Source: Crocosphaera subtropica ATCC 51142 (GTDB lineage Bacteria > Cyanobacteriota > Cyanobacteriia > Cyanobacteriales > Microcystaceae). Taken from it: a stretch of 32,000 nucleotides of DNA. The notes beneath the pieces are model-generated. The model did not search any database, was not told the DNA's origin, and saw only the letters and a program-made list of their open reading frames with translations. The stretch covers positions 1,590,001 to 1,622,000 of the forward strand of contig NC_010546.1 of NCBI RefSeq assembly GCF_000017845.1, given 5' to 3'. Made by a program: the position numbers and the translations under genes. Below are positions 1 through 32,000 of this stretch, in pieces. Numbering within the stretch: the first letter of the stretch is position 1; every line of letters begins with the position of its first letter.

Positions 1-251
1 ACTAAATCCACCTTTTGGCCTTTATCTTTTAATAAGTCGATTAAAATACTTTCTACCACATACAAACAAGGTTGAGTGTATAAAGTCTTGGCTAACTCGG
101 TTTCATCCCCTTGACATCTATCTAATACTGACCAGCCTAATATATCTTTTGCTTCCTCAAAGCGATCTTTGCCAATGGGGGTTGTTGCTAAATCGACTCC
201 CATCCCCACTGCTTGTGATCCTTGTCCTGGAAATACCCACGCTGTTTTCAT
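1..251 (-). CDS. fabD: malonyl-CoA:ACP transacylase FabD, N-terminal part (gene runs off the left edge)
   Basis: Reverse translation from 251 gives MKTAWVFPGQGSQAVGMGVDLATTPIGKDRFEEAKDILGW..., the FPGQGSQ..GMG N-terminal signature of FabD. It lies directly downstream of plsX-fabH, as in the canonical fatty-acid synthesis cluster. Confidence 0.85.
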   Translation of the reverse strand, partial: MKTAWVFPGQGSQAVGMGVDLATTPIGKDRFEEAKDILGWSVLDRCQGDETELAKTLYTQPCLYVVESILIDLLKDKGQKVDL

Positions 252-294
252 AATTAATAACCTATTGATTAATGATTTAATGATTTTTTCTTGT

Positions 295-1290
295 TTAAAT
301 ACCCCAACGGAAAATGGCTGCGCCCCAAGTTAAACCTGCACCAAACCCTGACGTTGCAACAATATCCCCTGATTTTATTTTTCCTTGTCCCACTGCTTCA
401 TCTAAAGCCAAAGGAATCGACGCAGCCGATGTATTACCATACTCATCTAAATTAGCAATCACTTTTTGCGAGGGAATTTTTAAACGCTTGGCCACTGCAT
501 CGATAATTCTTTGATTGGCTTGATGTAGAATTAACCAGTCAATGTCATCGGTGGTTAAGTGAGCGTTAAACAGTGCTTTTTCTATCACTTCTGGCACTTT
601 TTCTACGGCAAAACGATAAACATCTCGTCCTTTCATAGTAATGGGCTGATAAGTGCCTTGATTGATGGCTATGCCCTCTTTTAACTCTTTGTCGTTGCCA
701 TGATAGCCAAGATTTAAGGCATCGTGTTGTTTGCCGTCACTGTACATGGCAAAACCTAACAAATTATCATGATCTGTGATTCCTTGACAGACCACTGCTC
801 CGGCACCATCTCCAAACAAAACACAGGTGGTCCGATCTGACCAGTCAACCCAACGGGAAAGAATATCAGCGCCGATGACTAAGACATTTTGGTAGACTCC
901 CGTACGAATATACTGGGCTGCGGTGATTAATCCAAAGACAAAACCTGAACAAGCGGCCGTTAAATCAAAGGCTACTGCATTATTGGCTTCTAAAATATGT
1001 TGTATCTTGGCGGCACTACCAAACAGATCATCAGCGGTAGATGTGGCTAAAATAATCAAATCTATATCTCCAGGGACCAGTCCTGCCATGGCGATCGCTT
1101 CGGTTGCTGCTTGAGCAGAGAGATCACTCAAGGATGAGTTGGTTGTAGCTAAATGTCGCTTACGGATTCCTGTTCTGGTGCGAATCCATTCATCGGATGT
1201 TTCGACCAAACGACTTAAATCATCATTGGTCATCACCTGTTTTGGTGCGGCCGAACCACAACCTATTATGCTTACCCCGATTGCTTTCAA
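295..1290 (-). CDS. fabH: 3-oxoacyl-ACP synthase III (KAS III)
   Basis: 331-aa ORF with the KAS III catalytic-triad contexts AACSGF (Cys), LHQANQRI (His) and GNTSAASIPLAL (Asn). Positioned between plsX and fabD. Confidence 0.95.
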   Translation of the reverse strand: MKAIGVSIIGCGSAAPKQVMTNDDLSRLVETSDEWIRTRTGIRKRHLATTNSSLSDLSAQAATEAIAMAGLVPGDIDLIILATSTADDLFGSAAKIQHILEANNAVAFDLTAACSGFVFGLITAAQYIRTGVYQNVLVIGADILSRWVDWSDRTTCVLFGDGAGAVVCQGITDHDNLLGFAMYSDGKQHDALNLGYHGNDKELKEGIAINQGTYQPITMKGRDVYRFAVEKVPEVIEKALFNAHLTTDDIDWLILHQANQRIIDAVAKRLKIPSQKVIANLDEYGNTSAASIPLALDEAVGQGKIKSGDIVATSGFGAGLTWGAAIFRWGI

Positions 1291-1358
1291 TAACCTTTCC
1301 CCCTAATGGTTCGTAACTAATCAATGAATGATCAAGTTCTCATCTCTTTATTATCCCA

Positions 1359-2399
1359 TTATTTTTCCACCGAAGCTTGAACACTATCGGGAGTAGGATT
1401 TTCTTGAGAAGCTTTTATCCGATCTAAGACTTGATGATCGATCGCTTCTTTGGCTAAACGAATGGCATTAAAAATCGATGGACCATAAGAGCTACCATGA
1501 CTAATAATGCAAACACCAGCGACCCCTAATAATAAGGCCCCTCCGTGTTCGGCGTGATCGATCCGTTGTTTAAGTTTTTTCAGGTTGGGTTTGAGGATAG
1601 CTGTTCCTAAAATTCCACGCCACCCTTGGGGTAATTCTTCTCGCATAATTTGTAAGACAATTTCTCCTACTGCTTCAGCAAATTTTAAGAGAACATTACC
1701 GACAAAACCGTCACAAACGATCACATCAAAGCGACCCGAAAGCACGTCTCTGCCTTCAGCATTACCGATAAAAGGAATGGTTTTGTTATTTTCTAATAAT
1801 TGATAGGTAGCTAAGGCTAAATCATTGCCTTTGCTCGATTCTTCCCCTATATTCAGCAGGCCAACTTTTGGTTGCTCTACTCCCATCACATATTGACTGT
1901 AAATGGTTCCCATCAGGGCAAATTGTTCTAGATATTTGGGGCGACAATCCACATTCGCTCCCACGTCTAAAATAATCACGGATTTTCCTGCTAATAGGGT
2001 CGGAAATACGGTGCCAATCGCAGGACGATCAATGCCTTTGAGACGACCTAATCTCAGGGTTGCTGCTCCCATCGCAGCCCCAGAGTGACCGGCCGATACC
2101 ACCGCATCTGCCCGATTTTTCTTAACTAAATCCATAGACACATTAATCGAGGCTTTGGGTTTGCGTCGAAGTTCACTAATGCCTTCGTGCATTTCTATTG
2201 CCCCTTCTGCGTCTACGATCTCTATATTAGGGGACGGGTGATGATGTTGGAGGGATGCTTCGATTGACGGGCGATCGCCCACCAATAAAATGTCCACATC
2301 TAACTCTTCTGACGCTCGGATCGCCCCTGCGACGATTTCGTTGGGGGCATGATCTCCCCCCATAGCGTCCACTGCAATTCTTGCGCGATTTCCTGCCAT
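1359..2399 (-). CDS. plsX: phosphate acyltransferase PlsX
   Basis: 346-aa ORF with IAVDAMGGDHAP near the N-terminus and full-length PlsX-like sequence. Upstream of fabH on the same strand. Confidence 0.93.
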   Translation of the reverse strand: MAGNRARIAVDAMGGDHAPNEIVAGAIRASEELDVDILLVGDRPSIEASLQHHHPSPNIEIVDAEGAIEMHEGISELRRKPKASINVSMDLVKKNRADAVVSAGHSGAAMGAATLRLGRLKGIDRPAIGTVFPTLLAGKSVIILDVGANVDCRPKYLEQFALMGTIYSQYVMGVEQPKVGLLNIGEESSKGNDLALATYQLLENNKTIPFIGNAEGRDVLSGRFDVIVCDGFVGNVLLKFAEAVGEIVLQIMREELPQGWRGILGTAILKPNLKKLKQRIDHAEHGGALLLGVAGVCIISHGSSYGPSIFNAIRLAKEAIDHQVLDRIKASQENPTPDSVQASVEK

Positions 2400-2654
2400 T
2401 GCTCAAAACGATAGAAGCCATCAAGATTTTAACAGAAGCCTTGAACAATTTTGAAATGAATCCCTAGTAATTTTTCTAGTCACACTCATAATGATTATGA
2501 ATTAACCCCATTTTGTCCTTAATTAGCTAATGGCTGATAGCTGAGTGCTTTTAAAATTTGGTTATTATTGCATAGATGCAATTAAGGTAAAATGAAGGCA
2601 AAGAAGCTCATCATTTTGAGATAAAATAATGCTTGTAACATCACCTTTTAGAAC

Positions 2655-3521
2655 ATGAATTTTTTGACTAATCTTTTTTCTGCTCCTCAATCAACCCAAA
2701 CAAAAATCAAAGAAACACAACAAATTGGATTGCCCAGGACGAAAAAAGGTCGTCGAAGAGTACAGATTAAATCCCCTGAAGAAATCAGAATTATGCGTCA
2801 ATCTTCTTTGATTGTGGCCACAGTCCTCAAAGAAATTCAAGAGATCGTTAAACCAGGAATGACCACAGGAGATTTAGATAATTATGCAGAACAAAGAATC
2901 AGAGAAATGGGAGCAAAACCCAGTTTTAAAGGGTATTATGGATTTCCTGGATCGATTTGTGCCAGCATTAATCATGAAGTGGTTCATGGTATTCCTAATG
3001 CTAAAAGAAGAATTCGCCGGGGGGATGTTTTAAAAGTAGATACGGGAGCTTATTATCAAGGCTATCATGGGGATTCTTGTATTACCATTGCCGTGGATAA
3101 AGTCTCTTCTAAAACTGCTCGTTTAATTCGAGCAGCAGAAGAAGCATTATATGCAGGAATTAGCCAAGTAAAAGTCGGAAATGATTTGTTAGATATTGCA
3201 GGAGCCATTGAAGATGTGGTTAAAAAATACGGCTATTCTGTAGTAGAAGATTATACCGGTCATGGAGTAGGACAAAACTTACACGAAGAACCCCCAGTGT
3301 TTAATTATCGTACTAAAGAAATTCCCAATATTAAACTAAAAGAAGGGATGACTTTAGCCATCGAACCGATTGTGAATCAGGGGTCAAAATATACCAAAAC
3401 CTTACGCGATCGCTGGACTGTCGTAACAGTCGATAATGGTTTATCCGCACAGTTTGAACACACCGTATTAGTAACAGCAACCGGCTGCGAAATCTTAACG
3501 GATAGAACTCATCTTAGTTAA
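2655..3521 (+). CDS. map: type I methionine aminopeptidase with a roughly 35-aa basic N-terminal extension
   Basis: 288-aa ORF with metal-ligand contexts [32 protein letters not shown] and FEHTVLVT. There is no internal Met that would preserve the conserved IKSPEEI start of the core, so the extension appears to be translated. Confidence 0.9.
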
Positions 3522-3544
3522 GTTCGGAGTTCGGAGTTCAGAGG
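3521..3544. repeat. STRR-like tandem heptamer array (GGAGTTC/AGTTCGG, about 3 units)
   Basis: agttcgg agttcgg agttcag agg, immediately after the map stop codon. Confidence 0.8.
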
Positions 3545-3716
3545 ACGCTATGCGCACCTTCGGTGGCGGAGTTATTGATAATTAGTTAATAATTTAGACT
3601 AACAAAAATTGATCATGTTTCGGTATTTTCTACCTCTCACCGAAGCCTGAGAGGTATTCTATCGATTAATATTAAGATATAGGACAATATTTTCTAAGCA
3701 TCATTCTACAGGATAT

Positions 3717-4697
3717 ATGGATTACAAAGATTACTATGCTACATTAGGCATCAATAAAAATGCCAGCGCAGATGAGATCAAAAAAGCCTTCCGCAAATTA
3801 GCGGTAAAGTATCATCCTGACAGAAACCCTGATGATAAGCAAGCTGAAGAACGTTTCAAAGAGATCAGCGAAGCTTATGAAGTATTGTCTGATCCTGAAA
3901 AACGGAAAAAATATGACCAGTTTGGCCAATATTGGAAGCAAGCTGGCCAAAGCACTTGGCCCGGGGCAGGTACGAACGTAGATATGGGAGGTTTTGATTT
4001 CAGCCAATATGGTAACTTTGAAGAATTTATCAATGAATTATTAGGACGTTTTTCTACCCCAGGCGGTGCGAGAACGAGAAGTTATAGTTATAGTAGTCCA
4101 GGGGCAGGCTACAGTACCAATTTTAATGACTTTGGCGGTGGGTTTGGAACTCAGACACCGGCCCCAGATCGAGAAGCTACCCTAAAACTGACGTTTTCTG
4201 AAGCGTTTCGGGGAGTACAAAAACGTCTTAACCTAGGCAATGAGATCATTGACGTACGCATTCCACCAGGGGCAAAAAATGGTAGTCGTATCCGTGTTCG
4301 GGGGAAAGGGTCCAGTAGTCCCTATAGTCAAAATAGAGGGGATTTGTATCTTAACGTAGAATTAACTCCCCATAATTTCTTTAAGTTTGAAGAGGATAAC
4401 CTAGTGTGTGAAGTCCCCATAACCCCTGATGAAGCGGTTTTAGGAACCACCATAGATGTACCTACCCCTGATGGTATGGTAACGGTTAAAGTTCCTCCTG
4501 GTATTCGGTCTGGCCAGTCCTTACGACTTCGGGGGAAGGGATGGGTAAAGCCAAAAGATGGTAGAGGGGATCAATTTGTCAAAGTTACCATTGATACACC
4601 CCAAAATCTCAGCGAGACAGAACGAAACTATTATGAAAAAATTCGGGATAGTCGGACTTATGAACCCCGTAAACATCTACAACAGATTAGTTTATAA
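3717..4697 (+). CDS. DnaJ-family co-chaperone, CbpA-like (J domain, G/F linker, C-terminal substrate-binding domains, no zinc finger)
   Basis: 326-aa ORF. J domain with HPD motif (KYHPDRNP), a G/F/S-rich linker and DnaJ C-terminal domains (GDLYLNVEL..., RLRGKG...). No CxxCxGxG repeats. Confidence 0.88.
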
Positions 4698-4704
4698 TTT
4701 CACT

Positions 4705-5835
<1,131 letters not shown>

Positions 5836-5881
5836 CTAAAGACATTGTACCCCCTTGAAGTCAGTGTGAAAACTAAACTTC

Positions 5882-7558
5882 TCAAGGGGAACATTCCTCT
5901 AAAATGGTGAACTGTACATGATTAATAGCCAAATTGCCAATAGAAACCTGTTGCTTATTTAGGACAACACCATCAATCATTAATCGTTCAAAGGGAACCC
6001 CTTTACTCATTTCTGCATGATACCAAGCTAACCCCATAAAAAACCGTGTGGGATAAGGACCCCCTTCGTAAATATCATCGGGGTTAGATTCCATAGGCAA
6101 CCAGCCAATTCCAGGAATATAAAACTCCAGCCAAACATGATTATAGTCTGGTTTTAAGGGGAGATGGCGAACTAAAGCAGAAGCCGGACATTTATAACGG
6201 CCGACGGTACGACAGGCAATGCCATTTAAACGAAATAAGGCCAGTAAGACCCCTACATATTCTCCACAGGACCCTACACCTCGTCTGAGGGCAATATCGG
6301 GGGTATCAATATGGGGTTTAATGCCATAAGATAGGCGATCATAGACGTAGTTACGAATACTATAAATTTTTCTGAGAAGATTGGTTTCTCGTCCCACTGC
6401 TTCGGCTGCGGCCCGTTGAATAATCTCTGTATCCATCGCTAAGTTATCATTATCCACTAAATAGCGATCGCTATACTCTGAGGGCATTTCTGGTACGGTT
6501 TCACAGTCACGGGGACTTAAATTATATTTAATGCCCCATACTTCGATTAACGCTTTCCAGCCAAAAATACAACGGGTATTCTCGGTTAAAGTGTCAAATT
6601 TAAACACGGCCACCCGTTGACCATTTTCGATGATTTCGGTGAAGGGTCGGCCAATGGCTTCGACTTTACGAACTTTTTGACGGTGAGTTTCGGCCGGTAG
6701 GGCAATACGCCATTCTAAATTGTTCAGTTCGATGGGATCAAGGGGGGCTAACTCTTCAACGTAGGACATTTCCACCAGATAACCATTAGAGAGGGCATAA
6801 TGATCATCGGGATAATAGCGAAAATATAAAGGATGGATAAAGGTTTCGATACGATAGAGGAGTTCGTGGTTAGGATCGGCGTTAGGATTATCCCGAATAT
6901 AGGGTTCATGATTGACATAGGAGACATATAAAATCTCTTGATCGCTGTTGGGATCATGATAAAAGCTAATGCCAGTAGGACATTCAAAGGGGGTTAATAA
7001 ACTAAATTTTTGTTTCCCCGTTGCCCGATCTAAACAATAAACGCTTTGTTCTAGGGTATCGCTAACCCATAATTCTTCCCCTTTAATGGTAATATTTTCA
7101 ACCCCAATTCCTGGGGCGTATAAACGGGTAATTTCTTGGGCATTTTCTCGATTAAAAACGGAAATGGTTCCGGCTTTTTGGGAGGAAATATAAACCGTTG
7201 ATTTATAGATAGCAACACCGTTTACAGGATCAGAGAGTCGGACAAATAGTGTACAGTTGAAATTGGGATCATCTAAGTTACAATAATAAACGCTATAACG
7301 GGAAGTAAACCACAATTGATTATCGGCGATCGCCAATCCAGTCGCCCCGATAAACTCTTCCCAGTTATTACTATTAATAACTTTTGTATTGTGAGTAATG
7401 GGATCGACTTCTAATAGATAACCGTTGCGATTATCCAAGGCATATAATTTATTGTTATAGAAAGCAATTCCATGAATTTCTGAGGCTGCAATGGGGCGAA
7501 TAGTTGCAACATTAAACTGTTGTTGTGGGGAGACAGATAAAAGAGTATCAGAAATCAT
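5882..7558 (-). CDS. transglutaminase-like cysteine protease domain protein with an N-terminal repeat (beta-propeller-like) region
   Basis: 558-aa ORF. The C-terminal core has GVGSCGEY (Cys), YNHVWLEFY (His) and MESNPDD (Asp). The N-terminal half shows repeated G(I/V)A..(N/K)xLY/W..S....(V/L)...D blade-like segments. Confidence 0.75.
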   Translation of the reverse strand: MISDTLLSVSPQQQFNVATIRPIAASEIHGIAFYNNKLYALDNRNGYLLEVDPITHNTKVINSNNWEEFIGATGLAIADNQLWFTSRYSVYYCNLDDPNFNCTLFVRLSDPVNGVAIYKSTVYISSQKAGTISVFNRENAQEITRLYAPGIGVENITIKGEELWVSDTLEQSVYCLDRATGKQKFSLLTPFECPTGISFYHDPNSDQEILYVSYVNHEPYIRDNPNADPNHELLYRIETFIHPLYFRYYPDDHYALSNGYLVEMSYVEELAPLDPIELNNLEWRIALPAETHRQKVRKVEAIGRPFTEIIENGQRVAVFKFDTLTENTRCIFGWKALIEVWGIKYNLSPRDCETVPEMPSEYSDRYLVDNDNLAMDTEIIQRAAAEAVGRETNLLRKIYSIRNYVYDRLSYGIKPHIDTPDIALRRGVGSCGEYVGVLLALFRLNGIACRTVGRYKCPASALVRHLPLKPDYNHVWLEFYIPGIGWLPMESNPDDIYEGGPYPTRFFMGLAWYHAEMSKGVPFERLMIDGVVLNKQQVSIGNLAINHVQFTILEECSP

Positions 7559-7582
7559 ATTTTATGCTTAACTTATGTCTAT

Positions 7583-7617
7583 CAGTGAACAGTAACCAGT
7601 TACCAGTGAACAGTGAT
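7583..7617. repeat. STRR-like tandem heptamer array (CAGTNAN x5)
   Basis: cagtgaa cagtaac cagttac cagtgaa cagtgat, 25 bp upstream of the transglutaminase-like gene start. Confidence 0.8.
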
Positions 7618-7757
7618 CAAAGTTGACTCATCAATCATTTATATTGACGATAATTGAGTCCGAAACCCGTCTTAAAAGACGAATCATTTTTGACAAGGAG
7701 CATAAATCTCTCTTTCAAAAACAACTTCTGTGCGATAGCGCCGCAACGGAGTGAGGA

Positions 7758-7777
7758 ACTTCTGACTTCTGACTTCG
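7758..7777. repeat. STRR-like tandem heptamer array (ACTTCTG, about 3 units)
   Basis: acttctg acttctg acttcg. Confidence 0.7.
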
Positions 7778-8043
7778 TTATGGCTGGCTTTCTCTAGTTT
7801 ATCAAGTTTAGCAGAATCAACCCTTAAAAAATGCTTATTTTGAACCAATTATTAGCTTAAAATCTTTTATTTTTATTAATTTTTTTATGATGGCAACAAG
7901 TTCATGCTAGAAACTAACCTTTATCAATGACAGGTTAAGATCAATTATATTATAATTTCTTGTAATCAGTTTAATTATAGCTGTCTAACCCACTCTCAAA
8001 CTGGATATAATTACAAGAAAACGTTAGTCAAATACTGATCATT

Positions 8044-8625
8044 ATGTTAGAAACTAAACCTAAGTTCAAAAGCTTTGAGGACTATTTAGCTTACGAAGAT
8101 GATAATAATAAATGGTATGAATTATTTAATGGAGAATTAATTGAGATGCCTCCAGAATCAGGAATTAATGTACAAATTGGAATCTTTTTAATTCTTCAGT
8201 TTTCTCGATTTATTGATTATCGTCAGATTCGAGGTCAAGGATTAGAATTAGAAGTGAGAGGGGAACCAAGAAACCGTTATCCTGACCTTACCATAATTCG
8301 AGAAGAACATATCAATTTATTAGCAAAACGTAACACGATTTGTTTGTTTATGCCTCCTCCTTTATTAGTAGTAGAAATTGTCAGTCCTGGGGAGTTACAA
8401 AAACATAGAGATTATATTGCAAAACGGATACAATATCAAGATTGTGGCATCCCTGAATATTGGATTATTGACCCTGAAAACCAAACTATATTAGTTTTAG
8501 AGTTGAAGGACAAGACTTATGTTGAACTAGGGGAATTTTCAGAAAATAGTAAAATTAAATCCCCTCAATTTTCTCAATTAGATTTGTTTGTATCACAGCT
8601 TTTTCAAAATTTGATAGGTGATTAA
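8044..8625 (+). CDS. Uma2-family (DUF820) PD-(D/E)xK putative endonuclease
   Basis: 193-aa ORF with Uma2 hallmarks: YELFNGELIEMPPES, YPDLTII (Asp), VVEIVSPGE (Glu), and K..YQDCGIPEYWIIDP. Confidence 0.85.
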   Translation: MLETKPKFKSFEDYLAYEDDNNKWYELFNGELIEMPPESGINVQIGIFLILQFSRFIDYRQIRGQGLELEVRGEPRNRYPDLTIIREEHINLLAKRNTICLFMPPPLLVVEIVSPGELQKHRDYIAKRIQYQDCGIPEYWIIDPENQTILVLELKDKTYVELGEFSENSKIKSPQFSQLDLFVSQLFQNLIGD

Positions 8626-8685
8626 TATTATTAATCCAATTCGATTATCTATTTCTTTTAAGTTCAGTTGATAAAAGGTTCAATT

Positions 8686-8979
8686 ATGAAGCTTAAACAA
8701 TTATTATTCAAAAAACGAAAGGAAATTCTTAGGATTGCAGCCAAACATGGGGCGTATAATATTCGGATTTTTGGTTCTGTTGCGAGGGGAGAAGATAACG
8801 AAAATAGCGATATTGATTTTTTAATTGATTATGATTTATCTAAAACAAGTTCTTGGTTTCCGATGGGTTTAATTGTAGAGTTAGAGACTTTATTAAAGCA
8901 TAAAGTTGATATAGCAACGGATGATTCTTTACATGAGTTTATCCGTGATAAAATACTTGAAGAGGCAATTAAATTATGA
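8686..8979 (+). CDS. mntA: MNT-type nucleotidyltransferase antitoxin (HepT/MNT toxin-antitoxin system)
   Basis: Minimal nucleotidyltransferase motif GSVARGEDNENSDIDFLI. The ATG at 8686 is preferred over the TTG at 8668 used by the ORF track. The stop overlaps the start of the downstream DUF86 gene (ATGA). Confidence 0.85.
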   Translation: MKLKQLLFKKRKEILRIAAKHGAYNIRIFGSVARGEDNENSDIDFLIDYDLSKTSSWFPMGLIVELETLLKHKVDIATDDSLHEFIRDKILEEAIKL

Positions 8980-9317
8980 AAGACTCTCGTATTTATTTAA
9001 TTCATATTCGAGATTGTCTAGCTAGAATTAAAGATTATACTGCTGAAGGAAAGCAGGTATTTTTTGAGGATTTGAAAACCCAAGATGCTGTTATTAGAAA
9101 TCTTGAGATAATGAGTGAATCTGTGAATAAGTTACCGTCTCAATGGACGGAAGCTTATCCAAATATGAAATGGGAGGAAATTAGAGGTTTACGTAATCGT
9201 TTAGCTCACGAATATCTCAATGTTAATCTTAAGATAATTTGGGATATTATTGAAAATGATTTACCAGACTTTGAGGTAACTATAGAAGCGATCGCACAAC
9301 AATTTTGGAATAGTTAA
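8976..9317 (+). CDS. hepT: HepT (DUF86, HEPN-fold) ribonuclease toxin
   Basis: 113-aa ORF with the Rx4HxY HEPN motif (RNRLAHEY). There is a 4-bp ATGA overlap with the upstream MNT gene. Confidence 0.85.
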   Translation: MKDSRIYLIHIRDCLARIKDYTAEGKQVFFEDLKTQDAVIRNLEIMSESVNKLPSQWTEAYPNMKWEEIRGLRNRLAHEYLNVNLKIIWDIIENDLPDFEVTIEAIAQQFWNS

Positions 9318-9525
9318 TTATTATTTTAAATTATTGTAATTAGTAACAACAATATTTAGAAAATCAGGAGAATCTTGCTCAAAATTAAAGTATATTTTAA
9401 TATAATCAAAAAAGAAGCTATTACAAATTATATGGCTACTTTATAAAAAGATAATTTATTAACTTAATGCCCGAAATTCAGGATTTAGTTAAATTACTTC
9501 TAAAAGTACACTTTAATCAATCTTC

Positions 9526-10263
9526 TTATTCTTGTTCTCTCCTTAAATCAATAGAGGTTTTATAGTTTAAATATTCCTCATGATACTCTCTATCTTCTAA
9601 AAGTTCATCGACTCCCTCTAAATCCAGATTTTTAAGTAAATCTCTAGTCATTCTTATTCCTTTCTTTGTTAATTTAACATAAGTCGTTTTTTTACGATTA
9701 TTATCTTGTCTTTGTGGTTGTTCAAGTAATCCTTCTTCTTGCAGTTTATCTAAGATAGAAAACTTTAAATCTATCCAACTTTTAACTCCTATGAAATTTT
9801 CTTTACATTTCATTTTTTCAGATTCCTCGAAATGTTTACAATCAAGATACTCATCCCAACCTGATAGATACAAAAAAATCATATAAATTTGTCTAAAGAC
9901 TTTATATTCTTTTAATTCTAATAATTCTTTTTCTTGTTGATCATAATATTGATCAATTTTACTCACTATTTTATCTCTTGCTTGATAAAATTGCTCTGAA
10001 TAATCACTAATAAATGATGGCTTATCATCATCGATTAAAGTTCCTTTTGCTAAATATTTTTGACTTAAGTTTGTTAAGATTTTTGATTCAGGAAGTTGGA
10101 AAACTTTGATACTCCAATTATCTCTTATTTCTGTATCTTCTTTGATTAACTTTTTCTTCTTCATTAATTTTTGTTCTTCATTTTCTTGTTCTTGGTATTT
10201 TCTTTTTTGTTCTTCCTGTTCTTGAATTTGTTTTTGTTCATAATAATCATCAGGTATATTCAA
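9526..10263 (-). CDS. hypothetical E/K-rich protein with a DUF6429-like C-terminal domain. The track ORF starts at a TTG; the gene probably begins at 10418 and is interrupted by a 1-nt frameshift in an A7 run (T7 at 10309-10315 on plus).
   Basis: 245-aa ORF. The C-terminal segment IYMIFLYLSGWDEY...KSWIDLKFSILDKLQEEGLLEQ...YVKLTKKGIRMTRDLLKNL resembles DUF6429 as I recall it. An upstream ATG ORF (MDAKKNFEIYTNSSATFTNAMKNCGEDFIKYLKKEK...) joins the downstream frame if one A is added. Confidence 0.6.
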   Translation of the reverse strand: MNIPDDYYEQKQIQEQEEQKRKYQEQENEEQKLMKKKKLIKEDTEIRDNWSIKVFQLPESKILTNLSQKYLAKGTLIDDDKPSFISDYSEQFYQARDKIVSKIDQYYDQQEKELLELKEYKVFRQIYMIFLYLSGWDEYLDCKHFEESEKMKCKENFIGVKSWIDLKFSILDKLQEEGLLEQPQRQDNNRKKTTYVKLTKKGIRMTRDLLKNLDLEGVDELLEDREYHEEYLNYKTSIDLRREQE

Positions 10264-10610
10264 ATATTTATTAACTTCAATCCAAAATTCATCATTTTTA
10301 GCGTGAAATTTTTTTCTTTTTTAAGATACTTGATAAAGTCTTCGCCACAGTTTTTCATGGCGTTTGTGAAGGTAGCTGATGAGTTAGTATAAATTTCAAA
10401 ATTTTTCTTAGCATCCATAATTAAGTTAATCTTTTATATCATTCAAAAAGTTTCAGTTTAATAATTTTAACGGTTATGATTCTTACTGTGTATTGAGGGT
10501 ACTCTCTTAAGGTAAAATTAAGGAAGAAAGTAAAATTAGAGACTTTTACTTAACATTCCCCTTAAAAATTACCACGCGCCTCACACACTATGATAGGAGA
10601 GTATTAAATT

Positions 10611-13583
10611 TTGGTAGTACAATTAGATTCTAAAACCTACGAACAACGAACCCAGGAAATAGCAAAGGAATTAATCGCCCAAACCCGTGAAAAACGCTCA
10701 TTATGGTCGAAAATAGGCGATCAGATGCGTTGGGATGATAAATTGTTAGATTTTGCGATGAGTAACCCTGGTTTACGGGTGCAATTATTCCATTTTATTG
10801 ATACGTTACCCGCGCTACAAAGTAATGCAGAAATCGCTAATCATCTGCAACAATACTTAGGGGACGAGTCCGTAGAATTACCGGGCGCATTAAAGGGTAT
10901 TCTTAACTTTACCGATTATAACTCTCTTCCTGCTAAAGTAGCCGCCGAAACCATCAGTAAAGCGGTGCAAACCTTAGCATTTAAGTATATTTCCGGTGAA
11001 ACAATACCTCAAGTCATTAAAACCGTCGAAAGACTTCGGAAAGAGAAAATGGGTTTTACCATTGACTTATTAGGGGAAGCAGTTATTACTGAAAGTGAGG
11101 CGAAAGCTTATCTCGATAGTTACCTCGACTTGATGGAAAAATTAGCCGATCAGTCGAAAAAATGGTCAAATATAGCACAAATAGACCAAGCAGGAGACAA
11201 AAGCTTATCTAAGGTTCAAGTTTCCGTTAAATTAACCGCTTTTTATTCCCAGTTTGATCCCATTGATCCCCAAGGAAGTAAAGAAAAAGTCTGCGATCGC
11301 ATTCGTATCCTTCTCCGTCGGGCCCAAGCGTTAGGGGTTGCCATCCATTTCGATATGGAACAATATGTTTACAAGGATCTCACCCTATCTATCCTCAAGG
11401 AATTATTGTTAGAAGAAGAGTTTCGCAACCGTAGCGATATTGGTGTTACATTACAAGCCTATCTTAGAGACTCAAAACAAGACTTACAGGATCTCATTGC
11501 ATGGGCCAAACAACGAGAGACTCCCATTACCATCAGATTAGTCAAAGGGGCATATTGGGATCAAGAAACCATTAAATCTGAACAAAATCATTGGCCACAA
11601 CCGGTATATAACCAAAAAGCAGCCACCGATGTTAATTACGAAGCGATGACCCAGTTATTGCTGGAAAATCATCAATATTTATATGCTGCCATCGGTTCCC
11701 ATAACGTGCGATCGCAAGCAAGGGCGATCGCCATCGCTGAAACCTTAAACGTCCCCTCTCGCGCCTTCGAGATGCAGGTATTATATGGCATGGGGGATCA
11801 GTTAGCCAAAGCGTTAGTGAAAACAGGGCATCGTGTGCGAGTTTATGCGCCCTACGGTAACTTATTACCAGGGATGGCCTACTTAATTCGTCGTTTATTG
11901 GAAAATACCGCTAATAGTTCTTTCTTACGGCAAAATTTAGAAGAAAGACCCATCGAAGAATTAATCGCACCCCCAACGGTTTCAGGAACAATGGAACGCA
12001 CAGCACAAAAAGAAGGTTTTGTCAATGCCCCTGACACGGATTATTCTAGGGAAGTATTACGGGAAAAAGCACAGCAAGCTTTAGTAAAAGTTAAAGATAG
12101 TCTCGGTAAGACCTATCTACCCTTAATTAACGGGGAATATGTACAAACTGATGTGATTATCGACTCTCTTAACCCGTCCAAATCTTCGGAAGTGGTGGGA
12201 CAAATTGGCTTAATTTCCATTGAACAGGCAGAACAAGCGTTAAACGCAGCCAAAGAAGCCTTTAAAGACTGGAAGAAAACCCCTGCGACAGAAAGAGCGA
12301 GAATACTCCGTAAAGCTGGCGATTTGATGGAAGAACGCCGTCATGAACTTTCCGCTTGGATCTGTGTCGAAGTGGGTAAAATATTACAACAAGCAGACGC
12401 AGAAGTATCCGAAGCGATCGACTTTTGCCGTTATTATGCCGATGAAATGGAACGGTTAGACAAAGGTTATAACTACGATGTCGCAGGGGAAACCAACCGT
12501 TATCATTATCAACCCAGAGGTATCGCTTTAGTTATTTCTCCGTGGAACTTTCCTTTTGCCATTGCCACAGGAATGACGGTTGCTGCGTTAGTGACAGGAA
12601 ACTGTACTTTATTGAAGCCAGCCGAAACCTCCACCGTGATCGCTGCGAAAATTGCCGAAATATTAGTGGATGCGGGTATTCCTAAAGGGGTGTTTCAACT
12701 GGTTCCCGGAAAAGGGTCGAAAGTTGGGGCTTATATGGTCAACCATCCTGACGTACATCTGATCGCCTTTACTGGGTCGAGAGAAGTCGGATGTCGTATC
12801 TATGCCGATGCTGCTATCTTGCAACCCGGACAAAAACACCTGAAGCGGGTTATTGCAGAGATGGGGGGCAAAAACGCTATTATTGTCGATGAAAGTGCTG
12901 ACCTCGATCAAGCGGTTGCAGGGGCTGTCTTTTCCGCCTTTGGATACACGGGTCAAAAATGTTCGGCAGCCTCCCGTATCATCGTTTTAGACCCCGTTTA
13001 CGACGCTTTCTTAGAACGGTTCGTAGATGCTACCAAGTCCCTCAATGTAGGGCCAACGGATGAACCCTCTACCCAAGTGGGGCCTGTCATCGACGCAACG
13101 GCACAAAAACGCATTCTAGAGTACATTGAAACCGCAAAACAAGAATCAACCCTCGCCTTAGCAATGGAAGCCCCTGACAACGGTTTTTATGTGGGTCCCA
13201 CCATCTTCGGGGATGTGTTACCTAACCATACCATCGCCCAAGAAGAGATATTTGGCCCAGTGGTTGCTGTCATGCGCGTCAAAAACTTTGATGAAGCGTT
13301 AGAAGTTGCCAATGGAACCGACTACGCCTTAACCGGTGGGTTATATTCTCGGAGTCCCGAACATATCGAACAGGCCCAGAAAGAATTTGAAGTCGGGAAC
13401 TTGTACATTAATCGGACGATAACAGGGGCGATCGTTGCCCGTCAACCCTTTGGTGGGTTCAAGTTGTCTGGTGTGGGTTCCAAAGCAGGAGGACCTGACT
13501 ATCTATTACAGTTCCTCGAACCTCGTCATATTAGCGAAAACATTCAGCGTCAAGGGTTTGCACCCATAGAAGGGGCCGAGTAA
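10611..13583 (+). CDS. putA: bifunctional proline dehydrogenase / L-glutamate-gamma-semialdehyde (P5C) dehydrogenase
   Basis: 990-aa ORF with a TTG start. The N-terminal PRODH barrel has HFDMEQY, RLVKGAYWD and IRRLLENTANSSF. The C-terminal aldehyde dehydrogenase domain has EMGGKNAIIVD and the catalytic Cys in GQKCSAASR. No N-terminal RHH DNA-binding domain. Confidence 0.95.
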   Translation: MVVQLDSKTYEQRTQEIAKELIAQTREKRSLWSKIGDQMRWDDKLLDFAMSNPGLRVQLFHFIDTLPALQSNAEIANHLQQYLGDESVELPGALKGILNFTDYNSLPAKVAAETISKAVQTLAFKYISGETIPQVIKTVERLRKEKMGFTIDLLGEAVITESEAKAYLDSYLDLMEKLADQSKKWSNIAQIDQAGDKSLSKVQVSVKLTAFYSQFDPIDPQGSKEKVCDRIRILLRRAQALGVAIHFDMEQYVYKDLTLSILKELLLEEEFRNRSDIGVTLQAYLRDSKQDLQDLIAWAKQRETPITIRLVKGAYWDQETIKSEQNHWPQPVYNQKAATDVNYEAMTQLLLENHQYLYAAIGSHNVRSQARAIAIAETLNVPSRAFEMQVLYGMGDQLAKALVKTGHRVRVYAPYGNLLPGMAYLIRRLLENTANSSFLRQNLEERPIEELIAPPTVSGTMERTAQKEGFVNAPDTDYSREVLREKAQQALVKVKDSLGKTYLPLINGEYVQTDVIIDSLNPSKSSEVVGQIGLISIEQAEQALNAAKEAFKDWKKTPATERARILRKAGDLMEERRHELSAWICVEVGKILQQADAEVSEAIDFCRYYADEMERLDKGYNYDVAGETNRYHYQPRGIALVISPWNFPFAIATGMTVAALVTGNCTLLKPAETSTVIAAKIAEILVDAGIPKGVFQLVPGKGSKVGAYMVNHPDVHLIAFTGSREVGCRIYADAAILQPGQKHLKRVIAEMGGKNAIIVDESADLDQAVAGAVFSAFGYTGQKCSAASRIIVLDPVYDAFLERFVDATKSLNVGPTDEPSTQVGPVIDATAQKRILEYIETAKQESTLALAMEAPDNGFYVGPTIFGDVLPNHTIAQEEIFGPVVAVMRVKNFDEALEVANGTDYALTGGLYSRSPEHIEQAQKEFEVGNLYINRTITGAIVARQPFGGFKLSGVGSKAGGPDYLLQFLEPRHISENIQRQGFAPIEGAE

Positions 13584-13587
13584 CTTG

Positions 13588-13625
13588 TAGGGTGGGCATT
13601 GCCCACCTTACCTATTTTCTTTTTT
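13588..13625 (+). terminator. rho-independent terminator of putA
   Basis: tagGGTGGGC-att-GCCCACCtta gives a 7-bp GC-rich perfect stem, extendable to 10 bp with one G-U pair. It is followed by CCTATTTTCTTTTTT and starts 5 nt after the putA stop. Confidence 0.7.
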
Positions 13626-13628
13626 AAT

Positions 13629-13928
13629 ATGATTACTTATATCGCAACGATTCACAAAGATAAGGATAGTGATTATGGTGTACAATTTTATGACTTTCCT
13701 GGTTGTATTAGTGCCGGAGAGAGTATTGAAGAAGCAAAAATGATGGCAAAAGAAGCTTTAATAGGTCATATTAATTTAATGGTAACTGATGGTGATGTTA
13801 TTCCTACACCTAGCACTCTCGAAAGTATTTTAAAAGATAAAGATTATCAAGATGCTGTTGCTTTTACAACTGTTGAGATATCAGAGGCAATTTTAACTAA
13901 TGAAAATCTATATGTAAAAAATATGTAA
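13629..13928 (+). CDS. HicB-like antitoxin-fold protein (N-terminal HicB domain only; no HicA partner and no DNA-binding domain)
   Basis: MITYIATIHKDKDSDYGVQFYDFPGCISAGESIEEAKMMAKEALIGHI... is the typical HicB/UPF0150 N-terminal pattern. The ATG at 13629 is preferred because the track TTG start at 13599 lies inside the putA terminator hairpin. Confidence 0.7.
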   Translation: MITYIATIHKDKDSDYGVQFYDFPGCISAGESIEEAKMMAKEALIGHINLMVTDGDVIPTPSTLESILKDKDYQDAVAFTTVEISEAILTNENLYVKNM

Positions 13929-14026
13929 AAAGCGAGAATTACTTTATTTAATTATAGAATTATAATCAAATTTTATACTAAAGTAATTATGATGATAAAA
14001 TTAAAATCAGCACATATTCAAAACTT

Positions 14027-15517
14027 TTAAAGTTTTTTAACAGTTTCAGCTATTAAATAATTTATGGGAGAGACATTTCCAAAATAACTAAGAATTGAAT
14101 TTCTCTGACTTTTAGGAAGACATCTAGAACCAACAGCAGAAGACCAAGATAACCAGTCTGCTTTACCTTCTTTGAGATGATCATATCTTAAATCAGGCAT
14201 CCCAAAACGATTTTCAGGTATTTCTAAAATCTTACTTTTAGAAATTTTTGAAGAATTTTTGTGTTCATAAATTTTGATAAGTAAGTAAGAATATTTCCCT
14301 GTTGTTGGTAAGTAATCTTCTACAATTTTCGTTATCCAAAATAGTTGCTCTTCAGTTACGATTTCAGCTTCATCAAGAAACTCACTAATTATCTCTAATA
14401 AATCTGACTTATTCTCGACAAAAGTAGAATAATAATAAATTTTTTTAATTAAATTAGGAAATTTGTAGAGAAAAATTTTAATATTCTCAAGTACATCTTT
14501 TACATTTTCTTTCATAAAAGTAAGGATTAAGTCTGCATCTGCTTCTTCTAATTCAGGATTATTAAGCAGATGGTAAAGATACTCTTCTTGTTCATTACTC
14601 AAGGTTAAATCATGTGATTCTTCTTCACTTTCATAGTAGTCTGAAATCATTTCTGTTCTCATTCTGAGCAATTGTTTTCTGACTTCTTCTATTTTGCCAC
14701 TTACTTCTATGATACCAAGATCACCATATTTAGTTTTTGAGCTATTTATATTAAGACCTTGTTCTCCAGCCCTTTGTTGAATCCATAAAAAATCATGATT
14801 GATTACTCGATTTTTATTAGCGAAAATATATATATCATCCATAAATCTTAATAAAAGATCGCACTTCAATTGCATTGAATTATCAATAAATTTTAAAAAT
14901 TCAGAACCGATTACTTTACATGGATGTATCCCTTTAGGAAGACAGTCAACACTTCTTCCTGAATTAATTTGTCTTAAAAACTTCCCTAAATGTTCTGGAT
15001 CTTTTGATCCTTGTTGTTCTTGTAAAATTCGTTTAAACCATTGAACTAGATCGTGATGATATATACTATTAAAATATGCAGAAATATCAAGTTTTAGACA
15101 ATATTTATAATCGTGATTAGCTTCAGTTACCGATTTCTTAAATTCTCTATAAGCTAGGGCAAGAGAAACAGGTTTACCTTGTTTAAAGGTATGACCAAAA
15201 CTTCTTCTATTTTCATTAAAATCTTTTCTAAAATACTTTCTATTCCGATAGACTAAATCATAGATAAAAAATTCAGCTACTGGGTCAAGTTTGAATGTAC
15301 TTCTTAAGTGCATATCATGTTTAGCACTGTAGCAACGAATTTGTGGAAGAAAATTATATTCTTGTGCGTCATCATTTTTTAATAATTTTTCGTAGATATA
15401 TTTATATAATTCTTCTCCAGAATTTTTAATTACTATTTCGTTAGTTGATAAAGGAAAAAAACTTTTGTGATAATCACTAGAAAAGTAGTCAATAGTATTT
15501 TGAATATTAAGCATCAT
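14027..15517 (-). CDS. stand-alone reverse transcriptase (RNA-directed DNA polymerase), UG/Abi (defence-associated, DRT-like) type with a C-terminal helical extension
   Basis: 496-aa ORF with RT motifs in canonical order: SAKHDMHLRSTFKLDPVAEFFIYDLV (fingers), LKLDISAYFNSI (motif A, Asp144 at nt 15086-15088), LPKGIHPCKVIGSEFL (motif B), LLRFMDDIYIF (motif C, Asp227/228 at nt 14834-14839) and GLNINSSKTKYG (motif D). Residues ~275-496 are Glu/Leu/Ile/Lys-rich and helical-looking, with no recognisable catalytic motif. Confidence 0.8.
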   Translation of the reverse strand: MMLNIQNTIDYFSSDYHKSFFPLSTNEIVIKNSGEELYKYIYEKLLKNDDAQEYNFLPQIRCYSAKHDMHLRSTFKLDPVAEFFIYDLVYRNRKYFRKDFNENRRSFGHTFKQGKPVSLALAYREFKKSVTEANHDYKYCLKLDISAYFNSIYHHDLVQWFKRILQEQQGSKDPEHLGKFLRQINSGRSVDCLPKGIHPCKVIGSEFLKFIDNSMQLKCDLLLRFMDDIYIFANKNRVINHDFLWIQQRAGEQGLNINSSKTKYGDLGIIEVSGKIEEVRKQLLRMRTEMISDYYESEEESHDLTLSNEQEEYLYHLLNNPELEEADADLILTFMKENVKDVLENIKIFLYKFPNLIKKIYYYSTFVENKSDLLEIISEFLDEAEIVTEEQLFWITKIVEDYLPTTGKYSYLLIKIYEHKNSSKISKSKILEIPENRFGMPDLRYDHLKEGKADWLSWSSAVGSRCLPKSQRNSILSYFGNVSPINYLIAETVKKL

Positions 15518-15536
15518 TTATTCAACATTCCCAATC

Positions 15537-16037
15537 TTAACTCCGTATTTGTTTCGTTAAATGTATCAATTCGGGTAGAATTAATTTATCTAAAGCTAAC
15601 TTAACCGCATTCGATGATCCCGGCAAAGAAAAGATCAAAATATTTTCATAAACCCCTGCGATCGCCCGTGAGGCCATGGCCCGTGAACCGATTTTTTGAT
15701 AACTTAAATACCGAAACAACTCCCCAAACCCCGGCAAAGTCTTCTCTAATAACCCCTCTAATGCGTCGTAGGTGGTGTCTCTAGGGGCGATTCCCGTGCC
15801 TCCATTGAGGATTATGACATCTATCTTATTCTCTTGTTTTAACTGCTGTATATGGGCGATGATGCTGTGGGGTTCATCCTTGAGGATGTCGTAATTAATG
15901 ATTTGATGGCCCGCATCTGTCAAACGTTGGTTAAGAAGTTGCCCACTGCGATCGCTTTCGGGGGTACGAGTATCACTTACCGTAACAATAGCACAGGCAA
16001 GACTGAGGAATTGGCGATCGGGGTGCGGAAGGGACAT
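15537..16037 (-). CDS. moaB: molybdenum cofactor biosynthesis protein B (MoaB/MogA family)
   Basis: 166-aa ORF with the motifs TVSDTR, LNGGTGIAPRDTT and SLPGSSNAVK. Confidence 0.9.
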   Translation of the reverse strand: MSLPHPDRQFLSLACAIVTVSDTRTPESDRSGQLLNQRLTDAGHQIINYDILKDEPHSIIAHIQQLKQENKIDVIILNGGTGIAPRDTTYDALEGLLEKTLPGFGELFRYLSYQKIGSRAMASRAIAGVYENILIFSLPGSSNAVKLALDKLILPELIHLTKQIRS

Positions 16038-16118
16038 GAGCTTAACTTAAAATACAATAACTGATGATGAGGTGAGCAGGGGAAGCAGGGGAAGACAACG
16101 GGAAAATACTCTAATCTT

Positions 16119-16155
<37 letters not shown>

Positions 16156-16161
16156 AAAAAA

Positions 16162-16497
16162 CTAAGCTTTAGAAAATCCTAACCCGTTTTCTTGTGCATA
16201 ACGTTCCATAAAACGCATAAAGCGATCCCATTCATCTTGGGAGTTCATAATTAAAATAGCTTCGACGGAGGTGGGTTTTCCGTTGATAAATTTTCCTTTA
16301 ACCTCACGGGTAACGATTTCTCCCTCTTCATCGACGAGATACATTCCTGTAATATCATCAGTGCTTTCAGCATCTAAAATGGTAGGAGATTCAAAGCGAA
16401 AGGTTGCGGTTCCACTGTTTCCACTTTTAGCACGAGTTAAACGCACTTCGGGAACGACAGGTTCGGAAACACCACGAGAAAATTGAATTTGAGCCAT
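16162..16497 (-). CDS. psb28: photosystem II assembly factor Psb28
   Basis: 111-aa [39 protein letters not shown]...[11 protein letters not shown]...KGKFINGKP, a full-length Psb28 pattern. Confidence 0.93.
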
Positions 16498-16607
16498 GCT
16501 TGTTATCCTTTAATTAAATTTACATGATCCTCAATTTATCATTTCATCAACTCCTTATGATAGAGATCATTGTCTAAGTGCTATCTATTCTGGTCAAATC
16601 ATTGCCT

Positions 16608-18107
16608 ATGACTCTCTTAGAAGCAGAAGTTCATCTTTCCTTACGGGAATTTTTACGGGATCAAGGGGAACCCCTTTGGGATCACCATTTGACCATGGCC
16701 CGTTTAGTGTCTCGCGCTTTACGTTTAAATCGATCTGCTTTGATTCAAACAGGAAGCACTTTTTCTCGTTATGGATTAAGTTATTTAATGCCGTGTTTAT
16801 TAAGCGATCGCCCTATTTTATTGGTGGTTCCTTTAAACATTCAAAAACAATTAATCGAACAAGATATTCCCTATCTTCAGCAATGGTTAAATACAAAGAA
16901 AACCATTATTAATCAAGACCAAACCGTTGATTTTGAAACCTTTCAGGGATTATTGATTGTTTCTCCTGATGTTTGGTTAGGCGATCGCTTGGAAAATAAG
17001 GGTCAGTTTCCTGATGATATTGTTACTTTAATTGACCAAGCTGATTATTTAGAAGAATGGACAAAGGATTATTTAACTATGACCCTTGCTTCTGATGATT
17101 GGCAACAATTACAACAACAATATCCTGCCTATGGTAACTTAATTCAAGAAGTTAGGTTTTTCTTAAAAAAATCAATTTTTAGTCATCCTAATAGTCCCTA
17201 TCAATGCTGTTTACTGGATCAAGAAGAAAAAGAGAGTTTGTCTCATCTTTGTGCAACCCTAAATAAGAATCCTTTATTAAACCGTTTTGCCCAATCTCTT
17301 GATAATCAAAATCAACTTTTATGGGCATCGGTTGATCGAGAAAAAAATACCTTTTTTATTCATGTAAGTCCTTTAGATATTTCTTCTATTTTATCTCCTT
17401 ATTTAAATCATTCTACGATTGTTTTAATGGGGGGATTTCTGGATAGTCAAAAAGCCGCACCCACCTATAAGAAAACGATTGGCTTAGCCCAAGATATTTT
17501 ATGTTTAAAATTTCACCCCCATCGTCAAAATGAATTAATTAATTTATATATTCGTGAGCGTTTACCGATGCCCAATACACCAGAATTCCAAAGGATATTA
17601 ATCGAAGAAGTTAGAAAGCTGGTTTTTGGGGGTTACGAAAGCTTAAAACCGATTACGATTATTGTAGACGATGTTCCTTCTAAGGCACAGGTTGCTACCT
17701 TTTTGGCTGCGGAGTTTGGCTCACAGGTAAAAGTTGAAAAGGCTGATATTGATGATAATAGCATTTTAATTAGTGGCTGGAAATTTTGGCATAATCATCA
17801 AGGAAAATTACCGATTCCAAAACTATTTATTATTGCAACTTTACCTATTCCTTCCCTAGAGAATCCTCTAGTTGCTGCTCAAGTTAATTATTATAAAAAA
17901 CAACATAAAGATTGGTTTAGATTTTATCTTTTACCCACTGCTTTAAAGGAAATTCAAAGAGCAGTGATGCCTTTACGGGAGTCTCAAGGAATTGTTGCTT
18001 TATTAGACAATCGGGTTAATTATCGTAGTTATGGTAATCGAATTTTAACTGCGTTAGAACCCTATGCTAAGATTGATTATATTGATAGCAATTGGTTAAA
18101 CGGTTAA
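16608..18107 (+). CDS. DinG/Rad3-like helicase-family protein with degenerate ATPase motifs
   Basis: The ATG at 16608 is preferred over the GTG at 16578. WDHHLTMARLVSRALRL..SALIQTG and the C-terminal QGIVALLDNRVNYRSYGNRILTALEP resemble DinG motifs I and VI. The Walker A site reads TGSTFSRYG (no GKT) and Walker B reads LIDQADYL (no DEAH). Confidence 0.6.
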   Translation: MTLLEAEVHLSLREFLRDQGEPLWDHHLTMARLVSRALRLNRSALIQTGSTFSRYGLSYLMPCLLSDRPILLVVPLNIQKQLIEQDIPYLQQWLNTKKTIINQDQTVDFETFQGLLIVSPDVWLGDRLENKGQFPDDIVTLIDQADYLEEWTKDYLTMTLASDDWQQLQQQYPAYGNLIQEVRFFLKKSIFSHPNSPYQCCLLDQEEKESLSHLCATLNKNPLLNRFAQSLDNQNQLLWASVDREKNTFFIHVSPLDISSILSPYLNHSTIVLMGGFLDSQKAAPTYKKTIGLAQDILCLKFHPHRQNELINLYIRERLPMPNTPEFQRILIEEVRKLVFGGYESLKPITIIVDDVPSKAQVATFLAAEFGSQVKVEKADIDDNSILISGWKFWHNHQGKLPIPKLFIIATLPIPSLENPLVAAQVNYYKKQHKDWFRFYLLPTALKEIQRAVMPLRESQGIVALLDNRVNYRSYGNRILTALEPYAKIDYIDSNWLNG

Positions 18108-18139
18108 GTATTCATTTTCTTAAAATATCATAGAATTTC

Positions 18140-19153
18140 TCAATTTGTCTCTGAAACTTTTACTTCATTGATTAACTCATTTCCCTGTTCCCAACTACTA
18201 ATATTAGCGATGGTTGTTTGAGCAATAGCTATCAAAGCATCCTTAGTAAAAAATGCTTGATGAGCAGTAATTACAACATTTTGAAAAGATTGTAGTAGTT
18301 GAAAGGTGTCATCCTGAATAATATTGTTAGAATGGTCTTCAAAAAACAGTTCATCTTCTTCTTCATAGACATCTAAACCAACATAACCTATCCGACCTGA
18401 TTTTATTCCATCAATAACAGCACGAGTATTCACCAATTGTCCACGGCTAGTATTAATTAACATAACACCTTGTTTCATTTGTTGGATAGTTTCTTGATTA
18501 ATAAGATGATAAGTTGAGGGTACTAAGGGACAGTGAAGGGAGATAATATCAGACTTAGCTAATAATTCTGGTAAATCAACGTATTTAGCCCCTGCTATCG
18601 CTGTAAAATCTTCATTGGGATTAACATCATAGCCTAGTAGATGACAACCAAACCCCTGCATAATTTGAGCAAAAATGGTGCCAATATTACCAGTACCAAT
18701 TACCCCTACGGTACTTTTATGTAAGTCAAATCCTAATAAACCATCCAGGGTAAAATTATCATCTCTAACTCGATTGTAAGCTTTATTCAATTTTCTATTT
18801 AGCATCAAGATTAACCCCACTGCGTGTTCTGCCACTGCGTAGGGAGAATAGGCAGGAACTCTGACAACTCTTAAGCCTAATTCACTAGCTGCTTGGGCAT
18901 CAATCATATTATATCCAGCACAACGTAAGGCAATTAATTCAGTTCCCTGTTCCGCTAAAATCTTTAAGGTTGTTTGATCAGCTACGTCATTGACGAATAT
19001 ACAAACGCAAGGAAAACCATTAGCAAGAGAGGCTGTTTTTGAGTTTAATTTAGTTTCAAAGTATTCCAATTGGTGGGGAGAGTTATTCGCTATATTTGCA
19101 CGATCTAAAAAGTAACGATCATAGGAACGGGTACTAAAAACAGCAACTTTCAT
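18140..19153 (-). CDS. ldhA: D-lactate dehydrogenase / D-isomer-specific 2-hydroxyacid dehydrogenase
   Basis: 337-aa ORF with an MKVAVFSTRSYDR start, NAD motif GVIGTGNIG, INTSRG (Arg), VGLDVYEEE (Glu) and ITAHQAF (His). Confidence 0.85.
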   Translation of the reverse strand: MKVAVFSTRSYDRYFLDRANIANNSPHQLEYFETKLNSKTASLANGFPCVCIFVNDVADQTTLKILAEQGTELIALRCAGYNMIDAQAASELGLRVVRVPAYSPYAVAEHAVGLILMLNRKLNKAYNRVRDDNFTLDGLLGFDLHKSTVGVIGTGNIGTIFAQIMQGFGCHLLGYDVNPNEDFTAIAGAKYVDLPELLAKSDIISLHCPLVPSTYHLINQETIQQMKQGVMLINTSRGQLVNTRAVIDGIKSGRIGYVGLDVYEEEDELFFEDHSNNIIQDDTFQLLQSFQNVVITAHQAFFTKDALIAIAQTTIANISSWEQGNELINEVKVSETN

Positions 19154-19290
19154 AACCAGTAAAATTAAGTGTTAGTTAATATATATTAGAACTATAATAA
19201 TAGTAACAAAATTCTTATAGATGTCAAATAAATTATGTTTATCAATTTTATGTATCTAGTATAAAATTAAGGCTAATATAAAGTTATCAA

Positions 19291-19863
19291 TTATTCAATG
19301 GCTTTAATAATGCGACAAGGATTTCCTACTACTACGACGTTTTTGGGAACATTTTTTGTTACAATACTTCCTGCTCCAATAACGCTATTATGACCAATAG
19401 TTACCCCAGGAAGAATAATAGAGCTTCCTCCAATCCAAACATTATCACCAATAGTAATTGGATAGGCCATTTCTTTACCTAACATTCTTGCTTCTGGGTT
19501 TATAGGATGGGTTGCTGTATAAATTTGTACATTAGGACCCAATTTAACATTATTACCAATTTTAACTAGATTACAGTCAAGAATAACACAGCCAAAATTA
19601 GCATAAAAATTCTTACCAAGGGTAATATTATATCCATAGTCACATCTGAAAGGGGATTCTATCCAAACTCCTTGATCTGCGTGCAATAATTGTTTGAGTA
19701 TTTTTAGTCTTTTCTGTTGACTACCATTGGGTAGAGCATTTAATTTTTGACATAACTTTTGAGCTTTTTTTCTATCTTTGATTAAGTTGTCTTCAAAGGC
19801 ATTATAATAATCTCCATTGAGCATTTTTTGCCTTTCTGTAGTTAAATGAGGCTTAGTTTTCAT
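19291..19863 (-). CDS. maa: maltose/galactoside O-acetyltransferase (hexapeptide-repeat family)
   Basis: 190-aa ORF with an N-terminal Mac domain (MLNGDYYNAFEDNLIKDRKKAQKLCQKLN) and left-handed beta-helix repeats (IGDNVWIGGSSIILPGVTIGHNSVIGAGSIV). Confidence 0.85.
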   Translation of the reverse strand: MKTKPHLTTERQKMLNGDYYNAFEDNLIKDRKKAQKLCQKLNALPNGSQQKRLKILKQLLHADQGVWIESPFRCDYGYNITLGKNFYANFGCVILDCNLVKIGNNVKLGPNVQIYTATHPINPEARMLGKEMAYPITIGDNVWIGGSSIILPGVTIGHNSVIGAGSIVTKNVPKNVVVVGNPCRIIKAIE

Positions 19864-19887
19864 ATTAGATAAATTTTATTGAATAAT

Positions 19888-19912
19888 AAAAAAAGGGAAG
19901 TATTAACTTCCC
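19888..19912 (-). terminator. rho-independent terminator of glgP
   Basis: On the minus strand: GGGAAGT-TAAT-ACTTCCC followed by TTTTTTT, beginning 18 nt after the glgP stop. Confidence 0.8.
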
Positions 19913-19929
19913 TTGGGCATCAACAGTTC

Positions 19930-22452
19930 CTAAAATTGATCAACACTTAGTTGTGTTTTGCCTTGGACATAGTCTTTGAGTTCGATGGGAACAGATTTAG
20001 CATTCCAAATATGATTACAATAGTCTTGGATAGAGCGATCGCTAGAAAATTTACTCATTCTTGCTGCGTTCAAAATAGACATTTTACTCCAATTTTCCTG
20101 ATCTTTATAGGCTTGAGAAATGTTGTCTTGACACTCAATGTAAGATTTATAATCAGCTAATACAAGATAGGGATCGTCATACAGTAAATTATCAACAATT
20201 GGTTGAAATAATTCAGGATCACCATGAGAAAAGAAACCCGAACTAATTAAGTCAATAACTCCTCTAAGCTCAGGAATAGATTGATAATAACGACGGGGGA
20301 TATATCCTTGAGCTTTTAGGTTGAGAACTTCTGGAGTGGTTAACCCGAATAAAAAGAAATTCTCGCCTCCAACTTCTTGACGAATTTCTATGTTTGCTCC
20401 ATCTAAAGTTCCAATTGTCAACGCACCATTCATGGCAAATTTCATGTTTCCTGTGCCGGATGCTTCTTTTCCAGCTAGAGAAATTTGTTCCGATAAATCG
20501 GCAGCCGGATAGACTCTTTGACCTAATGTAACGTTATAATCAGGTAAAAAAACTACTTTTAAGCGATCGCCAATATCCCCGTCATTATTAACCACATTAC
20601 CCACAGCAGTAATGAGTTTAATAATACGTTTTGCCATAAAATAACCTGGAGCAGCTTTACCACCAAAAATGAAAGTACGGGGAGGAATATCTAGGTTAGG
20701 ATTACTCTTAATCCACTTATACAGTGTAATAATGTGTAAGACGTTAAGATGTTGCCGTTTATATTCGTGGATGCGTTTAACTTGTATATCAAATAGGGAT
20801 TCTGGATTAACAGTAATTCCCACTGTTTTTTGAATATAATTTGCTAAATCTTGTTTCACTGCTTGCTTAGCTTCTCGCCATTGTTGACGAAAAGTTTTAT
20901 CCTCTGCGTAACTTTCTAATTTTCTTAATTCAGGTAAATTCTTAATCCAGCCATCTCCAATTTTTGAGGTAATTAATTCACTTAAACGGGGGTTACTTTG
21001 AACTATCCAACGACGAGGTGTAACTCCATTAGTAACGTTAGTAAATTTTTCAGGAGACAGCAGATAAAAGTCGTGTAAGATAGTATCTTTAACTAATTGG
21101 GAATGTAACTCAGCTACCCCATTAATATGATGGGAACCAATACAAGCTAAATGAGCCATTCTAACATACCGTTCCCCACTTTCATCAATAATAGAAAGAC
21201 TTGCCATCTTACTATCATCGTTAGGAAATTTGATGCGAACTTGATCTAAGAAACGTCGATTAATTTCATAGATAATTTCTAAAATACGAGGTAATAAAGA
21301 ACCAAATAGTTCTATGGGCCATTTTTCTAAGGCTTCGGGTAATAAGGTATGATTGGTATATGCAAACGTATTCTTAACAATGTTCCAGGCTTTCCCCCAT
21401 TCGTATTCATGAACATCGACTAATAAACGCATTAATTCAGGGACAGCAACCGCCGGATGAGTATCATTAAGTTGTATCGCCCATTGTTCATGAAAATTAT
21501 CTAAATTAGGGTTATTTAATAGATGAATACGAGTCATATCTTGCAGAGAAGAAGAGACAAAAAAGTATTGCTGGCGTAATCTTAATTCCTTTCCTTGAGT
21601 GGTTTCATCATTAGGATAAAGGACTTTTGTGAGATTTTCTGAGGTTACTTTATCATCAACGGCTCCATAATAATCTCCCACATTAAACCGTTGAAAATCA
21701 AAGGATTCACAAGCTTCCGAACGCCACAATCTTAAGGTATTGACTGTGTTAACTTTATAACCAGTAATCGGGGTATCATAGGGGATTCCTTTAACGACAT
21801 ATTCAGGAACCCAACGAACATGAAAGTTATCGTATCCGTCGACATATTGCTCGGTATGTCCCCCAAAATTAACCGTCACAGAAGCTTCTGGCCGACAAAT
21901 TTCCCAAGGGTTGCCGTACTGCAACCATTTATCCGTTATTTCTACTTGCCAACCATCTCTAATTTCTTGATCAAAAATACCGAATTCGTATCGTATTCCG
22001 TAACCAATGGCAGGAACTTCTAAACTCGATAACGAGTCCATATAACAGGCAGCTAAACGCCCTAGTCCACCGTTACCTAACCCTGGTTCTTCTTCTGTTT
22101 CAATCAATTCTTTAATATTTAAGCCCGATTCAGTTACGGCTTGTTTAATGGTTTCGGCAATGCCTAAATTAATTAAATTATTTTCGAGATGGGGTCCAAC
22201 TAGAAATTCTGCTGATAAGTAACAAACTTTTTTTACGTCTTTTTTAAGTTTGGTTTGTATGGTATTTAACCATCGTTGTAGGAGGCGATCTCTGACGGTA
22301 TAAGCTAAAGCTAAATAAAAGTCATTTTTGGTGGCAATTTCAGGAAATTTACCTTGAATATAAAATAAGTTATCTAAGATTGCTCGTCGTAACGTTTGAA
22401 TCTCTAACCCTGTGCGATCATCTTCAACTTTAATGGGATTTTTGTTAATCAT
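19930..22452 (-). CDS. glgP: glycogen phosphorylase (GT35)
   Basis: 840-aa ORF with the pyridoxal-phosphate lysine motif EASGTGNMKFAMNGALTIGTLDGANIE and full-length phosphorylase similarity. Confidence 0.96.
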   Translation of the reverse strand: MINKNPIKVEDDRTGLEIQTLRRAILDNLFYIQGKFPEIATKNDFYLALAYTVRDRLLQRWLNTIQTKLKKDVKKVCYLSAEFLVGPHLENNLINLGIAETIKQAVTESGLNIKELIETEEEPGLGNGGLGRLAACYMDSLSSLEVPAIGYGIRYEFGIFDQEIRDGWQVEITDKWLQYGNPWEICRPEASVTVNFGGHTEQYVDGYDNFHVRWVPEYVVKGIPYDTPITGYKVNTVNTLRLWRSEACESFDFQRFNVGDYYGAVDDKVTSENLTKVLYPNDETTQGKELRLRQQYFFVSSSLQDMTRIHLLNNPNLDNFHEQWAIQLNDTHPAVAVPELMRLLVDVHEYEWGKAWNIVKNTFAYTNHTLLPEALEKWPIELFGSLLPRILEIIYEINRRFLDQVRIKFPNDDSKMASLSIIDESGERYVRMAHLACIGSHHINGVAELHSQLVKDTILHDFYLLSPEKFTNVTNGVTPRRWIVQSNPRLSELITSKIGDGWIKNLPELRKLESYAEDKTFRQQWREAKQAVKQDLANYIQKTVGITVNPESLFDIQVKRIHEYKRQHLNVLHIITLYKWIKSNPNLDIPPRTFIFGGKAAPGYFMAKRIIKLITAVGNVVNNDGDIGDRLKVVFLPDYNVTLGQRVYPAADLSEQISLAGKEASGTGNMKFAMNGALTIGTLDGANIEIRQEVGGENFFLFGLTTPEVLNLKAQGYIPRRYYQSIPELRGVIDLISSGFFSHGDPELFQPIVDNLLYDDPYLVLADYKSYIECQDNISQAYKDQENWSKMSILNAARMSKFSSDRSIQDYCNHIWNAKSVPIELKDYVQGKTQLSVDQF

Positions 22453-22776
22453 TTTTCCCTCCGTTTCTGCTTAATTTAGGGTATGATAATTCTCAGTTTA
22501 CTATATCTTAAAATTTTTCATCATTAACTATTTAAAATTTTTAATCTTTTCACTCTTCTTATTAATTAGATTAAAGACTAATTAAAGCTAAGTTAATTGA
22601 TGATTTACAAGGTTGGTTAGCCAAACTATTCAATTGGCTAATCAGAGAAAAGAATTATATAATTGCCAACAGGATTGCGATCGCAACAAAAACTTTTATC
22701 AATAAATTAAACATCGACATTAACACTACACTAACAAAAAAATGATTATTTTTAAGCCTAAAAAACAACGATTCTT

Positions 22777-24198
22777 ATGAAACCATTGACCTTTCGCACT
22801 AAAATTGTGGCTACCATTGGCCCGGCTTGTTATTCTGCCGATGTGCTGCGTCAGATGATGCTTGCGGGGATGAATGTGGCTCGACTGAACTTTTCTCACG
22901 GAAGCTACGACGACCATAGCCAAATGGTCAAATTACTGCGTCAACTTTCCAAAGAATTAGACCTACCCCTAACGATTTTACAAGACTTACAAGGACCAAA
23001 AATTCGAGTAGGAAAGATACCCAACGATAGCATAACCTTAACAGAAGGGGCTTGTATCACCATCGTTCCGTTAGAGGAGTGGCAACATCAAGAGAATACT
23101 GTGGGTATTGATTATGCTTATATCGCTGAAGAGGCTCAACCTGGGACACAAGTGTTATTAGATGATGGGTTATTAGAATTAACGGTTGAAACCGTTGACG
23201 GTCATGGGGTGACTTGTAAAGTGGTCGAAGGGGGCATTCTCAAAAGTCATAAAGGGGTTAACTTTCCTTCTCTCAATTTACGACTGCCCTCTATGACAGA
23301 AAAAGATAAAAAAGATATAGAATTTGGCATTTCTCATGGGGTTGATATCATTTCTTTAAGCTTTGTTCGTCAAGCAGAGGATATCCAAACCCTGAAAGCC
23401 TTTTTAGCTGCTAGAAATGCAGAGATTCCCGTGTTGGCAAAAATTGAAAAACCCCAGGCTATTGAACATTTAGAAGCCATTGTTGATGAATGTAATGCCA
23501 TTATGGTCGCTCGTGGGGACTTAGGAGTAGAAATGCGGACTGAGAAAGTTCCCTTGCTACAAAAGCGTATTATTCGGATGTGTAATGAAAAAGGTATTCC
23601 CGTCATTACAGCAACCCAAATGCTAGATAGTATGATTCGTAACCCTCGTCCCACCCGTGCTGAAGCCAGTGATGTGGCGAATGCTATTATTGATGGGACA
23701 GATGCAGTGATGCTTTCGGGAGAATCGGCTATTGGTGAATTTCCTGTACAAGCGGTGAGTATGTTAGCCAGTATTGCCCGTGATATTGAGCCAGAAATCT
23801 CTTTTACCAATTATCCTCCACGAAACCAAGATAAAGCTAACGCCTTAGCTGAAGCCCTCAACTCCATTGATAAAGTGCTGGATCTTCAATGTATTGTTGC
23901 GTTTACCGAAACTGGTTATTCGGCTAAGCTAGTGGCAGCAGAACGTCCCAGAGTCCCAGTAGTGGCCTTAACCCCCAGTCTTGATGTTTATCATCGTCTC
24001 AATTTAGTTTGGGGTGTGCGTCCTGTTCTCTTTAAATACGATGGATTAACCTTAGAACAATTATTGCAACAAATGGAATCGGTGTTATTAGAACGTAATT
24101 TCGTCACGCCAGGGGATCAAGTGTTAATTTTGGGCGGTTTACCCTTAAGACAAGCTAGAAGCACCAGTTTTCTTAATATTCATACGATTGAGAATTGA
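22777..24198 (+). CDS. pyk: pyruvate kinase
   Basis: 473-aa ORF with TKIVATIGPA, ARLNFSHG, MVARGDLGVE and ITATQMLDSM motifs. Confidence 0.95.
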   Translation: MKPLTFRTKIVATIGPACYSADVLRQMMLAGMNVARLNFSHGSYDDHSQMVKLLRQLSKELDLPLTILQDLQGPKIRVGKIPNDSITLTEGACITIVPLEEWQHQENTVGIDYAYIAEEAQPGTQVLLDDGLLELTVETVDGHGVTCKVVEGGILKSHKGVNFPSLNLRLPSMTEKDKKDIEFGISHGVDIISLSFVRQAEDIQTLKAFLAARNAEIPVLAKIEKPQAIEHLEAIVDECNAIMVARGDLGVEMRTEKVPLLQKRIIRMCNEKGIPVITATQMLDSMIRNPRPTRAEASDVANAIIDGTDAVMLSGESAIGEFPVQAVSMLASIARDIEPEISFTNYPPRNQDKANALAEALNSIDKVLDLQCIVAFTETGYSAKLVAAERPRVPVVALTPSLDVYHRLNLVWGVRPVLFKYDGLTLEQLLQQMESVLLERNFVTPGDQVLILGGLPLRQARSTSFLNIHTIEN

Positions 24199-24462
24199 TG
24201 GGATTGCTCAAGTTTATATCAATACTACTCGGTTAAGCGCAAAACCTTAGTTGAGACTGCAAGGATAGGGGAGTAGGGGGCGGGGGAGAAAACAGAAAAT
24301 CTCTTAAGGTATGCTTTCCCTGCTCCTCTGCTTACCTTAAAACAAAAGTCAAAATCCAAAACCTACGCAGTATTGATAACCTGAGTTCGACGGAAGAGAA
24401 TCTATGGAAAACTGACAACCAACAAGAAGTCTCAAACCCTGCTTTCCCCGTGAAAAAAATTC

Positions 24463-24497
24463 TAACTCCGACCTCTGAACTCCTAACACCGAACTCA
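24463..24497. repeat. degenerate STRR-like heptamer array (GAACTCC family, 5 units)
   Basis: taactcc gacctct gaactcc taacacc gaactca. The unit is the reverse complement of the GGAGTTC unit at 3521-3544. Confidence 0.7.
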
Positions 24498-24551
24498 CGT
24501 TGATAGGTAGTGATACGGAATTTGAAGATAAGCCCAAAAAGAGAAAAAAAA

Positions 24552-25895
24552 ATGAACGATATTCTAGAAATTATTGAAACTCGATTAAACCAAGAATGGA
24601 TAATTGGTTGTGAGTCTCAATTGTTTTATCACCTGACTCAACACCATATTGAGCAATTAACAGAACTAAAAAAAATAAATCATAATCCTAGAATTATCTT
24701 AGTTCAGAAAAATAATGATTATCTGAATTTCTTAGCTGCTTTTCTTGCTTCTATTATTACAAAATGTCACGTTTTTTTATGTGATCAAAGATGGCAAGAT
24801 AAAGAATGGATTGAAGTATTACACTTAATTCAACCTCACTTAATCCTAGGGATTGATATTAATTATTCTATAAAAAAGCATCAAACTCCCTTACAATTAC
24901 CTGATCAAAGCTTGATTATGATTCCCACAGGAGGAACATCAGGAAAAATTCGCTTTGCTATTCATACCTGGAAAACATTATCAGCATCGGTTCAAGGATT
25001 CACTGATTTTTTTGATCTTCAAAAAGTTAATTCTTTCTGTTTATTACCCTTACATCATGTTAGCGGTTTAATGCAATTTATTCGCTCTTTTTTAACTCAA
25101 GGAAAAATTATAATATATCCTTACACTGACTTAAAAAACGGAATAATCCCCTCGTTAAAATTTGACGATTTTTTTATTTCTTTAGTCCCTACTCAATTAC
25201 AATTATTATTAACTTTAAATCCTAACTTTTTAAGACAATTTAAAACAATTTTATTAGGAGGCGCACCCCCCTGGAATTCCCTATTAATAACATCTAGACA
25301 CTATAGTCTTAATCTTTCTCCTACTTATGGCATGACAGAAACAGCCTCACAGATTGTTACTTTAAAGCCAGAGAAGTTTCTCCAAAAAAATAATAGTACA
25401 GGACAAGTTTTACCCCATGCTAACGTTACAATCAATCAAGACAAAATAATAGAAATTATTAAAACCACATCTCTATATTTTGGTTATTATCCCCATTATG
25501 AACCTCAACCATGTTTAATTACTGATGATTTAGGATATTTCGATGATGAAAACTATTTACATATTCTAGGAAGAAACAGTCAAAAAATTATTACAGGAGG
25601 AGAAAATGTTTTTCCCAAAGAGATTGAAGATGTTATTTTAGCAACCAACTTAGTCAAAGATATTTCTATTATTGGAGTGGCTAACCAACAATGGGGAGAA
25701 CTGGTAACAGCGATATACGTTCCCCAGGATGAGCAAATTGATGTTGATATGATTCGAGAAAGGATAAAATCACAATTGAGTCCTGTCAAACAACCCAAAC
25801 ATTGGATTCAAGTTCAGGAATTACCCCGTAATCAGCAAGGTAAGTTAAACTATCAGGCGTTACAAAAAATTGCTGTAACTAACCTTAAACCATAA
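24552..25895 (+). CDS. menE: 2-succinylbenzoate-CoA ligase (phylloquinone/menaquinone pathway)
   Basis: Adenylate-forming enzyme motifs IPTGGTSGKIRFA, PTYGMTET, TDDLGYFDDENYLHILGR and QGKLNY. The short (~447 aa) cyanobacterial MenE-like architecture fits. The ATG at 24552 is preferred over the track start at 24510. Confidence 0.8.
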   Translation: MNDILEIIETRLNQEWIIGCESQLFYHLTQHHIEQLTELKKINHNPRIILVQKNNDYLNFLAAFLASIITKCHVFLCDQRWQDKEWIEVLHLIQPHLILGIDINYSIKKHQTPLQLPDQSLIMIPTGGTSGKIRFAIHTWKTLSASVQGFTDFFDLQKVNSFCLLPLHHVSGLMQFIRSFLTQGKIIIYPYTDLKNGIIPSLKFDDFFISLVPTQLQLLLTLNPNFLRQFKTILLGGAPPWNSLLITSRHYSLNLSPTYGMTETASQIVTLKPEKFLQKNNSTGQVLPHANVTINQDKIIEIIKTTSLYFGYYPHYEPQPCLITDDLGYFDDENYLHILGRNSQKIITGGENVFPKEIEDVILATNLVKDISIIGVANQQWGELVTAIYVPQDEQIDVDMIRERIKSQLSPVKQPKHWIQVQELPRNQQGKLNYQALQKIAVTNLKP

Positions 25896-25960
25896 AATTA
25901 ATTATAATCATAGGAGTAAAGCAGGGACGCTAAACTTCTGCCCCTGCAATAATTCCCTGG

Positions 25961-25991
25961 AAAATTCAGCTATTCAACCGTAATAGCTGAA
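25961..25991 (-). terminator. rho-independent terminator of the distal petF copy
   Basis: On the minus strand: UUCAGCUAUU-ACGGUUG-AAUAGCUGAA (10-bp perfect stem) followed by UUUU, starting 2 nt after the stop codon. Confidence 0.78.
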
Positions 25992-25992
25992 T

Positions 25993-26301
<309 letters not shown>

Positions 26302-26387
26302 TTAAGGAAATAGATGGGTTTACTGTATTGCAAAGTTTTTTTCAGCATCGTGATAAATACTTTGCGGAAACTCATTAATCAAAAGAC

Positions 26388-26687
26388 TTAGTACAATGCT
26401 TCTTCTTGATGAGTTTCGATGGTGCAATCAGAGGTAGGATAAGCAACACAAGTTAAAACAAATCCTGCTTCAATTTGATCGTCATCCAAGAAAGATTGAT
26501 CGCTTTGATCAACACTGCCACTCACTAGCTTACCTGCACAGGTAGAACAAGCACCCGCACGACAAGAATAAGGCAATTCAAGACCTTGCTCTTCTGCTAC
26601 ATCAAGAATGTACTCATCATCGGGTACTTCAATAGTGGTGTTAATTCCTTCTGCTTCACTTTTTAAGGTAACTTTATAAGTTGCCAT
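26388..26687 (-). CDS. petF: plant-type [2Fe-2S] ferredoxin (copy 1)
   Basis: 99-aa ORF with the same [12 protein letters not shown]...LTCVAYP motifs. It is a tandem paralogue of 25993-26286. Confidence 0.95.
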
Positions 26688-27099
26688 GGATATGTCCTCT
26701 TCTCAGGTAAATAAGATAGTTGTTCTTGATGATGAAGCCTATACAGATAAGCTTCAACAATAAGCTCATTTTCGATACTAAGGGAAAAAGACCCACAGTA
26801 AATGAGGCATTAGTAATGAAATTCTTAAATAAACTTAAAATAAGTTTTACTTATGGGTCAATCCCCAGGAGCAAGTCGAGAATGTTATCAAGATTATAAG
26901 GTCTATAACCTATGGTGAATAGTGCTTGACAGGAAATCCCCCCTCAGATTTTCCCTGTATATGTCCTCACTTATTAGTATTAGTTATATTTATCATATTG
27001 ATTGATGAATTAAGTGGATAAATAGTCTAGGGAAGAAGTTTACCAGTCTCGCTAAAGTGGGATAATGAAGTTTTGGATATTTATAGAGGTCAGGTAAGG

Positions 27100-28104
27100 A
27101 TGTCTCTTCCTTCTCAGCTTTCTCATCCTATTAAAGTGGGTATTGTTGGCACTGGATATGCAGCGAAACGACGGGCCGAAACGTTTATGGAAGATGAGCG
27201 GTCGCAGCTTTGTTGTGTGACAGGATATACTCGTGAAAATGTAGTTGATTTTTGTCAGTCTTATAATATTTCCTCTTATGAAAATTGGGAAGATTTAGTA
27301 ACGGATAAAAGGTTAGATTTAATCGTAATTTGTAATGTTAATAAACTTCATGGAATCATTACTAAACTGGCGTTAGAACATAATAAAAATGTCATCATCG
27401 AATATCCTTTATCGTTAGACTATACTGAAGCAGTCGAATTATTAGAATTAGCAAGAAAAAAAGATAAATTATTACATATTGAACATATCGAAATTTTAGG
27501 GGGAATGCACCGAGCCGTACAAAAATATTTACCCCAAATCGGTAAAGTTTTTTATGGACGTTATACTACCATTGATAGTAAAAATCCTGCCCCGATTAGA
27601 TGGACATTTAATCATCAATTATTTGGGTTTCCATTTAAAGCAGCGTTACCGAGAATTCACCGTTTTACTCATTTATTTGGTGAAGTTAAGAGTGTAAATT
27701 GTCATCAAAAGTATTGGAATAGGGAAGAAGAAGACTATTATCATGGCTGTTTATGCGATGCTCAATTATTGTTTCAAAATGGCTTAATTGTTGACTTAAT
27801 CTATGGCAAAGGAGATATGTTTATTGAAAGCGATCGCACCTTTGAAATCCACGGAGAAAAGGGAAAGATTATTTTTGAAGGCATGGAAGGAAAGTTAATT
27901 ACTCAAGACGGGACACAACCCATTGAGTTAGAAAGTCGTCGGGGTTTATTTGCTTTAGATACCAAGATAGTTTTAGATCGTTTATTTGATAATAAACCCC
28001 TTTATCTTGACCCAGAATCCAGTTTATATGCCCTAAAAATTGGAGAAGCTGCTTATCAGTCCGCTAGGTTAGGCAAAATAGTAGAAATTGAGAATTCAGC
28101 ATGA
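27100..28104 (+). CDS. bvdR: Gfo/Idh/MocA-fold oxidoreductase, biliverdin reductase-like
   Basis: Rossmann start IKVGIVGTGYAAKRR. The segment HNKNVIIEYPLSLDYTEAVELLELARKKDKLLHIEHIEILGG parallels the biliverdin reductase A segment (VLVEYPMTLS...LHEEHVELL) as I recall it. The ATG at 27100 is preferred over the TTG at 27073. Confidence 0.6.
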   Translation: MSLPSQLSHPIKVGIVGTGYAAKRRAETFMEDERSQLCCVTGYTRENVVDFCQSYNISSYENWEDLVTDKRLDLIVICNVNKLHGIITKLALEHNKNVIIEYPLSLDYTEAVELLELARKKDKLLHIEHIEILGGMHRAVQKYLPQIGKVFYGRYTTIDSKNPAPIRWTFNHQLFGFPFKAALPRIHRFTHLFGEVKSVNCHQKYWNREEEDYYHGCLCDAQLLFQNGLIVDLIYGKGDMFIESDRTFEIHGEKGKIIFEGMEGKLITQDGTQPIELESRRGLFALDTKIVLDRLFDNKPLYLDPESSLYALKIGEAAYQSARLGKIVEIENSA

Positions 28105-28134
28105 AAAATTTAGAATTGACGGTGATAAACTGAG

Positions 28135-30591
28135 CTAAAATAAAACCAAGAACTGATAGTAAACTCCCCAGATAGCCATCGCTCTTAAATAATGACACGC
28201 TCTAAAGGTTCCGACGGCGGTTATCGCTTCAGGAGTCCGAAACTGTAAGCCATTTTCATACACTTGTTTAACCACAGCTTCAGTTAATTTTAAAGCTTCA
28301 TCTTTCATTCCCATTTGTATTAGGAAAGAGGCTAAACCAAAATTAATGCCTGTCCAAACTTCTTGGGGATGGGTTGAGTTCGGATCTTCTGGGGTTCCAT
28401 CAGGTTTCATACCATTGGCAGCCCCATATTTTCCGTTTTGAAACTTCAAGAAACAAGCTTCATAAACCTTCTTTAAAGCAGATAGTGCATATTGCTGTTC
28501 AACCACATCGGGTAAACCTAATAAACGAGCGTAAAATTGACCTGATAATTGATCCGCCATTACCACATCGGAACCACTTTCACTATCCAGTTTATAGTAT
28601 TCCCCATTCCATAAAGTGGAATGATAAATAGCACGAGATTGTTGTAACCATTGCTGATATTTATCTAGTTCTTTTTCAATAGATTTGGGATAATTTTCAG
28701 GTTCTAATTGTGGATTTTGGGGAGCATTTTCTAATAAGATTTCTCCTATTTTAATAGCAGCTTCTAAAGCAGCAATCCATAACGCCCCACAATAAGCACT
28801 AATTCCCCGTAATTCCCAGTCATCAAATGTCTGATCCGGTGCGCCAGAATTTTCGGGAATACCATCATTATCTAAATCAAATGCTTTGAGATAGTTTAAC
28901 GTTTCTGGAATCGCTTCCCAACATTCCCATAAAAATTCAATATCATCCGAACCCGTTAACAGAAAATCTCGATAAACTTGTAAAACAAAATCGCTGCCTA
29001 AATCTTTCCAAAGATTACAATCTTGATAGCTTGTATAATTAGTTTTTTCCCAAGGATGTTCGTTAGGCGCACCCAAATCATGGGGCGTTGCACCTTTGGT
29101 TTTCCTGATTCCTTCAGCTTGGTTATAACCAATAATTCTAACAGTATCATCACTGTTAGGAATTGCCCGTGCAAAGGCCTCCATAACGGCTTTTTCTAAG
29201 CGAGGCCATAACATCAATAAGCCAAACGATCCATATAATCTGACATCTAAACTTTCATACCAACGATAATCCATCGATTCTAAGACACCAAATTGTCCGA
29301 TGGGATCAGTTTCAGAAGCTGCCGTCCAAAGGGTCCCCCCATCAGTTAATAAATATAATTCATTAAACAAAGCCATCTTAAACCAGTCTGGTAAATCGTC
29401 TCTATTTAAGATAGGATTTTGCCATTCTTCTATTTTTTCACGCCACACATCCGAATGTTTTAAAGCGGTTCTAACCATTGCCCAACCATTCTGTCCATTA
29501 CGACCAAAAAAATCAGTATAACGACGATAATATTGAATCCCTTGGGCAAATTCTGTTACGGGCAAATCCCAGGCTAAAATGAAGGGAATTTTTTTGACTC
29601 TTCCTGGTTTAACGGTGAAACGGATGGCCATCGCTGCTGCAATTTGCTCTCCAGGTTCGGCCGGTGTTTCATCCTCTTGATCCGGTAATGATCCATTCAT
29701 AGCAAAATGATCCCAAACCTCAGAACCATCGCCATTCGGATTCCATTTTCCCAGATAAAAAACCTCTACACTAGGATTAGTAACACTGGCGATACAGATT
29801 TGTCCTTCTCCCTCTTGCACTTGTTGATGGGGTTGTAATCGATTTAGAATAAAACCCACCCGAAAATTATCTTGTATCCATTGATTAAAATTCCCCGTAC
29901 TATGACCCCATCGGGGTTGATATTCATACTCTGGACTACCATCATCCCTAACAGTAATTTCTGGAGATTTAATGGCATTGGTAAACCAGCCGACAATATT
30001 TTGCCAAGTGAGCATGATACTGAGGGTAATGGGTTTATCGGTAGGGTTCTTTACCGTCCATTCAAATACTCCAATGGGATAACTGGTTTCTTGATAGTTA
30101 TCAGGGATAATAGGAGAAAACTGTTCACAATAAATTTCGGCTTGAAAGACCCCTTCATACTGATACCAACTACAGGGATAAAGTGCCGAATAGGTTCCCT
30201 TTTCTGTGGGATACCAAGCCCAACGAGACAGGGTATTATCTTCTGGGGGTTCCGTGGCTAAGGCATAAGCTTGTGCTGTGCCATTTTCAGGTTGCTCAAA
30301 AATACTAAACTGACAAGATGGGATACTTTTAAAAATATGTTCCCCCCCATCTAAGTGCCAGAGGTTAAAATCACCACGAGGCGATCGCCCAATACAACCG
30401 GAACCGAAGCCACCGATGGGCATTCCGTGCCAAGGACCGTCATCTAAATTACTCGCATAGCGTACTGTATAGGGGTTATCCCATCCTTGACCGATAGGAC
30501 GTTTCCAAGCGCAAGAAGGGATGTTTGGGAGGGAAAATAAAGTCTTCATGGGATCATATTTTAGAACATGAAGGTCATTCGGAACAGTCAT
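28135..30591 (-). CDS. GH116-family beta-glucosidase (GBA2-type glucosylceramidase-like; DUF608)
   Basis: 818-aa ORF with an N-terminal GBA2-type segment (HGMPIGGFGSGCIGRSPRGDFNLWHL) and a large C-terminal (alpha/alpha)6-like region (LFNELYLLTDGGTLW, ESLDVRLYGS). Confidence 0.8.
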   Translation of the reverse strand: MTVPNDLHVLKYDPMKTLFSLPNIPSCAWKRPIGQGWDNPYTVRYASNLDDGPWHGMPIGGFGSGCIGRSPRGDFNLWHLDGGEHIFKSIPSCQFSIFEQPENGTAQAYALATEPPEDNTLSRWAWYPTEKGTYSALYPCSWYQYEGVFQAEIYCEQFSPIIPDNYQETSYPIGVFEWTVKNPTDKPITLSIMLTWQNIVGWFTNAIKSPEITVRDDGSPEYEYQPRWGHSTGNFNQWIQDNFRVGFILNRLQPHQQVQEGEGQICIASVTNPSVEVFYLGKWNPNGDGSEVWDHFAMNGSLPDQEDETPAEPGEQIAAAMAIRFTVKPGRVKKIPFILAWDLPVTEFAQGIQYYRRYTDFFGRNGQNGWAMVRTALKHSDVWREKIEEWQNPILNRDDLPDWFKMALFNELYLLTDGGTLWTAASETDPIGQFGVLESMDYRWYESLDVRLYGSFGLLMLWPRLEKAVMEAFARAIPNSDDTVRIIGYNQAEGIRKTKGATPHDLGAPNEHPWEKTNYTSYQDCNLWKDLGSDFVLQVYRDFLLTGSDDIEFLWECWEAIPETLNYLKAFDLDNDGIPENSGAPDQTFDDWELRGISAYCGALWIAALEAAIKIGEILLENAPQNPQLEPENYPKSIEKELDKYQQWLQQSRAIYHSTLWNGEYYKLDSESGSDVVMADQLSGQFYARLLGLPDVVEQQYALSALKKVYEACFLKFQNGKYGAANGMKPDGTPEDPNSTHPQEVWTGINFGLASFLIQMGMKDEALKLTEAVVKQVYENGLQFRTPEAITAVGTFRACHYLRAMAIWGVYYQFLVLF

Positions 30592-30605
30592 TAAAAAAAC
30601 CTTTT

Positions 30606-31415
30606 CTAAGAAGGGGTGGGTAAGCTTTCTAAATAACGAAGAAATTCTAATAATTCCTCATCAGATAATACTTGACGCGATCGCTTTCCATAGGTTTTGA
30701 TTAAATATTCTCGACCTTGTTCGGTTGTCCATTTTAATCGTTTTAATTCAGCATTAGAACGGGCAATAATTTCAGAAAAGTCAAGTTCTTCTTCTTCTAC
30801 CATTGGCGGATTTTCGTCGATTTTTGGTTCTTGAATAGGCTCAGGGGTAGGAATATTCTTGTCTTCGATTTCTGGTTCTTCTATTTTTGTTTCTGTGGGA
30901 GTGACAGGAATGGGTAAAGGTTTCTCTTCTATTTCTGGTTCAACTGGTGATGTTTTTTTACTGTTTTCTGTAGATTTCGCTTGTTTTTTAGTTGATTTGG
31001 TTACGGTTTCAGTAGTTGATTTAGTGACGGGTTGTGTTTCTTTTTCTATCTCTTTAGGTTCTTCTTTTTTAGCAGCCTTAGCAACGGGTTCAATGGGTTT
31101 TTCTGGGGGAGGTGATGCCACTTCAACTTTAGGTTTAGGTTGAGTGGTTTCTTGAGGCAATGGGGAAGATTGAGTGACTATTTTTTCTACTTTTTCCCTA
31201 GGTTTATTATCGAGTTCAAGACTTTTTAATGCTCTTTCTCTAGCTCGATCTTCTGCTGTTTCAATGTTACTATCTGCTGCTAATCCTGTCCCTAATGTTA
31301 CACCATTATTCTGTAATAATACCCTGACAATATATTGACCATGATCGATGGTTACTAACTCGCTCACTAAACTTCCTTCAGGATAATGTTTTCGGAATTG
31401 GCTTAACATAATCAA
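30606..31415 (-). CDS. hypothetical protein: small N-terminal alpha/beta domain, about 130-aa P/E/K/T-rich linker, basic helical C-terminal domain
   Basis: 269-aa ORF. The low-complexity centre has internal repeats (TKSTTETVTKSTKK; EPEIEEKP / EPEIEDKN). It ends 14 bp before the GH116 gene on the same strand. No family recognised. Confidence 0.6.
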   Translation of the reverse strand: MIMLSQFRKHYPEGSLVSELVTIDHGQYIVRVLLQNNGVTLGTGLAADSNIETAEDRARERALKSLELDNKPREKVEKIVTQSSPLPQETTQPKPKVEVASPPPEKPIEPVAKAAKKEEPKEIEKETQPVTKSTTETVTKSTKKQAKSTENSKKTSPVEPEIEEKPLPIPVTPTETKIEEPEIEDKNIPTPEPIQEPKIDENPPMVEEEELDFSEIIARSNAELKRLKWTTEQGREYLIKTYGKRSRQVLSDEELLEFLRYLESLPTPS

Positions 31416-31546
31416 TGCCTCTTTGTTCCCAATTTTTTTTAAGTTAACTTGTACTATTATAACAAAAGTTCTACTAAATTTTTAGTTTCCGAGGCCGTAG
31501 CCTCGAAAAAAATAACAGAAGTTTTAAATTAGCTACAATTCACCTT

Positions 31547-32000
31547 TTAACCGTTAAGTAATTCTTGCAAGGTTTCTGTTGCTAAACGGGCGCCATAACA
31601 GGTGACAATTTTAGAAGAAGCACGAGAAGCTAAATCACCAGCTTGAGCATAGCTCATGCCGTGGGTAAGACCATATAAAAAAGCTCCAGCATACATATCT
31701 CCTGCACCCACAGTATCAATAGCTTGGACTGGGTAAGCTGTTATTTCTATCAATTCTTGACCATCAAAAACCACTGATCCCTGAGATCCTCTAGTAATAG
31801 CAAATCCTTTAGATAACTTTTTAAAATAGGCGATCGCTTCAGAAAAATCTTCCGTGCCTGCCATTTTTAGGGCTTCTGATTCATTAGCAAAAATAAAATC
31901 TGTATTTGAGCCGATTATTTCTAGTAATCCCTCTTTAAAAAAGTCGACCATGTTGGGATCAGATAGGGAAAATGTCGTTTTAACCCCAGACTTTTCAGCA
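31547..32000 (-). CDS. PfkB-family carbohydrate/nucleoside kinase, C-terminal part (gene runs off the right edge)
   Basis: PfkB signature [16 protein letters not shown]. The reading frame stays open upstream of the track Met ([21 protein letters not shown]...) through to position 32000. Confidence 0.8.

Follow-up and report, generated by a model that had tools for sequence, protein, structure and literature searches.

A DRT type 5 (UG16) reverse transcriptase gene in a low-GC cassette of Crocosphaera subtropica ATCC 51142

The drt5 gene and its product

We analysed 32,000 nucleotides of Crocosphaera subtropica ATCC 51142 (contig NC_010546.1, positions 1,590,001 to 1,622,000; hereafter the window), in which a gene for a reverse transcriptase (RT), drt5, lies between a hicB-like antitoxin gene and a moaB-like gene (Table 1). 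Translation of the minus strand from its ATG start yields 496 aa followed by a stop codon. The length of the frame, 496 codons at 28% GC, and its full-length homologues, present in hundreds of genomes, put chance out of the question. The original prediction, made from the letters alone, had given this frame with its boundaries, a gap of 19 bp upstream of it, and a set of RT motifs with residue numbers. The sequence agrees on every count, the gap being exactly 19 nt to the stop codon of the moaB-like gene.

Table 1. Genes, protein regions and spacers of the drt5 locus (positions in the window)
Feature	Position	Strand	Evidence
drt5 gene (antiviral RT Drt5; DRT type 5, UG16, Class 1 UG/Abi)	14027..15517	-	ORF, profiles, identity to cce_1597
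N-terminal helical extension ahead of fingers, residues 1-56	15350..15517	-	AF2 model, conservation
RT fingers and palm core, residues 57-267	14717..15349	-	Pfam RVT_1, motif positions, invariant columns
RT-to-helical-domain linker, residues 268-307	14597..14716	-	pLDDT, family comparison
C-terminal alpha-helical repeat (alphaRep) domain, residues 308-496	14030..14596	-	AF2, fold matches, conservation
AT-rich 98-nt spacer between the convergent hicB-like and drt5 stops	13929..14026	.	Folding, Rfam, comparison with the 87% orthologue (L001)
hicB-like antitoxin gene, convergent with drt5; likely true start ATG at 13629	13599..13928	+	Pfam HicB_lk_antitox, 78 bits
19-nt spacer, moaB-like stop to drt5 start; right edge of low-GC island	15518..15536	-	Sequence, GC step, SU3 identity step
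moaB-like gene, upstream of and co-directional with drt5	15537..16037	-	ORF

In the AF2 model of Drt5 (pLDDT 87.2, pTM 0.87), the N-terminal extension is predicted to form helices at residues 5-18, 24-32 and 34-45, and the family alignment shows D15, P22 and L23 within it to be invariant. The fingers contribute K66, R72 and P79, with KHDMHLRSTFKLDP starting at residue 66. Motif A (LKLDISAYF) begins at residue 141 and supplies D144 (nt 15086-15088), motif B (LPKG) occupies residues 193-196, motif C (RFMDDIY, containing FMDD) begins at residue 224 and supplies D227 and D228 (nt 14834-14839), and motif D/E (GLNINSSKT) occupies residues 254-262. Pfam RVT_1 matches residues 111-264 with 44.7 bits against a cutoff of 29.6 and is the sole domain match in a Pfam search of the protein. 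Residues K66, R72, D144, L193-P194-G196, D227, D228, K261 and T262 are invariant or near-invariant, first in 40 and then in 89 family members; the catalytic D144, D227 and D228 are aligned and conserved in 100% of the 89. This copy retains all 77 invariant columns of the 40-sequence alignment, catalytic Asp residues included, and its dN/dS against an 87% orthologue is 0.24. The gene thus reads as that of an active-looking RT with no other enzymatic domain, as had been proposed.

The linker varies from 21 to 41 aa over the family, is about 31% acidic and has a Tyr in 69 of the 89 members. Here it holds an acidic low-confidence loop, SDYYESEEESHD, and pLDDT drops under 50 in two stretches of it (residues 268-274 and 292-302). 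Beyond residue 308, the alphaRep domain is modelled as a stack of 11 helices (pLDDT 88-97). The acidic, helical character first ascribed to the C-terminal region is borne out both by these helices and by its composition, 39 D/E, 28 K/R and 47 L/I in the 221 residues from 275 to 495. Residues kept family-wide in alphaRep include W455, W458, Y478, S483 and N486.

Assignment to the Drt5 family

The product of drt5 is 100% identical to cce_1597 of C. subtropica ATCC 51142, which GenBank still labels "hypothetical protein" and of which a literature search found no mention. NCBIfam NF041750, the equivalog model for Drt5, gives 665.8 bits (cutoff 550) and aligns residues 11-495 with profile positions 1-484 of 484. 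Two PADLOC Drt5 profiles match end to end with 653.5 and 647.3 bits, the higher of them over positions 2-493 of 493. The runner-up PADLOC groups also match over the full length, Drt8/UG7 at residues 11-494 (90.8 bits) and UG20 at residues 3-492 (84.9 bits), with scores about sevenfold below that of Drt5; DRT8 (UG7) and UG20 are probably the nearest UG groups. NCBI already gives the name Drt5 to relatives that are 87% and 55-59% identical, and plasmid records annotate relatives as drt5. Among 50,697 phage records we found no phage-borne Drt5.

DRT type 5 corresponds to UG16 of Class 1, a stand-alone system in which the RT by itself suffices for the anti-phage effect (Mestre 2022, PMC9226505; Gonzalez-Delgado 2021, PMC8632793); phage resistance of the family, dependent on the RT active site, was reported by Gao et al. 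2020, as related in papers that cite that work. The gene at this locus is drt5, encoding an intact RT that is an ordinary member of this known single-gene family. It shares the family's layout of about 490 aa of RT plus alphaRep, stand-alone and without non-coding RNA (ncRNA) or partner, and differs from it in nothing substantive; only its host (a unicellular diazotrophic cyanobacterium), its very low GC and its position 19 nt behind moaB are peculiar.

Other classes of prokaryotic RT were correctly set aside in the original prediction. Profiles for DGR, retron, group II intron and CRISPR-associated RTs in NCBIfam all score between 21 and 34 bits against cutoffs of 200-450, including TIGR04416 for group II introns (28.7 bits versus 300) and retron_St85_RT (31.8 bits versus 235). 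A scan of the window with Rfam matched no family, group II intron and retron RNAs among them, and a repeat search of the window returned no TR/VR-like repeats, no CRISPR-like repeats and no significant inverted repeats; the 19 nt upstream likewise argue against a retron. Also upheld is the call of a UG/Abi (DRT) defence RT with an alpha-helical-repeat C-terminus, since the AF2 helices and the fold matches described below are those of Class 1, of which the alphaRep domain is a hallmark (Mestre 2022, PMC9226505). In Class 3 UG/Abi proteins (UG1/DRT1, UG5) the RT is larger than about 1000 aa and comes with a nitrilase or phosphohydrolase domain, either fused or linked (PMC9226505), whereas Drt5 has 496 aa and no such domain, and models of UG1 and UG5 are absent among its best 25 PADLOC matches.

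What does not survive is the suggestion that the protein defies placement in a numbered UG group and is perhaps a cyanobacterial variant of a new kind, because the Drt5 profiles match it above cutoff and at full length. Confident assignment to a characterised family had been named beforehand as the outcome that would remove the novelty, and the Drt5 profiles give exactly that assignment. The kind of enzyme is already known, and there is no new defence RT family here.

Predicted fold and its closest structural relatives

As the PDB holds no DRT5 structure, we relied on fold comparison. A PDB sequence search with the single protein returned only a designed coiled coil (E = 0.2), and one with the family profile returned matches to the RT core only (DRT6, Abi-P2, Cas6-RT-Cas1 and DRT9). 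The best fold matches of the AF2 model are DRT4 (9vdo, TM 0.58), DRT6 (9wy8, 0.58), UG15 (9l9s, 0.58) and Abi-P2 (7r08, 0.54), with AbiK and AbiA also found; they span roughly the full length at TM 0.5-0.6 with a sequence identity of only 12-16%. Weaker hits of the model are DRT9 and DRT2, as well as RTs of the group II and retron types.

DRT4 (UG15) and DRT6 (UG12) resemble Drt5 in being single genes for an RT plus alphaRep, with TM of about 0.58 over some 500 aligned columns (9vdo/9vdv, 9l9s, 9wy8), but they differ from it in sequence, the identity being only 13-16%. The DRT4 profile NF041749 reaches 24.5 bits (cutoff 450), and over the RT core only, so the protein is not a DRT4; its Drt6 PADLOC score is 52.9 bits, as against 653 for Drt5. 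A search of a plasmid collection for drt4, with the RT core as query, gave no drt4 match. AbiK, Abi-P2 and AbiA share the Class 1 fold with the Drt5 model at TM 0.42-0.54. AbiA has an additional HEPN domain (Mestre 2022, PMC9226505), and its profiles score 21 bits (TIGR04499, cutoff 250) and 32 bits (PADLOC) on Drt5, which is therefore not an AbiA.

A proposed mechanism

Two 2026 reviews state that the mechanism of DRT5 is not established, and our literature search turned up neither biochemistry nor a structure for any true DRT5/UG16 enzyme. A 2026 NSMB paper on "DRT1, DRT5S and DRT5L" (PMC13275509) reports protein-primed synthesis by DRT5S/DRT5L. We rejected it as a source of DRT5 biochemistry: the proteins in question belong to Class 3, as UG5-small and UG5-large (one is labelled UG5S_WP_166099902.1 in the supplement), so the result does not transfer to Drt5/UG16. 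By analogy, the best available model is provided by DRT4 and DRT6, which form hexamers, make Tyr-primed random ssDNA and are triggered by phage ssDNA-binding protein. Protein-primed, template-independent DNA synthesis is also the activity of AbiK, Abi-P2 and AbiA, which cause abortive infection; ssDNA made in this way is described for all five enzymes (PMC12783706).

Taking the locus and these relatives together, we think it probable that drt5, a DRT type 5 (UG16, Class 1) anti-phage gene on a cassette with the hicB-like gene, acts as a protein-primed, template-free polymerase that leads to abortive infection. The mechanistic part of this reading is likely by analogy with DRT4, DRT6, AbiK, Abi-P2 and AbiA. 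The Drt5 protein would oligomerise and use a hydroxyl residue of its own, most likely a Tyr, as primer, from which the D144/D227/D228 site would polymerise dNTPs into ssDNA covalently bound to the protein, with no RNA template. In uninfected cells the Drt5-linked ssDNA would be held harmless. During infection a phage factor would cause the DNA to accumulate or change state, upon which the infected cell would arrest growth or die and the population would be protected.

Candidates for the priming residue are Y86, conserved in 100% of members, Y123, conserved in 93% and part of an SYxxFK motif about 21 residues before motif A, and the linker Tyr. The priming Tyr is the palm residue Y125 in DRT4, for which Y123 is the candidate counterpart in Drt5; in AbiK and Abi-P2 it lies in the fingers loop, in AbiA in the RT-alphaRep linker. 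Other Class 1 enzymes, Drt3b and DRT7, make patterned, protein-templated products, so that random ssDNA is not guaranteed for Drt5. It is conceivable, though we hold it unlikely, that Drt5 differs from DRT4 in making a defined protein-templated or homopolymeric DNA, in an unusual priming site or in responding to another phage trigger. If so, this very AT-rich, recently moved cyanobacterial copy would add to a family whose product chemistry is new.

No conserved RNA or partner gene accompanies drt5

Drt5 could instead be an RNA-templated RT, making cDNA on an RNA from another locus, on its own mRNA or on a phage transcript, after the manner of the Class 2 systems DRT2 and DRT9 with their ncRNAs. 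The complete active site, the unsettled state of the mechanism in the reviews and the weaker hits of the fold comparison, listed above, all leave room for this. The flanks of the gene speak against it. In an all-against-all comparison of 50 Drt5 loci, covering 400 nt on the upstream and 300 nt on the downstream side, no flanking DNA is conserved on either side beyond close relatives. In the 87% orthologue, from a Crocosphaera MAG (L001), similarity runs only from 5 nt before the drt5 start to 3 nt after its stop, and in ATCC 51142 itself just 19 nt lie upstream. The 98-nt 3' spacer shows no sign of structured RNA (fold z-score -1.32), matches no Rfam family and is not conserved in L001; a tRNA scan of the window was also negative. 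The absence of a flanking ncRNA in the original prediction thus stands. To this are added the Class 1 alphaRep architecture and the fact that the best structural matches, and the characterised Class 1 enzymes in the cited literature, need no RNA template. Altogether we judge RNA-templated synthesis by Drt5 improbable.

Clustering of neighbours likewise revealed no partner gene shared across the 50 loci. Five Rhodobacterales loci have SIR2-HerA directly upstream of Drt5, which sets the family in a defence context; we rejected it as a general partner, as it is a neighbouring known system in that order and not family-wide. HicB was also considered and rejected as a partner. Only the window and strain SU3 have a HicB homologue beside drt5, with one further copy six genes off in another of the 50 loci (L012). 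It is missing beside drt5 in L001, and in SU3 it has its own HicA.

The low-GC cassette

The hicB-like gene and drt5 form a low-GC cassette of about 1.9 kb, sited between putA and moaB. GC and GC3 are 28.1% and 17.1% in drt5 as against 44.9% and 46.7% in moaB; the hicB-like gene has 30.6% GC and the flanking genes about 45%. The cassette is 97-100% identical to that of SU3 (99-100% for the hicB-like gene), whereas the flanks are 85-95% identical, and dS between the strains is 0.014 for drt5 versus 0.46 for putA. The nearest relatives of Drt5 outside the genus are gammaproteobacterial, at 57-58% identity, while those in other cyanobacteria are at 47-49%. These comparisons point to horizontal acquisition of the cassette, and the step in identity to SU3 to a recent exchange between Crocosphaera strains. 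Depletion of HIP1 (GCGATCGC) was tried as a further sign of foreign origin: the window has 20 sites in 32 kb and the island none, with about one expected per 1.9 kb, which is not significant alone. At 7900..8088 of locus L006 there is a 62-aa HicA-like ORF with no counterpart in the window; judging from the sequences, the hicA toxin partner is present in SU3 and has evidently been deleted in ATCC 51142.

Such erosion could be taken to mean that drt5 itself plays no part in defence in this host, being a passenger in decay or domesticated and transcribed by read-through from moaB, or else that it is one half of a toxin-antitoxin-like pair with the hicB-like gene, which shares its low-GC, nearly identical block. 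Consistent with read-through, drt5 follows a housekeeping gene of the same direction after 19 nt, and a promoter search gave no signal for it above background. This reading is very improbable nonetheless: the family-invariant residues are all intact, dN/dS is as given above, the moaB context is not kept even in the 87% orthologue, the association with HicB is as restricted as described, HicA, the usual partner of HicB, is present in SU3, and the family is anti-phage in experiment as a single gene.

Implications

As a member of the DRT type 5 anti-phage family, the gene in itself matters little, the family having been known since 2020 and being covered by curated profiles and automatic annotation. 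Its main practical value is that the label of cce_1597 should change from "hypothetical protein" to Drt5. Beyond this, C. subtropica (Cyanothece 51142) is a laboratory model, in which a DRT5 system could be tested in its native cyanobacterial host. The hicAB-drt5 cassette, near-identical between two strains while the core genes around it stand at a dS of about 0.46, is a clean small case of recent defence-gene exchange at a fixed chromosomal site.

Identification of the reverse transcriptase as Drt5

The gene is an ATG-initiated ORF of 496 codons that begins 19 nt past the stop of a co-directional moaB-like gene; both the ORF and this gap are as originally predicted, and every listed motif of the reverse transcriptase (RT) lies at its claimed residue. 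Pfam RVT_1 matches residues 111-264 above its cutoff (44.7 vs 29.6 bits), confirming the RT call, and the Pfam scan of the protein gave no other domain. The NCBIfam equivalog NF041750 ("antiviral reverse transcriptase Drt5") matches at 665.8 bits, above its curated cutoff of 550, and aligns residues 11-495 with profile positions 1-484 of 484. The PADLOC Drt5 models match end to end (653.5 and 647.3 bits); the next PADLOC groups, Drt8 (UG7) and UG20, reach 90.8 and 84.9 bits. NCBIfam models for retrons, group II introns, Drt3a/b, Drt4 and AbiA reach 21-34 bits; their cutoffs are 200-450. We regard the identity of the ORF as Drt5 as practically certain. The original prediction was right about the broad class, a UG/Abi defence RT. 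Its view of the protein as unplaceable, possibly a new variant, does not hold against the full-length, above-cutoff profile matches, and a confident DRT5 assignment removes the novelty.

The protein is identical (100%) to cce_1597 of Crocosphaera subtropica ATCC 51142, labelled "hypothetical protein" in GenBank and "Reverse transcriptase" in UniRef. An 87% relative in a Crocosphaera MAG is already named Drt5, as are full-length relatives (54-58% identity) in Aeromonas, Pseudoalteromonas, Hafnia and Proteus. Homologues at 40-42% identity occur on four plasmids, three of them annotated drt5; no phage record contained one. With 905 clusters at 90% identity (E <= 1e-10) and 116 representatives at 50% identity (E <= 1e-30) among 1.84 billion, the family is small but real. 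Two representatives, P0177 (989 aa) and P0180 (602 aa), carry long N-terminal extensions before the Drt5-like region and are possible fusion variants; residues 541-970 of P0177 align to query residues 56-494.

DRT types 1-5 correspond to UG1, UG2, UG3+UG8, UG15 and UG16, and UG16 is a stand-alone, multi-domain Class 1 UG/Abi RT with a C-terminal alpha-helical-repeat (alphaRep) domain and experimentally demonstrated phage defence (Mestre et al. 2022, PMC9226505). For DRT type 5, the RT alone suffices (2021 FEMS review, PMC8632793).

Features of the window and of the drt5 protein, with structural matches to its model
Feature	Position	Details
Uma2-family putative endonuclease, then MNT-HepT toxin-antitoxin pair	8044-9317 (+)	GC ~30-32%; Uma2: PADLOC candidate PDC-S03, 229 bits; MNT nucleotidyltransferase: PDC-S09, 126 bits
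245-aa ORF	9526-10263 (-)	GC 26%; Glu/Lys/Gln-rich N-terminus; DUF6429 sub-threshold (29.4 vs cutoff 31.6 bits)
Imperfect 17-nt tandem repeats	10136-10193	inside 5' part of 245-aa ORF
putA		GC 44.7%
putA terminator	13587-13611	
hicB-like gene	13599..13928 (+)	GC 30.6%; convergent with drt5
drt5	14027..15517 (-)	GC 28.1%, GC3 17.1%
moaB-like gene	15537..16037	GC 44.9%, GC3 46.7%; MoCF_biosynth, 110 bits
Perfect heptamer tandem repeat	16119-16154	TGACTCC x 5.1; moaB-psb28 intergenic
Second SU3-like block	16539-16838	99% identity to L006 amid 85-89% flanks; psb28 to DinG-like intergenic region and start of DinG-like gene
509-aa helicase-like ORF	16578-18107 (+)	PADLOC typeIV_DinG, 140.9 bits; Pfam Helicase_C_2; syntenic in SU3
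Fingers motif KHDMHLRSTFKLDP	residue 66	
LKLDISAYF	residue 141	D144
LPKG	residue 193	
RFMDDIY	residue 224	D227, D228
GLNINSSKT	residue 254	
N-terminal helical extension	residues 1-56	AlphaFold2
Fingers and palm	residues 57-267	AlphaFold2
Poorly ordered acidic linker	between palm and residue 308	pLDDT <50 at 268-274 and 292-302
Eleven C-terminal helices	residues 308-495	pLDDT 88-97
DRT4		9vdo, TM 0.58
DRT6		9wy8, TM 0.58
UG15		9l9s, TM 0.58
Abi-P2		7r08, TM 0.54
AbiK		7r06, 7r07, TM 0.44-0.50
AbiA		8oz7, TM 0.42-0.46

Conservation and predicted fold

An alignment of 40 sequences (46-88% identity to the query) shows end-to-end conservation: the mean column identity is 58%, and 77 columns are invariant. 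Those in the RT core include D144, Y148-F149-N150, L193-P194-G196, R224-F225-M226-D227-D228 and K261-T262, and many positions of the C-terminal domain are also invariant, such as W455, W458, Y478 and S483. Extending the alignment to 89 sequences, down to 35% identity, gave the same picture. The AlphaFold2 model built with the 40-sequence alignment is confident, having a pLDDT of 87.2 and a pTM of 0.87. The last 221 residues contain 39 Asp/Glu, 28 Lys/Arg and 47 Leu/Ile.

In a Foldseek search of the PDB, the best matches, roughly full length, are Class 1 UG/Abi enzymes; DRT9, DRT2, group II, DGR and retron RTs score lower. The C-terminal domain, originally described as helical and uncharacterised, is indeed predicted to be helical, and because the best matches are Class 1 it is, on the modelled fold, the alphaRep that defines this class.

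Absence of a partner gene or ncRNA

Of 62 loci encoding relatives, 50 contain full-length genes; clustering of all flanking ORFs in these 50 revealed no neighbour common to the family. When 400 nt upstream and 300 nt downstream of these genes were compared all against all, flanks were alike only among close relatives sharing synteny. The closest independent orthologue, the MAG locus L001, is 87% identical in amino acids and 91% in nucleotides; its resemblance to the window starts 5 nt ahead of the drt5 start and stops 3 nt past its stop. The 98-nt 3' spacer folds no better than shuffled sequence (z = -1.32). The lack of room for an upstream ncRNA was correctly noted; it is a Class 1 expectation, not the distinguishing feature it was taken for. 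Searches of the 32-kb window found no tRNA, no Rfam family and no CRISPR-like or TR/VR-like repeats. The 509-aa helicase-like ORF is probably a housekeeping DinG-like gene, not a CRISPR type IV component.

In five Rhodobacterales genomes (L030, L032, L033, L034, L038), Drt5 directly follows a SIR2 and HerA defence pair (PADLOC, 272.7 and 489.2 bits) in the same orientation, the gaps being 0 to -22 nt (~2790-5990 in L033). Two readings fit this arrangement: a defence island, or genes transcribed together.

Origin of the hicB-drt5 cassette

Compared with strain SU3 (L006), the flanking core genes of the window are 85-95% identical, and a block from ~13,690 to ~15,490, comprising the hicB-like gene and drt5, is 97-100% identical. 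Together with a dS of 0.014 for drt5 vs 0.46 for putA, this indicates that the ATCC 51142 and SU3 lineages recently exchanged the cassette horizontally, at a fixed site. A mosaic pattern of recombination between the two lineages is suggested by the second SU3-like block. In the comparison with the MAG orthologue, drt5 has a dS of 0.24 and putA one of 0.49; the drt5 dN/dS, also 0.24, shows purifying selection. In the MAG, drt5 likewise abuts the putA 3' end; hicB is absent and the upstream gene differs.

SU3 has an intact 62-aa HicA-like ORF beside hicB (L006 7900-8088 (-)). The window lacks the matching ~220 nt, immediately past the putA terminator, and this deletion leaves the hicB-like antitoxin gene an orphan.

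Beyond the genus, the closest relatives are in marine gammaproteobacteria (57-58%), nearer than those of other cyanobacteria (47-49%), which fits horizontal acquisition. The HIP1 palindrome GCGATCGC occurs 20 times in the whole window vs 0.07 expected and is absent from 11,732 to 15,657, the stretch containing the drt5 island. This gap agrees with a foreign origin but, over a stretch of 1.9 kb, does not reach significance.

Possible mechanism

The analysis shows that drt5 belongs to the Drt5 family, that its active site is intact, that its fold is that of Class 1 and that it lacks a partner gene or ncRNA. DRT4 forms hexamers and constitutively synthesises template-free, random ssDNA, primed from Tyr125 and covalently bound to the protein; host exonucleases clear this ssDNA until the phage ssDNA-binding protein ORF55 shields it, and the cell then dies (PMC12783706). 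DRT6 acts like DRT4, and protein priming without a template is likewise established for AbiK (Y44), Abi-P2 (Y61) and AbiA (Y298/Y303) (PMC12783706). By analogy with these enzymes, we consider it somewhat probable that Drt5 would carry out protein-primed DNA synthesis with no RNA template, an activity that phage infection would turn into abortive infection. Candidate priming residues from the alignments are Y86 (100% conserved), Y123 (93%, in an SYxxFK motif) and a Tyr of the acidic linker (69 of 89 members). Y123, 21 residues ahead of the motif A Asp, recalls the palm Tyr125 of DRT4; the linker Tyr recalls the AbiA priming tyrosines.

Other Class 1 enzymes, Drt3b and DRT7, make patterned, protein-templated DNA (2026 review), and two 2026 reviews leave the DRT5 mechanism open. 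We rejected as evidence the protein-primed synthesis of "DRT5S/DRT5L" (NSMB 2026, PMC13275509): in that paper, on DRT1, the names denote UG5-small and UG5-large (supplement label UG5S_WP_166099902.1), which are Class 3 and not UG16, so that its "DRT5" collides in name with DRT type 5.

The drt5 locus belongs to a known family in a genome sequenced before. What remains of interest is the chemistry of DRT5 as a trait of the family, not this locus itself.
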